From: an uncultured Alphaproteobacteria bacterium | GTDB lineage: Bacteria; Pseudomonadota; Alphaproteobacteria; Rs-D84 | Assembly (NCBI GenBank): GCA_944390225.1 | Contig: CALXPB010000002.1 | Span: forward strand, 63,650 to 127,649 | Reading direction: 5' to 3' | Length of the DNA: 64,000 bases | Shown: positions 1 through 64,000 of the stretch, piece after piece | How the letters are laid out: each line of letters opens with the position of its first letter | Position numbering within the stretch: the first letter of the stretch is position 1 | The notes under the pieces: generated by a model | Told to the model about the DNA's origin: nothing | Database searches by the model: none | What the model saw: only the letters and a program-made list of their open reading frames with translations | Made by a program: the position numbers and the translations under genes

Positions 1-1
1 A

Positions 2-307
2 AGAATAAGATACCCTGATGTAATGACAATCGTTTTACAATACTCATTTAATAACTTGCATGTTTCCGATAAAGAATTTGGTGTCCAACTAACTTTTGAT
101 GGCAGACCTTTTTTCATACGCGTACCATTTTCTGCCTTGGTTGAATTCAAAGACCCGTCTGTTGATTTTATGTTATCATTTCACCCAAAAGGTGCAGCCG
201 CAGCAGATAATGATATGGAACTGCCGTTAGAAGAAAAACCTGAATCTGTGCCTGATGCTGGGCGAGTGGTGTCTCTTGACGAATTCAGAAAAAACAAAAA
301 TAAATAA
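2..307 (+). CDS. sspB: SspB-like ClpXP adaptor, C-terminal portion (5' end lies outside the window)
   Basis: The frame is open back to position 2, so the ATG at 23 is probably internal. The core sequence (TIVLQYSFNNLHV...FIRVPFSALVEFKDPSV) is followed by an acidic/Pro linker and a terminal VVSLDEFRKNK peptide. This resembles the ClpX-binding tail of alphaproteobacterial SspB, as I recall it. Confidence 0.6.
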   Translation, partial: RIRYPDVMTIVLQYSFNNLHVSDKEFGVQLTFDGRPFFIRVPFSALVEFKDPSVDFMLSFHPKGAAAADNDMELPLEEKPESVPDAGRVVSLDEFRKNKNK

Positions 308-332
308 AAAACCGGCTTTTACCGGTTTTTTT
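305..332. terminator. bidirectional intrinsic terminator between convergent sspB and accC
   Basis: A-run, stem AACCGG (310-315) / CCGGTT (322-327) with a 6-nt loop, then a T-run. Confidence 0.6.
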
Positions 333-1749
333 ACTTATTTTTTCTAACCACTTTCTTTTTCTTTCCGTCCTTTTTTTCAACCGGTTTGCTCTGAGCAATA
401 TCTTTACCGCCGGACAAATAGTTTTCTAACCAATGGTTATCAAAATTTAAGGTTTTTACATCCTTATTTTTTAATAAATTCTGCTGTAAAGGAATGGTAG
501 TTTTTACCCCTTCTATTACAAATTCATCCAATGCACGTGTTGCACGCATAATACATGCAGGTCTGTTTGGTGCATGAACTATTAATTTTGCAATCATAGA
601 ATCATACGTAGACGGTATGGTATACCCAGTATAAACAGCGCTATCTACGCGAACCCCCATTCCACCAGATGGCGCATATAATGTAATTTTACCAGGGTTA
701 GGAATAAAAGTTTCTGGATCCTCGGCATTTATTCGAAATTCTATTGCATGTCCATGCGGAACAACATTAGATTGCGAGTACCCCAATTTCTCACCCGCTG
801 CAACCCTTATCTGTTCACGAACCAAATCTACACCGTATACCATCTCTGTTACGGGGTGCTCTACTTGCAGACGAGTATTCATTTCTAAGAAATAAAACTT
901 TCCCCCCTCAAACATAAATTCAAACGTTCCGGCATTCGTATAACCCATCTTTTTTGCGGCGTTTTTGCATATTTCTATCATATCGTCGCGCTGTTTCTGC
1001 GTTAAAATAGTAGCCGGACATTCTTCCATAACTTTCTGATTCTTACGTTGCAAAGAACAATCACGTTCACCAAAGATAACTACATTACCATGCTGATCGC
1101 CCAGAACTTGGAATTCAATGTGTCTTGGGTGCAACAATAATTTTTCCATATATAAAGTGCCATCACCGAAACCGGATTTTGCCTCTTGTTTTGTAATCTG
1201 ATACGCATCTGGCATTTCTTCGGCCGACAAAACAGGACGAATACCGCGACCACCACCACCTGCCGCCGCTTTTAACATTACCGGATATCCTATTTTTTCC
1301 GCCCACCCAAGAGCATCTTCCAAAGACTTTATCGCCCCATCAGATCCTGGAACAACCGGCAAACCGCACTCAATGGCCGTTTTTTTTGCATTAACCTTAT
1401 CGCCCATTTTCTCTATCATGGCCGCAGACGGTCCAACCCATATTAAACCGTGCTGTTCCACCTTTTGCGCAAAGTCAGCACGTTCTGACAAGAAACCATA
1501 CCCAGGATGAATTGCATCGGCATTAGTCAATAATGCAGCCGTCAAAATGGCCGATTCGTTAAGATAAGAATCTTTTGATGGTCCAGGCCCTATACATACA
1601 GATTCATCCGCCAATTGTACATGCATGGCAGTTTTATCAACAGTGGAATAAACCGCCACCGTACGAATACCCATATCACGACACGCGCGAATTATTCGCA
1701 GTGCAATCTCACCGCGATTAGCAATTAAAACTTTTTTTATCTGAGACAT
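331..1749 (-). CDS. accC: acetyl-CoA carboxylase, biotin carboxylase subunit
   Basis: ATP-grasp hallmarks are present: KVLIANRGEIALRIIRA, the glycine loop AAAGGGGRGIR, and EMNTRLQVEHPVTE. The ORF-track start at 1758 is TTG; I prefer the ATG at 1749 (MSQIKK). The protein has a Lys-rich C-terminal tail. Confidence 0.95.
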   Translation of the reverse strand: MSQIKKVLIANRGEIALRIIRACRDMGIRTVAVYSTVDKTAMHVQLADESVCIGPGPSKDSYLNESAILTAALLTNADAIHPGYGFLSERADFAQKVEQHGLIWVGPSAAMIEKMGDKVNAKKTAIECGLPVVPGSDGAIKSLEDALGWAEKIGYPVMLKAAAGGGGRGIRPVLSAEEMPDAYQITKQEAKSGFGDGTLYMEKLLLHPRHIEFQVLGDQHGNVVIFGERDCSLQRKNQKVMEECPATILTQKQRDDMIEICKNAAKKMGYTNAGTFEFMFEGGKFYFLEMNTRLQVEHPVTEMVYGVDLVREQIRVAAGEKLGYSQSNVVPHGHAIEFRINAEDPETFIPNPGKITLYAPSGGMGVRVDSAVYTGYTIPSTYDSMIAKLIVHAPNRPACIMRATRALDEFVIEGVKTTIPLQQNLLKNKDVKTLNFDNHWLENYLSGGKDIAQSKPVEKKDGKKKKVVRKNK

Positions 1750-1750
1750 T

Positions 1751-2197
1751 TTATTCAATTACTATTATCGGTTGATCAAATTCAACGGCTTGACCGTCAG
1801 ATACCAATATCTCTTTAACTATTCCGTCTTTATCGGACTTAATCGGATTAAAGGTTTTCATTGCTTCTATCAAAGCAACCGTATCACCGACCCTTATCTG
1901 TGCACCAATCGAAGTAAATGGCTGAGCCCCAGGCTCTGGTGCAAGATAAGCAACCCCAACCATAGGTGACTTTAACGCATAACCGTTTATAGACTTTTCA
2001 GACGGTTCGCTGTTTGTATTTTTAGCCTCATTTGCAACCGGCAAGTTCGGCATAGCAACAGTCGTTGTCTGCTGTTTTGATAAATGAATATGTTTACGAT
2101 AAACGCCGAATAAAAATTGACGTTCCAGTTCAAGTTCTGTTATTCCCATTTCATCCATAATTTTTGACATGGATTCCACGGTCGCACGAAAAGACAT
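1751..2197 (-). CDS. accB: biotin carboxyl carrier protein
   Basis: Biotinyl-lysine motif EAMKTFN in the C-terminal lipoyl-like domain. The gene sits immediately upstream of accC. Confidence 0.9.
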   Translation of the reverse strand: MSFRATVESMSKIMDEMGITELELERQFLFGVYRKHIHLSKQQTTTVAMPNLPVANEAKNTNSEPSEKSINGYALKSPMVGVAYLAPEPGAQPFTSIGAQIRVGDTVALIEAMKTFNPIKSDKDGIVKEILVSDGQAVEFDQPIIVIE

Positions 2198-2260
2198 AAT
2201 TTAAATCCTTTTATATATTTCGCATTTATGTTTAAAATTTTACCACAATTCATTCTGTTG

Positions 2261-2512
2261 TCAAGGGACGGGGTCGTACCCAAAACCACCGCCAGGTCTG
2301 CAACGAAGAATTCGTTTAACAGCCAGAATACAGCCACGATATATTCCATGCTTTTCAATTGCTTGCTTGGCATATTCACTGCAAGTAGGCGTAAATCGAC
2401 ATGCTGCACGACCTCCAATAAACGGAGATATACAAAACTGATACGTTTTCAGCAACCATAACGCAATGTGCTGCAAAGCAATTGTAAAAATATTATTATT
2501 CTGATTTTCCAA
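2261..2512 (-). CDS. yidD: membrane protein insertion efficiency factor YidD
   Basis: YidD signature ISPF..CRFTPTCSEYAKQAIEKHG...RCRPGGGFGYDPVP. There is no N-terminal ATG, so a TTG start is assumed. It overlaps the end of rnpA. Confidence 0.85.
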   Translation of the reverse strand: MENQNNNIFTIALQHIALWLLKTYQFCISPFIGGRAACRFTPTCSEYAKQAIEKHGIYRGCILAVKRILRCRPGGGFGYDPVP

Positions 2513-2843
2513 GTTTTTGCTTTTTTATATATTTCAAGGCCTTTTTCATCTCTGCCCGACCTTCTTCACGCAAAGCCCCCAAAATCGCATGCCTTATTAT
2601 GAAAATATAGTCCAAATCATCTTCTAGATATTGTTCATTAAATCTTAACCAATCGCGTATCATCCTTTTAGCACGATTTCTATCCACAGCATGCTTAAAG
2701 GTCTTTTTTGTAACGATTAACCCATATCTTGGGTCGTCTGGTATTTTTGCTTTTTTTACGCGTACAAGGAAAAAGCGATTGCTAATACTAAGGTCGCCAT
2801 CGGCCTGTATAAAATCAATATGTTTTTTTATAGTATTTCTCAT
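2496..2843 (-). CDS. rnpA: ribonuclease P protein component
   Basis: A basic 115-aa protein directly upstream of yidD, containing KKTFKHAVDRNRAKRMIRDW. No rpmH is visible upstream. Confidence 0.8.
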   Translation of the reverse strand: MRNTIKKHIDFIQADGDLSISNRFFLVRVKKAKIPDDPRYGLIVTKKTFKHAVDRNRAKRMIRDWLRFNEQYLEDDLDYIFIIRHAILGALREEGRAEMKKALKYIKKQKLGKSE

Positions 2844-2959
2844 GCCGTCTATAATATCAAAAAAAAATCTGAATCAAATAAAAAAGCATATTTTATATAT
2901 AGGACAACTTGATTTTTTAGTTTTAAGGCTTTATAGTTCAAAAAAATCACTATACTTAG

Positions 2960-4016
<1,057 letters not shown>

Positions 4017-4018
<2 letters not shown>

Positions 4019-4047
4019 AAAAAGCCGGTATTTACCGGCTTTTTTTT
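4017..4047. terminator. bidirectional intrinsic terminator (mreB / HTH gene)
   Basis: A-run, AGCCGG (4023-4028), loop TATTTA, CCGGCT (4035-4040), T-run. Confidence 0.65.
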
Positions 4048-4261
4048 AATCAAATTTTGAATATCTGTCGTCAAATTTAATTGAATAAAGCGGGGCTGGG
4101 ACCGAAGAAATAAACATAATTAAATCAAAGGTTGTTAATTTCCGCCTGCCAGAAACAATATGCCAATATTCCTGTTCATTAACATTAAAAACATTGCACA
4201 TAAAAACAACGGATAAACCACGTTGCTGTCTAATAGATTCAATTTCCGCGCCAACCCGCAT
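4046..4261 (-). CDS. small XRE-family helix-turn-helix protein (71 aa)
   Basis: I use the internal ATG at 4261, which has AGGAG 7 nt upstream (minus strand). The sequence VGAEIESIRQQRGLSVVFMCNVFNVNEQEYWHIVSGRRKLT fits the HTH_3/XRE pattern. The upstream part of the 94-aa ORF runs into the RNA terminator and is unlikely to be coding. Confidence 0.6.
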   Translation of the reverse strand: MRVGAEIESIRQQRGLSVVFMCNVFNVNEQEYWHIVSGRRKLTTFDLIMFISSVPAPLYSIKFDDRYSKFD

Positions 4262-4284
4262 TTTCAAACTCCTGAATTTCAAAC

Positions 4285-4451
4285 AAAGAAAAACCACCAG
4301 AAAATTCAGGTGGTTGGAGTTTAGTAGCAATTGAACGAATTGCGGCCTTATTCAATATATTCAGCACACTCCAACCTATTGGTTGGATTTTCGCCTTAGT
4401 TTCAGGCGCGTTCAATGGGCTACTAATCCCAGCAACAGAACACCTGTTGCG
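4285..4451 (-). ncRNA. tandem structured sRNA / leader unit 1 (adjacent to the HTH gene)
   Basis: On the minus strand: -35 TTGATA (4486-4481), 17-nt spacer, -10 TATAAT (4463-4458). The 3' end is the hairpin ACCACC/GGTGGT (4314-4293) plus a U-run. Internal helices covary with units 2-5. Ends are approximate. Confidence 0.65.
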
Positions 4452-4520
4452 ATATGTATTATAACCACCCATAAATCATATATCAAATTATTTTTTCTGG
4501 TGTTTTTACTCCTTTACGTT

Positions 4521-4694
4521 AAACAAAAACCACCAGAAAATTCAGGTGGTTGGAGTTTCAACACAATTCAATCAGAAATTGCGGTCTTATTCAATATATT
4601 CAGACCACTCCAACCAATTAGTTGGAGATATGTTTCACCATCACTGGCGCTGATTGAATGGGTGTTGAATCCCAACAACAGAACACCTGTTGCG
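4521..4694 (-). ncRNA. tandem structured sRNA unit 2
   Basis: On the minus strand: TTGATA (4729-4724), N17, TATAAT (4706-4701). Terminator hairpin 4550-4529 followed by UUUUUGUUU. Ends are approximate. Confidence 0.65.
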
Positions 4695-4763
4695 GTATAT
4701 ATTATAACCACCCATAAATCATATATCAAATTATTTTTTCTGGTGTTTTTACTCCTTTACGTT

Positions 4764-4931
4764 AAACAAAAACCACCGGAAAATTCAGGTGGTTGGAGTT
4801 TCAACACAATTGCTAGGAATTGCGGCCTTATTCAATATATTCAGACCACTCCAACCTATTGGTTGGATTTTTACGTCATCGTTGACGCCTAGCAATGGGT
4901 GTTGAATCCCAACAACAGAACACCTGTTGCG
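4764..4931 (-). ncRNA. tandem structured sRNA unit 3
   Basis: On the minus strand: TTGATA (4966-4961), N17, TATAAT (4943-4938). Terminator hairpin 4793-4772 plus a U-run. Confidence 0.65.
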
Positions 4932-5000
4932 ATATGTATTATAACCACCCATAAACCATATATCAAATTATTTTTTCTGGTGTTTTTACTCCTTTACGTT

Positions 5001-5169
5001 AAACAAAAAACCACCGGAAAATTCAGGTGGTTGGAGTTTACAAACAATTGAACGAATTGCGTGCCTTATTCGATATATTCGGCACACTCCAACCTATTGG
5101 TTGGATTTTCGCCTGATAATCAAGCGCGTTCACTAGGTTTGTAAGCCCAGCAACAGAACACCTGTTGCG
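5001..5169 (-). ncRNA. tandem structured sRNA unit 4
   Basis: On the minus strand: TTGATA (5204-5199), N17, TATAAT (5181-5176). Terminator hairpin 5031-5010 plus a U-run. Confidence 0.65.
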
Positions 5170-5238
5170 GTATATATTATAACCACCCATAAACCATATA
5201 TCAAATTATTTTTTCTGGTGTTTTTACTCCTTTACGTT

Positions 5239-5414
5239 AAACAAAAAACCACCGGAAAATACAGGTGGTTGGAGTTTACAAACAATTCAATCAGAAATTG
5301 CGGTCTTATTCAATATATTCAGACTCACTCCAACCGATTAGTTGGAGATATTTTTCGCCATCACCGGCGCTGATTGAATAGGTTTGTAAGCCCAGCAACA
5401 GAACACCTGTTGCG
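5239..5414 (-). ncRNA. tandem structured sRNA unit 5 (distal)
   Basis: On the minus strand: TTGATA (5449-5444), N17, TATAAT (5426-5421). Terminator hairpin 5269-5248 plus a U-run. Confidence 0.65.
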
Positions 5415-5514
5415 ATATGTATTATAACCACCCATAAACCATATATCAAATTATTTTTTATGTACGACTGCATATTTGACAACGGTTTAATTTGTGCTAA
5501 ATTATAAAAAAACT

Positions 5515-6696
5515 ATGGATAATTATATGGATACAGAAGATTACAATATTTTTGATGATGTTATTGATAATGATGATTATTCTAGAATAAATCAAAATTT
5601 CTTTATTGAAGAATCTCTTGATACTAGGGTAAAGTATATCAGTTCTACTATTAACTCAAAAATCCGAACATTATCAGAAGTTTTTCTTGAATGGTTCTTA
5701 TTTGATTCTTCCGAAGAAAAAACTCTGGAATCTTTTATTAAATCTGAAAATATTGATGCTTTTATAACGCCAGAACAGTTTATGGATATAATGTCTAATA
5801 AAGCACATTTGGACGAGCATTTAATACTTTTGGTGCAACAAAAACTCCCGTTTCAAGTACCGCTTAAAAAGATGTATTATTTAAATTCACAAGCAAGAAA
5901 AAACTATACATATTGTATAAAAGTTCCGCCAGAAATTATTCACGATTTAATAAAAAAGGAATTAAATTTAAAAAAAGAAAAAATTAAACAACAGCGAAAA
6001 CAATATTACGAACAAAATCGTGATAAAATTGCGAAACAAAAAAAACAATACTGTGAAATTAATCGTGATAAAATTGCAAAACACAAAAAACAATATTACG
6101 AAGAAAATCGTGATAAAATTTTAGAATACACTAAACAATATTACGAAAAAAATCGTGATAAAATTGCAAAACATCAAAAACAATATTACGAAGAAAATCG
6201 TGATAAAATTTTAGAATATCGTGAACAAAGTCGTGATAAAATTGCAGAATACAAAAAACAATATTACAAAGAAAATCGTGATAAAATTGCAGAATACCAA
6301 AAACAATACCAAGAAAAAAACCGTAATAAAATTGCAGGATACCAGAAACAATACCGTGAAGAAAATCATGATAAAATGTTAAAATACCAACAAATGTATA
6401 AAGAAAGAAAAGAAATGGCCAAATCTGTATGTCCTGCTTTCCTTTTCCTTGATTCTCTTAAAAAAGAAAACATTGTTGTATATTTGACTTTGCATAAAAA
6501 ACATTCTGACATTATAGGAAAAGCCGTTAAATCTTGTAGGGCTCTTCAAAATATGGATTTTACTCTTTGCCCACTTTTTAAATCTGTTGATTCTGAACAA
6601 TATATGAAAGAATCTTGTCCTATGCCTAACGCTTTCGTTCTGCCACAATCTTTCGACATTATCAGAAACTTTGTAACAGTTTTAAAACAACGATAA
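5515..6696 (+). CDS. hypothetical protein with a central array of 15-aa KQYYEENRDKIxEYx repeats and a Cys-containing C-terminus
   Basis: Long ORF. The ORF-track start at 5494 is GTG; the first ATG is at 5515. A TTGACA-type promoter lies at about 5475. I recognise no family. Confidence 0.55.
   Translation: MDNYMDTEDYNIFDDVIDNDDYSRINQNFFIEESLDTRVKYISSTINSKIRTLSEVFLEWFLFDSSEEKTLESFIKSENIDAFITPEQFMDIMSNKAHLDEHLILLVQQKLPFQVPLKKMYYLNSQARKNYTYCIKVPPEIIHDLIKKELNLKKEKIKQQRKQYYEQNRDKIAKQKKQYCEINRDKIAKHKKQYYEENRDKILEYTKQYYEKNRDKIAKHQKQYYEENRDKILEYREQSRDKIAEYKKQYYKENRDKIAEYQKQYQEKNRNKIAGYQKQYREENHDKMLKYQQMYKERKEMAKSVCPAFLFLDSLKKENIVVYLTLHKKHSDIIGKAVKSCRALQNMDFTLCPLFKSVDSEQYMKESCPMPNAFVLPQSFDIIRNFVTVLKQR
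5995..6405 (+). repeat. about 9 tandem 45-bp coding repeats
   Basis: Units of the form caatattacgaagaaaatcgtgataaaatt... recur every 45 bp. One unit is shortened (EQSRDKIAEYK). Confidence 0.9.
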
Positions 6697-6716
6697 TTTT
6701 TGAAACTATTTTAATA

Positions 6717-6744
6717 TTGAAATCGTATTTTTCTTTGGTATAAT
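6717..6744 (+). promoter_or_regulatory. sigma70-type promoter for the tRNA-Val locus
   Basis: TTGAAA (6717-6722), 16-nt spacer, TATAAT (6739-6744). Confidence 0.55.
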
Positions 6745-6765
6745 CCTGAAAGTTTAAAGTTTATT

Positions 6766-6820
6766 GGGTGGTTAGCTCAGTTGGTCAGCCGCGTACGTTG
6801 ACATCGTAGGGGTCGTTGGC
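6766..6820 (+). pseudogene. truncated tRNA-Val copy (5' two-thirds only)
   Basis: About 54 nt match the first 54 nt of the intact tRNA-Val 83 bp downstream, with a few substitutions in the D arm and anticodon stem. After GTCGTTGG the sequence diverges, and there is no T-arm or acceptor 3' strand. Confidence 0.7.
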
Positions 6821-6848
6821 TTTCTGGACATAGCACCGAAAAAATATT

Positions 6849-6925
6849 GGGTGGTTAGCTCAGTTGGTTAGAGCGTTACGTTGACATCGTAAAGGTCGTT
6901 GGTTCGAGTCCAATACCACCCACCA
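6849..6925 (+). tRNA. tRNA-Val (anticodon GAC)
   Basis: Cloverleaf: acceptor GGGTGGT/ACCACCC, anticodon arm TTACG-TTGACAT-CGTAA, T-loop GGTTCGAGTCC, encoded CCA. Confidence 0.9.
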
Positions 6926-6998
6926 TTATAAAAAACCGAGAAAAAAGAAATGATGCGAATGTACAATTAATCTTACTAAAATTTCTGACGGGATTCCT

Positions 6999-7025
6999 GG
7001 GTGCCCCGTTGGGCACCCTTTTATT
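6999..7025 (+). terminator. intrinsic terminator after tRNA-Val
   Basis: GGGTGCCC (6999-7006), loop CGTT, GGGCACCC (7011-7018), then TTTTATT. Confidence 0.7.
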
Positions 7026-7044
7026 AAATAACAAAGGCGTAAAC

Positions 7045-9048
7045 ATGACAACTGACAATAAACAAAAATATCTTATTACTTCTGCTTTGCCATACGTTAA
7101 TGGCGAATTGCACTTGGGGCACCTTATTGGGTGCTGGCTGCCGTCTGATATATATGCCCGCTTTTGTCGCGCATGTGGGCGTGATGTATTATATGTTTGT
7201 GGCGCAGACGAACATGGTACGCCTGTTATTGTCGGAGCTATGAAAGAAAATATGTCATATTTTGATTACGCCACTAAATATTATGAAAAGCACCTGCGCG
7301 CAGTTAAAGATTTTAATATATCTTTTGACTTTTATGGGCGTACCCATACAGAACTGCAAGAAAAGTTAATTCATGAATTATTCTTGCGTCTGGACGAAAA
7401 AGGCTTAATAGAAGAACGCGAAACTTTGCAGCCTTTTTCCGTCGATGACAATATGTTCTTGGCCGACCGTCAATTATTAGGTACTTGCCCAAAATGCGGT
7501 TATGAAAATGCACGCGGTGACCAATGCGATAAATGCAGCGCATCTTATGAAGCAACAGAATTACTAAAACCACGCAGCGCAATATCTGGCAGCAGTAATA
7601 TTGAACTACGCCCAATAAAAAATCTGTTCTTTTTAGCATCAAAGGCGCAAAAGCTTTGGGACGATTGGTTGACTACTCATTCAAGTGGTTGGTCAAAAAC
7701 TGCAAAAAGTATCGCATACGGTTGGCAGAAAATCGGTCTGTTGGACTATTCTATTACACGTGATTTGTCATGGGGTATTCCTGTAAATAAAGAAGGGTAC
7801 GAAAATAAAGTTTTCTATGTTTGGTTTGATGCACCTTGGGGTTATGTTTCTATATCGCAGACTGCAAATAAAGACTGGGAAACATGGTGGAAAAACCCCG
7901 ATTGTCATTATGCACAATTTATGGGTAAAGATAACGTTAAATTCCATGCGGTTTTATTCCCTGAACAACAGTTGGCTTTGCAAAATAACTGGAAAACTGT
8001 TGACCAGTTAAAAGCGATGAACTTCCTGAATTTTGAAGGTGGTAAGTTTTCTAAATCTGAAAAGCGTGGTGTGTTCTTGGACGAAGCTGTCAACATTGCG
8101 CCCGCTGATGCATGGCGTTATGCACTGATTGCGTCCGCACCAGAAACAGATGATACAGACTTTACTTTTGCGCGCTTTGCGGACATCGTCAATAAAGACC
8201 TGAACGGTATGTTGGGCAACTTTGTTTCCCGTGTTTGCAAACTAACTGATAAAAACTTCGGATTAACCGTTCCAAATGCAGGTGCGTTAGATTCTGATTT
8301 AACAGCACAAGTAAATGAAAAAATCACAGAACTTACCACTGCGCTGGATGCATGCGAATTCCGCGCCGCTATCGTTGCTTTGCGCGGTCTGTACGCGATT
8401 GGTAATGAATATATGACTGTCAAGGAACCATGGGCTCTTGTTAAAAACGGGGACACTGAACAAGCAGGCGCTGTATTAAATGAGTGCTTCCAATTGATAG
8501 ACTTATATGCGCGTGTTTCTGCACCATTTATTCCAGATGCAGCAGAAAAAATACAGCATGTATTTAACAACACGCACGACCTGTCTTGGCCAAAAGAATT
8601 TGAACGCAGAATTCAAAATGGAGAAGCCTTCACTGTTCCAGAAAACTTATTTTCCAGAATTGATGATGCGCGCGTTGCAGAGTTGACTGAAAAATATGCT
8701 AAAAAAGAAGACAACAATGTTAAACCTGTTGTTGCTAGAATAATCGAAGTAAAAAATCACCCATCACGTGATGACTTGCATATTTTAACAGTTGATGACG
8801 GTACAAATCATAACTTACAAATTGTATGCGGTGCACCAAATGTTCATGTTGGCCTTGTAGGTGTTCTGGCACCTGTTGGTTGCACACTGCCGACAATGAA
8901 AAAACCGATATCCCAGCGCACAGTTGCGGGTACAGAATCTTTCGGTATGATGTGCAGTGCTGCAGAACTGGGGCAGGGCAATAATGCAGATGAAATAATA
9001 GAACTGGATAGTAATGCAAAAATAGGCAGTATTTGGGAAATAAAATGA
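7045..9048 (+). CDS. metG: methionyl-tRNA synthetase with C-terminal tRNA-binding OB domain
   Basis: HIGH-type NGELHLGH, KMSKS-type KFSKSE, Zn knuckle CPKCGYENARGDQCDKC, C-terminal IVCGAPNV OB domain. The ATG at 7045 is preferred over the TTG at 7009. Confidence 0.95.
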   Translation: MTTDNKQKYLITSALPYVNGELHLGHLIGCWLPSDIYARFCRACGRDVLYVCGADEHGTPVIVGAMKENMSYFDYATKYYEKHLRAVKDFNISFDFYGRTHTELQEKLIHELFLRLDEKGLIEERETLQPFSVDDNMFLADRQLLGTCPKCGYENARGDQCDKCSASYEATELLKPRSAISGSSNIELRPIKNLFFLASKAQKLWDDWLTTHSSGWSKTAKSIAYGWQKIGLLDYSITRDLSWGIPVNKEGYENKVFYVWFDAPWGYVSISQTANKDWETWWKNPDCHYAQFMGKDNVKFHAVLFPEQQLALQNNWKTVDQLKAMNFLNFEGGKFSKSEKRGVFLDEAVNIAPADAWRYALIASAPETDDTDFTFARFADIVNKDLNGMLGNFVSRVCKLTDKNFGLTVPNAGALDSDLTAQVNEKITELTTALDACEFRAAIVALRGLYAIGNEYMTVKEPWALVKNGDTEQAGAVLNECFQLIDLYARVSAPFIPDAAEKIQHVFNNTHDLSWPKEFERRIQNGEAFTVPENLFSRIDDARVAELTEKYAKKEDNNVKPVVARIIEVKNHPSRDDLHILTVDDGTNHNLQIVCGAPNVHVGLVGVLAPVGCTLPTMKKPISQRTVAGTESFGMMCSAAELGQGNNADEIIELDSNAKIGSIWEIK

Positions 9049-9620
9049 AACTGGTTCTGATGTCTTGTTGTGCACCATGCAGTGCGGGTGCAATAAAGCA
9101 ATTAGCAGACGGCGCTATACCTGACGTTGATGACTTTGTTGTATTGTTCTTTAACCCGAACATTTTCCCCGCTGCAGAATATACAAAACGCTTGAACGAA
9201 CAAATAAAATATTGTGAGTCTTTGGGTGTTAAGTATGCGGTTGGAAATTACAATCATGATGATTGGCGCGTTGCAGTACGAGGATTAGAGTCCGAACCAG
9301 AACGCGGTGCGCGTTGCAGTCGGTGTTTTGAATTCAGATTTGAATTTGCACGACGCTGGGCAAAAGAAAACGGTTATGACGCGGTTGCTTCTGTATTTGG
9401 CGTGTCGCGCCATAAAGACCAATCCCAAGTTGACCGCGCAGCACAATGTTCTTTGGGCGAAGTTTGCTATATGCCGATAAAGTGGGATGAAAAATTACGT
9501 CAAGAAATTGGAAGAAATGCCGATTTTTATCGTCAAAATTATTGCGGTTGCGAATTCTCTATACGAAAAACACATGATATGCCAAAAGAAAAATCTATAA
9601 AAATAATTCCGGTCAGATAA
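9045..9620 (+). CDS. queH: epoxyqueuosine reductase QueH
   Basis: N-terminal LMSCCAPCS and C-terminal YRQNYCGCEFS motifs. The ATG overlaps the metG stop (ATGA). Confidence 0.8.
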   Translation: MKLVLMSCCAPCSAGAIKQLADGAIPDVDDFVVLFFNPNIFPAAEYTKRLNEQIKYCESLGVKYAVGNYNHDDWRVAVRGLESEPERGARCSRCFEFRFEFARRWAKENGYDAVASVFGVSRHKDQSQVDRAAQCSLGEVCYMPIKWDEKLRQEIGRNADFYRQNYCGCEFSIRKTHDMPKEKSIKIIPVR

Positions 9621-9674
9621 TATTTGCGATTATGCTTTTTCAATTCTATAATGGGATTGATAAAAGGAGTTTAT

Positions 9675-10550
9675 ATGCCGTCTATTCTTGTTTTTCCTGG
9701 ACAGGGCTCGCAAGCCGTCGGTATGGGAAAAGACTTATACGAAAACAATCCTGCGGCACGCGCCGTATTTGATGAAGTTGATGATGCGCTTAATCAAAAA
9801 TTATCTGATATTATTTTCAATGGTCCTATGGAAGACCTGACGCTTACAACAAATGTTCAACCGGCGATTATGGCAGTATCTATTGCTATGTTGCGGGCAA
9901 GTGGTGTGCCTCTTACTGAATATGTTGCAGGTCATAGTTTAGGTGAATATACCGCTTTATGTGCAGCAGGTGCGTTATCAGTTGCAGATACTGCAAGACT
10001 ACTTCGTCTGCGCGGGGATGCTATGCAACGCGCGGTACCGGTTGGTGAAGGTTTAACTGCGGTTATTATCGGATTAGATATTGAAAAAGTTCGTGAAATT
10101 TGCGCACAAACAGATTGTGATGTTGCAAATGATAACAGTCCTGGGCAGGTGGTTATATCCGGTGCAAAAGATGTTGTAGAAGCAACTATGGCAGCGGCAA
10201 AAGAAGCAGGTGCAAAGCGCGCTATGCCACTTGCACTATCTGTTCCAGTTCATTGTCGTATTCAAGCGCCAGCCGCAGAAGAAATGCGCACTGCACTGGA
10301 ATCTATTGAAATAAAAGTACCACAGGCAATTTTGATTTCTAATAAAACAGCAGCACCTATGAGTGGCCCTGAAGAAATAAAAGAAGCATTGGTTTATCAA
10401 ATTACGCATGGTGTTCATTGGCGTGAATCCGTCTTGAAAATGCACGAACTTGGTATAACAGAAACAATTGAAGTTGGCCCTGGTGCAGTTTTAACCGGTC
10501 TAACACCAAGAATATGTGCAGACATGACAGCAAAAAAATTGGAGATATAA
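9675..10550 (+). CDS. fabD: malonyl CoA-ACP transacylase
   Basis: FPGQGSQ and the GHSLGEY active site. AAGGAG lies upstream of the ATG at 9675. Confidence 0.9.
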   Translation: MPSILVFPGQGSQAVGMGKDLYENNPAARAVFDEVDDALNQKLSDIIFNGPMEDLTLTTNVQPAIMAVSIAMLRASGVPLTEYVAGHSLGEYTALCAAGALSVADTARLLRLRGDAMQRAVPVGEGLTAVIIGLDIEKVREICAQTDCDVANDNSPGQVVISGAKDVVEATMAAAKEAGAKRAMPLALSVPVHCRIQAPAAEEMRTALESIEIKVPQAILISNKTAAPMSGPEEIKEALVYQITHGVHWRESVLKMHELGITETIEVGPGAVLTGLTPRICADMTAKKLEI

Positions 10551-10551
10551 T

Positions 10552-11280
10552 ATGTTTGATTTAACAGGTAAAGTCGCATTAATTACAGGCGCGACTGGTG
10601 GTATCGGTGGCGCAATTGCTAAAAAAATGAAAGAAGCCGGCGCAACAGTTGTTGTATCTGGTAGAAACTTAGCAAAACTGGAAACCGAATTTGATGATTC
10701 TTATATTAAAATTCCTGCCGACCTTGCCGAAGACGGTGCAGCAGTTGAACTGATTATGAATACAATTGAACAAGCAGGAAAAATTGACGTCCTTATCAAT
10801 AATGCCGGTATCACAAAAGATACCCTTCTTATGCGTATGACAGACGAACAATTTGATGATGTTATAAATACTAACTTGCGTTCATGCTTTAAGATGTGCC
10901 GTGCGGCTATTATGCCTATGATAAAACAACGTTTTGGTCGCATTATAAATATGGCATCAATTATCGGAACTATCGGTGGACCAGGACAGGCAAACTATGC
11001 CGCATCAAAAGGTGGTATGATTGCGATGACAAAATCTATCGCTGCAGAAGTCGCGTCACGCGGAATCACTGCGAATTGCATTGCACCAGGTTTTATAAAA
11101 ACGCCTATGACAGATGTTTTATCTGATGAATTAAAGAAATCTTATCTGGCACAAATACCAGCAGGTAGATTTGGTGAACCAGAAGATATCGCAAATACTT
11201 GCGTATTCTTAGCATCCGACGAAGCATCTTACATAAATGGACAAACATTACATATAAACGGTGCTATGGGAAGATTTTAA
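10552..11280 (+). CDS. fabG: 3-oxoacyl-ACP reductase
   Basis: SDR family: TGATGGIGGAIA and NYAASKGG (YxxxK). It follows fabD. No acpP or fabF follows it. Confidence 0.9.
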   Translation: MFDLTGKVALITGATGGIGGAIAKKMKEAGATVVVSGRNLAKLETEFDDSYIKIPADLAEDGAAVELIMNTIEQAGKIDVLINNAGITKDTLLMRMTDEQFDDVINTNLRSCFKMCRAAIMPMIKQRFGRIINMASIIGTIGGPGQANYAASKGGMIAMTKSIAAEVASRGITANCIAPGFIKTPMTDVLSDELKKSYLAQIPAGRFGEPEDIANTCVFLASDEASYINGQTLHINGAMGRF

Positions 11281-11285
11281 CCGAC

Positions 11286-12938
11286 ATGACAGAATTTGAT
11301 GTGATTGTTATCGGTGGTGGACATGCCGGCGTAGAAGCAGCCGCTGCTGCTGCGCGTCGTGGTGCAAAGACTTTGTTATTAACGCAAAGCGAAACAGACC
11401 TGGGGGCTATGTCTTGTAACCCTAGTATCGGGGGACCTGGTAAATCTCAAATGGTTGCAGAAATAGATGCACTGGGTGGCGTTATGGGGCGCGGGGCAGA
11501 TGCAGCAGGTATTCACTTTCGGACTCTTAACGCTTCGCATGGGGCAGCAACACAGGCTCTGCGCGCACAGATTGATAGAAGCCTTTATCATGATGCTATC
11601 GTTAAAAGTTTGTCAGAATATAAAAACTTAAATGTTGTTTTTGAAAAAGTTGAAAAACTTAATCTGCAAGAAAAAACAGTCAACAGAAAATATCACGCAC
11701 GTGCAATCGTACTGACAACAGGGACTTTCTTGCAAGGGCTTGTCACACGTGGCACAGAAAAAATACCGTCTGGCAGATTACAAGATGACGGCACATATCA
11801 AGAACCTGATACTAACATATCAGGTGTATTAAAAGATGCAGGTTTTTCTTTAATGCGTCTTAAAACAGGAACACCTGCACGAATTGAAAAATCTTCTATC
11901 GATTTTTCTGTGTGTGAACTGCAACCAGGGGACACTCCACACGATTGGTTTTCTGAACCGAATCCAGAAAACAATTATAGTGCAGTTTGCTATATAACGC
12001 ATACAAATGAAACCACTCATAAAATTATCCGTGATAATATATCAAATGCGCCTATGTATAATGGGGATATTCATGGAACAGGTCCGCGCTATTGCCCCTC
12101 ACTAGAAGATAAAGTTATGCGCTTTCCAGAACATACCTCGCATCATGTATTCTTAGAACCAGAGGGTCTGGATAGCGATTTGATATATCCAAATGGTATT
12201 TCAACTAGTTTTGGTGCAGATATTCAAGATAAATGGATTCGCACAATACCGGGTTTAGAAAAAGCAAAAATAGCGCGTTATGGTTATGCAATTGAATATG
12301 ACGCAATAGACGCGCGCGTTCTTAATGAATGCTTGGAATCAAAAGACATACCAGGGTTATTCTTTGCAGGACAAATTAATGGTACGTCCGGCTATGAAGA
12401 AGCAGCCGCACAAGGTGTTGTTGCCGGTGCAAATGCAGCGGCGTTTGCACTGAATTTAGAAACATTAAATTTAGACAGAACAAATGCTATGATTGGCGTA
12501 CTGATAGACGATATAACAACGCTTGGGGTTGATGAACCTTATCGTATGTTTACATCACGTGCAGAATACAGGCTGTCACTGCGCAGTGATAACGCCATTG
12601 CAAGACTTGGTGATACGGCTGTAAAAATGGGGCTTATTACAGAAGAAGAATACAATAAAAAGTATGACCTGCATGCAGAAAAAATAAAAGAAAACGATAA
12701 ATTTTATGCAGGGTATATCCAGCGCAATGAAAGGGAAATCGCCTCATACAGACGCGACGCAGCGACGAAAATTCCTGTAAATTTTGAATATAAAAATCTG
12801 CCGGGGCTAACAAACGAGTTAATAGAAAAGTTATCTGCGACGCGACCGGAAAATATAGCGGACTTATCCAGAATACCAGGTATGACGCCCGCAGGAATAA
12901 TGGTAGTTTTGCGTAAAATTAAATGTGGAAATAATTAA
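11286..12938 (+). CDS. mnmG: tRNA uridine 5-carboxymethylaminomethyl modification enzyme MnmG
   Basis: FAD motif DVIVIGGGHAGVEAA, plus GQINGTSGYEEAAAQG. The ATG at 11286 is preferred over the upstream alternative start. Confidence 0.9.
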   Translation: MTEFDVIVIGGGHAGVEAAAAAARRGAKTLLLTQSETDLGAMSCNPSIGGPGKSQMVAEIDALGGVMGRGADAAGIHFRTLNASHGAATQALRAQIDRSLYHDAIVKSLSEYKNLNVVFEKVEKLNLQEKTVNRKYHARAIVLTTGTFLQGLVTRGTEKIPSGRLQDDGTYQEPDTNISGVLKDAGFSLMRLKTGTPARIEKSSIDFSVCELQPGDTPHDWFSEPNPENNYSAVCYITHTNETTHKIIRDNISNAPMYNGDIHGTGPRYCPSLEDKVMRFPEHTSHHVFLEPEGLDSDLIYPNGISTSFGADIQDKWIRTIPGLEKAKIARYGYAIEYDAIDARVLNECLESKDIPGLFFAGQINGTSGYEEAAAQGVVAGANAAAFALNLETLNLDRTNAMIGVLIDDITTLGVDEPYRMFTSRAEYRLSLRSDNAIARLGDTAVKMGLITEEEYNKKYDLHAEKIKENDKFYAGYIQRNEREIASYRRDAATKIPVNFEYKNLPGLTNELIEKLSATRPENIADLSRIPGMTPAGIMVVLRKIKCGNN

Positions 12939-12965
12939 AAACATATATTATTATATTCCGTATAT

Positions 12966-13041
12966 GCCGGTTTAGCTCAGCTGGTAGAGCATCTCATTCG
13001 TAATGAGGGGGTCGTAGGTTCAAGTCCTATAACCGGCACCA
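12966..13041 (+). tRNA. tRNA-Thr (anticodon CGT)
   Basis: Acceptor GCCGGTT/AACCGGC, anticodon loop TTCGTAA, T-loop GGTTCAAGTCC, encoded CCA. Confidence 0.9.
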
Positions 13042-13048
13042 GACAAAT

Positions 13049-13074
13049 AAAAAAGCCACAAAAGTGGCTTTTTT
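13049..13074. terminator. bidirectional terminator (tRNA-Thr / 112-aa gene)
   Basis: A-run, GCCAC (13055-13059), loop AAAA, GTGGC (13064-13068), T-run. Confidence 0.6.
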
Positions 13075-13411
13075 AACGCTGTTTTGCATTCATTTCTTTT
13101 AAACGTTTTTCTAAATGCCCTAACAGTTTTTCAGTATGAACATTTATGGAAAATAAAAACTCTTTGGCTGTTTCAGATAACGCATCTACTTCATTAAAAT
13201 TTATTTTCAATACTGGAAAAGAGTTTAACGAACTTTGATACTTTTGCATTTTTATACCATATTTTGATAATATATACTGACAAACATTTGTATAATCTTC
13301 CCTTAACGGTATAAAATAAATCACTCTGAAACCGTTTCTATCTGTTGCAGAAGTTGTTTCTTTTATTAATCTTTCAAGTAATTTTAAATCTAAATTTTTT
13401 TCTGATAACAT
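13073..13411 (-). CDS. hypothetical protein, one copy of a ~100-aa paralogous domain
   Basis: The domain KLLERLI...YILSKYGIKMQ...VLKI...LS...KEFLFS is shared with both halves of the 220-aa neighbour. Confidence 0.55.
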   Translation of the reverse strand: MLSEKNLDLKLLERLIKETTSATDRNGFRVIYFIPLREDYTNVCQYILSKYGIKMQKYQSSLNSFPVLKINFNEVDALSETAKEFLFSINVHTEKLLGHLEKRLKEMNAKQR

Positions 13412-13488
13412 TAATACCTCGTTTTTTATTTATATTTAGGGTATACCATGAATTCTTTTATAAAAAGAAACGTATGCAGCCCTATAAC

Positions 13489-13836
13489 TTATTTAAATTT
13501 CTCGTTTGATAGTTTCTTTATTCTTTGCACCATAACTTTCATTAAAAAAGCATATTCAATATTAGACATTTTATATCTGTTAAATTTATCACTACTAACT
13601 GTATAAACGATTAATTCTTTTGAAACATTACGAATATAAAATTTCATAGTATCAAAAAAATGTATCTCATACCCTGCAATATCACCTGTCGCCTGAATCC
13701 ACGGTTTTATATTGTTAGTTGCTTTTATACATTCGGCAACTTCTTTAACATCCAAAAACTCAAACTTTTTTTTCTTTTTTACTTTTTTTATTCGTACTAA
13801 ATTCATCTTTAAACCTTTTAAAAATTTATCTGCCAT
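13489..13836 (-). CDS. hypothetical small basic protein
   Basis: An ORF in an operon-like arrangement that overlaps the upstream gene by 11 nt. An alternative ATG at 13806 has an AAAGG SD. It is loosely similar in layout to the 107-aa protein at 14594-14917. Confidence 0.45.
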   Translation of the reverse strand: MADKFLKGLKMNLVRIKKVKKKKKFEFLDVKEVAECIKATNNIKPWIQATGDIAGYEIHFFDTMKFYIRNVSKELIVYTVSSDKFNRYKMSNIEYAFLMKVMVQRIKKLSNEKFK

Positions 13837-14488
13837 TAGAAATCATTTCTAAAAATACATCTTTAAAATACTTTTTGATAACTTCTGTATCCTTTTTAAC
13901 AGAAAATAATAATTTTCTGGCATCTTTATTTAAATATTCTATTTCAGAATCACCAGCTTTCAATGCCAATTTGTTTTCAAAAACGCATTCTTTTAATTCA
14001 ATTCCGAACTTTCTAAAAATATGTTTATATATCGGTATAAAAAAATCATCCGTAAGAATATAATAACAAATCTTTTCACCCTTCGGATTTATAACATCCT
14101 TGGTTTCTTTTATAGTATCTATAAAAAAACCCTGCAAAAATTTATAATCTTCTTTTGTAAAATTATTTTGATTTAAAACGATCGATCTCACAAAATTTTC
14201 ATCAAAATCTGTTAAATTGTTGCCGACAGAAAAAAGAAACTTCTTTTCTTTCGGAGATAAAGAAACTATATCAGAATACGATATTTTTAATACATATTTA
14301 TCTGATCCAATATTAGCCTCTTGCATTTTTATACCGTGCTTATCAAAAATATATTTAGCCATATTTAAAATAGGTTTGTTATCATAAAATTGGCAATACG
14401 AACAAATACCTTTTTCAGCAACTATGTCTTCAGTTGAGATAATCAAAAAATTTAACAATTTTTTATCTAAAACATATGTATTTATCAT
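13826..14488 (-). CDS. hypothetical protein, two tandem copies of the paralogous ~100-aa domain
   Basis: The two halves align with each other and with the 112-aa protein: KYIFDKHGIKMQ...VLKI...LSPKEKKFLFS, and KHIFRKFGIELK...ALKA...LNKDARKLLFS. Confidence 0.55.
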   Translation of the reverse strand: MINTYVLDKKLLNFLIISTEDIVAEKGICSYCQFYDNKPILNMAKYIFDKHGIKMQEANIGSDKYVLKISYSDIVSLSPKEKKFLFSVGNNLTDFDENFVRSIVLNQNNFTKEDYKFLQGFFIDTIKETKDVINPKGEKICYYILTDDFFIPIYKHIFRKFGIELKECVFENKLALKAGDSEIEYLNKDARKLLFSVKKDTEVIKKYFKDVFLEMISNGR

Positions 14489-14593
14489 AAAAAAACCTTT
14501 TGTTTTTATATTAAAATATCACAAAAACAAAACTTGTCAACAATAAAAACACCACAAAACGTGGTGTTTTTATATTTTATAAATGTTTTCGTT

Positions 14594-14917
14594 TTATTTT
14601 TGTTTCTGATTTTTTTTAGCTACAGACTCTTCTAGTGCTTTTTTTATTCCGTTATAAATTTTATTTTCATCTGCAACAATTTTATCTAAAAATATGTTTT
14701 TTATAGAACTGTATTCTTCTTCTGTTATTTCCTGCCTCTGTTTATAAGATCCTTCTACTACCTCTATATAAAAAATAGGGAAAATTGAAATTTTTACGTC
14801 TTCTATTGAGGCCTTGAAACCATTTGGAAGTTTTTCAACATCATTGACATTATTTATAAAAAAATTAATTTTTCCCATTTCCTCTTTTGTTAAACTTTTC
14901 TTATTTTTTTTAGCCAT
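14594..14917 (-). CDS. hypothetical small protein with Lys-rich termini
   Basis: An ORF followed on the minus strand by a terminator hairpin (ACACCAC/GTGGTGT, about 14546-14572). Confidence 0.45.
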   Translation of the reverse strand: MAKKNKKSLTKEEMGKINFFINNVNDVEKLPNGFKASIEDVKISIFPIFYIEVVEGSYKQRQEITEEEYSSIKNIFLDKIVADENKIYNGIKKALEESVAKKNQKQK

Positions 14918-15063
14918 GTTTTTTCACCTTATTTATATTTACTTTTGAGAGTTATTATATTATTAAAAAAACACACACCGTCAAGGATAAAAAAACACTG
15001 GAAATCTTATATTTTATATATTAGACTTATTCTTGTGAAAGAAAAAAACATAATCATTATAAA

Positions 15064-15118
15064 ATGACTCAGCACCGCGCTTCTGCACGTGGCTGGGGCG
15101 CATAGGCGCCCGTTTTTT
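15064..15118 (+). promoter_or_regulatory. GC-rich leader element upstream of ileS: 13-codon mini-ORF ending inside a terminator-like hairpin
   Basis: The mini-ORF runs from ATG at 15064 to TAG at 15103-15105 (MTQHRASARGWGA). The hairpin is GGGCGC (15096-15101), loop ATAG, GCGCCC (15106-15111), followed by G and T6. It lies 27 nt before the ileS ATG. Confidence 0.4.
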
Positions 15119-15144
15119 ATAAATAAAACAACGGAGTTTTTATT

Positions 15145-18100
15145 ATGGCATATCCAAAAACAGAACCAAAAGCAGACTTTCCAAAGATGGAGCATGAAAT
15201 ATTAGCTTTCTGGAGAAGTGATGACACGTTTCATAAGTCATTGAATCAAACTAAATTAGGTCATCCTTTCTCGTTCTATGACGGTCCTCCGTTTGGAAAC
15301 GGACTTCCGCACTGGGGGCACTTGGGCGTTTCTACAATTAAAGATATGGTATGCCGTTATCAAACAATGATTGGTAAACATGTTGTTCGCGAACTTGGTT
15401 GGGATTGTCATGGACTGCCTGCTGAAAACTCTGTTGAGAAGAAACAAGGAAAACGCGCAAAAGATATAGTTGCAGAACAGGGTATAGAAACTTTTTGTAA
15501 TATGTGTCGCGATGGCGTTTTAACTTATACCAAAGAATGGGAGAAATTTATTGAACGCATGGGTAGATGGGTAGATGTCGGTGAAGGCTATGGTTATAAA
15601 ACAATGGATAAAAATTACATGGAATCCATGCTTTGGACATTAAAATCTTTGTATGAAAAGGGTTTATTGTATAAAGATTATAGTGTAAACCCGTTTGACT
15701 GGGTAAATGGTACCGTAATTTCTAATTCCGAGGCTTCACAGGACTACCGCGATGTCGTAGACGATGCCGTAACAGTATGGTTTGAATTAGAAAATGGCGA
15801 TAGAGTTCTTGCTTGGACAACGACTCCTTGGACGCTACCTGCAAATTCTGCCTTGGCAGTTAACCCAGATATGAAATATCTGCGTATGCAAGACGAAGAC
15901 GGTGCTGTATACATAATTGCCCAAACAAGACTTTCTGCTTATGAAAAACAATTTTCTGCTTCTAGAAAAATAGGGGAAATAAGCGGAAAAGAACTTGTCG
16001 GGAAGCATTATAAACCTTTATTTAATTATTATGAAGGCACGTCTGATTTATTATACCAAGTAATACCTGCGGAATACGTATCTGATTCTGACGGTACCGG
16101 CATAGTTCATATTGCACCAGCATACGGGCAAGAAGACTTTTGGGCCGCAAAAAATATAGACCCTAAATTCCCTGTAATTTTAAACGTTGATGCATACGGT
16201 AATTTTACCTCAGAAGTCAAAGAGTGGGCAGGAGAAAATATATTTGAAGCAAACTCTAAAATAATACAGTACTTACGCGACAAAGGATATCTGGTAAAAA
16301 AAGAACAATATAAACACAGTTATCCTTATAGCGACAGAAGTAAAGAAAAATTAATTTATCGTGCTACTGACTCTTGGTATATAGACGTACCAAAAATCAA
16401 AGATTCTTTACTTGCCAATAACGCAAAAGTTAATTGGACTTCTGCCGGCGAACGTTTTCGTACTTGGATAGAAGGGGCACGTCCTTGGTCTATATCCAGA
16501 AACCGTTTCTGGGGAACGCCTTTACCCATTTGGGAAAAGGACGGAGAATATAAAATATTCGGTTCAATTGCAGAATTGGAAGAGTTTTTCGGGGTAAAAG
16601 TAGAAGACCTGCATAGACCAACCTTGGACAAACTTACAAAAGACGGTTGGAAACGTATACCTGATGTTTTAGACTGCTGGGTAGAGTCAGGTTCTATGCC
16701 ATGGGCATCATTACATTACCCGTTTGAAAATGTCGAGAAATTTAAGGTTTCATTTCCGGCAGACTACATCATAGAGGGTCAAGATCAAACACGTGGTTGG
16801 TTCTATTCTCTGATGGTTCTGGCAACTGCGTTATTTGATAAACCTGCGTTCATGACTGTATCGGCAAACGGGCTAGTTGTTGATGAGAATAAAAAGAAAT
16901 TTTCTAAATCATTACAAAATTTCGTAAACCCAGAATTACAAATTGAGCAATTCGGTGCAGATGCTATACGTTTATTCATACAAGGTTCTAACTTTATGAA
17001 AGCGGAACCGGTTCCTGTTGATAAAGAAGGAAAAGTTTTTACCGAATCCGTAAAAACTATATTGACTCCGCTTTGGAACGCATACCATTTCTTTACACTA
17101 TATGCGAACGCAGGAAACATATCTGCACAAGGAAAAACAGACTCAGAAAACGCGCTAGATAAATATATTATGGCAGAACTGAACGAGTTAATTTCCATAG
17201 TAGGTTCGGCACTTGATGAATATAAACCAGATGTTGCTATTAAAGAATTTGTTCGTTTCTTAGACGTTCTTAATAACTGGTATATTCGTCGTGGGCGCGC
17301 ACGTTTCTGGGACGAAGACCAAGATGCTTTTAATACTTTGTATTTTGTATTAATAACTTTATGTCGTACGCTTGCGCCTTTTGCGCCGTTTATCAGCGAA
17401 TATATTTATAGGAATCTAACAGGTGCAGAAAGCGTGCATCTGCAATCGTTCCCAGTCGCACAAGAATATGACCATAAAATCATAGAAGACATGCGTCGCG
17501 TTCAATCGATTGTTTCTGTTGGTAAACAACTGCGAGAACAGTATAAACTACATAACCGCTTACCACTGTCTAAAATGACGGTTGCCGGGAAAAATTTAAC
17601 AGAATATACGGATATAATAAAAGATGAATTAAATGTAAAAGAAATTGACTTTACTTCTGAAATATCCGGAGTTGCAGATTCTTTTGTATATTTGATTACG
17701 CCTAAAATCGGTGCAAGACTTGGCGGTGCTCTTAAAGAAATCATACCTGCTGTCAAACGCGGAGAATATGAAATCTCGGGAAAAACTATGAAAGTGGGCA
17801 ACTATGTTCTGAATGACGAAGAATTTGAAAACAGACTGACGGTTAAAGACGGTGTAACTGGTGCGGCATTACCAGACAATACAGCGGTTGTTATATTAGA
17901 TACAGAACTAAACTCTGAATTAATTGCAGAAGGTCTTGCTAATGATGCGCTACGTTTTATACAAGAAACTCGTAAAAACGCTGGAATGGATGTATCAGAT
18001 AGAATAAAATTAGAATATGATGCTGATCCTGCTCTTGCCAATGCGATAGAACAACATCGCGAGCATATAATGTCAGAAGCCTTGATTACTGATATGTCAA

Positions 18101-18168
18101 GAGGAGCAGGAGAGTATAAAAAAGAAATAGAAGGATACAACTTATCTGTATCCATAAAAAAAGCATAA
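15145..18168 (+). CDS. ileS: isoleucyl-tRNA synthetase (long type-2-like form, no C-terminal Cys cluster)
   Basis: HIGH variant PHWGHLG, KMSKS variant KKFSKS, editing-domain TTTPWTLPAN. The 1007-aa protein has a C-terminus without Cys residues. Confidence 0.95.
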   Translation: MAYPKTEPKADFPKMEHEILAFWRSDDTFHKSLNQTKLGHPFSFYDGPPFGNGLPHWGHLGVSTIKDMVCRYQTMIGKHVVRELGWDCHGLPAENSVEKKQGKRAKDIVAEQGIETFCNMCRDGVLTYTKEWEKFIERMGRWVDVGEGYGYKTMDKNYMESMLWTLKSLYEKGLLYKDYSVNPFDWVNGTVISNSEASQDYRDVVDDAVTVWFELENGDRVLAWTTTPWTLPANSALAVNPDMKYLRMQDEDGAVYIIAQTRLSAYEKQFSASRKIGEISGKELVGKHYKPLFNYYEGTSDLLYQVIPAEYVSDSDGTGIVHIAPAYGQEDFWAAKNIDPKFPVILNVDAYGNFTSEVKEWAGENIFEANSKIIQYLRDKGYLVKKEQYKHSYPYSDRSKEKLIYRATDSWYIDVPKIKDSLLANNAKVNWTSAGERFRTWIEGARPWSISRNRFWGTPLPIWEKDGEYKIFGSIAELEEFFGVKVEDLHRPTLDKLTKDGWKRIPDVLDCWVESGSMPWASLHYPFENVEKFKVSFPADYIIEGQDQTRGWFYSLMVLATALFDKPAFMTVSANGLVVDENKKKFSKSLQNFVNPELQIEQFGADAIRLFIQGSNFMKAEPVPVDKEGKVFTESVKTILTPLWNAYHFFTLYANAGNISAQGKTDSENALDKYIMAELNELISIVGSALDEYKPDVAIKEFVRFLDVLNNWYIRRGRARFWDEDQDAFNTLYFVLITLCRTLAPFAPFISEYIYRNLTGAESVHLQSFPVAQEYDHKIIEDMRRVQSIVSVGKQLREQYKLHNRLPLSKMTVAGKNLTEYTDIIKDELNVKEIDFTSEISGVADSFVYLITPKIGARLGGALKEIIPAVKRGEYEISGKTMKVGNYVLNDEEFENRLTVKDGVTGAALPDNTAVVILDTELNSELIAEGLANDALRFIQETRKNAGMDVSDRIKLEYDADPALANAIEQHREHIMSEALITDMSRGAGEYKKEIEGYNLSVSIKKA

Positions 18169-18180
18169 AGGAGTAAAATT

Positions 18181-18555
18181 ATGCGTAAAGTTCTGTATAT
18201 AATTTTGAGCGTTTTAATTATATGTGGTTTATTCGGTATCGGGTTTTATATTGGTACATTGGATAACAAAAAAGAACATGAAATAGTAATAACATCGGAA
18301 TGTGTCGGAACAGGCGTTCAGAAAAGTTTTTCTGCCGCATACGAAACACAAAACGGTAAAGTCATAAAAGACGAACAGACTAAGACAAAAAGGTATTCAA
18401 CCAGATGTTTATGTTATGTTTCAAATCAGACCTATCAAAATTTATGGGTAGATTTTGTTGAAATGTATGCAGACAGTGCCGATGCTGTAAAAACAGAATG
18501 TGAAACGAACTGTCAAAAAATATGTGAAGAACGACTATCTGAATTTTCTTTATAA
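18181..18555 (+). CDS. hypothetical membrane-anchored Cys-rich protein
   Basis: N-terminal TM helix (ILSVLIICGLFGIGFYIG) and 8 Cys in the soluble part. The gene is tightly packed between ileS and nth. Confidence 0.5.
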   Translation: MRKVLYIILSVLIICGLFGIGFYIGTLDNKKEHEIVITSECVGTGVQKSFSAAYETQNGKVIKDEQTKTKRYSTRCLCYVSNQTYQNLWVDFVEMYADSADAVKTECETNCQKICEERLSEFSL

Positions 18556-18558
18556 AAA

Positions 18559-19215
18559 ATGAAACCGGAAATATATTTTCGCGAGGTACCGAAAACAATA
18601 AACATGGGCATTCGTTCTGAATTGTATAGTACGAATGAGTTTACTTTTGCGGTTGCAGTTATTTTATCTGCACAAGCAACAGATAAAAAAGTAAACGAGG
18701 TTACTCCTGAACTATTCCGCGTTGCACCAAGTCCGGCAAAAATGCTGGCACTTGGTGAAGACGGAATTAAAAAATATATTCGCGTAATATCATTTTTTAA
18801 TAACAAAGCCAGAAGCATTATAGGCTTATCCGTACGATTAATGGATGAAAAAAATAATTCCGATGAAAATTATAAATTCCCAAAAAAATTTCATAATCGT
18901 GATGCTTTAATGAAATTACCGGGTATCGGACAAAAAACTGCAAATGTTGTAATGAATGTTTTATGGGATGCTCCGAATATAGGGGTTGATACACATGTGT
19001 TTAGACTTTCACACAGATTTGGTTGGGCGGAAGATTCAGATAACACACCAGAAAAAGTGGAAGAAAAACTTATAAAGAAAATTCCGAAAAAATATCATTC
19101 TATGGTAAATCATGTCATGGTTTTGCACGGCAGATATATTTGCAAAGCCCTAAAACCAAAATGCGCAGAATGTCCTGTTGCACGTTGGTGTAACGCATTA
19201 GATAAAACAATTTAA
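18559..19215 (+). CDS. nth: endonuclease III
   Basis: HhH LPGIGQKTANVV, VDTHVFRL, and the 4Fe-4S cluster CKALKPKCAECPVARWC. Confidence 0.9.
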   Translation: MKPEIYFREVPKTINMGIRSELYSTNEFTFAVAVILSAQATDKKVNEVTPELFRVAPSPAKMLALGEDGIKKYIRVISFFNNKARSIIGLSVRLMDEKNNSDENYKFPKKFHNRDALMKLPGIGQKTANVVMNVLWDAPNIGVDTHVFRLSHRFGWAEDSDNTPEKVEEKLIKKIPKKYHSMVNHVMVLHGRYICKALKPKCAECPVARWCNALDKTI

Positions 19216-19241
19216 AAAAGCCGGTATTTGCCGGCTTTTTT
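19214..19241. terminator. bidirectional terminator (nth / pheT)
   Basis: A-run, AGCCGG, loop TATTTG, CCGGCT, T-run. Confidence 0.65.
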
Positions 19242-19247
19242 ATTACT

Positions 19248-21551
19248 TTATTTATCACGTATTTTTGCGTTACATTTCTTCTCGACATTTTCTATAACCG
19301 CATTTTGAATTTTTAATAAATCTTCATCAGACATATTTTCCGTCGGTATTATAGTTATCGTAAATGCAACAGATTTTTTACCGTCACCCATATCAAATGA
19401 ATCAAATACGACTGCTCCTTTGATTCTGGAATCAGCAGAAACGGCACTGCTTGTCAGTTTTTCAGCAGGAAAATCAGAATCTACTATAAAAGCGAAATCG
19501 CGCGTAATAGGTTGAAAATCACTTATTACAAGCTCTTTCGATTTTTTTGCTTTCGGCAAATTTTCTACATCTTCTATTATTGCCACCATAACAGGTGTTT
19601 TTATCTTCATAGTATGTGCAATAGACGGATGCAATTCACCAAACTCTGCTATTTTTTTATTTCCTTGCATAATCGCACCATATCTGAACGTATGCGCCCA
19701 ACGCGGTGAATTTTCAGCACTTACAGAGAATTCTTGCCCATGCATCAGTGCAATTAAATCTGCTTTTACATCGTATATGTCATATATGCGATTTCTACCT
19801 TGCCAATGTTTCGGTGATGTGTTTCCACTGCGAATTATACATATTTGAGTATGCTGTTGTTCCGGCATATCACCATCAAACACTGTTCCTAATTCAAAAA
19901 TATTTAAATCGGGATAACCGCGCTTTTCGTTTTCTGCAACAAACTCTAACAGCGAACCAAGCAAATTGTTTCTTGCCGTATCCATCGTGGATATTATAGG
20001 ATTGGCAATCTTTACACTTGGTTTATCTGATAATAAACTCTCGATTTTTGAGTTTCCAAAACCAAAAGATTTTGCTTCATTTAAACCACGCGTAGCCAGT
20101 TCCTTTTTAATACCCATATAATAATCTGTATGCTTTGCTGCATCAGATACTTTATGCTCTGCAACCTTTGATATGTTTTCATAACCATAAACACGTATTA
20201 ATTCCGATACTATATTTTCTGGTAAAACAACATCTACGCGCGCAGATGTCGGTACAACGCTCCAAACATCTTTTTTTTCAGATACGTTAAAACCTAATTT
20301 TTCTAAAATCTCGCGCTGACGAGACTCATCCATATCTATACCAGTTTTCTTCTTAAATAAATCTGGACTATATTTTATTGCACGTGTTTCTTTCGGTATT
20401 TCACCACCAATACAAGTACCTACTATTTTACCACCACATGCATCCATTATTATTTTTGCCGCCTTTGACAGTGCAACCCCAGAAATTGTAGGATCTATAC
20501 CGCGTTCATATCTGTATGAAGAATCAGTTGATACCCCAATTCGCTTTGATGTCTTACGAACGGAAACCGGATTGAAATATGCGCTTTCCAAAATAATATT
20601 CTTTGTACTGTCTGTCGTCATTCCACGCGCACCACCAACAACACCTGCTAATGCAAGTATGCCTTTTTCATCCGCAATTACTATATCTGCATCAGATAAC
20701 TCATGTTCACTGCCAAACAAGTCTGTAAATTTTTCACCATTCTTTGCATTACGAACGGTTATATCACCCTTGATTTCATCGGCATCAAAACAGTGCATAG
20801 GCTGCGCCATATCATAACAAATATAATTTGTCGCATCTATCGGTGCATTCTTTGGATTTATACCGATTGCCGCAAGACGCGATTTTACAGTGCTTGAACT
20901 TGGCGCAACTTTTATATCATGTATTTCACAGAATTGATATACGAGACATTTATCTGTTTCTATATTTACCTTTCTTGCACCTTTTATAGCAGGTAAAATT
21001 TCGTCTTTTGGTGCTATATATTCGCCTAAACCGCAAGCCGCTAAATCACGCGCTATACCGCGGACTGCTAAATAATCTGGACGGTTTGGTGTAATACCGG
21101 CATCAAAAACGATTTCTGTGTTTATTACAGGCGAGCCTACTATGGTATCTTCTGGTAATTCAATGATACCACTGTGGTCTTCATTTATCCCCAATTCACG
21201 ACCGCTACACATCATGCCGTCTGATAATACACCACGCAATTTACCGCTTTGAATTTCATGTCCTTCTATTATGCAACCGGGTCTTGCCAGCGCAGAAATC
21301 ATGCCGATGCGTACATTCGGAGCCCCGCATACAACCTGACGCAAATTACCACTGCCATCATCTACTTTTAATACATGCAAATGGTCGCTGTTTTCATGCG
21401 CCGTGCATTCGATAATCTTTGCAGCAATGGGAGCAACTGGCTCTATTAATTCTTCAACCTCTAACCCAGTACGAGTCAAAGTATCTGCAACCCGAGACGC
21501 ATCTGCGTCCGTTTTTAAATAGTCTTTCAACCAATCATAAGTCCATTTCAT
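19248..21551 (-). CDS. pheT: phenylalanyl-tRNA synthetase beta subunit
   Basis: The ATG at 21551 gives MKWTYDWLKDYL, a typical PheT N-terminus. An OB tRNA-binding domain (VVCGAPNV) is present. It lies directly downstream of pheS. Confidence 0.9.
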   Translation of the reverse strand: MKWTYDWLKDYLKTDADASRVADTLTRTGLEVEELIEPVAPIAAKIIECTAHENSDHLHVLKVDDGSGNLRQVVCGAPNVRIGMISALARPGCIIEGHEIQSGKLRGVLSDGMMCSGRELGINEDHSGIIELPEDTIVGSPVINTEIVFDAGITPNRPDYLAVRGIARDLAACGLGEYIAPKDEILPAIKGARKVNIETDKCLVYQFCEIHDIKVAPSSSTVKSRLAAIGINPKNAPIDATNYICYDMAQPMHCFDADEIKGDITVRNAKNGEKFTDLFGSEHELSDADIVIADEKGILALAGVVGGARGMTTDSTKNIILESAYFNPVSVRKTSKRIGVSTDSSYRYERGIDPTISGVALSKAAKIIMDACGGKIVGTCIGGEIPKETRAIKYSPDLFKKKTGIDMDESRQREILEKLGFNVSEKKDVWSVVPTSARVDVVLPENIVSELIRVYGYENISKVAEHKVSDAAKHTDYYMGIKKELATRGLNEAKSFGFGNSKIESLLSDKPSVKIANPIISTMDTARNNLLGSLLEFVAENEKRGYPDLNIFELGTVFDGDMPEQQHTQICIIRSGNTSPKHWQGRNRIYDIYDVKADLIALMHGQEFSVSAENSPRWAHTFRYGAIMQGNKKIAEFGELHPSIAHTMKIKTPVMVAIIEDVENLPKAKKSKELVISDFQPITRDFAFIVDSDFPAEKLTSSAVSADSRIKGAVVFDSFDMGDGKKSVAFTITIIPTENMSDEDLLKIQNAVIENVEKKCNAKIRDK

Positions 21552-21568
21552 TTTACGCCTCGTTATAT

Positions 21569-22516
21569 CTAGAATCCTGCACTTTCCAACCAACGAACAT
21601 CCCCGTCATAAAACTTGCGTATGTCATTTAACCCGTATTTTAACATAGCAAGTCTGTCCCAACCAAAACCAAAGGCAAAACCTTGATATTCGTCTGGGTT
21701 TATACCGCAATTACTCAGAACATTCGGATGAACCATACCCGACCCCATTAATTCTAACCATTTATTTCCATTCCATTTCATATCTATTTCTATACTCGGT
21801 TCTGTAAAAGGGAAATAAGACGGACGAATGCGTAATTCTACATTGTCCATTTCAAAGAACCTTTTTAAAAATTCTTGAACATCACCTATCAAATTGGACA
21901 TTGTAATGTCTTTATCTATATACAATCCTTCTATCTGATGAAACATAGGACTGTGTGTTGCGTCGATTTCTTTACGATAGGTTGCACCGATACCGAACAT
22001 TTTTATAGGCGCACCCTTTTTTTCCATACTTCTTATCTGTATTGCGGATGTCTGTGTGCGCATTACATTACCATTAGGTAAAAAGAACGTATCCTGCATA
22101 TCGCGAGCAGGGTGATATACCGGAGTATTTAATGCTGTAAAATTATGCCAATCGTCTTCAATTTCTGGTCCTGTCCACATTTCATAACCAAAAGATTCAA
22201 GTATTCCAGAAATATCCGCCAAAGAATGCGTCAGCGGATGCAATGTACCAGCGTTTTCTGGTTCCGGATTTAAAGAAACATCTAACTTTTGTTTTTTTAA
22301 TCCCGCCATCATTGCGGCATTTTCCAATTCAGACTGACGCATCTTAAACAACTCACGCAAAGTGGTGTTTTCTTTATTTAATTCTGCGCGCGCATCATTA
22401 TCAAGATTCTTCATTTCTTTAAGACGCGCTGTCATTGTGCCGTTTTTACCGAAAGTTTCGGTATATAAGGCTTGCAACTCTTCCAACGTTTGAATATTTT
22501 TTATTTGTTCTTGCAT
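21569..22516 (-). CDS. pheS: phenylalanyl-tRNA synthetase alpha subunit
   Basis: Class II motifs: HPLT, TYRKE, GSGMVHPNVL and GFAFGFGWDRLAML. Confidence 0.9.
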   Translation of the reverse strand: MQEQIKNIQTLEELQALYTETFGKNGTMTARLKEMKNLDNDARAELNKENTTLRELFKMRQSELENAAMMAGLKKQKLDVSLNPEPENAGTLHPLTHSLADISGILESFGYEMWTGPEIEDDWHNFTALNTPVYHPARDMQDTFFLPNGNVMRTQTSAIQIRSMEKKGAPIKMFGIGATYRKEIDATHSPMFHQIEGLYIDKDITMSNLIGDVQEFLKRFFEMDNVELRIRPSYFPFTEPSIEIDMKWNGNKWLELMGSGMVHPNVLSNCGINPDEYQGFAFGFGWDRLAMLKYGLNDIRKFYDGDVRWLESAGF

Positions 22517-22530
22517 AGTTTCTACCTTAA

Positions 22531-22557
22531 AATAAAAAGCCGTCTATTGACGGCTTT
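22531..22557 (-). terminator. intrinsic terminator between rplT and pheS
   Basis: On the minus strand: GCCGTC, loop AATA, GACGGC, then TTTTTATTTT. It sits 15 nt upstream of the pheS start. Confidence 0.6.
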
Positions 22558-22590
22558 AATGATACAAAATAAAACACCTGCCGCCAAGGC

Positions 22591-22959
22591 TTATTTCGCT
22601 TCGGCAGAGATAAATCGTTTTGCAGTATCAATCAGTTTTGTGAAGTTTTCATCACCGGCATATGCCATTTCCGCCAAAACCTTGCGATCCAAAGCGACAC
22701 CGGCCTTTTTCAAACCATTCATGAACTGACTGTATGTCATACCGTTGCTACGTACCGCCGCGTTGATACGAACAATCCACAAACCACGAAATTCACGTTT
22801 TTTAACGCGACGATCGCGATATGCATATTGTCCTGCTTTTTCTGTTTTTTCGCGAGCAGCACGATAAGTTGTGCTATGACGACCCAGATACCCTTTGGCA
22901 CGGGTCAAAATCTTATTATGTTTCTGTTTTACGGTTGTTCCGCGTTTAACTCTTGCCAT
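22591..22959 (-). CDS. rplT: 50S ribosomal protein L20
   Basis: The N-terminus MARVKRGTTVKQKHNKIL is typical of L20. Confidence 0.95.
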   Translation of the reverse strand: MARVKRGTTVKQKHNKILTRAKGYLGRHSTTYRAAREKTEKAGQYAYRDRRVKKREFRGLWIVRINAAVRSNGMTYSQFMNGLKKAGVALDRKVLAEMAYAGDENFTKLIDTAKRFISAEAK

Positions 22960-22973
22960 AATCTACCCCCTTA

Positions 22974-23177
22974 TTATTTCAAACCGTATGGAGCCAAGAT
23001 TTTAGCCTGACCAACCATATTATCGTTTAAATACTGTGGTTTTGACCCAGCGTTATTTGCACGTTTAGATTTATTGCGTAACAGTTTCTTGTGGGCGTTT
23101 CTGGCAACGCGGATTTTACCGGTCGCAGTCATAGATGCGCGCTTTTTCAAGTACGACTTTGTCTTTAATTTCGGCAT
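22974..23177 (-). CDS. rpmI: 50S ribosomal protein L35
   Basis: MPKLKTKSYLKKR..., a basic 67-aa protein upstream of rplT. No infC is adjacent. Confidence 0.9.
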   Translation of the reverse strand: MPKLKTKSYLKKRASMTATGKIRVARNAHKKLLRNKSKRANNAGSKPQYLNDNMVGQAKILAPYGLK

Positions 23178-23316
23178 TTTTACCTCTTTTTTTACCCCTT
23201 ATGGCAATGCCTTTGCCATTTCGGTTTCGTTTAACTTGTGTTTTATTCTGACATATTTGAATGAAAAATCAAGTTTTTATTGAATGTTGTCTTTTTAGCG
23301 TCTAAACTATTCCCCG

Positions 23317-24138
23317 ATGAGTCAAAATAAATTATCTTCACGACTGTATACAATAATAAAGTCTGCTATTGTTGCGGCTCTTTTGCCGATTTTGTTTATA
23401 TATATAATGATTGCAAAACCAGATTATAAAGTTATGAACGGTCTGGCGCACATCATACTGCCCATAGCAAATTGGGCAGGTGATATAATAACTTGGCCAA
23501 TTCGCGCCATAGGAGATACCGTTGATAATATACGAGAACTGTCAAATCTCCGCACAGAAAACGAGGAACTACGCGTAAGATTAGATGAAGCACTTAAAAA
23601 TAAAACGACTTGCGAAATCGCCGTTCTTGAAAACCAGAAACTTGCGCGTGAGTTAGATATAGTACAAAATCAACCTCGTAATGCCGTCATTGCGGATGTC
23701 ATACACGACGATTCTGCTTTTCATTATGGTACTTTTTTTATAAACAAGGGCGTTAAACAGGGGCTTGAAAAGGGTATGGTCGTCATATCAACTGATGGTT
23801 TTATGGTTGGTATTATAACAGATGTAGCACCGCGTTTTTCAAAAGTTCGTGCTCTTACAGATTCTAAAACGAACATTTCTGTACGTATTGCCGGTTCTGA
23901 TGTTTACGGTTTCATGCAGGGAAACGGTTCCAGTGCACCAACAATCGGTTTTTTCAGCGATCCGGAATTTCAACCGTCGTCTGGTATAAAAATAGTTACA
24001 AGTAATATAAGCGGTGTTCTGCCAAACGATATTCCAGTCGGTAATATGATAAATGAAACGGATGTAAATGTTTTACAACCAAAAAAATTATCACGTGTAA
24101 TTGTTCTGTCGTTTGATACGCAAGATGAATACAAATGA
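23317..24138 (+). CDS. mreC: rod shape-determining protein MreC
   Basis: N-terminal TM helix, a coiled coil (ENEELRVRLDE), and a beta-rich C-terminus. It is the first gene of the mreCD-mrdA-rodA block. Confidence 0.8.
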   Translation: MSQNKLSSRLYTIIKSAIVAALLPILFIYIMIAKPDYKVMNGLAHIILPIANWAGDIITWPIRAIGDTVDNIRELSNLRTENEELRVRLDEALKNKTTCEIAVLENQKLARELDIVQNQPRNAVIADVIHDDSAFHYGTFFINKGVKQGLEKGMVVISTDGFMVGIITDVAPRFSKVRALTDSKTNISVRIAGSDVYGFMQGNGSSAPTIGFFSDPEFQPSSGIKIVTSNISGVLPNDIPVGNMINETDVNVLQPKKLSRVIVLSFDTQDEYK

Positions 24139-24593
24139 AAAATAAACTATTAAAGTTTTTAAAATCTGCTTTTCCATATATCATAGTTTTAATACTATGG
24201 CGGCTTTCTATCTCTTTTTGGAATCCGGCAGGAATTCTTGCTATCATACCAATTTTTTATTGCTCTTTCGTAAGACCTGTTCCTTGGTTTGCTCCGTTTG
24301 CAATAATTTTCTGTTTCTTAATAGATTACCGATTTGATTCTTTGATTTATTGGACTGTTATGTATTGTTTATTCTACGCCGCTAATGGGTTTCAGTCTTT
24401 TGTTGACTTATCCAGACAAGATAAAAACGCATTGCAAATATTTATGTTTTTTTTCGGAACGTCAATTTTAATTTTATCTTTTCTACATTTAAACATTTCA
24501 AATTTATTACGTTCTATATGGTTATTTGCTTGGGTTTCAACTTTATACATTCCTATAACAACATTAATCAAAAGAGTGTGCGATGATAGATAA
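24135..24593 (+). CDS. mreD: rod shape-determining protein MreD (putative)
   Basis: A polytopic 152-aa membrane protein between mreC and mrdA, with overlapping ATGA junctions. Confidence 0.6.
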   Translation: MKNKLLKFLKSAFPYIIVLILWRLSISFWNPAGILAIIPIFYCSFVRPVPWFAPFAIIFCFLIDYRFDSLIYWTVMYCLFYAANGFQSFVDLSRQDKNALQIFMFFFGTSILILSFLHLNISNLLRSIWLFAWVSTLYIPITTLIKRVCDDR

Positions 24594-26358
24594 AGAAGTT
24601 GCACGTCTTTTTGATCGCAGAAGTGCTTTATTCTTAACGGCAGGGGCAGTTTTAACCTCTGCACTTATTCTGCGCATGTTACAAATGCAATTATTTAGTT
24701 ATCGTGAGTACACAAAAAAAAGTGAGAATAATTCTTTCAGAGTTCAAATCAATATGCCAGAAAGAGGTAAAATTTTATCGTCAAACGGCTTTGTAATTTC
24801 CAGAGATACGCCTATATACAGAATTTATGTAATTCCAGAAGAAACACAGAATATTGACGAATTAATATCCATTGTTTCTACCGAATTAAAACTGAAAAAA
24901 AAGCGTATAAATAGAATTTATAAAAAGATAAAAAGCCAACCTAAGTTTCAACCTGTACTTATCAGTGAAAATTCGAACTGGGACGAACTAGCAAAATTAC
25001 AAGCGCGAAACTTACCAGGTTTACATGTACGTAGCGGTTTTGCTCGTGTATATGAGATGGGACCTGCAGGTGCGCAAATATTCGGATATATCGGATCTCC
25101 TAATGAAGCCGTTCCAAACGCTCCTTTTTTTACAGAAGGTATAACCGGTTTGGAAAAAAGGTTTAATAAAACTCTGGCAGGTGTTCCGGGGCAAACCGTT
25201 ATGATAACAAACGCCACAGGCAGAATAACCGGTGAAGACAAAACACAATTCAAGCAACCAATCACTGGAAACGATTTAATAACGACGATTGATGATAAAG
25301 CACAACGTGTAATGTATGATAATTTAATGTTACACGGTTCAGGGTGTGGCGTTGCATTAGATATAGAAACAGGTAATATTCTGGCGATGGTATCTGCCCC
25401 AAGTTTTGATCCTAATATATTCGGTGCGGATGACGGGGAAGAATATATCGCGTCTTTACGTGAAGATTATATGAAACCTTTTATGAACAAAACTATTGAA
25501 GGTTTATACCCACCCGGATCTACATTCAAAATAGTTGTTGCTCTTGCAGCGTTAGAGGCGGGCGCAATTACACCAAATGAAAAAATCTTTTGCCCAGGTC
25601 ACTGGGACTATGGTGATAGAAGATACCATTGTTGGAAAGCAGACGGACACGGTTGGGTAGATTTAGAAAATGCCTTGAAGCATTCTTGCGATATATACTT
25701 CTATCAAGTAGCATTGCGTATAGGTATAGATTCAATTAAAGAAATGGCACTTAAACTCGGTTTTATGCAGAAATATATGGATGATATTCTATCACGTGAA
25801 ATGGCTGGTTCTATTCCTGACAGGTACTGGAAAGAAAAGCAAATCGGTTATAAATGGATGCATGGTGATACGATTATTTCTGGAATCGGACAGGGTTTTA
25901 CATTGACAAACTGTTTACAACTAACAATCATGATGGCGCGAGCAGCGTCAAATAAAGTAGTTATGCCAAGATTAATATTAACAGAGGAAAAGCCTCAATT
26001 TGCAAATCTTGGGTTACAGAAAAAAAATATAAATATCGTGTTAAAAGGTTTAGAGCAGGTTACAAAAAGAGGTGGTACCGCGGCAGGAAGCGCCATAAAT
26101 GTAAACGGTGCAAAAATGGGTGGAAAAACTGGTACATCTCAGGTTCGTAGCATTTCTCGTGCCGAACGTCTAAGCGGTGTTCTAACTAACGAACAATTAA
26201 AATGGAATATGCGAAACCATGGTTTATTTGTCGGATATGCACCGACAAACAAACCGAAATATGCGGTCTGTGCTATAACAGAGCATTCTGGTGGCAGTAA
26301 TGTCGCAACAAAAACTGTGGCGGAAACAATGTCAGAATTATTAAAAAGGAAAAATTAA
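24583..26358 (+). CDS. mrdA: penicillin-binding protein 2 (elongasome transpeptidase)
   Basis: Transpeptidase motifs SxxK (GSTFK), SxN-like (SCD) and KTGT(S). The position is upstream of rodA. Confidence 0.9.
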   Translation: MIDKEVARLFDRRSALFLTAGAVLTSALILRMLQMQLFSYREYTKKSENNSFRVQINMPERGKILSSNGFVISRDTPIYRIYVIPEETQNIDELISIVSTELKLKKKRINRIYKKIKSQPKFQPVLISENSNWDELAKLQARNLPGLHVRSGFARVYEMGPAGAQIFGYIGSPNEAVPNAPFFTEGITGLEKRFNKTLAGVPGQTVMITNATGRITGEDKTQFKQPITGNDLITTIDDKAQRVMYDNLMLHGSGCGVALDIETGNILAMVSAPSFDPNIFGADDGEEYIASLREDYMKPFMNKTIEGLYPPGSTFKIVVALAALEAGAITPNEKIFCPGHWDYGDRRYHCWKADGHGWVDLENALKHSCDIYFYQVALRIGIDSIKEMALKLGFMQKYMDDILSREMAGSIPDRYWKEKQIGYKWMHGDTIISGIGQGFTLTNCLQLTIMMARAASNKVVMPRLILTEEKPQFANLGLQKKNINIVLKGLEQVTKRGGTAAGSAINVNGAKMGGKTGTSQVRSISRAERLSGVLTNEQLKWNMRNHGLFVGYAPTNKPKYAVCAITEHSGGSNVATKTVAETMSELLKRKN

Positions 26359-27503
26359 TGGCGCGACAAACCCGCGTTTCTAATGCTAATATGATGAGTT
26401 TTCCAGAAAAACTTAGTCGTTTTTCTTGGGCTTTATTTATTCCTATGTGCTTAGTTTTGGCTATTTCCATAGTTGTATTATACTCTGCCGGTGGTGGTTC
26501 TTGGTATCCTTTTGCTATGTCTCAACTTATTAAAATATTAATTGGGTTTGCAGTATTCTTTTTTGCGGCATTTACAAATATAAAAACCTGGATAAAATCT
26601 GCTTATCTAATTTACATAATAGCACTTATTTTAATCATATTGGTAACCTTCATAGGACATACCGGAATGGGTGCACAAAGATGGCTTAACCTTGGTTTTT
26701 TTCACGTGCAACCATCAGAATTAATAAAAATTGCACTTGTACTGGCACTGGCGCGGTACTTTGCTTGGATGAATTCTGTTGAATTATCTCAAATAAAAAA
26801 TTATACGCTTCCGGCAACAATGCTGGCTATACCGTTTTTATTAATCGTATTTCAGCCAGATTTAGGAACTGCTTTATCTCTTGGAATGATTACAGTAGGC
26901 ATGTTCTATATCGTCGGTGCACAAAAAAAATGGTTCATTATAGCCATATTACTGGGGTTACTTTCTGCACCGCTTATATGGTATGGCGGTCTGCATGATT
27001 ATCAACGCGACAGAATTATTACTTTTATAAATCCAGACCATGATGCCCAAGGTGCAGGTTATCAAATTAACCAAGCAAAAATAGCATTTGGTAGCGGTGG
27101 TATTTTAGGTAAGGGTTATATGGCAGGGACTCAATCACAGCAGTCTTTCTTACCAGAAAAACAAACTGATTTTATATTTACTATGCTTGGTGAAGAATTC
27201 GGTTTCTTAGGTGCTTTTTCACTATTAATGCTTTATACAGTAATAATTATTATTCTTTTCTGGTGTGCTAAAACATGCAGAAACAGATTTGGTCAGTTGG
27301 TTTGTTTTGGTTTTATGTTGAACTTTTTTATTTATTATTTTATAAATATCTCTATGGTTCTGGGTCTGATGCCGACAGTAGGTGTACCTCTGCCATTAAT
27401 GTCTTTTGGTGGCAGCAGTCTTTTATCGCTGATGTTCGGTTTCGGTCTGTGTCAAAACGCACATATTCATAAAGACCAACAGTTATCTGCAAAAGGAAGT
27501 TAA
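26358..27503 (+). CDS. rodA: SEDS-family peptidoglycan polymerase RodA
   Basis: A polytopic protein with VQPSELIKIAL and LPEKQTDFIFT motifs. Confidence 0.9.
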   Translation: MARQTRVSNANMMSFPEKLSRFSWALFIPMCLVLAISIVVLYSAGGGSWYPFAMSQLIKILIGFAVFFFAAFTNIKTWIKSAYLIYIIALILIILVTFIGHTGMGAQRWLNLGFFHVQPSELIKIALVLALARYFAWMNSVELSQIKNYTLPATMLAIPFLLIVFQPDLGTALSLGMITVGMFYIVGAQKKWFIIAILLGLLSAPLIWYGGLHDYQRDRIITFINPDHDAQGAGYQINQAKIAFGSGGILGKGYMAGTQSQQSFLPEKQTDFIFTMLGEEFGFLGAFSLLMLYTVIIIILFWCAKTCRNRFGQLVCFGFMLNFFIYYFINISMVLGLMPTVGVPLPLMSFGGSSLLSLMFGFGLCQNAHIHKDQQLSAKGS

Positions 27504-27506
27504 AAA

Positions 27507-29777
27507 ATGAATTTACTTATCGTGGAATCCCCTTCAAAAGCAAAAACTATTGAAAAGTACCTTGGTAAAGGTTGGCGCGTTGTTGCTTCTGTTGGGCACG
27601 TTCGCGATCTTGTTCCAGAAACCGGCAGTGTTGACCCAGATAAAGATTTTGCTATGCGCTGGCAAATTATGCCAGGTAAAGAAAAACAATTAAAACTTAT
27701 TACCGATGAATTAAAAAAAGCAGATGCCGTTTATCTTGCATCAGACCCTGATAGAGAAGGGGAAGCAATCGCTTGGCATATTTTAGATATTCTTAATGCT
27801 AAAAAAGTTCTGGAAGGTAAAAAAGTTTATCGTGTTGCTTTCCACGAAATTACTAAAAAAGCAGTCCAAGAAGCAATTAATAACCCGCGCGAGATAGATA
27901 AAAACCTTGTTGATGCTTACCTTGTTCGTCGTGCTTTGGATTACTTAATAGGGTTCGGTATATCACCTTTGCTATGGCGCAGAAACCTTGGTAAATCCGC
28001 AGGTCGCGTGCAATCTGTCGCAGTTAAGTTAGTTGTGGATAGAGAACGCGAAATAGAAGCGTTTAAACCTGTTGAATATTGGTCTGTATCCGCAACATGT
28101 AATGCAAATAATGCAGATTTTTCCGCCGCACTTTCTCAATTCGATTCAAAGAAAATTGAGAAAATGACAATAGAAAATAAAGCGCAAGTAGATGATATTT
28201 TATCAGGTATAGGAAATCCTGTTATAAATGCAAAAGTTATCAGTCTGGATAAAAAGAAATCTACGCGTCATGCCGCAGCACCTTTTACAACAAGTACGCT
28301 ACAACAAGAAGCCGCCAGAAAATTATATTTTTCTTCAAAACGCACAATGGCAACTGCGCAAAAGTTATACGAACAAGGTATGATTACTTATATGCGTACT
28401 GATGCTACTAATTTATCCGCTGATGCAGTAAATGAAATTCGTAATTATATTCAAAATACTTATGGTGAAAAATTTTTTCCTAAATCACCCAATGTATATG
28501 TGACTAAATCTAAAAATGCACAGGAAGCACACGAAGCAATTAGACCAACTCATTTTGATACTAATGAACATAAACTATCTGGTGATGAAGCAAAGTTATA
28601 TGATTTAATTTGGAAAAGAACTATTGCTTGTCAGATGACAAACGCTGAATTTGATAGTGTTGCAGCAGATATAGAAACAGAAAATAAACGTGCCATTTTC
28701 CATGCAGTTGGTACAACCAGAACCTTTGACGGATTTATGCGCGTTTATACAGAAGATAAAGATGATGCGGAAGAAAAGAATGAATCTAAATTACCACAAC
28801 TGTCCGTTGGTGACGGGGTTTCTATAACAAAAATAGACCCAGAACAGCACTTTACTCAACCGCCTGCAAGATATACAGAAGCATCACTTGTAAAAAAACT
28901 TGAAGAACTTGGTATCGGGCGTCCTTCTACATATGCAACTATTATGTCCACAATCGTAGATAGAAAATATGTAGAACAAGATAAACAACGTAGATTCCAT
29001 CCTACATCAGGTGGTTGGGTTATTGCTTCATATCTTTCTAAATATTTTAAAGATTTAGTTGATGTTAATTTTACCGCTAAAACAGAAGATACTTTGGACG
29101 ATGTTTCAAATGGTAAACAGCAAAAGTTAGACGCTTTGCGCGCTTTCTGGACACCTACAAAAGGTATGATTGACGGTGCAAAAGATATAAAAACTGCTGA
29201 AATTATCGATGCTATAAATGAATTTATGCATTCTCATCTTTTTGCAGACGGTAATGATAAATGTCCAAAGTGTGGCGGTGAATTAGGTATTAAGTTATCA
29301 AAATATGGACCTTTTATAGGTTGTGTAAATTACCCTAAATGTAATTATACTCAGAAATTAGAAGTTTCAGATTTACCTGATGAGGCAAAAGAAGAAAATA
29401 AAGATGCAGATAAATCAAAATCTAATTCTATCGAACTTGGTGAAGGTATTTCTTTCCGCGTTGGACGCTTTGGACCTTATGTGACGGACGGCACAAAAAA
29501 TGTCGCTGCAAAACAATATAATGCAGAAACTATCACACTAGAAATTGCAAAAGAATTATTATCGGGTACAACTAAAAAAGCAGAACCTGTACAGTTAGGT
29601 AAAAATCCTGCAACAGACCATATGATTTATTATTACCCAACAGGGAGATATGGTGCATATATATCTTCTAATAAAGTAAATGTTTCTGTTAAAGAACAAC
29701 CTGATTTAGAAACTGCAATAAACTTGATAAACAATAAAAAACCGAGTACAAGATTTAATAAAGCAACTAAAAAATAA
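27507..29777 (+). CDS. topA: DNA topoisomerase I
   Basis: Toprim LLIVESPSKAKTIEKYLG, active-site region ITYMRTD, and a C-terminal zinc ribbon CPKCGG...CVNYPKC. Confidence 0.95.
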   Translation: MNLLIVESPSKAKTIEKYLGKGWRVVASVGHVRDLVPETGSVDPDKDFAMRWQIMPGKEKQLKLITDELKKADAVYLASDPDREGEAIAWHILDILNAKKVLEGKKVYRVAFHEITKKAVQEAINNPREIDKNLVDAYLVRRALDYLIGFGISPLLWRRNLGKSAGRVQSVAVKLVVDREREIEAFKPVEYWSVSATCNANNADFSAALSQFDSKKIEKMTIENKAQVDDILSGIGNPVINAKVISLDKKKSTRHAAAPFTTSTLQQEAARKLYFSSKRTMATAQKLYEQGMITYMRTDATNLSADAVNEIRNYIQNTYGEKFFPKSPNVYVTKSKNAQEAHEAIRPTHFDTNEHKLSGDEAKLYDLIWKRTIACQMTNAEFDSVAADIETENKRAIFHAVGTTRTFDGFMRVYTEDKDDAEEKNESKLPQLSVGDGVSITKIDPEQHFTQPPARYTEASLVKKLEELGIGRPSTYATIMSTIVDRKYVEQDKQRRFHPTSGGWVIASYLSKYFKDLVDVNFTAKTEDTLDDVSNGKQQKLDALRAFWTPTKGMIDGAKDIKTAEIIDAINEFMHSHLFADGNDKCPKCGGELGIKLSKYGPFIGCVNYPKCNYTQKLEVSDLPDEAKEENKDADKSKSNSIELGEGISFRVGRFGPYVTDGTKNVAAKQYNAETITLEIAKELLSGTTKKAEPVQLGKNPATDHMIYYYPTGRYGAYISSNKVNVSVKEQPDLETAINLINNKKPSTRFNKATKK

Positions 29778-31393
29778 TGGCAGGATATGACCGTAATTTT
29801 ACAGATGAACTTAGAACCCGTTTATCTATTGTCGATGTAGTAGGGCGCCGCGTTCCGCTTGTAAAAAAAGGTCAAAATTATTGGGGATGTTGCCCTTTTC
29901 ATAATGAAAAAACACCCAGTTTTTCTGTAAACGAAGAAAAAGGTTTTTATCACTGTTTTGGTTGCGGTGAACATGGTGATATTATTTCTTTTACTATGAA
30001 ATCTAATAATATGGATTTTAAAGAGGCTATAAAAGAATTAGCAAATCAAGCCGGTTTAAAAATTCCTGAATATAAACCAAAATCATCTGAACAAGTTGCA
30101 CGTGAAGAAACTTACTTTCAAATAGTTGAAGATGCATCCAAGATTTATCAGCAAAAATTATTTGAACCAGAAGGTAAAGTTGCTTTGGACTATATACACA
30201 GACGCGGATTCAGTGATGATATGATAAAAAAATATCGCTTAGGATACGCACCTAAAAATAATCTAATTGCTAATAAATTTGTAAATGTAAAACAAGATAA
30301 ACTTTTATCTACTGGTTTATGTAGACGCGGTGAATACGGTATGTACGACTTCTTCCGTGATAAATTAATGTTTCCTATTTTTAACATGCACGGACAAGTG
30401 GTTGCTTTTTCAGGACGCAGTTTAGATGGTTCAGAACCTAAATATATAAATACTTCTGATACAGAATTATTCCATAAAAGAAAAACTATTTTCGGTCTAA
30501 ATTTTGCACGCGATGCTATTCATCGTGCAAATAGAAGTATTATTGTAGAAGGTCAAATTGATGCAATTCAAATGCAATCAAATGGATTTCCTGAAACCGT
30601 TGCACCTCTTGGTACTGCACTAACAGAAGACCATATTGCTATTTTATGTAAATCAAATAGAAATATTATTTTCTGCTTTGACGGTGATAGTGCAGGGCAG
30701 AAAGCAGCAGTTAGAGCATGTGATATTGTTATGCCTTTCTTGCGTGATAATTCTGATGTAAAATTTGCTTTTGTCACAGGTGGTAAAGACCCAGATGAAA
30801 TATTAAAAAATTCTGGTACAGATGCAATGCGCAAAATAATAGACGAATCTACACCGCTTGTTGATTTTCTGTGGGAAATTACTAATGAAACTTTTTTAGT
30901 CTCTACCCCAGGTGGACGCACGCAGGCAGAAAAATTCTTAAAGCAAAAAACTGATAAAATTACCGATGTCGCACTGCGTGCAGAATATGAACAAGAATAT
31001 AATTCTAGAAAATTTAATTCTTGGCATAAATGGAAAAAATCAGATAAAAAAAATATAAATATAGAACTTCCTGAAATAGATTCTATTACTCAAAAAACTC
31101 TTATTTTTATTACTGATAAATTTCCAGAAGTTGCCGAACGGTATGCAGAATTCCTTGCGAGTCTTAATATAAACTTTGACGGTACTGCACCAGAAATGAA
31201 CCTTGATGCAAAGGCGGCAGAAAAATATATTGTTTCTTTAAAATTACAAAAATACTTAGAAAAACTTAATGCAGAAAAAAAAGATGTAATGGCTAGACTG
31301 CTTGCTGGTGAAGATCTACAAGAAAAAATAAATTTCATAAATTCTGAAATTGCGCGCGCAACGGAAAATTTAGAAACATTAATTTCTATTTAG
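29777..31393 (+). CDS. dnaG: DNA primase
   Basis: Zinc finger CPFHNEKTPSFSV...HCFGCGEHGD, and Toprim IVEGQIDAI...FDGDSAGQKA. No rpoD lies downstream. Confidence 0.9.
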   Translation: MAGYDRNFTDELRTRLSIVDVVGRRVPLVKKGQNYWGCCPFHNEKTPSFSVNEEKGFYHCFGCGEHGDIISFTMKSNNMDFKEAIKELANQAGLKIPEYKPKSSEQVAREETYFQIVEDASKIYQQKLFEPEGKVALDYIHRRGFSDDMIKKYRLGYAPKNNLIANKFVNVKQDKLLSTGLCRRGEYGMYDFFRDKLMFPIFNMHGQVVAFSGRSLDGSEPKYINTSDTELFHKRKTIFGLNFARDAIHRANRSIIVEGQIDAIQMQSNGFPETVAPLGTALTEDHIAILCKSNRNIIFCFDGDSAGQKAAVRACDIVMPFLRDNSDVKFAFVTGGKDPDEILKNSGTDAMRKIIDESTPLVDFLWEITNETFLVSTPGGRTQAEKFLKQKTDKITDVALRAEYEQEYNSRKFNSWHKWKKSDKKNINIELPEIDSITQKTLIFITDKFPEVAERYAEFLASLNINFDGTAPEMNLDAKAAEKYIVSLKLQKYLEKLNAEKKDVMARLLAGEDLQEKINFINSEIARATENLETLISI

Positions 31394-31417
31394 AAAACCG
31401 GTAAATACCGGTTTTTT
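31394..31417. terminator. bidirectional terminator (dnaG / ychF)
   Basis: AACCGG (31396-31401), loop TAAATA, CCGGTT (31408-31413), flanked by an A-run and a T-run. Confidence 0.65.
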
Positions 31418-32495
31418 AATTATTAAATAAGAAATGGCAAATATCGCCTTCTTGCATAATATATTCTTTACCAACAAGACGCATTTTACCCGCTTCTTTT
31501 ACAGCAACTTCGCCACCAAGCGCAATAAAATCTTCTGGTGATATTATTTCTGCACGAATAAAACCTTTTTCAAAATCTGTATGAATTTTTCCAGCGGCTT
31601 GTGGAGCGGTCATACCTTTGGTTATAGTCCATGCGTGCGCTTCCTTTGGTCCAACAGTATAAAATGTTTGCAAACCCAAAGTATTATAACCTGTTCTTAT
31701 AACTTTATCTAAACCAGATTCTGTTAAACCTAAATCATCTAAAAACATCTTTCTTTCATCAGAATCTACAATTTGTGAAATTTCCATTTCTATCTTTGAT
31801 GAAATTACAAGAACTGGTGCAATATTTCCAAATTTTTCACGAACTAAATTAGAATACTTATTACCACTTGCTGCCGCAGATTCTTCAACATTACATACAT
31901 ATATAACTGGTTTGGCAGTCAATAAATTAAATGGTTTTGCATCTACTTCTTGCATTCTGGCAGGTGTACCAGTTGCCAGACCTTCACGAATAATCTTTGC
32001 ATCTGCAAGTAATTTTATCGCTGATTTATCTAAACCATGTGCCTTCTTTTCAAGATTCTTCATCTGTTTATCAAGGCTTTCTAAATCAGCAAGCATTAAT
32101 TCTGTTTCAATTGTATCAATATCAGATAAAGGGTCTATACGCCCGTTTACATGCACAATATCATCATTTTCAAAACATCTGACTACATGAATTATTGCAT
32201 CTGTTGATAAAATATTACCTAAAAACTTATTGCCAAGACCTTCACCATTTGATGCGCCTTTTACTAAACCTGCAATATCAACTATCTCTAACTGTGTAGG
32301 TATTATCTTTTGTGATTTTGCAACCTCGGCTAAATTATGTAATATTGCATCTGGTACTACTACACGTCCAGTATTTGGTTCTATCGTACAGAAAGGATAA
32401 TTTTGTGCATCGGCCGCTGCGCTTTGTGTTAAGGCGTTAAATAATGTAGATTTACCGACATTTGGTAATCCGACAATTCCGCAATTGAATCCCAT
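31416..32495 (-). CDS. ychF: ribosome-binding ATPase YchF
   Basis: G1 motif GLPNVGKST and a C-terminal TGS-like RLVGKEYIMQEGDICHFLFN. Confidence 0.9.
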   Translation of the reverse strand: MGFNCGIVGLPNVGKSTLFNALTQSAAADAQNYPFCTIEPNTGRVVVPDAILHNLAEVAKSQKIIPTQLEIVDIAGLVKGASNGEGLGNKFLGNILSTDAIIHVVRCFENDDIVHVNGRIDPLSDIDTIETELMLADLESLDKQMKNLEKKAHGLDKSAIKLLADAKIIREGLATGTPARMQEVDAKPFNLLTAKPVIYVCNVEESAAASGNKYSNLVREKFGNIAPVLVISSKIEMEISQIVDSDERKMFLDDLGLTESGLDKVIRTGYNTLGLQTFYTVGPKEAHAWTITKGMTAPQAAGKIHTDFEKGFIRAEIISPEDFIALGGEVAVKEAGKMRLVGKEYIMQEGDICHFLFNN

Positions 32496-32523
32496 TTATA
32501 TTTCCTTTATAATGTAAAGTAAT

Positions 32524-33204
32524 ATGTCATACATGTGGGAAAATTTCAATATAAAAACCTTTCCTGCAGAAACTATAGTTTTCTGTGAAGGAATTTATCA
32601 TCCAGAATTATCAACTCTTGAAAGTACAGATATAAACAAAAAATATTCATTACCTATCCATATTATATATGTCGGCGAAATATCTGGTGAAAATGAGTTA
32701 AATATAAACTTATCTGCCGCAAACCAAAATGTATTTTTAGACATAAAAATAAAAAATAAAAAACCGGCTTTTTTAAATATTTTTATCAAAAACACCGGTA
32801 AAAATTCTGAATTTCGCGGACATATTATGCTCGAAAATAACTCAGATTTAACCTTTAACTGCGAAGCAAAACACAGTGCATATGATACCACAATTTTAGT
32901 AAATACTAAATTACTTGCAGGTAAAAATAGTAAATCTAAATTAACAGGTACTGCTGTAATTGATAAAAATTGTGAAAACGCAAATTCAGATATAAGTTTT
33001 TCTGCACTAGCAGATGAAACTGCAAGAATAGAATTTATGCCTGCACAACGAATTTCTACTGCGCCAATAAAAGCCGATCATAGTGCTTCTATATATAAAC
33101 CGACAGATTTTCAAATTAAATATTTACGTAGTTCTGGTTTATCAGGGGCAGAAACAAAACAAGTTATGATAGAAGCCTTTAAAAACGATTTTTCTTTATT
33201 TTAA
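32524..33204 (+). CDS. SufD/SufB-like domain protein (short, stand-alone)
   Basis: The C-terminal ADHSASIYKPTDFQIKYLRSSGLSGAETKQVMIEAFKNDF resembles the SufBD C-terminal motif (HgAtvG..lFYL.sRGl...A..lli.aF). No other suf genes are nearby. Confidence 0.5.
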   Translation: MSYMWENFNIKTFPAETIVFCEGIYHPELSTLESTDINKKYSLPIHIIYVGEISGENELNINLSAANQNVFLDIKIKNKKPAFLNIFIKNTGKNSEFRGHIMLENNSDLTFNCEAKHSAYDTTILVNTKLLAGKNSKSKLTGTAVIDKNCENANSDISFSALADETARIEFMPAQRISTAPIKADHSASIYKPTDFQIKYLRSSGLSGAETKQVMIEAFKNDFSLF

Positions 33205-33261
33205 AAAAGCCTAAGAAATCTTAGGCATAAAAACAGCATCCGCCAAAATCATATTTCGGAT

Positions 33262-33396
33262 TTATTTTTTCTTAAAGCCCTGCTTAGCCTTTAATTTAGG
33301 GTTTGCCGGGTCAATCAAAATGACTTGCTTACCGCGACGAATTTGTTTTATATTACCGCGCTTTTTCCAAGCCTTTAATGAACTTAAAAATTTCAT
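33262..33396 (-). CDS. rpmJ: 50S ribosomal protein L36, Cys-less type-B form (44 aa; not in the ORF track)
   Basis: My translation is MKFLSSLKAWKKRGNIKQIRRGKQVILIDPANPKLKAKQGFKKK. It matches the YkgO-like L36 pattern (MKV.NSL...K.R....V.RRKGR.YVI.K.NPRFKA.QG). A GCCTAAG/CTTAGGC hairpin plus U-run (33226-33203) lies downstream on the minus strand. Confidence 0.8.
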   Translation of the reverse strand: MKFLSSLKAWKKRGNIKQIRRGKQVILIDPANPKLKAKQGFKKK

Positions 33397-33399
33397 ATT

Positions 33400-33715
33400 T
33401 AAATCCTTTTTGCTTGGCAATTATAAACGCTTTTTATAAAAAATCAAATATTTATTATATATTTTTGTTGTTTTTATAATTCTTGTTAGTTTTGTTAAAA
33501 TTAGTTTTTATAATTTTATTAACAGTTTTTTAACAAAAATTTCTTAGATTTTAGGTATTTTTTATAAAATTGTTAAAAATTTAGAAAAATAATTAACAGT
33601 TAATAAAACGGTCTTTTCTAAACATTTTTAACAAAAAATATTTTTTACTTTTTATGCTTGTTGAAAAATGTTGAAATTGTTATAATTCAAGCAATAGGGG
33701 GGAAATAATCCGGAA
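33400..33715 (+). promoter_or_regulatory. 315-bp AT-rich control region upstream of virB3 with repeated TTAACA-containing motifs
   Basis: TTTTGTTAAAA at 33490-33500 and ATTGTTAAAAA at 33569-33579. The inverse TTTTAACAAAA at 33528-33538 and 33626-33636. ATTAACAGTT at 33518-33527 and 33592-33601. A candidate extended -10 (TGtTATAAT) lies at about 33679-33687. Confidence 0.45.
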
Positions 33716-34012
33716 ATGAAGCAACAAGTACTGAAAGCGTTGGCAAATCCTTCACGCATATTTTATGTGCCGTACTCGCTTGCTGTTATAAATTTTGCGG
33801 TCCAATTCATTATATTTATTATAGTTTTCATAATAGGACTTATTTTTTACGGAATTGATAATCCTATATATCCGTTGTATTTTTTAATATCGCTTTGTGT
33901 TGTTCATATGATTTTGGCATATTTTTCTAAGAGAGATCCACAATTGGGGCAAATTATTTCTGCAAAAATACAACTTTTAAAAAAGAAAATTCCAGGGAGA
34001 TTAGCGGCATAA
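33716..34012 (+). CDS. virB3: type IV secretion system protein VirB3-like
   Basis: A 98-aa protein with two TM helices, LANPSRIFYVPYSLAVINF and KRDPQLGQII motifs. It sits immediately upstream of virB4. Confidence 0.65.
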   Translation: MKQQVLKALANPSRIFYVPYSLAVINFAVQFIIFIIVFIIGLIFYGIDNPIYPLYFLISLCVVHMILAYFSKRDPQLGQIISAKIQLLKKKIPGRLAA

Positions 34013-34013
34013 A

Positions 34014-36428
34014 ATGAATGATTTTTTTTGGTATTTTGCTGGTGGTAATTTTTCAATAACGTCAATGATTTTAGTTATGGCGGTTGTTTTGGTATTCATT
34101 ATTTTAATGATGTATGTACCAACGCTAACGCGCAAAATTTTTCCTAAATTCGGTTATTCTAATTATGCGCAATATCTTCCTTTTAAAACAGTTTACAATG
34201 ATAATTCGTTAAGTTTGACAGACGGTGGTCTTATACGGGTTTATAAAGTTTCTGGTGTTCAGACAAGTATGCAAGATGGCGCAACGCGTGAAAAATTTTT
34301 AGATTTACGTTCACAATTATTCAATCAGATTCGTGATCCTAATGTTGTGCTCAGGTTTTATATGACTCGAGATGCAGTTGAAGAAAATACAGATTATGAA
34401 TTTGACCAACCGGTTTTACAGAAGATTTATGATAAATGGCACGAGCAAGGTCTTAAAATATTTAATAATACTTATTACATAGTAATATCTGTTGGTGGTT
34501 CTAATGCAAGAGAAAAATTAAACCAATACTGTAATTATTTAGAATCAATATTGGCTGCATATAGACCAGTTTTGTTAAGAAATGATTCCAGAGACAATAT
34601 GGCAAGATTTTTCGGAAGAATTTTATCTCCTATTACGAAACCTTCACCGATTGTGTGTGATCAGAATATAAGTAATGTTGTAACAGTTGATGATGTTGAA
34701 TTTTTAGAAGACGGTTTAATAAGATATTTAAGCGGTGAAGAACAATCTTTTGCTGCAACAATATCATTTAAAATATCCCCAGATTATTTAGATGAAGATT
34801 TCTTTGACAGTATATCTACTATTCAAACAGAAATGATTTGTATGAATGCTTTTAGAATAATGGGTACGGCAGATATAGAAAAAACTTTACGACAAAGAAG
34901 GGCCACTGCGGAAGAAAAAGAGACATCATCAGAAGAACAGATTTCGCAGGCAGAATCCGCAATGGATGAGAATATATCTGGTAATCAAAGTTTAGTTAAT
35001 TATTATCCTTTATTTATAATATTCGGTGCTACAGAAGAAGATTTACAAAAATATGTTAATGATTTTAAGAAAATATCTGCATCTTTTGGTATATCACCGA
35101 TAGCAGAAACATTTGCTTCAAAAGTTTCTTGGTTTGCGCAGATACCTGGATTTGATGTATTTCCACGAAGTTTTAAGATGTTGTCCAGAACCGCTGCGAT
35201 AAGTATACCTATGTCCAGTCAACCGACAGGTGTAAAGAATAGCGACTGGGGAGAGGGGCCACTTGTTATATTTCCAACCGCACAAGGAACTCCGTATCAA
35301 TTCCAGTTTCATGTATCTGATAAACCAGCAGCGGTTGGTCATACTTTGACGATAGGACCGACAGGTGGTGGAAAAACAACATTATTCTCGTTCTTGATAG
35401 CGCAATCTCTGCGTCACCAGAAATTAAAAGCATTTTTCTTTGATAGAAATAAAGGTGCAGAAATATTTACTTTGGCAGTTGGCGGTAAATATATAACTAT
35501 GCAAGGAAAAGAAAAAGATCCAGAAGCAATGGTATTTCAAACTCATTTAAATCCGTTGAAATTGCCAGACAACGCTGGTAATAGAGCGTTTTTACGTCGT
35601 TGGTTTGCTATGATTTCTGAACAGAATGACCCTGAGTCTGCTGATGAAATTGCTCGTGCAGTTTCAGTTAATTTTGACTATTTGCAAGATAAGGATAGGT
35701 TGCTTAAAAATTTATGGGAAAGTTGTTTTTCTTCTTCTGGTAATATGCGTGCAGCCCTTAAAAAATGGGTTGATCCTTTGCAGTACGGAGATATGTTTAA
35801 TGAAACTTCGGATACTTTGGATTTGAATGCAAGACTTACAACTTTTGATTTCACAGAAATTCTGCAAGATGAAACATTGGCTCCTGCTGTTATTTCATAT
35901 ATATTGCACAGAATTAATAATGTTACAGTATCTGGTGGAAATCCTTCGTTAATAATGATAGACGAAACGGCACCGATGCTGGAAAATAAAATGTTCCGCG
36001 ATAATTTTATAGTTGGACTTCAAGAAGGGCGCAAAAATCGTCAGGCTTATATGGTTGCGTTTCAACGAGCGAACGTTCTTGATAAATTAGGTATCGGTGA
36101 TGTTGTTCGTGGGCAGGCACAAACAGTATTATTTTTCAGGAATCCTGCGGCAGATGCAACAGATTATGCATATTGGAATTTGAATCCTTTGGAAATGGCT
36201 TTCATTCAAGGTAAAGCATATCCTAATCTGAAACGTGCGGTTTTATTATCCAGACCTGTTAACGGGGAATCAGTTATTCTGAATACAGAACTTGGTGGGT
36301 TGGGAAATCTTTTGAAGTTATTTGAGTCTGGTCGTTCTTCGGTTTTATTGGCGGAAGAGTTGTATAAGCAATATGGTAATAATTTTGTTGCAGAGTATTT
36401 GAAAAAACAAAAGTCTGGTAATATGTAG
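34014..36428 (+). CDS. virB4: type IV secretion system ATPase VirB4-like
   Basis: An 804-aa protein with Walker A GPTGGGKTT and Walker B-like LIMIDETAP. It has an N-terminal TM segment. Confidence 0.85.
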   Translation: MNDFFWYFAGGNFSITSMILVMAVVLVFIILMMYVPTLTRKIFPKFGYSNYAQYLPFKTVYNDNSLSLTDGGLIRVYKVSGVQTSMQDGATREKFLDLRSQLFNQIRDPNVVLRFYMTRDAVEENTDYEFDQPVLQKIYDKWHEQGLKIFNNTYYIVISVGGSNAREKLNQYCNYLESILAAYRPVLLRNDSRDNMARFFGRILSPITKPSPIVCDQNISNVVTVDDVEFLEDGLIRYLSGEEQSFAATISFKISPDYLDEDFFDSISTIQTEMICMNAFRIMGTADIEKTLRQRRATAEEKETSSEEQISQAESAMDENISGNQSLVNYYPLFIIFGATEEDLQKYVNDFKKISASFGISPIAETFASKVSWFAQIPGFDVFPRSFKMLSRTAAISIPMSSQPTGVKNSDWGEGPLVIFPTAQGTPYQFQFHVSDKPAAVGHTLTIGPTGGGKTTLFSFLIAQSLRHQKLKAFFFDRNKGAEIFTLAVGGKYITMQGKEKDPEAMVFQTHLNPLKLPDNAGNRAFLRRWFAMISEQNDPESADEIARAVSVNFDYLQDKDRLLKNLWESCFSSSGNMRAALKKWVDPLQYGDMFNETSDTLDLNARLTTFDFTEILQDETLAPAVISYILHRINNVTVSGGNPSLIMIDETAPMLENKMFRDNFIVGLQEGRKNRQAYMVAFQRANVLDKLGIGDVVRGQAQTVLFFRNPAADATDYAYWNLNPLEMAFIQGKAYPNLKRAVLLSRPVNGESVILNTELGGLGNLLKLFESGRSSVLLAEELYKQYGNNFVAEYLKKQKSGNM

Positions 36429-36432
36429 AATT

Positions 36433-37050
36433 ATGAAACTTAGATATATTATAAGTTTATTTTATACATTTTTTATTATGCCGGTCTTAGCAGATGATTG
36501 TTTGCCGTACAAATTTATTCCGCGTGTTGTTTTAAGCACTCCTGTTTGGACCAAAGAGGTAGTACAACCGTTGAAAGAAATGGATTTATTTCACGGGAAT
36601 GTAATTGCGACGATGACAGATAACTATGAAATAGTTGCGGATATTACGAATATAGAAGACGGTTTTTGTGTCAGTTTGAAAGCAGTTTATGCTGATGTTG
36701 GTTACAGTAATTTTCTGGTTCAAATAGACATACGTCATGTTCCGGACACATGTTCATATAACGCGGTTTTGTCGCACGAAGACGAACACATCAGAACGTA
36801 TTTATCTGTGATAGATGATTATAAAAAAGAATTACAGAATTCTATTTTCAGTGCGGCGGATTCTATAATGCCGATATTCGTAAGGAGTTCTGATGATATA
36901 GACGCAGCAATAAACGAATTAAACGCAGAATTGCAGGCGCATCCTGATTTGATTTTGGTAAAGCAGAAAATCAAAGCAGCAGAAGAAATAAGAAACAAGA
37001 AAATAGATCAGATGGATACAGGAGAGAGTCTTAAAAAGTGTTTTATGTAA
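36433..37050 (+). CDS. secreted HExxH protein (DUF922-like putative metallopeptidase)
   Basis: A signal-like N-terminus. The layout GFCVSLKAVYADVGY...VLSHEDEHIRTY recalls DUF922. This assignment is tentative. Confidence 0.35.
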   Translation: MKLRYIISLFYTFFIMPVLADDCLPYKFIPRVVLSTPVWTKEVVQPLKEMDLFHGNVIATMTDNYEIVADITNIEDGFCVSLKAVYADVGYSNFLVQIDIRHVPDTCSYNAVLSHEDEHIRTYLSVIDDYKKELQNSIFSAADSIMPIFVRSSDDIDAAINELNAELQAHPDLILVKQKIKAAEEIRNKKIDQMDTGESLKKCFM

Positions 37051-37114
37051 TAAATAATATTGCAAAAAAAACGAAAAAATGATTTAATATATTAAAGTAA
37101 AAAAGAGAGAACAC

Positions 37115-40100
37115 ATGTTAAAAAAAATATTTTTAGCTATTTTCATATCATTATTATCGATAGGTTCGTCATACAGTGCCAGCGTAGTAAACGTAGAATA
37201 CGTTCATAATTTAATAAAGAACGTTTGGGACATAGATGTACCGTATAATGAAAGTAGTTTAAAATATGTCGCGAATATGGAGTACTTATTAAAAGCAGTT
37301 GATAAAGCAAATGAAATATTGAACGGGGTTCAGATATCTAATTTTGGTGAAGATGTTAAATATGCAACGAAATATGCTGCGGATACCGTTGTGACAAAGG
37401 AGGCTGTAGATACCTTGATAACAAAGATGGAAATGCCGTTTACTATAACGACAACATCTGATACATCAAGTTTTAGTTTTTCAATTGCGGCAGAAGGTAC
37501 ATTTTATGTAGATTGGGGCGACGGCAGCGGAATTAAAAAAATAGAAAAAACAAATACAAGTTATAATACATATACTTATGAATACGAAACCCCCGGTAAA
37601 TACGAGATAAAACTTGGTGGTAAAGCGACTGGTTATAGCGATGCGGTTATAGATGTAGAAAGTGATATAGTTCCGTATGATGCCATAAGCATAAATTTTA
37701 TGGGAAACAGTAATATAGCAAGTATATCCGGAAGTTTGGGTAAAATATTTGGTTCTTTGCCAGACGGTACATCACCAAGGTTTGCTTTTACATTTGCACA
37801 GACACCGATAAAAACGGTACCGTCTGAATTATTTTCTGATATAGATGGAAAACCGTCAGATTATATGTTTATACAGACTTTTTCGGGGTGTACTGGATTA
37901 TCAAGTATCCCATCAGATTTGTTTGCAGATATAAAAGGTGCACCAACAAAAGGCATATTTTATTCAACTTTCTCTGAATGCACAGGTTTAAAAGGTAATA
38001 TCCCATCTGGTTTATTTGCAGGTATCAGCGGTGCGCCAGCAGATTATATGTTTGCCGGAACTTTTTACAACTGCGGTGGTTTGACAGGTGAAATACCGGC
38101 GAATTTATTTGCAGGCATCAGCGGTGCACCTGCAAGCAATATGTTTAATAGCACTTTTTCAGATTGTTTTGGTTTGACAGGTATCCCATCTGGTTTATTT
38201 GCGGGTATTAATGGTGCACCAGCAGATAATATGTACAGACATACTTTCAGTGGTTGTAATAAATTAACAGGTAATATCCCGACAGGATTTTTTGGTAAAT
38301 TTTCTGGTGCTCCGGCGGAAAGTATGTTTTCTTATACATTTTATGGATGCAGTGGTTTGACAGGTAATATACCAGAGAATTTATTTGCAGGAATCAGTGG
38401 CGCACCGGCAAGCAATATGTTTTTGGCTACATTCAGGGATTGCAGTGGTTTGACAGGTGAAATACCGGCGAATTTATTTGCGGGCATCAGCGGTGCACCG
38501 GCAGAAACTATGTTCAGTATGGTATTTTATAATTGTAGCGGTTTAACTGGTGAGATACCGTCAGGTTTATTTGCGGGTATCAGTGGGGAACCACAAAATT
38601 ATATGTTTAATCAGGTCTTTCATGGATGCAGTGGTTTAACTGGTGAAATACCGGCGGGCTTGTTTGGTAATATATCAGGTGCACCGGCAGAAAATATGTA
38701 TAGATTTGCTTTCAGTGGTTGCAATAAATTAACTGGTGAAATACCGGCAGGCTTGTTTGGTGATTTGTCTGGTGCTCCGGCAAACAATATGTTTGACCGT
38801 ACATTTTCTGGGTGCACTGGTTTGACAGGTGAAATACCGGCTGGTTTATTTGGTGATTTGTCTGGTGCGCCAGCGGAATATATGTTTCAACAAACATTTA
38901 ATGGATGCAGTGGTTTGACAGGTGAAATACCGGCAGGCTTGTTTGGTGATTTGTCTGGCGCATTGGCAACTAGTATGTTTAATAGCACATTTAATGGTTG
39001 CACTGGTTTAACTGGTGAGTCTGCCAGAATGCCAGATGGACAATATCTGTATGATTATTTTGATACGGCTACTTCCAGTGAAGTTGGTAATATGTACAAA
39101 AGTTGTACTGGGCTTAAAGATTATTCATATATTCCTACGGTTTGGGGTGGTTTAGGTGAAACCCGTCCAGAAATGCCGTTTAGTATAACGACAACGCCTG
39201 ATACATCAAGTTTTGATTTTTCCATAGGTGCATCTGGTACATTTTATGTAGATTGGGGCGACGGCAGTAAAATTGAAAAAATAGAAAAGACAGATTTAAA
39301 TGTAACCAAATACAGTCATACATATAGCAATGCCGGAGAATATGAAATAAAACTTGGTGGCAAGGCAACAGATTATATAACCAGTGGTTCTGATAATACT
39401 ACTACAACGATAAGTTTTGCTTCTAATAAAAAAATAGCGAGTATATCTGGAAGTTTGGGTAAAATATTTGGTAATTTATCAGATGGCAGATCCCCAAGAT
39501 TTGAGAATACATTTGCTAATAACAGTAGTTTAACAAGTATACCAGCGGATTTATTTTCTGGTATCAGTGGCGCACCGGCAGAGTATATGTTTTATAAAAC
39601 ATTTTATGGATGCAGTGGTTTGACAAGTATACCAGCGGATTTATTTTCTGGCATCAATGGCGCACCGGCAAGTTGGATGTTTAATAATACATTTAATGGA
39701 TGCAGTGGTTTAACGGGTGAAATACCGGCTGGTTTATTTGGTGATTTATCAGGTGCGCCAGCGGAATATATGTTTAGTAATACATTTTATGGATGCAGTG
39801 GTTTAACAAGTATACCAGCGGATTTATTTTCTGGTATCAGTGGTGCACCGGCAGAAGGTATGTTTACAGGAACCTTTTACAACTGCAGTGGTTTAACAAG
39901 TATACCATCAAATTTATTTGCGGGCATCAGCGGTGCACCAGCAGATAGGATGTTTTATCAAACATTTTATGGATGCAGTGGTTTGACAGGTGAAATACCG
40001 GATGGTTTATTTGGTGATTTATCTGGCGCACCGGCAGATAGGATGTTTTATCAAACATTTTATGGATGCAGTGGTTTGACAGGTGAAATACCGGATGGTT

Positions 40101-42388
40101 TATTTGGTGATTTATCTGGCGCACCGGCAAGTTGGATGTTTAGTAATACATTTAATGGATGCAGTGGTTTAACGGGTGAAATACCGGCTGGTTTATTTGG
40201 TGATTTATCAGGTGCGCCAGCGGAATATATGTTTAGTAATACATTTTATGGATGCAGTGGTTTAACAAGTATACCATCAAATTTATTTTCTGGTATCAGT
40301 GGTGCACCGGCAGATTATATGTTTTCTCATACATTTGATAGATGCACTGGTTTAACTGGTGAAATACCGGCTGGTTTATTTGGTGATTTGTCTGGTGCGC
40401 CAGCAAAATATATGTTTGATAGCACATTTTATGAATGCACTGGTTTGACTGGTGAAATACCGATTGGTTTATTTGGTGATTTGTCTGGTGCACCGGCAAG
40501 CAATATGTTTAGTCAAACATTTTATGGATGCAGTGGTTTAACGGGTGAGTCCGCCAGAATGCCAGATGGACAATATCTGTATGATTATTTTGATATGGCT
40601 ACTTTCAGTAATGTTGGTTATATGTATAAAGGTTGTAGCGGACTTACAGATTATTCGTATATTCTCCCATTTTGGGGTGGGGAAAAAGAAATGCCGTTTA
40701 GTATAACGACAACGCCTGATACATCAAGTTTTAGTTTTCGAATAGGTGCGGCTGGTACATTTTATGTAGATTGGGGCGACGGTAATTATTCAACAATAAA
40801 AAAGACAGATGTGTATGTTACGTCATACAGTCATAGATATACTAAGGCCGGAGAATATGAAATAAAATTTGATGGCAAGCCAACAGATTATAATACATCA
40901 TCCAGTGCCAGTGGTCTGATTGAAGCAAAAACGATAGGTTTTTTAAATAATGATAACATAGCGAGTATATCTGGAAGTTTAGGTAAAATATTTGGTACTT
41001 TACCAGATGGCAGATCCCCAAGATTTGAGTATACATTTTATGGCTGCACTAGTTTGACAAGTATACCAGCGGATTTATTTTCTGGTATCAGTGGCGCACC
41101 GGCAGAACGTATGTTTAGTAATACATTTGAGGGATGCAGTGGTTTAACGGGTGAAATACCAGCGGATTTATTTTCTGGTATCAGTGGCGCACCGGCAGAA
41201 CGTATGTTTAGTAATACATTTTATGGATGCAGTGGTTTAACAGGTGAAATACCAGAGAATTTATTTGCAGGAATCAGTGGTGCACCGGCAAGCAATATGT
41301 TTAATGGCACATTTTCTAGATGCAGTGGTTTAACAGGTGAAATACCAGAGAATTTATTTTCTGGTATCAGTGGCGCACCGGCAGAACGTATGTTTAGTAA
41401 TACATTTGAGGGATGCAGTGGTTTAACGGGTGAAATACCAGCGGATTTATTTTCTGGTATCAGTGGCGCACCGGCAGAACGTATGTTTAGTAATACATTT
41501 TATGGATGCAGTGGTTTAACAGGTGAAATACCAGAGAATTTATTTGCAGGAATCAGTGGTGCACCGGCAGAACGTATGTTTAGTAATACATTTTATGGAT
41601 GCAGTGGTTTGACAAGTATACCAGCGGATTTATTTTCTGGTATCAGTGGTGCACCGGCAGAAGGTATGTTTACAGGAACCTTTTACAACTGCAGTGGTTT
41701 AACAAGTATACCATCAAATTTATTTGCGGGCATCAGCGGTGCACCAGCAGATAGGATGTTTTATCAAACATTTTATGGATGCAGTGGTTTAACTGGTGAA
41801 ATACCAGCGGATTTATTTTCTGGTATCAGTGGTGCACCGGCACGGAGTATGTTTAGTAACACATTTTCTGGATGCAGTGGTTTGACAAGTATACCAGCGG
41901 ATTTATTTGCAGGAATCAGTGGTGCACCGGCACATGGTATGTTTGCTAATACATTTTCTGAATGCAGTGGTTTGACAAGTATACCAGCGGATTTATTTTC
42001 TGGTATCAGTGGCGCACCGGCAGATTATATGTTTTATTATACATTTTCTGAATGCAGTGGTTTGACAAGTATACCAGCGGATTTATTTGCAGGAATCAGT
42101 GGTGCACCGGCAAATTGGATGTTTGATAGTACATTTTATGGATGCACTGGTTTGACAGGTGAGATACCGATTGGCTTGTTTGGTGATTTATCTGGTGCAC
42201 CGGTACGTTGGATGTTTAGTAGTACATTTTCTGGATGCACTGGTTTAACTGGTGAGTCTGCCAGAATGCCAGATGGACAATATCTGTATGATTATTTTAA
42301 TACTGCGACTTCCAGTGAAGTTGGTAATATGTACACAAATTGTACTGGGCTTACAGATTACAGTTCAATACCAAGTGCGTGGAAATAA
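37115..42388 (+). CDS. giant secreted/surface repeat protein: 3 supermodules of a PKD-like domain plus about 37 BspA-like (LRR_5-like) 30/31-aa repeats
   Basis: Signal peptide MLKKIFLAIFISLLSIGSSYSA. Each supermodule begins at about 37430, 39171 or 40691 and opens with EMPF(S/T)ITTT.DTSSF.F...GTFYVDWGDG...Y.H.Y...GEYEIK, which is PKD-like. Repeats of the form F.GCSGLTGEIP..LF.GISGAPA..MF..T follow. Each supermodule ends with GESARMPDGQYLYDYF. Confidence 0.85.
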   Translation: MLKKIFLAIFISLLSIGSSYSASVVNVEYVHNLIKNVWDIDVPYNESSLKYVANMEYLLKAVDKANEILNGVQISNFGEDVKYATKYAADTVVTKEAVDTLITKMEMPFTITTTSDTSSFSFSIAAEGTFYVDWGDGSGIKKIEKTNTSYNTYTYEYETPGKYEIKLGGKATGYSDAVIDVESDIVPYDAISINFMGNSNIASISGSLGKIFGSLPDGTSPRFAFTFAQTPIKTVPSELFSDIDGKPSDYMFIQTFSGCTGLSSIPSDLFADIKGAPTKGIFYSTFSECTGLKGNIPSGLFAGISGAPADYMFAGTFYNCGGLTGEIPANLFAGISGAPASNMFNSTFSDCFGLTGIPSGLFAGINGAPADNMYRHTFSGCNKLTGNIPTGFFGKFSGAPAESMFSYTFYGCSGLTGNIPENLFAGISGAPASNMFLATFRDCSGLTGEIPANLFAGISGAPAETMFSMVFYNCSGLTGEIPSGLFAGISGEPQNYMFNQVFHGCSGLTGEIPAGLFGNISGAPAENMYRFAFSGCNKLTGEIPAGLFGDLSGAPANNMFDRTFSGCTGLTGEIPAGLFGDLSGAPAEYMFQQTFNGCSGLTGEIPAGLFGDLSGALATSMFNSTFNGCTGLTGESARMPDGQYLYDYFDTATSSEVGNMYKSCTGLKDYSYIPTVWGGLGETRPEMPFSITTTPDTSSFDFSIGASGTFYVDWGDGSKIEKIEKTDLNVTKYSHTYSNAGEYEIKLGGKATDYITSGSDNTTTTISFASNKKIASISGSLGKIFGNLSDGRSPRFENTFANNSSLTSIPADLFSGISGAPAEYMFYKTFYGCSGLTSIPADLFSGINGAPASWMFNNTFNGCSGLTGEIPAGLFGDLSGAPAEYMFSNTFYGCSGLTSIPADLFSGISGAPAEGMFTGTFYNCSGLTSIPSNLFAGISGAPADRMFYQTFYGCSGLTGEIPDGLFGDLSGAPADRMFYQTFYGCSGLTGEIPDGLFGDLSGAPASWMFSNTFNGCSGLTGEIPAGLFGDLSGAPAEYMFSNTFYGCSGLTSIPSNLFSGISGAPADYMFSHTFDRCTGLTGEIPAGLFGDLSGAPAKYMFDSTFYECTGLTGEIPIGLFGDLSGAPASNMFSQTFYGCSGLTGESARMPDGQYLYDYFDMATFSNVGYMYKGCSGLTDYSYILPFWGGEKEMPFSITTTPDTSSFSFRIGAAGTFYVDWGDGNYSTIKKTDVYVTSYSHRYTKAGEYEIKFDGKPTDYNTSSSASGLIEAKTIGFLNNDNIASISGSLGKIFGTLPDGRSPRFEYTFYGCTSLTSIPADLFSGISGAPAERMFSNTFEGCSGLTGEIPADLFSGISGAPAERMFSNTFYGCSGLTGEIPENLFAGISGAPASNMFNGTFSRCSGLTGEIPENLFSGISGAPAERMFSNTFEGCSGLTGEIPADLFSGISGAPAERMFSNTFYGCSGLTGEIPENLFAGISGAPAERMFSNTFYGCSGLTSIPADLFSGISGAPAEGMFTGTFYNCSGLTSIPSNLFAGISGAPADRMFYQTFYGCSGLTGEIPADLFSGISGAPARSMFSNTFSGCSGLTSIPADLFAGISGAPAHGMFANTFSECSGLTSIPADLFSGISGAPADYMFYYTFSECSGLTSIPADLFAGISGAPANWMFDSTFYGCTGLTGEIPIGLFGDLSGAPVRWMFSSTFSGCTGLTGESARMPDGQYLYDYFNTATSSEVGNMYTNCTGLTDYSSIPSAWK
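39941..40126 (+). repeat. perfect 93-bp tandem duplication inside the repeat-protein gene
   Basis: 39941-40033 is identical to 40034-40126, base for base. Each copy encodes one 31-aa repeat (ADRMFYQTFYGCSGLTGEIPDGLFGDLSGAP). Confidence 0.95.
41075..41569 (+). repeat. two identical 216-bp segments spaced 279 bp apart inside the repeat-protein gene
   Basis: 41075-41290 and 41354-41569 read identically. The 279-bp offset equals three 31-aa repeats. Confidence 0.9.
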
Positions 42389-42391
42389 AAT

Positions 42392-42412
42392 AAACCCAAT
42401 CGGGTTTGTTTT
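42392..42412 (+). terminator. intrinsic terminator after the repeat-protein gene
   Basis: AAACCC, loop AATC, GGGTTT, then GTTTT. Confidence 0.55.
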
Positions 42413-42496
42413 ATCTCTAAAAAACATAAAAAGATTTTTTTTATCGCAGTTGTTGTGATATAATATACAAGAATAAAAAAATAGGAGTTTTTTAAT

Positions 42497-43186
42497 ATGA
42501 AAAAAATTTTGTTTCTTTCTTTTTTAATCGCAATCGTATCAACAGAATCTTATTCTGCACCGGTTAATAACACGGAAAATAACTTTAATTGGTATGTAAC
42601 AGGACGCGCAGAATTAAGCCTGATGAACTGGACAAATAAATATTCTTCTGATTTCCCCGGCGCAGACCAAGGTTTTAATGAAGATAAATATTCTTTTGAA
42701 CCGCTTTTCGGTGCTAATCTGGCAGTCGGTGCGCGCTTTTATGACGTTTGGCGCACAGACTTGGAAATCGGATATCTGGGAAAATACGAAGATAAAGATA
42801 ATTCTACTGAATTCAGTTTCGCCGTACCTTATATTTTGGTTAACGGTTATTATGATTTTTACCAGGGTTTTTATGCAGGACTGGGCGTCGGTACCGCAAT
42901 AACAATTAAAACAATGGATTATGAAGATTTTATAAGCGGGGGAAGAACAAAAACTTCGGTGTATCCAATGGGTGCTTTTATGCTGGGATATTCTAAAAAT
43001 ATGGGTGATAATTTGTTCTTGGATTTGCGATACAGATTATCAGGCTTTTATGCCGGCAGTCAAACAAGATATATCCAGTATATAAACGAATCTGAACCAG
43101 ATGTCGTCAGAGATGCTTTTGTTGAAAATAAAATAGGATTCGTTTTAGATAACTCTTTTTCAATCGGTTTGAGATACGAATTCTAA
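42497..43186 (+). CDS. outer-membrane beta-barrel protein (OmpA-like/opacity-type 8-strand class)
   Basis: Signal peptide, alternating aromatic/hydrophobic strands, and a terminal GLRYEF with C-terminal Phe. Confidence 0.7.
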   Translation: MKKILFLSFLIAIVSTESYSAPVNNTENNFNWYVTGRAELSLMNWTNKYSSDFPGADQGFNEDKYSFEPLFGANLAVGARFYDVWRTDLEIGYLGKYEDKDNSTEFSFAVPYILVNGYYDFYQGFYAGLGVGTAITIKTMDYEDFISGGRTKTSVYPMGAFMLGYSKNMGDNLFLDLRYRLSGFYAGSQTRYIQYINESEPDVVRDAFVENKIGFVLDNSFSIGLRYEF

Positions 43187-43217
43187 AAATAAATTAAAAT
43201 AAAAGGACAATAAAAAA

Positions 43218-44018
43218 ATGAAACAAAAAAATCTTTTCTTGTTTTTCCCGCTTTGTGTCTTTGGTGCAGTTTTTGTGCTTGACGCAAATGCGGCTTCGTC
43301 TGTAAGAAACCTTGGCGGAACAGGTACTTATTCCAGTGCTTCTGTTGCAAAATCTGCGTCAACAGCGGCAACAAAAAACTCTTCGAAAAGCGATTCTAAT
43401 TCTGTGCCAACTTCTCTAAGAGGTGGTTCTGTTCGCGTAACATCTGGTTCGGGCTTGTCGGGAACAAGTACTACTTTGGATAACGTTAACAGGTCCGCAG
43501 AAGCACAAAGGTTTTCTCTTGGAAAATTCCTTGGCGGTGGAACGTCCATCAGTGGTGGCAGTTCTATTAAACCGCAATCCCCAAGCAATAGCAGTTCTTC
43601 TTCCGGAGTCAGCGCAGATGTACAAGAGGAAATCGATAACCTAAGAAAAGAAATACAAAAAGAAACTGATGCTTTGCGGGAAGAAACTGATTTGCTAAGA
43701 CAAGAAAAACAAGACGTTCTTGTTCCGGCAGAAGACGGATTAATAATCTTAGACGAAAGAACAAATGAAATATCTATAAATTTAGATAGTATAAAATCTG
43801 AAATCGGTGATATAGATATATCGGGTAAAGAAGATGTATCTAACAAGGTGACAAGTTTGGATCAGGCCGACGCAGATAATAACAAATACCCCAGTGCAAT
43901 GGCGGTAAAAAACGCTATGGATAGTAAAGTTGATACTGGGGCAGATGCGGTACAGACTTTATCCGGAACTTATACCATAGAGGGTGTTTTAATCGTACCG
44001 ACTCAGCCTTTACCGTAA
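43218..44018 (+). CDS. secreted Ser/Gly-rich protein with central coiled coil
   Basis: Signal peptide (...LDANA), a low-complexity S/G/T region, and a heptad-like EEIDNLRKEIQKETDALREETDLLRQEKQ. I recognise no family. Confidence 0.5.
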   Translation: MKQKNLFLFFPLCVFGAVFVLDANAASSVRNLGGTGTYSSASVAKSASTAATKNSSKSDSNSVPTSLRGGSVRVTSGSGLSGTSTTLDNVNRSAEAQRFSLGKFLGGGTSISGGSSIKPQSPSNSSSSSGVSADVQEEIDNLRKEIQKETDALREETDLLRQEKQDVLVPAEDGLIILDERTNEISINLDSIKSEIGDIDISGKEDVSNKVTSLDQADADNNKYPSAMAVKNAMDSKVDTGADAVQTLSGTYTIEGVLIVPTQPLP

Positions 44019-44033
44019 TTTATAAAACGCGCT

Positions 44034-44061
44034 GAACCCAGCGCGTTTTTTATAATGTTTT
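44034..44061 (+). terminator. intrinsic terminator
   Basis: AACGCGCTG (44036-44044), loop AACC, CAGCGCGTT (44049-44057), T-run. Confidence 0.7.
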
Positions 44062-44271
44062 ATTCAAAATATCTTAATTGGTTAATTCTTCGCAGAACGG
44101 TTGTTTCCCCATTTATCTCGTAATAATATTCAAGTAATTTGTGTAAGTAATTTATTCGGTAATGCTGATTTGTTCTACGAATTATAAGTAATATTAGTAC
44201 TAAAAGATAAATTTACAGTTTTCATATTAGAAATATATTATATAATAATATTGTTAATAAAAGGGGAAATA

Positions 44272-44622
44272 ATGAAAAAGGTTTTGTTTCTAGTTTTCGG
44301 GTTGTTTTTATCTGCTTGCAGTGGAGATGACTTAAATATAGAAGGTAAATGGGTAGAACCAGTACCAAATATGCCGGAAATAAAGCAAGGTTTTGATTTA
44401 GAGCAGGGTGGTAAAGCAACATCCATAGGTATGGCAACTTTGCAATATAACGGCTGGGAAGTAAAAGACGGTGTTTTGATACTTAAAGGTAAAAGTATAG
44501 GAAATCATCAGATAATAGAATTTACAGAAAAATATGAAATAGCAAGTGTAGATGAAAATAAACTTGTCTTGAAAAACGGCGACTATGTTCGTGAATTTAT
44601 AAAATGTACGGATTGCGAGTAA
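44272..44622 (+). CDS. small lipoprotein
   Basis: Lipobox LFLSAC. AAAGGGG lies upstream of the ATG at 44272. Confidence 0.6.
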   Translation: MKKVLFLVFGLFLSACSGDDLNIEGKWVEPVPNMPEIKQGFDLEQGGKATSIGMATLQYNGWEVKDGVLILKGKSIGNHQIIEFTEKYEIASVDENKLVLKNGDYVREFIKCTDCE

Positions 44623-44631
44623 TTTATAATA

Positions 44632-45201
44632 ATGGAAGATGTTTTTATAAACGATTTAAATAAATTGCACAAAGAAATACGTGATTGTAATAAATGTGCT
44701 TATCGTGATATATGTTCGCCTACATATACTTATGTTGGTAAAGATAACAGAATTTTAATTCTGGGAGAATCTCCTGCTAAAAACGGTTGGCGAATTAGTG
44801 GAAAGGCTTGGTATGAACCATCGGGAAAAATCACTGCAACAGGGAAAATTTTAAAAACTTTGTTATCTGAAATAGGTCTGGTGTTAGAAGACTTATCGTT
44901 TACAGAGGCTGTAAAATGTACACCTAAATCGCCAAAATTTTTAAAAGACTGTGGTCAAAATTGTTATCCTTTTTTAAAAAGACAAATAGAAATTTTAAAA
45001 CCGAAAATAATAATTACTCTTGGGGTGAGGGCGACAGAATTAGTTTTACCAAAATTTAAAAAATTTTCAGATGTTGTCGGTAAAATTCATAAAACAGACT
45101 CTGGTTTTATAATACCGATATATCATCCATCTCCGATATCACCCGTTGGCTATAAATTAAATGTGCCTATCATGCAGACGATAAAAGACCTTTTAATTTA
45201 A
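44632..45201 (+). CDS. uracil-DNA glycosylase superfamily protein (family 4/5-like)
   Basis: Motif A-like ILILGESPAKNGW, motif B-like IYHPSPIS, and N-terminal Cys residues (CNKCAYRDIC). Confidence 0.6.
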   Translation: MEDVFINDLNKLHKEIRDCNKCAYRDICSPTYTYVGKDNRILILGESPAKNGWRISGKAWYEPSGKITATGKILKTLLSEIGLVLEDLSFTEAVKCTPKSPKFLKDCGQNCYPFLKRQIEILKPKIIITLGVRATELVLPKFKKFSDVVGKIHKTDSGFIIPIYHPSPISPVGYKLNVPIMQTIKDLLI

Positions 45202-45265
45202 ATGACTATATTTTGTTGTGTGTTTGAACTATTTTTCTTAGAGTTTATATCTGGTAACAAATTAA

Positions 45266-45292
45266 ATAAAACACCCCGAAAGGGGTGTTTTT
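45266..45292. terminator. bidirectional terminator (UDG-like gene / 1056-aa gene)
   Basis: ACACCCC, loop GAAA, GGGGTGT, flanked by an A-run and a T-run. Confidence 0.65.
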
Positions 45293-48200
45293 AACGTTCT
45301 GCATCATTTATGTTATATATGTTTCTTTCTTTTTGTTTTTTCGATTTTATTTTGTTTACTCCTTTTGAAAAATCTGACTTTTTAGAATAATCAGGATGCA
45401 GTGGAACAGGATCATAATATTCTATATCTGATTCATCTATTGTCAGGTCCATAATTAAAGCATTTATCCGTTCTTCTTCGGCTTTTAAAGATTTTAAATC
45501 GTGTTTGTTTACGTTATTAATATGAGCATTCATATAATCTAAACGTTTTTGTACAGAGTTTAATTCTTTAATGGCTTTATTTAGATTATCTCTACGAATT
45601 GCATCTTGTTTCGCCAGTTCTAGTTCTTCGTCAGTTGGTCTGCCAAGCAAGTTTAACAGTGTATCCAATTTTTGCTGTAATGTTTTTTGCTTGCGCCACA
45701 TATCTTCTGCTATTTTTTTACCTTTATTTCGTTCGCGTTTTTCTTGTATATCTTTTATTTGTTCTGGTATTAAATTTAAATTGTTTGCTTGTGCACGTGT
45801 AATACGTAAAATACGTTTCTTTTTATGCTCTGGTAAAAATTTTGTATCGTCAACGTGCGGCGGTAAAAATTTTGTGTCGTCAACGTGCGGAGGTAATATT
45901 TTATCGTCTTGATACGGGTTTATCGGATCTGGTTTAGGTTCATCTCTTTTTTTACTTTTTATTATTCTATCCAAAAGAGCACCTGCACGTTCTTTAAATT
46001 TTTTTGCCTTTTCTTTTACATTGTTATAAATACCGAACATACCCATCGTCCAAGGTACGTTTACTGGTTTATAAGTCTCTATATCTATTGTTTCATCATT
46101 AAAAACAGTCGTTGTTTTTGTTGTAAAAGGGCTTTTCCCGTCGGCGTATACATTGTGAACAGGTGTACCATTCGCATCAACAGTGTTCTGGGGTAATATA
46201 CCATCATAGTGTGGTGTATCACCAATAGATACGGCACCAACCTCATTAATAGCCGATACGTGTGGGTCTATTTTCATTGCTGCTTGGATGCCTTCTGGAT
46301 TGATGCCGTTTGATGTAAATAGGTTTTTCAAATTAGAAATATCATTCATTGAAAAACCGTTGTCAATAGCCCACTGACGTGTTAAAACGGTGTGATAACC
46401 ATTTGTATATTCAACTCCACCCCCATCAACGTGTAGTGCCATATTGTTCGGAACGTGTGCACCAGCGTCAGCATTTAGTACTATGGCACGATATGGATCT
46501 ATATTAGTGCCGTTTGATGCATTAAATTCTTTTATCATTTCTACACGTTGTTGCAATAATTCCGGATTATCTTGATACCACATTTTAGCGATACGTTCCG
46601 CGTTATTTAGGGCTTCAGAGGTATAAATTGTTTCCGTTTTTGTTTCTTGTGTTGTTATTGTTTCTTGTTTTATTTCTTTGGTTTGAAAAATTGTATTTTC
46701 AGGGTTTTTTTGGTTAAATGCGTTTATCCCTGCGTTTGCAACAGTGCGTCCTGAGATACCACCGATGACAACGGCTGCCGCATTTGCGATAGCCCAAGAC
46801 AAAGATTCTGCATTTGAAAAACCTGATGTTTTGGCGGATTTATACATTTGTATTGTATTTTTCGTACCACCTAAAGCCAGTGCTCCAAAACCAAGCAATG
46901 AAGCTGCCTGAGTTATACCAGCAGCGCCAAATATCATTGCTATAGATGCGATCGCTGTTGTACCCAATGTTGTCAACATATTTTTATCTTTAAGTAATTC
47001 AGATAAGGTTGCCGGTTTTCCTGCTTCTTGTTGTCTTTTTCTCCATTTATGTATTTGCAGAGCACCCATTGAAATACCTGTGATGACACCGATTGTTGCA
47101 ACGGCAACAGCAACACTAATTCCAGCAGTTGCGGCCGCAGCAGTTGCAACTACTGTTATCGCCGCACTAAACAAAAATGCACTGCCAAAACTTTTTAAAA
47201 TTTTAAGAAAGAAATCAATTCTTTTTTTACGTAATGATTCTCTATCTCCATTTTCACCACGATCTTTTGCTCGCTTGTCTATATCGCGTATAGGAGCAAA
47301 GATTTTTTTTGCAAAATTTGATATTTTATTTTTTGATTCACCAAATTTACCTTTTATACGGTTTACAAAACCTGCAATTTGGTTTACTTGATTGTCAATA
47401 GCAGATTGATATCCGTTGTCTGTTATATTGCCACCGTTCTCAGATAAATTTTTTTTGAATTGTTCTAAAAACTCAGGGCGCGTAAATTGTTCTGGATTTT
47501 CTTTTGCGCCTTGCATAACTTTGTCTACAGTGTCAATTTCAAACAATTTTAGCATTAATTGTTCGTCTAGTTCTTTTTGATAATCTTTTTCGTTCTTGGA
47601 ACCATCATATGTAGAACAATCATGCATGATTATGTCTTGTCGAGCCAAATCTATTACACGTTGCAAACGACCTTGTTTATCTAAACTATACCCTTCTTTG
47701 AAATCTTCTTGTGCGTTTCCTTTTTTATCTATGAATTGTGGGATTTTTTTGTTTTCTTTATCCAAGAATTTATATTTCGCCGCTTCTTTTAATGTAGCAT
47801 CAGAAACAGGTACATTATTTATTAAGTCAGATAATTTATCCCAATTTTTTTCAAGTTTTTCTGGTTTTATATCATTAATATCAGATATTCCCCATTTATC
47901 ATCATATGTACTAATAAGTTCTTCCAATCGTGTCAAATTATTGCGAATTTGTTGTTGTTGTACAGATGATGTAATATCTGGTATTCTAACCTCAAACATC
48001 TTTTTATATCCATCATAAACATCAGCAATATTAGATGGATCGCCATAATAAAAACCAATATTTGTATTAAAATTTTCAGATAAATTATCAATACGTTCAG
48101 TTATTATCTGAAGATTATTTTTTATTTCTGTATTATCTGGTGACTCGTTGAGTTGTTTTTTTAATTCTGTGTATGCATAAGCCAATGTTGATGGCGGTAC

Positions 48201-48461
48201 CATAGCCAATAAATAGGGGTTATTTAAAATTTTATTTACAAAAAGTGTTGAAAAATTTCTTTGTTGTTCTTCGGTTAATTCAGGAATAGTTTGTAAGACC
48301 TCAATGGTTTGTTCTGGATCAGATGCATCGTGTTGTTCTTGGGTGATAAGCCCCATTTCTAAAAACACATCAACAGCCAAACGATCTAATATATACTGAT
48401 TTTCATCTGAATAATTAGATCTTACACGGGAATCTGTATGTAAATCAGTTGCTGTAATCAT
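45291..48461 (-). CDS. large hypothetical protein with central Ala/Gly-rich hydrophobic segments and a coiled-coil tail
   Basis: A 1056-aa ORF with an AAGGAT SD. Hydrophobic blocks include FGSAFLFSAAITVVATAAAATAGISVAVAVATIGVITGISMGAL and LTTLGTTAIASIAMIFGAAGITQAASLLGFGALALGG. There is a tandem PPHVDDTKFL repeat. I recognise no family. Confidence 0.6.
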   Translation of the reverse strand: MITATDLHTDSRVRSNYSDENQYILDRLAVDVFLEMGLITQEQHDASDPEQTIEVLQTIPELTEEQQRNFSTLFVNKILNNPYLLAMVPPSTLAYAYTELKKQLNESPDNTEIKNNLQIITERIDNLSENFNTNIGFYYGDPSNIADVYDGYKKMFEVRIPDITSSVQQQQIRNNLTRLEELISTYDDKWGISDINDIKPEKLEKNWDKLSDLINNVPVSDATLKEAAKYKFLDKENKKIPQFIDKKGNAQEDFKEGYSLDKQGRLQRVIDLARQDIIMHDCSTYDGSKNEKDYQKELDEQLMLKLFEIDTVDKVMQGAKENPEQFTRPEFLEQFKKNLSENGGNITDNGYQSAIDNQVNQIAGFVNRIKGKFGESKNKISNFAKKIFAPIRDIDKRAKDRGENGDRESLRKKRIDFFLKILKSFGSAFLFSAAITVVATAAAATAGISVAVAVATIGVITGISMGALQIHKWRKRQQEAGKPATLSELLKDKNMLTTLGTTAIASIAMIFGAAGITQAASLLGFGALALGGTKNTIQMYKSAKTSGFSNAESLSWAIANAAAVVIGGISGRTVANAGINAFNQKNPENTIFQTKEIKQETITTQETKTETIYTSEALNNAERIAKMWYQDNPELLQQRVEMIKEFNASNGTNIDPYRAIVLNADAGAHVPNNMALHVDGGGVEYTNGYHTVLTRQWAIDNGFSMNDISNLKNLFTSNGINPEGIQAAMKIDPHVSAINEVGAVSIGDTPHYDGILPQNTVDANGTPVHNVYADGKSPFTTKTTTVFNDETIDIETYKPVNVPWTMGMFGIYNNVKEKAKKFKERAGALLDRIIKSKKRDEPKPDPINPYQDDKILPPHVDDTKFLPPHVDDTKFLPEHKKKRILRITRAQANNLNLIPEQIKDIQEKRERNKGKKIAEDMWRKQKTLQQKLDTLLNLLGRPTDEELELAKQDAIRRDNLNKAIKELNSVQKRLDYMNAHINNVNKHDLKSLKAEEERINALIMDLTIDESDIEYYDPVPLHPDYSKKSDFSKGVNKIKSKKQKERNIYNINDAER

Positions 48462-48679
48462 TTAATAATCCTTTTTTATATTATTTATTACTTAATGATT
48501 ATATCATATTTAACGGTAAAAAAAGTTTTTTGTATAGGGGCAGGTGCGGGTTTATGTTTGAGACTAAATGTATAGTTTTTTTACTTGTTTTTTGTCTTTA
48601 ATGTTTTGAGAAAGGGTAAACATATCCTAGATAACAAACGATTAAACAAAAAACACCTCTAAAATAGAGATGTTTTTTG

Positions 48680-48706
48680 TTTAACTGGTTGCGGGGAATG
48701 GATTTG
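48680..48706. repeat. 27-nt direct repeat of the tRNA-fMet 3' end plus 6 nt of flank (att-like scar)
   Basis: TTTAACTGGTTGCGGGGAATGGATTTG at 48680-48706 is identical to 48848-48874, which overlaps the 3' end of the intact tRNA. Confidence 0.9.
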
Positions 48707-48853
48707 CTTTGCCACCTTGAAACTTTTGCCGTTGCAAACCGGCGTCCTGGCGTCCGCCTAGTTTCTGCGGTTGAACCACCTTCATCAGCGGTTCAAATCC
48801 AGCAACACACTAAAATAAAAAACACCCCTTTGCAGGGGCGTTTTTCATTTAAC

Positions 48854-48930
<77 letters not shown>

Positions 48931-48946
48931 ATACAAAACTTCGCTT

Positions 48947-48974
48947 ATTATACCTTTTCTCCACAATTTGTCAA
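48947..48974 (-). promoter_or_regulatory. sigma70 promoter of tRNA-fMet
   Basis: On the minus strand: TTGACA (48974-48969), 16-nt spacer, TATAAT (48952-48947). Confidence 0.6.
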
Positions 48975-49084
48975 GTTTTTTGTGCCATCTTTTACTTCTT
49001 TTGTCGGATTTTATCCCTATCTGCCTTGAAATATCTTTTTTTTATTGCTAAAATCTTTCATAATTTACAAAAGAGTCGGTAATA

Positions 49085-49873
49085 ATGTATAAAACTTTTA
49101 GAAAATTATGGAAAAAATTCTGGGAACCTATCTTGCGTCTGTCTTTCTTTCAGTGGTTTCTTGCTGGACTTATGGCTTTGGCAATATGGTTTGTCTATTT
49201 TACTTGCAGAAAAAAAATTAAAAATTGGGAAATTTTTAAAAAATATCGTAAAAAACCCGCTATATTCATATTTTGGCACGGACGCAGTATGATGCTTTCC
49301 CCAATCGTTTGTTTGGGGGGAATGCGCGCTTATGCCGTTGCTTCAAAACATAAAGACGGCAGAATGATGGCTAAATTACAACGACTTTTCGGTTTAAAGT
49401 CCATTTATGGTAGTACTTCTGATGGGGGAATCTCTGTCCTACGTCAGGGTGTTCGGGTTCTTAGACAAGGTGATCATTCTATGTGTATGTCGCCTGACGG
49501 CCCTGGTGGACCGTCTTTGCGCGTGCAAGACGGAGCACTATATTTTGCTAAAATGACTGGGGCTCCTATCATCCCTGTTTGCTTCTCGTCTTCGGGTGCA
49601 TGGTTCCAAAATAGGTGGGATAGGTATTTAGTCGCATTACCTTTTTCTAAAATAACCTGTAATATTGAAAAGCCTATATTTATTGATGCAAAAGTTAGTC
49701 AGGAAGATTTTGAAAAAATTCGAAAGAATATAGAAGATATAATGGTAAAACAAGTCCGAGATATGGACGGAATGTTTAACCTTTTTAAAGTAGAACAAGA
49801 CTTAACCGCAAGCGAATTTAAAAAAACACAACGAGAGAAAAAAGAAAACGCAAAAAAATATAAAAAGGTTTAA
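49085..49873 (+). CDS. DUF374-family (lysophospholipid acyltransferase-like) protein
   Basis: FWHGRSMML...ASKHKDGRMMA...GSTSDGG...SPDGPGGP...GAPIIPV fits the DUF374 pattern. This family is commonly linked to waaA/lpxK. Confidence 0.65.
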   Translation: MYKTFRKLWKKFWEPILRLSFFQWFLAGLMALAIWFVYFTCRKKIKNWEIFKKYRKKPAIFIFWHGRSMMLSPIVCLGGMRAYAVASKHKDGRMMAKLQRLFGLKSIYGSTSDGGISVLRQGVRVLRQGDHSMCMSPDGPGGPSLRVQDGALYFAKMTGAPIIPVCFSSSGAWFQNRWDRYLVALPFSKITCNIEKPIFIDAKVSQEDFEKIRKNIEDIMVKQVRDMDGMFNLFKVEQDLTASEFKKTQREKKENAKKYKKV

Positions 49874-49874
49874 T

Positions 49875-50777
49875 ATGAAAACTCCGTGGTGGTTTTTGCA
49901 TAAGACTCCGTTGGCAATTTTATTGCTTCCAGTATCTTTTATTTATTATTTCTTCGGGCGAATAGTATATTTCTTTCGAAAAATTAAAGCGTATAAGTCA
50001 AGAAGACCTATTATCTGTATCGGTAATATTTTAGCCGGAGGAGTCGGAAAAACGCCGATTGTTCGTGCCGTCGCAAGTTTTTTAGATGCACCTGTTGTTA
50101 TGCGCGGATATAAAAAAAGTGCAAAAACTGGCAATATAGGCGATGAAGCGATAATGCTGATGCGAGACGGTTTGCAAGTACATGTGGGGAATAGAAAAAG
50201 TAATATTGTTTTACTTGATAAACAGTTAAATGAAAACGGCCCCATAGTAATGGATGATGGTTTTCAAAACCCGAAAATAAAAAAAGATATATCCGTTTTA
50301 GTTTTTGATGAAGCACTGGGATACGGTAACGGTTTTCTTTTACCTTCTGGACCTTTGCGAGAGCCTAAAAGAGCAGTTAAACGTGCAAATGCAATTATTA
50401 TTATTCGTAATAAAAAAGCACGTAAGAATTTTTCTGTGCCAAAGAATATCCCAGTGTTTTATGCATATACAAAAATATTTTCTCCGTATGAATCAAATCA
50501 GAAGTTGTTTGCTTTTTCGGGTATAGGGTATCCGAAAAAATTTTTTAAATCTTTAAATAATGTCGTTGCAAAAAAGTCCTTTCCTGATCATTACCAGTAT
50601 ACAGACAAGGATTTGGAAGGTTTGATAGAGTCTGCACAACATAAAAATGCTGAACTTATAACGACAGAGAAAGATTGGGTACGACTGCCAGACTGGGCAA
50701 AAGATAAAATAAAATACGCCAAATTAGAAATGAATATAGATATAAGCTTTTTTGATTGGTTAAAGGAGAATGTTTAA
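49875..50777 (+). CDS. lpxK: tetraacyldisaccharide 4'-kinase
   Basis: N-terminal TM helix, P-loop GNILAGGVGKTP, and MDDGFQN. Confidence 0.85.
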   Translation: MKTPWWFLHKTPLAILLLPVSFIYYFFGRIVYFFRKIKAYKSRRPIICIGNILAGGVGKTPIVRAVASFLDAPVVMRGYKKSAKTGNIGDEAIMLMRDGLQVHVGNRKSNIVLLDKQLNENGPIVMDDGFQNPKIKKDISVLVFDEALGYGNGFLLPSGPLREPKRAVKRANAIIIIRNKKARKNFSVPKNIPVFYAYTKIFSPYESNQKLFAFSGIGYPKKFFKSLNNVVAKKSFPDHYQYTDKDLEGLIESAQHKNAELITTEKDWVRLPDWAKDKIKYAKLEMNIDISFFDWLKENV

Positions 50778-51706
50778 TGGGTACCTTGAAAAAACCGGTT
50801 TTTATACAAGGTAAAGGAATTCATTCGGGCTTGCCCGTTAATATGACGATAAAGCCTTCTAAAAAACACGGTATCTTTTTTCGTAGAATAGATTTAAATA
50901 GTAAAAATTTAATACCTGCTAGGTTTGATAATGTCGGTGATACCAGAATGCGTAATACAACAATAGGTAATACAAAAGAAGCACATGTTCAAACAATAGA
51001 ACATTTAATGGCTGCTTTATTTATAGCCGGTGTCGATAGAGCTGTAATAGATATAGATGGAAAAGAAACTCCTATTTTAGATGGCAGTGCCGCACAATTT
51101 TATGATGCTATTATGAAGGCTGGTATTACGTCTGGCAAATTAAAAAAGATAATTGTTAAAAAAGAAATTATTGCAAAAGCGTCGGAATTGTTAAAAGAAC
51201 TTTCTTTCGGTGCACGTATAAAATTATTTCTTTTTAATTTAGTTTCGGGAAGAAAAAGTAATGGTTTTGTGAAATTAAGTCCTGCAAAAAGAGGTTTACA
51301 GATAACTGCTACTTTGATTTATCCGGAAAAAATAATTGGTAAACAAACCTTTTCTTATGAATTTGATGATAATAAAAAGTCGGTTCAGAATTTTATAAAA
51401 GAAATATCACAGGCTCGTACTTTCGGAAAAATTTCTGAATGGGAATATTTAAAGGCTCGCGGGATGGGACGCGGAGCAGACGAAACGAATGTAATCGCTT
51501 TGAATGATAAAGGTGATGGGACTATTAACCGAGTTTTATGGCCAGATGAATTTGTAAGGCATAAAATCATAGATGTTATCGGTGATATGTTTACAAGTGG
51601 TGGGTTTGTCGTCGGAAAAGTAGAATCTTTTAAAGGAAGTCATGCTCTTAATAATCTTGTATTGAAAAAACTGTTTAGTGATAAGAATAATTATGATATA
51701 ATATAA
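50777..51706 (+). CDS. lpxC: UDP-3-O-acyl-N-acetylglucosamine deacetylase
   Basis: TLKKPVFIQGKGIHSG, HVQTIEHLMAAL and EFVRHKIIDVIGD. The ATG at 50777 overlaps the lpxK stop (TAATG) and has an AAGGAG SD. Confidence 0.9.
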   Translation: MGTLKKPVFIQGKGIHSGLPVNMTIKPSKKHGIFFRRIDLNSKNLIPARFDNVGDTRMRNTTIGNTKEAHVQTIEHLMAALFIAGVDRAVIDIDGKETPILDGSAAQFYDAIMKAGITSGKLKKIIVKKEIIAKASELLKELSFGARIKLFLFNLVSGRKSNGFVKLSPAKRGLQITATLIYPEKIIGKQTFSYEFDDNKKSVQNFIKEISQARTFGKISEWEYLKARGMGRGADETNVIALNDKGDGTINRVLWPDEFVRHKIIDVIGDMFTSGGFVVGKVESFKGSHALNNLVLKKLFSDKNNYDII

Positions 51707-51727
51707 ATGTAATAAAAAAGGAAGGAT

Positions 51728-52171
51728 ATGAAAAAAGCATTATCATTTTGTTCTTTACTTCTGTTGCTCGGTGCGTGCGGTAACATGATAAAAAATGAAA
51801 ACGGCAGCGAATATCTGACTCAGTTGGATGCGGAACCAATCGGTTGTACGTTTTTATATAAAATAGAATCAGAAGTCTCTGTATATGACGCAGATGATGC
51901 ACGTAGGTATTTAGAAAATAAGATTGCGGACCAAGCTCGTCCAGGTAATGCGTATTGGATAACCAGTCAACGTACTCGCCCAAACGAATGGGTCATATTC
52001 GGTCCGGAACGTTCGTTTGTATTGGTTGCAAATGTATATGACTGTCCGCATCCGCGCAGTGTTCGTACCGCAAAAGATGGTGGTAGCAGTGTAACAGCAA
52101 CACCTGTAATCATAGAACATAAAGTAAATTGTGACGGCGGTATGTACGGAAGTCAGGCGTCTGGATGTTAA
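51728..52171 (+). CDS. lipoprotein (possibly DUF4156-like)
   Basis: Lipobox LLLGAC. A long hairpin (ATTGCCCGTTAA/TTGACGGGCAAT, about 52191-52220) lies downstream. Confidence 0.5.
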   Translation: MKKALSFCSLLLLLGACGNMIKNENGSEYLTQLDAEPIGCTFLYKIESEVSVYDADDARRYLENKIADQARPGNAYWITSQRTRPNEWVIFGPERSFVLVANVYDCPHPRSVRTAKDGGSSVTATPVIIEHKVNCDGGMYGSQASGC

Positions 52172-52295
52172 AGTATGATTCAGAAAAATATATTGCCCGT
52201 TAATTTTTATTGACGGGCAATTTACTTCTTATTCTATGTTTGCTTTAACGTATGTTTTTATGCTATAATTATTTAAAGCGTTATAGAGAGAGAAA

Positions 52296-53558
52296 TTGAC
52301 TAGTCAAGTAATAACTGTTAATAGAAAGAAATATGCCGTTGGTTTGTTCTGGCAGCCTACGGGGGCAGGGCATTTAGCACGTTCTTATGCCAAGGTATTG
52401 GCGCGTAGTATTGATAAAAAATTAAATTTATTTACAGAATATCGTACTATGGTCGGGTTGGGTGCTAAAAAGTCGGGGCATCGTGTCGGTATGGAAAGTA
52501 TGGCAGCGGCGGTTACAGATGCTTTGACCGAATATAGTTCTTTTTTAGCGGTTTTTATTGTTGATAAGTTTTTCTTTTTAATCGCTGTTCGTAACGGAAT
52601 AATACTGGAAGATAAACTTTTTGAAAACGAAGAAGATGCCAGAGCAGAATATTTTAAACTTTCAGAAATACCAGACTGGAATGCTTTATTCGCACCAAGT
52701 ACTTGGGGTATGCCACGCGCTGTTGAACGTAATATTTCTGATTTAATAATAAATACACCTCGTTCTTTATTGCGACCGATAAGCCGTGTAAGTACTGGGA
52801 TAATGTCGGTTGTTTTATTGGTCGCGTTTTGTTTAAGTATCGGCTATTTATTTCGTGAACCTATAAATCAAATTGTTAATTCTCAGCCTAAACTTGAACA
52901 GGTAGATCCAGAACTGGCCGCAGAATATCAAAAGCAGGTGGAAGAAAAAAATAAAGAACTGGACGCAGAATTTAATATACAAAAAGCACCGCAACCAGAA
53001 CCGTTGGTAATGCCGTATGATTATTTACCTGATCCAATGGAAAGAGCAGAAATTTGTTATCAGGCAATGGGGTTTGTAATGCAACCTGTATTGGGATGGA
53101 ATCAATCTTCTGTTGAGTGCGGTGAAACACATGCAGGTGCTTGGTTCGTGCGAAATTTTGGAACTCTGGGAGATTTTTATAATTTTGCTACCGAACTTAT
53201 GCCAAGGGCTTTTGTACAAGAGGAATCTGAAAATTCTTTATATGTTCGTGTAAAATTACCTGCAATAAATACTTATGCGTCATTAGATGAACGTGATGTA
53301 GATACTGTTATGCGTGAAGTAACAACCGCTTTTCAATCAATAGATTCAAGTTTTGATATGGAGGCGGTCGTCGATACTTTAACAAATGGGGTCGATACTG
53401 CTTATATAAACGTTATAGAAATTTCTGCGGATTCAAAGTTAGTGCCTATGCAATTTATGAAAATATTTGAAAATTTCGACGGCGTGTATATGACACGGTG
53501 CAGTTGGAATGTATCAACGCGAACATGGAACTATGAGGTGATAATCTATGTCAAATAA
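52296..53558 (+). CDS. bitopic pilus-assembly protein, PilO-like of type IVb (R64/PAPI-1-type) pili (tentative)
   Basis: TTG start after GAGAGAG. An N-terminal cytoplasmic domain (RKKYAVGLFWQP), one TM helix (GIMSVVLLVAFCLSIGYLF), then a periplasmic domain. The call rests mostly on gene order upstream of the PilP-like, ATPase and platform genes. Confidence 0.35.
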   Translation: MTSQVITVNRKKYAVGLFWQPTGAGHLARSYAKVLARSIDKKLNLFTEYRTMVGLGAKKSGHRVGMESMAAAVTDALTEYSSFLAVFIVDKFFFLIAVRNGIILEDKLFENEEDARAEYFKLSEIPDWNALFAPSTWGMPRAVERNISDLIINTPRSLLRPISRVSTGIMSVVLLVAFCLSIGYLFREPINQIVNSQPKLEQVDPELAAEYQKQVEEKNKELDAEFNIQKAPQPEPLVMPYDYLPDPMERAEICYQAMGFVMQPVLGWNQSSVECGETHAGAWFVRNFGTLGDFYNFATELMPRAFVQEESENSLYVRVKLPAINTYASLDERDVDTVMREVTTAFQSIDSSFDMEAVVDTLTNGVDTAYINVIEISADSKLVPMQFMKIFENFDGVYMTRCSWNVSTRTWNYEVIIYVK

Positions 53559-54237
53559 TAAAAAAACATTTTCAATGCTTATTATGATCGCAAGTGTTTT
53601 TGCAATCTTTTCTGTACCTGCGTTCTGTCAAGAAAGCAACGTTGATGAGGATTTAGAAAATATGTCAGCAGAAGAGGTCGCCGCTTATAATATTGAGGGG
53701 TCTTTGTTTGAACAGATTACTACATTGGAACAGGAAAAGGTATTGATGCAGTTGGAAAAAGAAAGAGCACAACTGGATTTGGAACTGGATAGGTTGGCAG
53801 CGGAAAAAATAAAATTACACATGGAAATAGATAGCCTGTCAGGTCGTGCAGAACAACAACAGCAAGAACTACAAAACGCACAGGCTAAATTAGAAGCGGA
53901 AGCCGCAAAACTGGAACGCGAGAAAGAGGCGTTGGCGGCAGAAGCAGACGCACTTGCTAATCGTACAAGTTCTTATAATAATTCTTATTCTTATGAAGAT
54001 TCTGAATCAGAAAATATTGTGGATATCGCAAATGATTATAGACTGGTAAACGTTTTTGGGGCAGGTTCTCAATTGCAGGCAACAATAAAAAATCTTAATA
54101 CCGGTCAAGATAAACGTATAAGTGTCGGTAAAGTCGTTGACGGGTATACCGTAAAATCAATATCAATAGACGATGGTATTGTGTTCGTAAAAGATGGTCA
54201 GACACAGACATTAAATGTTGCCAGTAATGCAAAATAA
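53548..54237 (+). CDS. PilP/GspC-HR-like pilus assembly protein with long coiled coil
   Basis: Signal/anchor segment, a coiled coil (EQEKVLMQLEKERAQLDLELDRL...), and a C-terminal beta domain YRLVNVFGAGSQLQATIKNLNTGQDKRISVGKVVDGYTVKSISIDDGIVFVKDG. Confidence 0.45.
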   Translation: MSNNKKTFSMLIMIASVFAIFSVPAFCQESNVDEDLENMSAEEVAAYNIEGSLFEQITTLEQEKVLMQLEKERAQLDLELDRLAAEKIKLHMEIDSLSGRAEQQQQELQNAQAKLEAEAAKLEREKEALAAEADALANRTSSYNNSYSYEDSESENIVDIANDYRLVNVFGAGSQLQATIKNLNTGQDKRISVGKVVDGYTVKSISIDDGIVFVKDGQTQTLNVASNAK

Positions 54238-54255
54238 AATAGGTTAAAAGTAAAA

Positions 54256-55893
54256 ATGAATGAAGCAGAAAATGATGTCTTAAATAATCTTCCGCGAGAA
54301 ATGAAACCTTCTATACCAGCAGGTTTAGAAAACGCTGAAAATAAAGACATTATTGATTATTTGTTTTCAAATGGGAATCGCTTGTTAACTGCGACAGGTG
54401 CAGAACAAGAATTGCCGAAAGAAACTCAGAATTTAATTGCGTATTTTTCTGGCGGTGAAATAATCATTTCTCGAACGCATAGGTATGACGGAAGAGTGTT
54501 AGCGTTTTTAGATTTGTTAAAAAAACGTGCTAGACCGATGCGTATACCGTTTTATTCAGATTTGGGACTTGTATCTGGTATTTATAAAGCCTATGAAGGT
54601 CGTTTAGGTGGAATATCAAAATCGCGTCAAGATTATGACAATCAGATGCAGAAGGATTTTGTTGATATTATCGCAAAAGCTGCTGCGCAAAAAGTTTCTG
54701 ATGTCCATATAGAAGTAGCAGACCAAACAACCATTTACTTTCGTATAGACGGCAGTATGCAACCTGTTCTTGAATATAATGCCGGATGGGGAGAATCTTT
54801 TGTTCGCGCTGCGTTTGCATCGTCTGATATGTCTAATGCAAATTATGCTCAGAATGAATACCAGTCGGCTCAGAAAGACGGACGTACACCGTTACGCGGA
54901 ACAAAAGATTTATATTTACCGCGCGGAATATTAAGTATTCGTATGCAGTTTAATCCGATTGCTTTCGGTAGTAGATATGTCGTTATGCGACTGCTTTATG
55001 ACAACCCGTCAGAAGGTATTAAGACAGAGCAAGAATTCGGTGAATATGAACAAAAATTACTTATGCAGTTGCGTTCTTTTCCAACAGGTTTGGTTATCGT
55101 TGCAGGTCCTACAAGTTCTGGTAAGTCTACGACGTTAGTCAGAAATATGTCTTTGATGTTAAAAGAAAGGCACTATGAAATAAATATGATAACTGTGGAA
55201 AATCCTGTTGAGCAAAAAATATTCGGTGCTCATCAGATGCCCGTTGTAAATACGACAAACGAAGAACAGCGCGAAGAAAAATATACAGAAGCCTTGGCGG
55301 CTGCATTAAGAAGTGACCCTGATACTCTTATGGTAGGTGAAATTCGTACTTTGGCGGCGGCGCAGTTAACAGTTCGTGGTGCTTTGTCGGGACATAACGT
55401 ATGGACTACTTTGCATGCAAATTCTGCAATGGCGGCACTGACGCGTTTATTAGACTTGGGAATAGAATCCTTTAAGTTAAAAGAAGAAACTTTGATGCGC
55501 GGTCTGATTTCTATGAGACTGTTTAAAAAAGTTTGCCCGTATTGCCGTGAAAGATTGATCGATCATCCTGAAAACACTGCTTATCAAAGGGTAAAAGACG
55601 CTTTCGGTGATTTGGGCTTGCGACAGGTTTATATTCGTGGGGCAGGTTGTGAAGAATGTAAAGGTACAGGGACTTTGGGACGAATAAAAGCAGGTGAAAT
55701 TATAATAACAAATAGTGAATTTTTACGTCTTGCACTGGCAGGAAATACAGACGGTGCTATTCGGTACTGGTTAGAGGAAATGGACGGAAGGACCTTAAAA
55801 GAAGCGGCTATGTCTTTAATGCTGCAGGGTACCATAGGTGTCGATGAATTGGAACGTTGGGTTGGTTTGTTAGATAGGCCGGGGGTATATTAA
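54256..55893 (+). CDS. GspE/PilB-family secretion/pilus assembly ATPase
   Basis: Walker A GPTSSGKST, Walker B/Asp box DPDTLMVGEIRT, His box GHNVWTTLHAN, and the tetracysteine motif CPYC...CEECKGTG. Confidence 0.85.
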   Translation: MNEAENDVLNNLPREMKPSIPAGLENAENKDIIDYLFSNGNRLLTATGAEQELPKETQNLIAYFSGGEIIISRTHRYDGRVLAFLDLLKKRARPMRIPFYSDLGLVSGIYKAYEGRLGGISKSRQDYDNQMQKDFVDIIAKAAAQKVSDVHIEVADQTTIYFRIDGSMQPVLEYNAGWGESFVRAAFASSDMSNANYAQNEYQSAQKDGRTPLRGTKDLYLPRGILSIRMQFNPIAFGSRYVVMRLLYDNPSEGIKTEQEFGEYEQKLLMQLRSFPTGLVIVAGPTSSGKSTTLVRNMSLMLKERHYEINMITVENPVEQKIFGAHQMPVVNTTNEEQREEKYTEALAAALRSDPDTLMVGEIRTLAAAQLTVRGALSGHNVWTTLHANSAMAALTRLLDLGIESFKLKEETLMRGLISMRLFKKVCPYCRERLIDHPENTAYQRVKDAFGDLGLRQVYIRGAGCEECKGTGTLGRIKAGEIIITNSEFLRLALAGNTDGAIRYWLEEMDGRTLKEAAMSLMLQGTIGVDELERWVGLLDRPGVY

Positions 55894-55894
55894 T

Positions 55895-56965
55895 ATGAAT
55901 AAACTGGAATTGCTTTATGCAAAAATGGTATTCAAATTAAATACCGAAAAAAGAATGGCTCTTGCCAGAAAATTGGCTTCTTTGTTGCGAAACGATTTTA
56001 CGTTGATGGATGCTTTGAACCGTTTGGAAATGATAGAGTCCCAAAACGGTAAAAAACCTAATGAACCATTTTCCATAGTTATGAGAGAGTGGCAGAAAAA
56101 CCTTGAACGCGGTATGAGTTTTTCTGACGCAACGCGCGGTTGGGTACCACCAGAAGAAACTTTATTGGTAACGTCCGGTAATTTATCGGATTTGGTTGTC
56201 GCGTTGGAAAACGTTAGTAGGGTAGTTGAAGGTACTCAACGTATGAAACGAGCAATGAATAGTGCTATTTTGTACCCTTTATTTTTGCTTGCACTGACAT
56301 TCGGCATCATTATTTTGGTTGGTATTTATCTGGTTCCTCCGTTGGCAGAAATCGCAGGCGATAATATGGTGTGGACTGGTATGGCCGCGTCTTTAATCTG
56401 GTTGTCAGACTTTTCTATTAAATATTGGTTCATAATAGTATTTGTGTTCTTTTTCGCCATAGCAATTATATGGGTAAGTCTGCCAAATTGGTCCGGACGT
56501 TTACGAGCAAAGTTTGATAAATTACCACCTTGGAACGTTTATAAAATTCAAATGTCGGTCGGTTGGCTGATGAGTTTGTCTTCAATGGTGGCTGCGGGTA
56601 TTACTATACCAGATGCGATGAGAATGTTGGCAGATAATTCTAATAATTATTTGCGTTCTATTTTAGAAGAAACTCTTCATTATATTGCAAATGGTGATAA
56701 TCTGGGAAACGCACTGAATAATACAGGACGAGATTTTCCTAATAAAGAATTAATCGGGGACTTGGCTATTTATGCAGATATGAACGGTTTCGATGAAAAT
56801 TTATCCAGAGTGGCTAACGACTATTTAGATGAGTCAATAAGAAAAATGGATTCAATTTCAAATGCTTTGAACAGCATCGGCATATTATTAGTTTCTGCCA
56901 TCATAGCATGGGTTGTTTTGGGAACGTTTCAAATGCAGGATCAAATTACAGCGGCTTTGTCTTAA
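55895..56965 (+). CDS. GspF/PilC-family inner-membrane platform protein
   Basis: A 356-aa protein with three TM helices and two T2SSF-like cytoplasmic domains. It lies directly downstream of the ATPase. Confidence 0.7.
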   Translation: MNKLELLYAKMVFKLNTEKRMALARKLASLLRNDFTLMDALNRLEMIESQNGKKPNEPFSIVMREWQKNLERGMSFSDATRGWVPPEETLLVTSGNLSDLVVALENVSRVVEGTQRMKRAMNSAILYPLFLLALTFGIIILVGIYLVPPLAEIAGDNMVWTGMAASLIWLSDFSIKYWFIIVFVFFFAIAIIWVSLPNWSGRLRAKFDKLPPWNVYKIQMSVGWLMSLSSMVAAGITIPDAMRMLADNSNNYLRSILEETLHYIANGDNLGNALNNTGRDFPNKELIGDLAIYADMNGFDENLSRVANDYLDESIRKMDSISNALNSIGILLVSAIIAWVVLGTFQMQDQITAALS

Positions 56966-56991
56966 AAAAACGCCCAAACGGGCGTTTTTTT
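56964..56991. terminator. bidirectional terminator (platform gene / RusA-like gene)
   Basis: A-run, ACGCCC, loop AAAC, GGGCGT, T-run. Confidence 0.7.
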
Positions 56992-56999
56992 CCTTGTTT

Positions 57000-57569
57000 T
57001 TATACCATAAACGGTAAATTTTCAAGTGTACCTTCTGCGACGCGTACATTTACATCCAGCAACATAAATATTGTGTCCGGAGTATGAGATATCTCGGGAT
57101 TAAAGATATGCGTTGATAAAAGGTGGCTTGTATTTACAGAAAGTCGAGTAATTAAATGATCGTCATCTAATAGCGTATAAATTGGACCGATATCTCGCGG
57201 TGTATTTTCTCCGATTTCATGCTCGTTCTGTGGGCAACGAAGACCGTCTAAAATAGTTTTTACGCGATTGTCTATATCACTACGTGGAACACCGACAATT
57301 TCTGGATGCATCATTTGTATATCTATTTCTGCAAGTAATTTTAGGTTAGGCGTTATTATCGGATTCCAATCAATTCCACCAACGTGACGCGTTGTTATAG
57401 GGCTTTTAGTTGCATTCGGTATCATGTACTTTGTCATGTTGTCCCACGGTTGATGTTCTAGCAGTTTTTTTAGTTGCGGATGAAACTGCATGCGAATATC
57501 TGAAATATGTTGTGAACGCTTTTTGGGGTTTATTAAAATTTCGCCAAAATACAATAACTTAAATTTCAT
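57000..57569 (-). CDS. RusA-like endodeoxyribonuclease domain protein (enlarged, tentative)
   Basis: RSDIDNRVKTILDGL...LLDDDHLI resembles the RusA D-x-D-N-x2-K-x3-D-x-L and DD..(V/I) motifs. At 189 aa it is longer than the ~120 aa of canonical RusA. Confidence 0.35.
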   Translation of the reverse strand: MKFKLLYFGEILINPKKRSQHISDIRMQFHPQLKKLLEHQPWDNMTKYMIPNATKSPITTRHVGGIDWNPIITPNLKLLAEIDIQMMHPEIVGVPRSDIDNRVKTILDGLRCPQNEHEIGENTPRDIGPIYTLLDDDHLITRLSVNTSHLLSTHIFNPEISHTPDTIFMLLDVNVRVAEGTLENLPFMV

Positions 57570-57659
57570 TTTGTTTACCTTTATTGTTCATATTTCTCAT
57601 TAAAAAAAGCCTATTTTTCCTTGATAATTATAGCATAAATTGCTATTCTCTGTATATAA

Positions 57660-60077
<2,418 letters not shown>

Positions 60078-60092
60078 TAAAAGGAATAGGCA

Positions 60093-60761
60093 ATGCCCAG
60101 AAATCCTTTTTCAGAAGGAATTTATAAATTGAAGGCAAAAAATAAACTTGCAGGGAAGATAATTCCTTTAAGTGGTATGAATGAGGACAATTACCCAGTA
60201 AAAACAAGTATGCTGGGTGTTGTTCCTCAGGGCAAGGTTATTTTGTCTTCTGATGTAGCAGCGTTTTTAGATGTCGTAGATGATACTACTAAAGAAACGG
60301 GACGTGAAATAGCTTTTTTGTTGTTTGGAAAAACACAGGAGCAAGTTGTTTATATAGATAATTATATTGTTAACGGTTTGAGCGATAGTATGAATGCATA
60401 TTTTTCGTCCGCAATTAACTCGGCTTTACAAAATTTTATTAATTCATCTGAAAAAGATGGTACAGATATGGTGGTGCATGGGCATAGTCATCCTAAATTA
60501 GGTAATTATTATAATAATTTCTCATTAGGAGATATGGAAGCATATACAAAATTTCGTGAGGCAAATAATGTATTTAATTCTAATAAAATATGGTTGTCTT
60601 CGTGTTTAGTTGTTGATGGAAATTTTAATTTTTTGTTTTATGATGGAAACGATTATTATAAATTTAATGAGGTTTATGAACAAAAATCAGACGGCAAACT
60701 TAAAAAATTAAAGTGTTATCAAAGTCCAGATATCATTATAAATCGTGATAGGGAATACTGA
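60093..60761 (+). CDS. JAB/MPN(+) metallopeptidase-domain protein
   Basis: The JAMM signature is present: an upstream Glu (ETGREIAFLLFG) and HGHSHPKLGNYYNNFSLGD (H-x-H...S-x-x-D). Confidence 0.6.
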   Translation: MPRNPFSEGIYKLKAKNKLAGKIIPLSGMNEDNYPVKTSMLGVVPQGKVILSSDVAAFLDVVDDTTKETGREIAFLLFGKTQEQVVYIDNYIVNGLSDSMNAYFSSAINSALQNFINSSEKDGTDMVVHGHSHPKLGNYYNNFSLGDMEAYTKFREANNVFNSNKIWLSSCLVVDGNFNFLFYDGNDYYKFNEVYEQKSDGKLKKLKCYQSPDIIINRDREY

Positions 60762-60766
60762 TAAAA

Positions 60767-61414
60767 ATGTTTTCTGCTGATTGGTTTTTTGATTTAGATA
60801 AACGTCTGCGTGATATGGGGCTTGATTCCGATGCGCAGACGTTTGATGAAATAAAACAAAATCTTTCTTGTCCTAAAAAATTTACCCCTGATGAATTTGC
60901 AGAGCAGGCGATATATGTTATCTTGGCAGGTGGTTTTTCACAAAAAACAGCAAAAAAAATTCATAGAAAAATTATGGAGCGTCTTTTCTTAAAAGGTCCT
61001 GATTTTGACAGTCTTTTTGCAATTTTTCATAATAAAAATAAAATAAATGCTGTTTGTAAAATATGGGATAACAGAAAATCTTTTTGTGATAGTTATTATT
61101 CAAAATCGTCAACAGATGAACGTATAAAGTTTTTATCGGAATTACCGCATATAGGAAAAATTACAACAAACCATCTTGCAAGAAATCTGGGTGAAGATGT
61201 TGTTAAATATGATATTTGGATTCAACGTCTAGGAGTGCTATATGCAGGAAATCAAGACTTACAGAAAAAAATAGACAATAAAAAATTAACCACTGAAATA
61301 AAAAATGCTTGTGATAATATGTTTGCCTGTATAGTTAAAGAAACAGGGTTGCCACGTGGTTATATAGATGTTGTCTTGTGGAAAGCATGTCAAAATGGGT
61401 TGATAAAATTATGA
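60767..61414 (+). CDS. helix-hairpin-helix (HhH-GPD-like) protein, possible DNA glycosylase
   Basis: [31 protein letters not shown] parallels the EndoIII pattern LPGVG.KTAN..L...G....VDTHV.R. Confidence 0.4.
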
Positions 61415-62073
61415 ATGTAAAAATAGAAGAATCTTGGAAGACGGCGTTAACCGATGAGTTTAATAAAGAATACTTTATTAAATTAACGGATTTTGTACGC
61501 GGGGAATATCTGTCGGGCAAAGCGGTTTATCCCGCGCCTGCAAATATTTTTAATGCCTTTAACTTATGCCCACTAGATAAAGTAAAGGTTGTTATAATAG
61601 GACAAGACCCTTATCATGAACCAGGTCAAGCCCATGGACTTTGTTTTTCTGTCCTGCCACCAACACCAATTCCTCCATCACTGGTAAACATATATAAAGA
61701 AATAGAAAGCGATCTTGGAAGACCGAGTAAAACGCACGGTGATTTGACCAGTTGGGCCGAGCAGGGCGTGTTGCTATTAAATGCAACCTTAACTGTTCAA
61801 GCACACTTGGCGGCATCGCATGCAGGCAAAGGGTGGGAGCAATTTACAGATGCAGTTATACGTGCTGTCGCAAAGCAGGAAAATATAGTTTATATGTTAT
61901 GGGGTGCATATGCGCAGAGAAAAGCGGAATTTGTTAACCCCGAAAAAAATCTTATATTAAAAAGCGTGCATCCATCACCGCTTTCGGCAAGTCGAGGTTT
62001 CTTTGGAAATCATCATTTTTCTCGTGCAAATGAATATTTAACAGAACATGGGAAAATACCGATTGATTGGTAA
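61411..62073 (+). CDS. ung: uracil-DNA glycosylase (family 1)
   Basis: Motifs [18 protein letters not shown] and [14 protein letters not shown]. The ATG at 61411 overlaps the upstream stop (ATGA). Confidence 0.9.
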
Positions 62074-62074
62074 T

Positions 62075-62101
62075 AAAAAATCCGGTATTTACCGGATTTT
62101 T
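62075..62101. terminator. bidirectional terminator (ung / PagL-like gene)
   Basis: A-run, ATCCGG, loop TATTTA, CCGGAT, T-run. Confidence 0.65.
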
Positions 62102-62102
62102 A

Positions 62103-62657
62103 TTAAAAATTATATGTCATTCCTATCCCGTAAAATGCGTAAGAATTGTTTTCTATCGCAGTATTCGCATTCGAAAAATGCTGTATAAATAGTTCCAATC
62201 CAACTGTGTCTGTTATTCTATATCCACCAATCAATTTAAATTGAAATAAAAGTTTGGAACCAATTCGCTCATTTTGTTGCGCTTGTAATCCCATGCCGAT
62301 ACCAGTAGAAAAATACCAATTGTCGCCATGTAGTAAAGCAATATCCTCAGATAAGAAAATCATAGGAATAGTAAATTTGTCCCAATCCCAACCATAACCC
62401 CGTCCAAATCCGAGTGTTTGACCTATGTTTATGGATTGACGTGCGGGCAATTTAAAAAAAGTAGTCGGTTGCGAGTATTGTAAGTGCAATAAATAAAATG
62501 GTACAAATTGTACAGGTGGTGGAATTATGAAACCGCTGTTTACACCTTGTCCCAAGTTAACTGCTACCTGATTTTTGTAATCACCCATAAACGGGTTATA
62601 CCCTTGGGCATAAACAGGTAATAATATTAGCGAAAGAAATAAAAAAAACTTTTTCAT
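62103..62657 (-). CDS. outer-membrane acyloxyacyl hydrolase (lipid A 3-O-deacylase PagL-like)
   Basis: Signal peptide starting from the ATG at 62657 (MKKFFLFLSLILLPVYAQG). C-terminal HFSNANTAIENNSYAFYGIGMTYNF fits the PagL H-x-S-N catalytic motif, and the protein ends in Phe. Confidence 0.55.
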   Translation of the reverse strand: MKKFFLFLSLILLPVYAQGYNPFMGDYKNQVAVNLGQGVNSGFIIPPPVQFVPFYLLHLQYSQPTTFFKLPARQSINIGQTLGFGRGYGWDWDKFTIPMIFLSEDIALLHGDNWYFSTGIGMGLQAQQNERIGSKLLFQFKLIGGYRITDTVGLELFIQHFSNANTAIENNSYAFYGIGMTYNF

Positions 62658-62729
62658 GTTAGAAATATAGAATATGAATACTATAATTTCAATAGGTTTT
62701 ATTAAACTTTTTAACAAACAATAAAATCG

Positions 62730-63665
62730 TTAGAAAAGTTTCGTTTGTTTTGCAACATCCCACCATAACTCAGAAAAAACGGGGCGATTTTTTTCTTCGT
62801 GCCAAGGTTTCATCCAATTAGAGTAGTGTAAAACAACAAGATTATATTTTAAATCATGTATTTCTTGATCTGTGTGAACCTTGAAAATCCAAGATCCCAT
62901 CATAGGTTGAAAATTATATTTCAGTGGTAAGTAGATTATTCGCCCACGACATGTGTAATTTAATAAATCTTGGTCTGGATTTTTATATTTCTTCTTTTGT
63001 GATACTTGTACCCATTTTTGATATATTTTTTCTTTTCGTATAATATCAAGATTCATAACCAGAAAACCAGAATTTATATACCCGTTTTTATAATCTTTTA
63101 CACCGGCAAATATATTTTTTCCCATATTTATATTATAGACGTCAATTAAAGGCTTCCTGAAAATTATATCTATATCTGCATATATTATTTTTTTTATTTT
63201 GGGTAATAGGTTAGGCAACATTAAACGCCAAAATACAGAAACTGGCCATTTTGCCCTGAATGATTTGTTAAAATCTGTATTTGCTTGTAAAAAAACAATT
63301 TTTGATTTTGTGCCTATAACTAAATTATTAATTGTTTTTTTATGTTTGTCCGGGAATTTTTTATCAATTACACAATATATGTTATAATCACATTTGTTTT
63401 CAGATACTTTCAATAAAGACTTAATTGATACTGCCGCCAGTTTGTGACCTTTTTCATCAAAGCAAAAAGCAACATTTATTTTATCTTTTAATTTTTCTTT
63501 TGGGAAATCACTTTCTATTTCATAGGAAATTATATTTTTAAATCTTATTTTATCTCTAATTTTTCTGCGCGAGGTACGGCTGCGCCCAAATAGAGAAGCA
63601 ACAGTGGCGATAAATTCTTTGACTTTCCAGTTAGAAAACATTTGTTCTCCTAATTTTTTTTTCAT
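62730..63665 (-). CDS. family 8 glycosyltransferase (LPS/LOS core hexosyltransferase-like)
   Basis: DxD motif in IIYADIDIIF, plus NSGFLVMNL. An alternative in-frame start MFSNWK lies 9 codons in. Confidence 0.7.
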   Translation of the reverse strand: MKKKLGEQMFSNWKVKEFIATVASLFGRSRTSRRKIRDKIRFKNIISYEIESDFPKEKLKDKINVAFCFDEKGHKLAAVSIKSLLKVSENKCDYNIYCVIDKKFPDKHKKTINNLVIGTKSKIVFLQANTDFNKSFRAKWPVSVFWRLMLPNLLPKIKKIIYADIDIIFRKPLIDVYNINMGKNIFAGVKDYKNGYINSGFLVMNLDIIRKEKIYQKWVQVSQKKKYKNPDQDLLNYTCRGRIIYLPLKYNFQPMMGSWIFKVHTDQEIHDLKYNLVVLHYSNWMKPWHEEKNRPVFSELWWDVAKQTKLF

Positions 63666-63753
63666 TATAATATATTTATGACATTTTTCCCATAAAAAGC
63701 AAAATAATTTGTCGCTTGATTTTATGTTTTTCTTTGTTATAATGCGTGCCGTT

Positions 63754-63830
63754 GGCGGGATAGCTCAGGTGGTTAGAGCAGTGGAATCATAATCCACGTG
63801 TCGGGGGTTCAAGTCCCTCTCCCGCTACCA
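63754..63830 (+). tRNA. tRNA with anticodon CAT (elongator Met or lysidine-modified Ile2)
   Basis: GGCGGGATAGCTCAGGTGGTTAGAGCAGTGGAATCATAATCCACGTGTCGGGGGTTCAAGTCCCTCTCCCGCTACCA. The body is closer to E. coli ileX than to metT by eye, but this is undecided. Confidence 0.85.
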
Positions 63831-63836
63831 AAAATT

Positions 63837-63866
63837 AAATCGGGTCACGCCCGATTTTATTTTTGG
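63837..63866 (+). terminator. intrinsic terminator after the tRNA-CAT
   Basis: AAATCGGG, 5-nt loop, CCCGATTT, then a T-rich run. Confidence 0.65.
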
Positions 63867-63978
63867 TATTTGTGTATAAAAGGGCTTTTGTCCAATAAAT
63901 ACAAATCAGCCAGTGCCCGATTTTGTTTTTTATTGTATTTGATGTTTTGTGTATTTATAATTCATTTGGCAGGTGAAC

Positions 63979-64000
63979 ATGACGAATAAAAAAATTTCAA
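63979..64000 (+). CDS. start of an unidentified gene running off the right edge
   Basis: AGGTGA SD 3 nt before the ATG at 63979 (MTNKKIS...). Only 7 codons are visible. Confidence 0.3.

Follow-up and report, generated by a model that had tools for sequence, protein, structure and literature searches.

The question raised by this locus is whether the RNA lying directly upstream of a small helix-turn-helix (HTH) gene gates transcription into that gene. The earlier note on this DNA had proposed that it could do so as a classical attenuator built from three short segments. The window is the whole stretch of DNA that was analysed (64 kb, 64,000 nucleotides). Five tandem units are present on its minus strand (4284..5459) with a period of 237-245 bp, and each consists of a promoter, an RNA of ~170 nt, and an intrinsic terminator. 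By TRF, the array has a period of 238 and 4.9 copies. It spans 1.2 kb, and unit 1 is the gene-proximal unit. The five units show 87% column identity when aligned, and the variants among them include 1-nt indels and shifting stop positions. Covariance model R1 (CM R1), run over the whole 64-kb window, matched the array units with 135-210 bits and found no further copies of the RNA outside the array. The features of the array and of the gene after it are as follows.

4284-4456, 4520-4699, 4763-4936, 5001-5174, and 5239-5419, minus strand: covariance-model matches (CM R1), the array units
4458..4486, minus strand: sigma-70-type promoter of unit 1 (-35 TTGATA 4486-4481, 17-nt spacer, -10 TATAAT 4463-4458)
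4285..4314, minus strand: intrinsic terminator (ACCACC 4314-4309, loop, GGUGGU 4298-4293, U-run UUUUCUUU)
4262..4273, minus strand: ribosome-binding site AGGAG (4273-4269) with a 7-nt spacer, directly before the ATG
4046..4261, minus strand: predicted 71-aa XRE-fold HTH gene (ATG at 4261, end at 4046)
4017..4039, no strand assigned: hairpin GCCGG-UAAAUA-CCGGC with A- and T-runs on its flanks, in the gap that separates HTH from mreB (convergent genes)

The unit promoter matches 11 of 12 consensus positions and is identical in all five units. The unit promoters include the TTGATATATGGTTTATGGGTGGTTATAAT region. From the promoter position, transcription of unit 1 is predicted to start at ~4455-4451, and the 3' end of the RNA would lie at the terminator U-run. 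Every unit has both a promoter and a terminator, with the U-run following the terminator hairpin. The terminator stem covaries in its upper part, with four compensatory pairs (helix 8). A G+C-rich hairpin with a U-run therefore stands between the leader and the ORF, as is expected of an expression platform.

The 71-aa protein is, by its modelled fold, an XRE-type HTH protein with a Cro/C1-type helical fold. The AF2 model (pLDDT 88.9, pTM 0.74) contains core helices H3-14, H18-25, H29-37, and H44-53 and a short low-confidence C-terminal helix at 65-69. The best Foldseek matches were ClgR, C.BclI, HipB, C.AhdI, DdrO, and SinR (TM 0.63-0.73, rmsd ~2 A). Neither HTH_3 nor HTH_31 of Pfam was found above gathering score; HTH_31 was matched in one of six orthologues (E=0.032, 15 bits vs a cutoff of 27). 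No Pfam domain was identified in 19 clusters of the HTH-protein family. Orthologues of 61-72 aa are conserved in other MAGs. The possibility that the gene has a promoter of its own was checked, and no promoter-like site was found in the 31 nt between the terminator and the ATG. Thus, the HTH gene would appear to rely on read-through from the upstream transcript, as had been supposed. The hairpin at 4017..4039 is probably a bidirectional terminator, judging from its sequence, and an equivalent hairpin is located 3' of the HTH gene in L012, L014, L015, and L020.

The three segments and the helices around them were placed in unit 1 as follows.

4387-4381, minus strand: segment 1, UCCAACC (DNA TCCAACC), the 5' arm of hairpin H4, followed by the loop AATA
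4376-4368, minus strand: segment 2, GGTTGGAGT (RNA GGUUGGAGU), the 3' arm of H4, whose last two bases open the H5 stem
4320-4312, minus strand: segment 3, ACTCCAACC (RNA ACUCCAACC), with all 9 nt complementary to segment 2
4432..4450, minus strand: hairpin H1 (GCAACAG / CUGUUGC, loop GUGUU)
4409..4431, minus strand: 5' strands of a long-range rod (UGGG 4431-4428 at the P2 base, P2 4426-4419, CCC internal loop, P3 4416-4409)
4321..4337, minus strand: 3' strands of the rod (P3 4337-4330, P2 4328-4321)
4392..4408, minus strand: hairpin H3 in a three-way junction (GCGCC...GGCG), with 5/5 pairs compensatory (helix 5)
4342..4369, minus strand: hairpin H5 with the conserved loop GAAUAUAUUGAAUAA, then the conserved junction CGCAAUU

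The minus-strand positions given in the earlier note for the segments, the terminator, the AGGAG, and the ATG were all exact on re-reading, and segment 3 does overlap the terminator 5' arm by 3 nt. It had also been stated that segments 1 and 3 are both complementary to segment 2. The three segments are present in all five units of the window and in all 48 aligned units (23 sources). When unit 1 was shuffled 20,000 times with dinucleotides preserved, 80 of the shuffled sequences contained a 7-mer, its reverse complement, and the same 7-mer again, and the three-segment arrangement exceeds chance. GGTTGGAG occurs 10 times in the window, compared to 0.78 expected, and all of these occurrences are within the five units.

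The RNA folds into a stable structure that is well supported by covariation. The MFE of unit 1 is -64.5 kcal/mol (z = -7.2). Across 46 distinct units in alignment A6, which was fitted to the terminating fold (state N), pairing is intact in 97.9% of cells and compensatory changes occur at 34 of 53 pairs, with a covariation score of 0.392 compared to 0.119 for shuffles and <=0.051 when the partner is slid. For H1 (helix 1), compensatory changes were found at 7/7 pairs and 100% of cells are paired in the 46 distinct units. P2 and P3 (helices 2-4) have compensatory pairs at 6/8 and 8/8 positions, respectively, and occur as at least three matched helix alleles. H5 (helix 7) has three compensatory pairs. 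The 1:2 pairing that had been proposed is a genuine hairpin, H4 of this fold (helix 6), with 99.4% of cells paired; six of its pairs show one-sided wobble changes and one is compensatory. The helices are hypervariable but compensated. Unpaired nucleotides are conserved in the GAAUA..GAAUAA loop of H5, in the CGCAAUU junction, and in the internal loop CCY.

The ~170-nt RNA is a real and new structured family with no entry in Rfam. More than 55 homologous units were found in MAGs of uncultured gut Alphaproteobacteria, one of which is a Candidatus Enterousia (order Rs-D84), and the copy number is 1 to 5 across strains and species. A search against Rfam, as had been suggested, matched no family to the unit: over the whole window, Rfam 15 identified only four tRNAs at gathering thresholds, and at E<=10 over 4200-5500 the best match was SgrS (21.9 bits vs a gathering threshold of 37), which covers 73 nt at the 3' end of unit 3 and overlaps the terminator. 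Unit 1 with the HTH gene gave only chance 30-nt matches in plasmid and phage collections (blastn 'distant'). A scan of JGI metagenomes and IMG/VR for the H1 pattern also gave only chance matches, with nhmmer similarity confined to the pattern itself. Neither a CM nor an nhmmer match was found for L044 and L047, which are upstream of P0024 and P0016. By eye, these two loci have a collinear element in which the three segments have changed in concert and 2:3 is the MFE helix, with a fold z of ~-1. This hints at a distant relative, a homology without statistical support. An invertible DNA segment was also considered and rejected, the starting point being that segments 2 and 3 form 9-bp inverted repeats ~47 bp apart. 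The inverted orientation was found in 0 of >55 units, and a spacing of ~47 bp is too short for an inverton.

The pairing of segment 2 with segment 3 consists of 9 bp and is paired in 99.8% of cells, compared to 24-56% when the partner is slid. Two of its nine pairs are compensatory. Pair 7 changes from A-U to G-C in L019 and pair 9 from U-A to G-C in five distinct units, and an additional U.G variant is present in L038/L040. Six distinct units have the seg2 U-to-G change; it breaks the native H5 partner (pair 155:185) in every one of them and pairs with segment 3 in five. Units within one genome (L016, L017, and the Enterousia MAG) differ at 2:3 pairs, yet match internally. This argues for pairing in cis rather than with a common target in trans, and, with the conservation of 2:3, it indicates that the three-segment arrangement is under selection. 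Segment 3 shares 3-4 nt with the terminator in most units but only 1 nt in L019, L030, and L031. Seg2:seg3 thus provides what an expression platform requires, a second helix that shares bases with the 5' arm of the terminator and has been maintained in evolution. The 2:3 variation represents few independent events, and in three units compensated at pair 9 the UGGG strand gains a G, so that P2 could explain the change.

It is improbable, but conceivable, that the 2:3 complementarity has no function. The likeness of segments 3 and 1 would then stem from an old internal duplication or from convergence, the constraint on segment 3 would come from the terminator and the base of P2 and that on segment 2 from H4 and H5, and the few compensations would be due to chance or driven by P2. 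Seven of the nine pairs never vary and are hence uninformative, pair 9 is uncompensated in L011 (one broken 2:3 cell), and 2:3 is excluded by the energetics at equilibrium. In L029, L031, and L033, the seg3 A-to-C change coincides with an additional G in the UGGG strand; however, L016_4683, L017_4467, and L041 have the G-C pair without this G. The bulged U of segment 3 is changed to C only where segment 2 has G (L019), and AACC of segment 3 also persists in members whose terminator stem leaves it out (L019, L030, L031). In addition, neither the number of compensated cells nor the 2:3 score was reached by any of 500 shuffles. These points argue for a function of the pairing.

The energetics do not favor an even exchange between the two states. 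In the MFE fold, C-CCA from the CUCCA of segment 3 pairs with UGGG at the P2 base, and its last ACC begins the terminator stem. When 2:3 is imposed on an RNA that has P2 and P3, the energy rises by 10 to 22 kcal/mol for the full molecule and by 6 to 16 kcal/mol for a nascent transcript in which the 3' arm of the terminator is still missing. The equilibrium probability of the 2:3 state (state A) is ~1e-12. The states become nearly isoenergetic when the 5' strands of P2/P3 are removed (ddG 1.7-7.7 kcal/mol). The 2:3 helix is not nested with P2/P3, and its formation atop these helices would be a strained pseudoknot that is sterically unlikely. The order of transcription favors closing of H4, P3, and P2 ahead of the emergence of segment 3. 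In L019-type members, which have the 1-nt overlap, the terminator hairpin persists under forced 2:3 pairing. Of the attenuator topology that had been proposed, both pairings are thus conserved with compensation, but P2/P3 had been missed and the states are unbalanced in the computed energies. By these energies, the unit does not appear to be a balanced classical attenuator.

Terminator, antiterminator, and anti-antiterminator platforms are found in trp and pyr leaders, the T-box, and riboswitches. The array RNA resembles these in being a promoter-proximal leader with an intrinsic terminator just before the ORF that would be regulated, in the exclusive 1:2 and 2:3 pairings with segment 3 overlapping the terminator 5' arm, and in the conserved unpaired nucleotides of a multi-helix junction. 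Unlike a trp-type attenuator, it has no conserved leader peptide over segment 1. It differs from classical platforms in that long-range helices of ~20 bp reinforce the anti-antiterminator state, the antiterminator would cross P2/P3, and the unit occurs in tandem copies that each have a promoter. Candidate leader peptides were rejected: the ORFs across the units start inside the promoter, upstream of the predicted start, and have variable stops and are broken by 1-nt indels.

Another explanation is that the unit is a free-standing, trans-acting sRNA gene that was amplified in tandem and has a constitutive terminator. Expression of the HTH gene, whose product might autoregulate the array promoters, would come only from passive leak-through. 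Segments 1 and 3 would each present the same C-rich seed or site for protein binding, and segment 2 would mask one of the two. This is somewhat unlikely, and several features are consistent with it. Each unit has a strong promoter and a terminator, and four of the five have no gene after them; units 2-5 keep segments 1-3 though the next element is another unit. A copy number that varies from 1 to 5 would suit an RNA product whose dosage matters, and no other fold comes near the terminating one in stability. Segment 3 is immediately 5' of the terminator, which is the usual position of an sRNA seed. However, a common trans target would not be expected to go with seg2/seg3 variants that are matched unit by unit within one genome. 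No GGTTGGAG-like target was found outside the units in the 64-kb window. In addition, segment 1 drifts via wobble pairs, as a helix strand would and a recognition site would not. The complement of the H5 loop likewise showed no excess of matches in the window.

Tandem multicopy sRNA genes are known in other bacteria, such as Listeria LhrC1-4 and Pseudomonas PrrF1/2. Genes of this type are also near-identical and head-to-tail, with their own promoters, Rho-independent terminators, and C-rich motifs. They differ from the array in being shorter and in having no obligatory promoterless ORF downstream, and no internal, covarying complement of the seed is known in them. No homology to tandem sRNA families such as LhrC/PrrF was found by the Rfam search.

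The genes that follow the RNA bear on the same question. At every examined locus, an SD and an ORF in the same orientation come after the last unit, at a distance of ~15-75 nt, and there is little or no space for the ORF's own promoter after the cassette. Loci outside the HTH clade have one copy of the RNA each, in every case directly 5' of a co-oriented ORF with scant promoter room, which counts against a free-standing sRNA gene. Three unrelated families of ORF are linked to the cassette: the HTH protein, PF07699 Ephrin_rec_like secreted proteins (nine loci), and a 51-aa ORF. Some of the Ephrin_rec_like genes, with their cassette, are inserted within housekeeping neighbourhoods.

The position of the RNA before an SD also allows for a translational switch, although this is very improbable. 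Segments 1 and 3 (CUCC / CCUCC, anti-SD-like) and segment 2 (GGAG / GGAGG, SD-like) would compete with the ribosome-binding site of the ORF in read-through transcripts, and the choice of 1:2 or 2:3 would set whether segment 3 masks the SD. Segment 2 does contain GGAG(G/U) and segment 3 (C)CUCC, and the downstream SDs are G-rich (AGGAG, GGGGG, GGGGGAGU). The SD site of L014/L020, GGGGUUGGU, contains the segment 2 core GGUUGG, and in the tentative distant relative L047 the exchange between 1:2 and 2:3 spares the terminator. However, the complementarity of segment 3 to the SD of the window is 5 bp only (ACUCC:GGAGU), and the SD sequences do not follow the segment 3 variants. One C-rich copy would be free in both states, which blurs the on/off logic, and the terminator hairpin stands between segment 3 and the SD.

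The reading that is preferred, tentatively and at slightly less than even confidence, is a terminator-ended leader/sRNA cassette with termination as the default and a possible strand-exchange switch, in which the leader attenuates transcription of the following ORF. The parts, the fold, the conservation and covariation of 1:2 and 2:3, and the linkage of cassette to ORF were observed directly; the start site, the end of the RNA, the need for read-through, and the switch as such are inferred. Each RNA copy would be made from its own sigma-70 promoter and end at its intrinsic terminator. State N, the default and most stable, would consist of H1, the P2/P3 rod, the three-way junction with H3, H4, and H5, and then the full terminator. 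It would favor termination and release a stable small RNA. Segment 3 is part of both the P2 base and the terminator base, and it has stayed complementary to segment 2. If the rod or H4 fails to close, for kinetic reasons or by the action of a factor, seg2:seg3 could form, possibly accompanied by the local hairpins UGGG:CCYA and CAAUU:AAUUG. In state A, the bottom of the terminator stem would be removed, allowing read-through into the ORF. The HTH ORF would thus be transcribed only when RNA polymerase passes the terminator. Among the points against a switch, state N is far more stable, and units 2-5 with their own promoters fit a free-standing sRNA equally well.

A more far-reaching version is unlikely but can be set out. 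The leader would be bistable, responsive to a factor or ligand, and riboswitch-like, and it would form a portable promoter-sensor-terminator cassette in Rs-D84. Its targets would be the multigene family of secreted, cysteine-rich Ephrin_rec_like proteins and the small XRE regulator. The strand exchange would be concerted, with UGGG pairing with the CCY loop or segment 3, segment 2 with segment 1 or segment 3, and CAAUU:AAUUG replacing P3. The tandem array of one lineage would double as a small-RNA locus of variable dosage.

The arrangement had also been compared to the Brt RNAs and Trp proteins of Bartonella. Each Brt is located 10-18 nt upstream of its own Trp gene, which encodes an XRE HTH protein of 108-152 aa, and Brt is highly abundant while the downstream Trp gene is poorly transcribed (PMC5387305). 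The 3' end of Brt was proposed to be a terminator/riboswitch gating the HTH gene, with an added role in trans possible (PMC5387305). Brt1-9 are 74-100% identical, and BLAST finds Brt only in Bartonella (PMC5387305). The Brt sequences are absent from that paper and its supplement, and plasmid pBGR3 of B. grahamii, which carries one Brt copy (Tu et al. 2016, PMC5387305), was used as the test replicon. This copy appears to lie upstream of BGR_RS10030. The suggested cmsearch and BLASTN comparison to Brt gave no match on pBGR3, the one Bartonella replicon tested: nhmmer --max found nothing below E=3.9, and CM R1 found nothing at E<=0.01; an Rfam search of this plasmid was negative as well. There was no Bartonella match among all PLSDB plasmids (blastn 'distant'), and BLASTP gave no alignment between the 71-aa HTH protein and the pBGR3 HTH protein. 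The analogy therefore stands for the layout, but no similarity of the RNA or of the protein was found on this plasmid.

Both RNAs are highly structured, multicopy, ~170-200 nt in length, and provided with their own promoter in an alphaproteobacterial host, and both are directly 5' of a small XRE-type HTH gene without a promoter region of its own. Here, the terminator U-run lies ~20-30 nt before the predicted XRE-fold gene, a similar layout. The presumed Brt region on pBGR3 also has a long-range helix that closes several hairpins (-68.6 kcal/mol, z = -5.4). It lacks the canonical hairpin and U-run, whereas the array units have both. The HTH proteins here are 61-72 aa, compared to 108-152 aa for Trp. 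Brt and trp occur as 1:1 pairs dispersed in a plastic region, whereas up to five tandem RNA units precede one gene here. Unlike Brt, relatives of the array RNA also precede non-HTH (Ephrin_rec_like) genes. The host order is Rs-D84 rather than Hyphomicrobiales. Neither of the marks of the Brt family, sequence similarity and an RNA paired with its own Trp gene, was found in the array RNA.

Rs-D84 (Candidatus Enterousia and relatives) consists of uncultured gut symbionts of humans and animals, with genomes of < ~1 Mb that are ~90% coding (PMC12306168). Genomes this small and dense leave scant space for regulators. That one of them devotes 1.2 kb to an array of structured RNA, and that the cassette recurs before at least nine genes for secreted proteins, speaks for a regulatory device of importance to the host. 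Even if there is no switch, the RNA is a well-supported new family outside Rfam, and its variable helices are a useful case for RNA evolution in tandem repeats. If the three-segment exchange is a true switch, it would be an independent case of the Bartonella-type layout of an RNA before an XRE gene, and the RNA would represent a new attenuator or riboswitch-like class.

A minus-strand reading of 3800-5200, together with exact extraction, recovered every element that the earlier note had listed for unit 1, the gene-proximal of five tandem RNA units. Direct coordinate extraction gives the following features, in which segments 1 to 3 (seg1 to seg3) offer mutually exclusive 1:2 and 2:3 pairings.

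4387-4381, minus strand: seg1, TCCAACC
between seg1 and seg2, minus strand: loop AATA
4376-4368, minus strand: seg2, GGTTGGAGT
4320-4312, minus strand: seg3, ACTCCAACC
4314-4309 and 4298-4293, minus strand: terminator arms ACCACC and GGTGGT, then a T-run
4273-4269, minus strand: AGGAG, followed after 7 nt by the ATG at 4261
4261 (ATG) to 4046 (end), minus strand: ORF of 71 aa

The three-segment arrangement is not due to chance. When unit 1 was shuffled 20,000 times with its dinucleotides preserved, a 7-mer followed by its reverse complement and then by itself was present in 80 shuffles. GGTTGGAG is confined to the repeat units (10 copies in the window, 0.78 expected). The five units lie head to tail at 4284-5459, each of 237-245 bp, and unit 1 adjoins the ORF. 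Each has a promoter, TTGATA-17-TATAAT, that matches 11 of 12 consensus positions and from which the start site was predicted. This is followed by about 170 nt of conserved sequence and then by a G+C-rich hairpin with a U-run. The covariance model found exactly five copies in the 64-kb window and no others. A promoter in every unit and the array itself fit well with the main rival explanation, which we consider less likely than the leader reading: a multicopy sRNA that acts in trans and whose terminator is constitutive and slightly leaky. The internal spacers (4500-4519, 4743-4762, 4981-5000, and 5219-5238, minus strand) contain AAGGAG a few bases past the terminator, without a start codon. The array probably grew by duplications in which a unit was copied along with the downstream gene's ribosome-binding site. 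A divergent ORF of 400 aa (5494-6696, plus strand) consists largely of KQYYEENRDKIAE-type repeats of about 15 aa with a tandem period of 45/90 nt. No Pfam family was found for it, and the corresponding gene encodes 378 to 531 aa across strains.

The minimum free energy of unit 1 is -64.5 kcal/mol (z = -7.2), and the stable fold is the terminating one. The seg1:seg2 hairpin proposed in the earlier note is present as H4, but that picture lacked a long rod that comparative analysis revealed. On the 3' side of the 5' hairpin H1, UGGG-AUUAGUAGC...AUUGAAC pairs with GUUCAAU...GCUACUAA-A-C(U)CCA about 90-110 nt downstream. These long-range helices, P2 and P3, form the rod, which closes a three-way junction with H3, H4, and H5; the terminator follows directly. 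The H5 loop, GAAUAUAUUGAAUAA, is conserved. Seg3 is occupied in this fold: the C-CCA pairs with the UGGG that forms the base of P2, and the ACC opens the terminator stem. In an alignment that was guided by the model and fitted to the structure (48 units, of which 46 are distinct), 97.9% of the cells of the stable fold are paired and compensatory changes occur in 34 of 53 pairs. The covariation score is 0.392; shuffles give 0.119, and slid partners no more than 0.051. P2 and P3 have several fully compensated alleles, a pattern that is also plain in MAFFT alignments.

An attenuator topology had been claimed for unit 1. The terminator and a conserved alternative 2:3 helix are both there, but the two states are unbalanced, the 2:3 pairing costing +10 to +22 kcal/mol. 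The penalty for forcing it is +16 to +22 kcal/mol for the window's five units, +10 to +16 kcal/mol for relatives, and +6 to +16 kcal/mol for a nascent transcript without the 3' arm of the terminator. At equilibrium, the 2:3 core is expected with a probability of about 1e-12. The 2:3 helix crosses P2/P3, and the energy gap between the states narrows to 1.7-7.7 kcal/mol only if the 5' strands of P2/P3 are omitted. At L019, a locus of a relative, the terminator overlaps seg3 by only 1 nt and is kept under forced 2:3 pairing. The predicted thermodynamics speak against a balanced attenuator.

The evolutionary evidence favours the 2:3 pairing. Among the 46 distinct units, 99.8% of the cells of its nine pairs are paired, versus 24-56% when slid. 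Two of the nine have compensatory changes, A-U to G-C in L019 (where seg1 is altered too) and, in five distinct units, U-A to G-C; these stem from few independent events, and the other seven pairs are invariant. Another lineage has U.G at a pair that is otherwise U-A or G-C, and L011 alone is broken. With the change of U to G in seg2, the H5 partner is lost in six units (pair 155:185), and seg3 is matched in five of these. Three compensated units have one more G in the UGGG strand, which offers an explanation of the change through P2. Units of one genome vary at the 2:3 positions and each is internally matched, which argues for pairing in cis and not with a shared trans target. The AACC of seg3 is kept even where the terminator stem leaves it unused. 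Conserved elements left unpaired in the stable fold can also find partners in the alternative state: UGGG for the CCY internal loop, and AAUUG for CAAUU. Complementarity of seg2 and seg3 without a function is a less likely explanation.

The 71-aa HTH gene is real and conserved. Its orthologues encode 61-72 aa in several MAG species, with 34-65% identity and 11 invariant positions, and a few database clusters of the family are longer (up to 108 aa). The protein was found solely in gut metagenome assemblies. As regards the fold, its description as an XRE-type HTH is borne out: an AlphaFold model from the orthologue alignment (pLDDT 88.9) is closest in the PDB to the XRE-family HTH structures ClgR, C.BclI, HipB, C.AhdI, DdrO, and SinR, with TM of about 0.7. 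In Pfam, however, the only match is sub-threshold (HTH_31, E=0.032).

The analogy to the Brt/Trp pairs of Bartonella extends to the layout of an RNA and an HTH gene. Neither the RNA nor the HTH protein has similarity to the B. grahamii plasmid pBGR3, a reported Brt carrier, and stoichiometry, protein size, and host order all differ. Membership of the RNA in the Brt family was rejected on these grounds. Brt is absent from Rfam. On pBGR3, a stretch of about 210 nt (26480-26690) upstream of the HTH regulator gene folds unusually stably (-68.6 kcal/mol, z = -5.4), several hairpins being enclosed by a long-range helix. This stretch matches no Rfam family, lacks a canonical U-run terminator, and is presumably the plasmid's Brt copy. 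With attenuators and riboswitch platforms the present RNA shares a terminator and a conserved alternative helix; unlike classical attenuators, it has no leader peptide and its energy balance is heavily skewed.

A scan for the H1 hairpin pattern, with one genome per GTDB species, found ten species, all uncultured Alphaproteobacteria MAGs. One is Candidatus Enterousia sp.; Enterousia belongs to the order Rs-D84, a group of gut bacteria whose genomes are smaller than about 1 Mb (PMC12306168). The metG/mreB locus has 1 to 5 units depending on the strain or species (L001-L020, L038-L043), and repeat collapse in metagenome assemblies is a possible source of these differences. The units there combine a small set of helix alleles in mosaic fashion, a sign that recombination or gene conversion may be frequent. 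Two units (L018 5074-5246 and L002 2320-2497) have P2 or P3 strands from different alleles and have lost full pairing, through either natural recombination or chimeric assembly.

At every locus examined, a co-oriented ORF begins about 15-75 nt past the last unit. More distant members have no HTH gene behind the RNA. At L019 and L013 it is followed by the gene of a secreted, cysteine-rich protein of about 300 aa with the Pfam domain Ephrin_rec_like, and in L011 it is upstream of a 51-aa ORF. Seven more Ephrin_rec_like paralogues are each directly preceded by an RNA copy that has a promoter and terminator of its own and a G-rich SD. Three of the seven are at other loci of one Enterousia MAG, one of them between rpsK and rpoA. 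Such cassettes (L029 2257-3409, L031 2307-3418, L030 2199-3287, and L032 2298-3442) are inserted in housekeeping neighbourhoods of Enterousia sp. and relatives, at rpsK/rpoA, tsf/tyrS, and acyl-ACP thioesterase gene/rpmH. The RNA with its Ephrin_rec_like gene has the look of an expression cassette that is portable and duplicates. In L013 (about 230-290), L034 (about 1445-1495), and L035 (about 1440-1495), the terminator U-run and the Ephrin_rec_like SD are separated by a second long hairpin, GGUGGCGUAU...AUGCGCCACC. It opens with GGUGG, as in the 3' arm of the terminator.

Upstream of two distant secreted-protein paralogues, L044 and L047, no RNA was matched by the covariance model or a profile HMM. 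A collinear, terminator-ended element can be seen by eye (L044 5516-5692, L047 5790-5968), in which all segments have changed and mutual complementarity is kept.

L044: seg1 CCCC-AU-ACCAA, seg2 UUGGUCGGGGUG, seg3 CACCCUGACC
L047: seg1 CCCCGAUGCC, seg2 GGCGGGGGUG, seg3 CACCCCGGCC

In both, 2:3 is the minimum free energy helix, and blocking seg3 gives 1:2 at +5 to +7 kcal/mol. The folds are no better than shuffles (z about -1), and little weight is placed on a relationship to the RNA family. L047 has no terminator-seg3 overlap; if it is related, the exchange would not be solely about termination.

The earlier note had the RNA gating the HTH gene. The conserved 2:3 pairing is consistent with this, as is the finding that the stretch from the unit-1 terminator to the ATG has no promoter-like site, but the energetics disfavour 2:3. 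The most economical reading, held tentatively, is a terminator-ended leader. The default product of the cassette would be a stable RNA of about 170 nt, and the ORF behind it (the HTH gene in the window) would be expressed by read-through alone. The three-segment alternative pairing would open the base of P2 together with the lower end of the terminator, and would be reached only if kinetics or a factor kept the rod or H4 from closing. A translational anti-SD model is less likely. The leader and trans-sRNA readings are not exclusive, and their combination has also been proposed for Brt (PMC5387305). The RNA is a new family. It is unusual in its tandem promoter-RNA-terminator units, its hypervariable compensated helices, and an alternative pairing that is conserved but energetically disfavoured.

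Follow-up and report, generated by a model that had tools for sequence, protein, structure and literature searches.

The minus strand of a 64,000-nucleotide stretch of DNA from an uncultured gut alphaproteobacterium, referred to here as the window, carries a fivefold tandem repeat, and the question is what its repeated units encode. Tandem Repeats Finder delimits the array at 4285-5459, with a period of 238, 4.9 copies and 85% matches (score 1600), in a neighborhood made up of mreB, an orphan ORF, tRNA-Val and metG. Five head-to-tail units of 237-245 bp span positions 4289-5449 (unit lengths of 245, 238, 237 and 243 bp, the final unit extending to an ORF). Each of them starts with a putative TTGATA-N17-TATAAT promoter that matches the consensus at 11 of 12 positions, and the predicted transcripts measure approximately 165-175 nt per unit. 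The -10 element ends 5-9 nt before a 5' hairpin (P1) in the window units and likewise in most relatives. The sequence of this hairpin, GCAACAGGTGTTCTGTTG, occurs exactly five times, compared to 0.06 occurrences expected by chance, and a covariance model built for the RNA finds only the five units inside the window. Repeat, promoter and fold analyses thus bear out the initial annotation of the locus as five minus-strand promoter/RNA/terminator units of about 240 bp. We infer the promoters, the terminators and the switch described below from sequence.

All features of the array are given in window coordinates on the minus strand, and RNA types combine the allele of an outer helix (A-C) with that of an inner helix (x-z). 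In unit 5, the predicted promoter (5421-5449) is followed by an RNA of type C-y at 5243-5414, whose start is placed about 7 nt past the -10 element. It scores 172.5 bits in cmsearch and shows the family architecture in its minimum free energy (MFE) fold of -63.0 kcal/mol. This RNA comprises P1 (5395-5413), the outer helix P2 with its 5' arm UUACAAAC (5382-5389) and 3' arm GUUUGUAA (5276-5283), the helix P2b with its 5' arm ATTCAATCAG (5370-5379) and its 3' arm (5285-5294), and the hairpin P4, UCCAAC-loop-GGUUGGA (5329-5346), which is invariant in 53 distinct sequences and is proposed to act as an anti-antiterminator. The distal segment ACUCCAACC (5267-5275), the partner of the P4 3' arm in an alternative helix, overlaps the predicted terminator AACCACC..GGUGGUU plus U6 (5243-5270), which is supported by its fold energy. 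The other units repeat this layout, each with an 11/12 promoter match and a supporting fold. Unit 4 has its promoter at 5176-5204 and an RNA of type C-x' at 5005-5169 (157.6 bits), with P1 at 5150-5168, the P2 arms at 5137-5144 and 5038-5045, P4 at 5088-5105, the distal segment at 5029-5037 and the terminator at 5005-5032. For unit 3, of type B-z, the promoter lies at 4938-4966 and the RNA at 4768-4931 (170.7 bits), with P1 (4912-4930), the P2 arms (4899-4906 and 4800-4807), P4 (4850-4867), the distal segment (4791-4799) and the terminator (4768-4794). Unit 2, of type B-y, extends from a promoter at 4701-4729 through an RNA at 4525-4694 (169.8 bits) with P1 at 4675-4693, P2 arms at 4662-4669 and 4557-4564, P4 at 4609-4626, distal segment at 4548-4556 and terminator at 4525-4551. 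Unit 1, of type A-x, has its promoter at 4458-4486, its RNA at 4289-4451 (160.5 bits), P1 at 4432-4450, the P2 arms at 4419-4426 and 4321-4328, P4 at 4370-4387, the distal segment at 4312-4320 and the terminator at 4289-4315. On the plus strand, the two P2 arms of unit 1 read TTAGTAGC (4321-4328) and GCTACTAA (4419-4426), exactly at the positions first reported for its outer helix.

The RNA encoded by the five units belongs to a real, conserved family whose fold is backed by covariation, and this family is new, as it is not catalogued in Rfam 15. Of the 4227 Rfam models, none but those for tRNAs reach their gathering threshold anywhere in the window. With E-values of up to 10 allowed over positions 4000-5700, the best match within a unit was SgrS, whose 21.9 bits fall short of the threshold of 37, and 13 loci with divergent family members returned tRNA and rRNA only. 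A literature search on the invariant motifs of the RNA yielded only unrelated eukaryotic or primer matches. The covariance-model search in relatives, which had been suggested together with the Rfam scan, recovered 58 family copies at 83-176 bits in metagenome-assembled genomes (MAGs) of uncultured gut and rumen Alphaproteobacteria. A genome scan yielded 12 true family loci and a metagenome scan 17. A single copy of the RNA is the usual state in the family, and the array is a lineage-specific amplification.

The members share the 5' hairpin P1, a closing helix (P2 and P2b, about 20 bp) around a junction that bears P3, P4 and P5, and the 3' terminator, in this order. This common architecture was reached by 40 of 41 diverse sequences in their own unconstrained MFE fold; for L012, P5-loop constraints were required to recover P3 and P5. 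In the covariance-model alignment, 98.6% of the cells are paired compared to 84.5% in shuffled alignments, 16 of 30 pairs show changes on both sides, and the covariation score of 0.412 (versus 0.137) was reached in none of 500 shuffles. Because MAFFT misaligned the variable inner helix, P2b, P3 and P5 were counted with an anchor-based script and the pairing was additionally assessed by an alignment-free duplex test. The helix-by-helix count gave 23 distinct arm pairs for P2 (96.7% canonical, 59% with permuted partners), 25 for P2b (100% and 43%), 26 for P3 (100% and 63%) and 19 for P5 (94.7% and 51%). In the duplex test, own arms pair at -23.4 kcal/mol compared to -10.0 kcal/mol with foreign arms, and in 33 of 36 cases a sequence's own 3' arm ranks first among the partners. 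The structured minus-strand RNA with compensatory helix changes that had been proposed from the window is therefore well supported by its relatives. Invariant motifs are the top of P1 (CAG-GNGUU-CUG) with its loop GNGUU, the P5 loop GAAUAUAUUGAAUAA and the distal ACUCCAACC, which contains an anti-Shine-Dalgarno-like CUCC. The P1 loop (UGUUC) and the P5 loop (GAAUA), both invariant, might also form a kissing pair.

Several more familiar identities were considered and dismissed. ARAGORN and Rfam found no tRNA or tmRNA in the array. Descent from tRNA-Val, suggested by shared GGUGGUU/ACCACC and GUUGG/CCAAC strings, was dropped because the similarity does not exceed that of shuffled controls (best local alignment 18 versus 15.6 +/- 2.1, maximum 25). 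Repeat units of 238 bp with internal promoters, between mreB, the orphan ORF, tRNA-Val and metG, do not constitute a CRISPR array. The initial annotation had likewise excluded tRNA, tmRNA and CRISPR, and its failure to recognize an Rfam family agrees with the scan. A phage or mobile origin found no support, since the family pattern and one helix-arm pattern are absent from 2.9 million viral contigs.

Each window unit ends in a predicted intrinsic terminator (AACCACC-loop-GGTGGTT and then 5-6 T) that folds at -9.3 to -10.5 kcal/mol. The same element, with its U run, is predicted in all 58 family copies at -8 to -12 kcal/mol, and three of its stem pairs show compensatory changes. A simple consensus scanner missed the terminators on account of a mismatch within the stem and the length of the loop; their support comes from folding and from the compensatory changes in relatives. 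As first described, termination would be confined to the minus strand, given that TTGGAG, and no T run, comes after the hairpin on the plus strand.

The terminator stem competes with a second possible pairing. The P4 3' arm (GGUUGGA and 2 nt more) finds a perfect complement in 9 nt that end in AACC, and this AACC at the same time makes up bases one to four of the terminator stem (shared alignment columns 192-195). In this 9-pair alternative helix, which joins the P4 3' arm to the distal ACUCCAACC, all 477 cells are paired across 53 distinct sequences. Two of its pairs are compensatory, with UA->GC in 8 sequences and GC->AU or UA in 2, and none of 500 shuffles scored as high; since only these two positions vary, the support stems from few evolutionary events. 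The alternative helix also holds its register better than does extending P4 locally, where no more than 56% of the pairing is canonical. If the alternative helix is placed in a nested fold, P2 is lost and the energy worsens by 11-20 kcal/mol. The terminator form thus dominates by energy, and the alternative helix would require either pseudoknotting with P2 or a factor. The distal sequence is also able to pair with UGGG upstream of P2. P4, an internal hairpin as switching helix, is formed about 60 nt before its competitor; to our knowledge, an internal hairpin made well before its competitor is unusual among riboswitches.

Downstream of unit 1 lies a 71-aa ORF (4046-4261, minus strand) with an AGGAG ribosome binding site (RBS), whose ATG is located 26 nt after the T run. 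As its start follows the terminator so closely, the ORF could be transcribed only by read-through from the array, and no further promoter-like site was found on the minus strand between 4262 and 4330. The protein is a weak Xre-type helix-turn-helix (HTH) candidate. Its match to Pfam HTH_31 (E=0.032) remains below the cut-off, and hhalign aligns it in the correct register (E=0.0035) with 110-aa HTH_3 proteins encoded behind the same RNA elsewhere. A protein search for homologues returned only the query itself. The exact protein is found on 95 collection blocks, each time behind an array, and an exact-protein look-up gave 10 same-species loci. The arrangement is not confined to this gene: at 24 loci, representing about 17 distinct contexts, a co-oriented ORF with an RBS begins 19-35 nt past the T run, a gap that leaves no room for a separate promoter. 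The downstream ORFs belong to unrelated families, namely small HTH proteins, the 110-aa HTH_3 proteins (E=5.6e-14) and a 60-aa family; further cases encode a trypsin-like secreted protein and a protein with a pilin-like N-terminus. These small HTH, orphan and secreted proteins do not indicate a metabolic theme or a metabolite. Neither the link to the 71-aa ORF nor the antiterminator had been noticed in the initial annotation.

The downstream gene and the alternative helix together suggest an anti-antiterminator/antiterminator/terminator logic. Several features of an attenuation leader are present, namely a structured domain after the promoter, a predicted 3' terminator, a conserved pairing that would be mutually exclusive with it and a co-oriented gene without its own promoter. 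We therefore propose, with about an even chance of being right, that each unit is a promoter-proximal structured leader that would control read-through by transcription attenuation and that, in this genus, was amplified ahead of a gene for a tiny Xre-like regulator. With the junction folded, P4 would hold GGUUGGAGU and the terminator would form, releasing an abundant RNA of about 170 nt; judged by energy, this would be the default state. A signal (ligand, protein or RNA) that opens P4 or prevents its formation would allow GGUUGGAGU to pair with ACUCCAACC. This pairing would remove four of the seven terminator base pairs, and the polymerase would continue through the following unit and eventually reach the ORF. 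Every unit of the array adds a promoter, so that more efficient read-through would raise the output steeply, and the signal could be titrated by the terminated RNAs. The short RNAs of the array may also act in trans. We know of no riboswitch arrangement with one promoter per attenuator, a layout that fits small RNA (sRNA) genes equally well.

The units differ in a characteristic manner. Divergence between them amounts to 4.8% in the promoter and 5' hairpin and to 35% in the outer helix arms. The outer helix occurs as AGTAGC in unit 1, CAACAC in units 2 and 3, and ACAAAC in units 4 and 5. The inner helix alleles are as originally listed except in unit 4, which pairs over 6 bp only (TGAACG/CGTTCA). 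The covarying third stem, GGTCT/AGACC versus GTGCC/GGCAC, is real, and the mosaic of outer and inner alleles (A-x, B-y, B-z, C-x', C-y) had been read correctly. The spacers of units 5-2 are identical; more generally, spacers are the same within a genome and different between species, and helix alleles are common to several species. The repertoire of the genus comprises approximately 4 outer and 5 inner alleles, and no array repeats a combination of the two. Strains with a 100% identical ORF hold two, four or five units in differing order. An independent three-unit array in a second lineage (L035/L038) shows the same pattern, and a unit of a sister species (L022:5078-5244) is a recombinant with unpaired outer arms. 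The variation in unit number and order together with this recombinant supports the earlier idea that helix modules are exchanged between units while pairing is kept. The variable helices might represent old paralogue 'identities', with promoters, spacers and loops homogenized within a genome by concerted evolution; the two arms of a helix would withstand stepwise conversion, as pairing is broken once a single arm has been converted. Non-identical helices may in addition be favored if they prevent mispairing of neighboring units in read-through transcripts.

How far do other explanations account for these observations? The initial annotation regarded the units as autonomous, and they could indeed be genes for stable, trans-acting sRNAs of about 170 nt that act on mRNAs or bind a protein, with the downstream gene living on terminator leakage and the variable helices serving as scaffolds or conferring paralogue specificity. 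A predicted strong promoter and terminator in every unit, which would yield a discrete small RNA, would fit this explanation, as would the terminated form being by far the most stable, a copy number that varies in the manner of a dosage trait, and the P1 loop, the P5 loop and ACUCCAACC as conceivable protein or target sites. However, a co-oriented gene lies 19-35 nt downstream in all contexts, the alternative helix overlaps the terminator, and the conserved 9-mer ACUCCAACC is paired in the predicted fold. A search with the ten helix arms over the remaining 63 kb of the window (up to 3 mismatches, or exact 12-mers) gave chance-level matches and no significant complementary target. The constant leader position, the 9-bp helix over the terminator and the prevalence of single copies speak against autonomy as first stated, and we consider free-standing sRNA genes a tenable but rather unlikely explanation. 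This explanation is compatible with attenuation, since RNAs released from a leader can also have targets in trans. We attach clearly less probability to the idea that the variable 18-20-bp helices are specificity determinants under diversifying selection, the array being a set of orthogonal RNA 'addresses' for dsRNA-specific proteins, RNase III products or heteroimmunity of the phage P4 CI/P1 c4 kind. It would explain why divergence is concentrated in the helices (35% compared to at most 5% in the flanks), why the same alleles persist across species, why no array has two units with the same outer and inner combination, why unit order is shuffled between strains and why a second lineage repeats the pattern. 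On the other hand, the repertoire is small and stable in the genus rather than strain-specific, both arms are locked in a -23 kcal/mol helix, matches are lacking in the viral contigs and in the window, and selection against half-converted helices combined with concerted flank evolution yields the same pattern without any specificity function.

The RNA and the small downstream protein are very unlikely to form a functional pair, be it a ribonucleoprotein or a type III ToxIN-like module of RNA antitoxin and protein toxin in which tandem repeats raise the RNA dosage. The order of RNA repeats, terminator and protein gene resembles toxI-toxN, and a very small orphan protein follows most members. 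Yet the downstream proteins include large secreted ones and otherwise fall into three or more families without mutual relationship, the 71-aa ORF is a weak HTH protein and no nuclease, single-copy RNAs are usual, and units of about 240 bp (237-245 bp in the window) with own promoters differ from 36-nt toxin-cut repeats. A type III toxin-antitoxin identity was rejected on these grounds. A DNA-level or coding feature, such as integron attC-like sites (RYYYAAC/GTTRRRY), iterons or the plus-strand 169-aa ORF, is already contradicted by the data and retains hardly any probability. Motifs of the ATCCAAC/GTTGGAT type superficially fit what we take to be the attC core consensus; the attC-like motif pair folds into a tight 18-nt hairpin, the array has no integrase gene next to it or within 10 kb on either side, and no cassettes are found between the units. 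The 169-aa ORF is open at 4383-4892, but it exists only because the lengths of units 2 and 3 are divisible by three. Its frame is broken by the 238- and 245-bp units and by loop indels, and it is an artefact: no gene is called on the plus strand inside the array in ten same-species metagenome assemblies. Moreover, compensatory changes maintain within-strand pairing over five helices, and promoters and T runs are strand-specific.

Transcription attenuation, the preferred reading, has well-known parallels. Terminator/antiterminator leaders include riboswitches, the PyrR-binding pyr leader and the T-box. They share with the attenuator proposed here a structured domain after the promoter, a hairpin that sequesters the antiterminator strand, an antiterminator overlapping the terminator and a gene without its own promoter. 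Measured against these systems as generally known rather than one by one, the new RNA matches no known aptamer, T-box or Rfam family. Its switching helix would be an internal hairpin of a four-way junction and not the closing helix, each unit has its own promoter, and tiny HTH or orphan proteins as well as secreted proteins would be regulated. Serial arrangements are exemplified by tandem glycine aptamers and by two complete TPP or T-box units in series; here as there, several sensor and terminator units in front of one gene can sharpen the response. The known cases have 2-3 units in one transcript from one promoter, fixed within the species, whereas the present arrays have 2-5 units with own promoters, a strain-variable number and order, and differing helix sequences. 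Tandem sRNA arrays with individual promoters and terminators are known from NsiR1 (Anabaena), LhrC1-4 (Listeria) and PrrF1/2 (Pseudomonas), and they resemble the locus in their head-to-tail units with promoter and intrinsic terminator and in their variable copy number. Their RNAs are 60-110 nt long, with simple hairpins and a shared single-stranded seed; in contrast, the RNA described here has about 170 nt, a junction fold and variable helices instead of a shared seed, and is always the leader of a gene.

The ToxI locus, too, combines tandem RNA repeats, a terminator and a protein gene on the same strand. Its 36-nt repeats, single promoter, processing by the ToxN nuclease and 170-aa toxin have no equivalent in the array. 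The phage P4 CI and P1/P7 c4 RNAs are small RNAs derived from leaders that cause premature termination or target masking, and compensatory complementary segments give them specificity as well. Such segments connect separate molecules, or remote sites in the leader of a phage operon, while the present helices are intramolecular and reside at a chromosomal locus without phage genes. Viral contigs contain no match, and the Rfam C4 family has none in window region 4000-5700 or in the 13 loci of relatives.

A well-supported structured RNA family that is missing from Rfam is thus added for a group known from metagenomes only, the gut and rumen Alphaproteobacteria. Its predicted terminator/antiterminator/anti-antiterminator layout is directly testable in vitro. 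It is conceivable, albeit unlikely in this full form, that the RNA represents a new class of signal-responsive attenuator, either an orphan riboswitch or a leader bound by a factor, for small Xre-type regulators and secreted proteins. In that case, the 18-20-bp helices of the array would be kept orthogonal by selection and the locus would work as a multi-promoter, multi-terminator analogue amplifier, as a decoy bank or as a repertoire of dsRNA 'addresses' read by a partner. If a ligand or factor is sensed, a new regulatory class would act over tiny regulators and secreted proteins. The arrays are also a natural experiment in RNA evolution, in which flanks evolve in concert and helix arms persist as distinct, co-adapted alleles whose arrangement is shuffled from strain to strain. 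This pattern bears on the interplay of compensatory evolution and gene conversion and on the avoidance of misfolding in tandem RNA modules, and may provide a design rule for synthetic multi-riboswitch constructs.

The RNA encoded by the tandem units is a conserved structured family. In the window, which has a G+C content of 36% and carries accC, accB, yidD, rnpA, mreB, tRNA-Val, metG, queH, fabD, fabG and mnmG, Tandem Repeats Finder returned a single array at 4285-5459 (period 238, 4.9 copies, score 1600). Each unit is composed, on the minus strand, of a predicted promoter, a hairpin, a long body and a predicted terminator. The five promoters (TTGATA-N17-TATAAT, 11/12 score each) are in phase with the repeat and are followed after about 7 nt by the hairpin GCAACAG-GUGUU-CUGUUGC, found five times where 0.06 occurrences are expected by chance. 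Units end in AACCACC-loop-GGUGGUU and 5-6 U, and the 38-nt spacer to the next -35 element is identical across units 5-2. Behind unit 1, 26 nt separate the U run from the AGGAG and ATG of a 71-aa ORF (4261-4046), and no promoter-like site was found in this gap. Folded individually, all transcripts adopt one common shape at -63 to -68 kcal/mol. The coordinates and helix sequences of the initial annotation were all reproduced from the sequence. The 169-aa plus-strand ORF, whose translation and conservation it had named as a refuting outcome, is open only because units 2 and 3 measure 243 and 237 bp; its frame is broken in units 4 and 5 (238 and 245 bp).

In the collection of metagenome contigs, 95 blocks carry the identical 71-aa protein, and ten loci retrieved with it, all from the window's species (L001-L010), have the same gene neighbours as the window. 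When one genome per species was scanned for the pattern, 14 stretches were hit; 12 are true matches, and all of these lie in MAGs of uncultured Alphaproteobacteria or 'proteobacterium' whose sources are the gut of humans or animals, goat reticulum and rumen. The corresponding metagenome scan added 17 true loci, and the pattern had no match in viral contigs. A covariance model built from 41 sequences detected 58 copies (83-176 bits) in the collected loci and, in the 64-kb window, the five array units and nothing else. The initial annotation had recognised no Rfam family, and indeed no member examined matched Rfam 15; a full-text literature search with the invariant motifs gave nothing relevant, and no paper describing the family was found.

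The shared architecture is the unconstrained minimum-energy fold of 40 of 41 diverse sequences, the exception being L012, for which P3 and P5 were recovered only with P5-loop constraints. The 5' hairpin P1, with its invariant top CAG-GNGUU-CUG, precedes a short extension (P2ext, UGGG paired with UCCA), the outer helix P2 (8 bp), a small asymmetric internal loop (CC or CU opposite U) and the inner helix P2b (6-11 bp), which leads to a junction bearing three hairpins. These are the variable P3, missing in L035:8596-8759, the invariant P4 (UCCAAC-loop-GGUUGGA), and P5, a variable stem with the conserved loop GAAUAUAUUGAAUAA. They are followed by GCAAUU, the return strands of P2b and P2, and the distal motif ACUCCAACC, which overlaps the terminator. 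Two relatives (L014:444-630 and L032:12570-12751) carry an additional hairpin in the middle of the P5 loop, which thereby becomes an internal loop in which GAAUAAU faces AGAAUAA; this suggests that the two GAAUA elements form a defined motif.

Sequence changes in the helices are compensatory. On the model alignment, where the count covers P1, six P2 pairs, three P3 pairs, P4 and the terminator, 98.6% of cells are paired compared to 84.5% in shuffles, 16 of 30 pairs changed on both sides, and the covariation score of 0.412 (0.137 shuffled) was matched by none of 500 shuffles; slid controls gave 30-53% pairing. Because MAFFT and the first model placed the inner helix out of register, helices were counted with an anchor-based script. 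Canonical pairing reached 96.7% over 23 distinct arm pairs of P2 (59% with 3' arms permuted), 100% over 25 of P2b (43%), 100% over 26 of P3 (63%), 94.7% over 19 of P5 (51%) and 94% over 20 of P1 (75%). An alignment-free duplex test, pairing the 30 nt after P1 with the 32 nt preceding the distal motif, concurs with these counts: the mean energy was -23.4 kcal/mol with the own partner and -10.0 with foreign ones, and the own partner ranked top in 33 of 36 cases.

A further pairing links P4 to the terminator. Its 3' arm GGUUGGA and the next 2 nt are complementary at 9/9 positions to the nine-nucleotide distal motif, whose closing AACC also forms the first four bases of the terminator stem. This alternative helix is paired in 477/477 cells; its support is carried by just two variable positions, both compensatory and unequalled in 500 shuffles (UA to GC in eight sequences, GC to AU or UA in two, one UG). 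As a local P4 extension the same positions are only 56% canonical; they thus follow their distal partner more closely than the local one. Judged from sequence, the layout would be that of a classical anti-antiterminator (P4), antiterminator (alternative helix) and terminator. Predicted energies are about -10.4 kcal/mol for both the P4 hairpin and the terminator and about -14 for the alternative duplex. The terminator form is predicted to dominate, and nested folds containing the alternative duplex lose P2 and are 11-20 kcal/mol worse; read-through would therefore need a pseudoknot in which P2 persists, or a factor acting on P4 to open or block it.

At 24 loci, which amount to about 17 different genomic contexts, the U run is followed at a distance of 19-35 nt by the start of a same-strand ORF that has a ribosome-binding site. 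These ORFs belong to mutually unrelated families: in this genus, 63-72-aa proteins with a degenerate Xre-type helix-turn-helix (Pfam HTH_31 at E=0.032, below cut-off; aligned by hhalign with the 110-aa group in the right register at E=0.0035, with low probability); elsewhere, 110-aa HTH_3 proteins (E=5.6e-14), a 51-63-aa orphan family unrelated to the genus proteins, a 159-aa orphan, a 641-aa trypsin-like secreted protein, a protein with a pilin-like N-terminus and a 446-aa secreted cysteine-rich protein. The RNA copies of L025:5858-6250 and L037:3300-3545/L044 are identical and the DNA splits right after ...AACCCAGCGG, 3' of the terminator, into an ORF with motifs reading like a serine recombinase (L037, L044) or a sequence with an ORF carrying the putative Fic motif HPFDDGNGR further downstream (L025), which looks like an insertion hot spot directly behind the leader.

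With roughly even confidence, the element is proposed to be a signal-responsive transcription-attenuation leader amplified into an array. By default an RNA of about 170 nt would be released, and a signal would cause read-through into the small regulator gene. The array would multiply promoters, giving an output proportional to r + r^2 + ... + r^n (r being the read-through efficiency), and would supply the sensor RNA in many copies. In addition, the terminated RNAs may act in trans; a trans-acting sRNA, compatible with the attenuation leader, is the less probable reading. Tested features failed for a type III toxin-antitoxin system, an integron attC site and a coding reading, and likewise for the CRISPR and tRNA-derived readings.

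Several other features were noticed in the window and in related loci. In sister species (L013, L016, L019, L022, L024) the array adjoins an opposite-strand tRNA-Val (6849-6925 in the window), and the interval between the intact tRNA and the first unit holds one or two incomplete copies of its initial ~55 nt, which suggests a past rearrangement or integration there. In the window's species a repeat-protein gene is inserted at this junction instead: a 400-aa orphan ORF (5494-6696, plus strand), divergent from the array, without a Pfam match, holds ~8.7 tandem copies of 45 nt (15 aa; 5997-6377), KQYYEENRDKIAEY, and its gene calls range from 378 to 501 aa among same-species strains. Three adjacent paralogous orphan ORFs of 112, 115 and 220 aa (13073-14488, minus strand) have N-terminal sequence in common, and in the 220-aa one this module appears to have been duplicated internally. 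A GC-rich hairpin at 4011-4052, AAAAAGCCGGTA..TACCGGCTTTTTT between A and T runs, is a predicted bidirectional terminator of mreB (plus strand) and the 71-aa ORF (minus strand); several weak sub-threshold Rfam sRNA matches there were terminator matches only.

Arrays of same-species strains differ even though their ORF is 100% identical. With outer alleles A (AGTAGC), B (CAACAC) and C (ACAAAC) and inner modules i1-i6, the order of units is C-i1, C-i2, B-i3, B-i1, A-i4 in the window and L007; C-i2, B-i3 in L001 and L006; B-i1, A-i1 in L010; C-i1, A-i5, B-i3, A-i1 in L002; A-i4, C-i1, B-i3, A-i1 in L003 and L005; A-i4, C-i1, B-i6, A-i1 in L009; C-i1, C-i2, B-i1, A-i1 in L004; and A-i4, B-i3, C-i2, A-i1 in L008. 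Sister species share these alleles and add a fourth outer and further inner ones. Between window units, promoters and P1 diverge by 4.8% and spacers are identical, compared to 35% overall for the outer arms (different alleles are distinguished at 3-5 of their 8 positions). Spacers are uniform within a genome and differ between species, whereas helix alleles are common to several species; concerted evolution thus acts on the flanks but not on the helices. The same helix pattern arose independently in another lineage, in a three-unit array beside metG and a tRNA (L035:8596-9217, L038:4621-5242), whose promoter and terminator loop are unlike those of the window, whose flanks are identical, whose three P2/P2b pairs all differ and whose third unit lacks P3.

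One copy, L022:5078-5244 (minus strand), has unpaired outer arms from different alleles (5' AGTAGC, 3' TTTGTAA) and looks like a recombinant that may be defective. Among the arrays typed, none contains the same outer and inner combination twice. The helix pattern may have either of two explanations. A structural barrier may operate, in which conversion of one arm breaks the helix, so that mixed units are purged while flanks homogenise. Alternatively, orthogonality may be selected, which could avoid mispairing of neighbouring units in read-through RNA or could mean that the helices carry specificity; targets of the helix arms were found neither elsewhere in the window nor in viral contigs. Terminator-coupled structured leaders or sRNA arrays are a known kind of element, and the family itself is absent from Rfam 15. 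What is unusual is the provision of one promoter per attenuator, a copy number and unit order that vary by strain, and co-adapted helices that are mutually different within every array.
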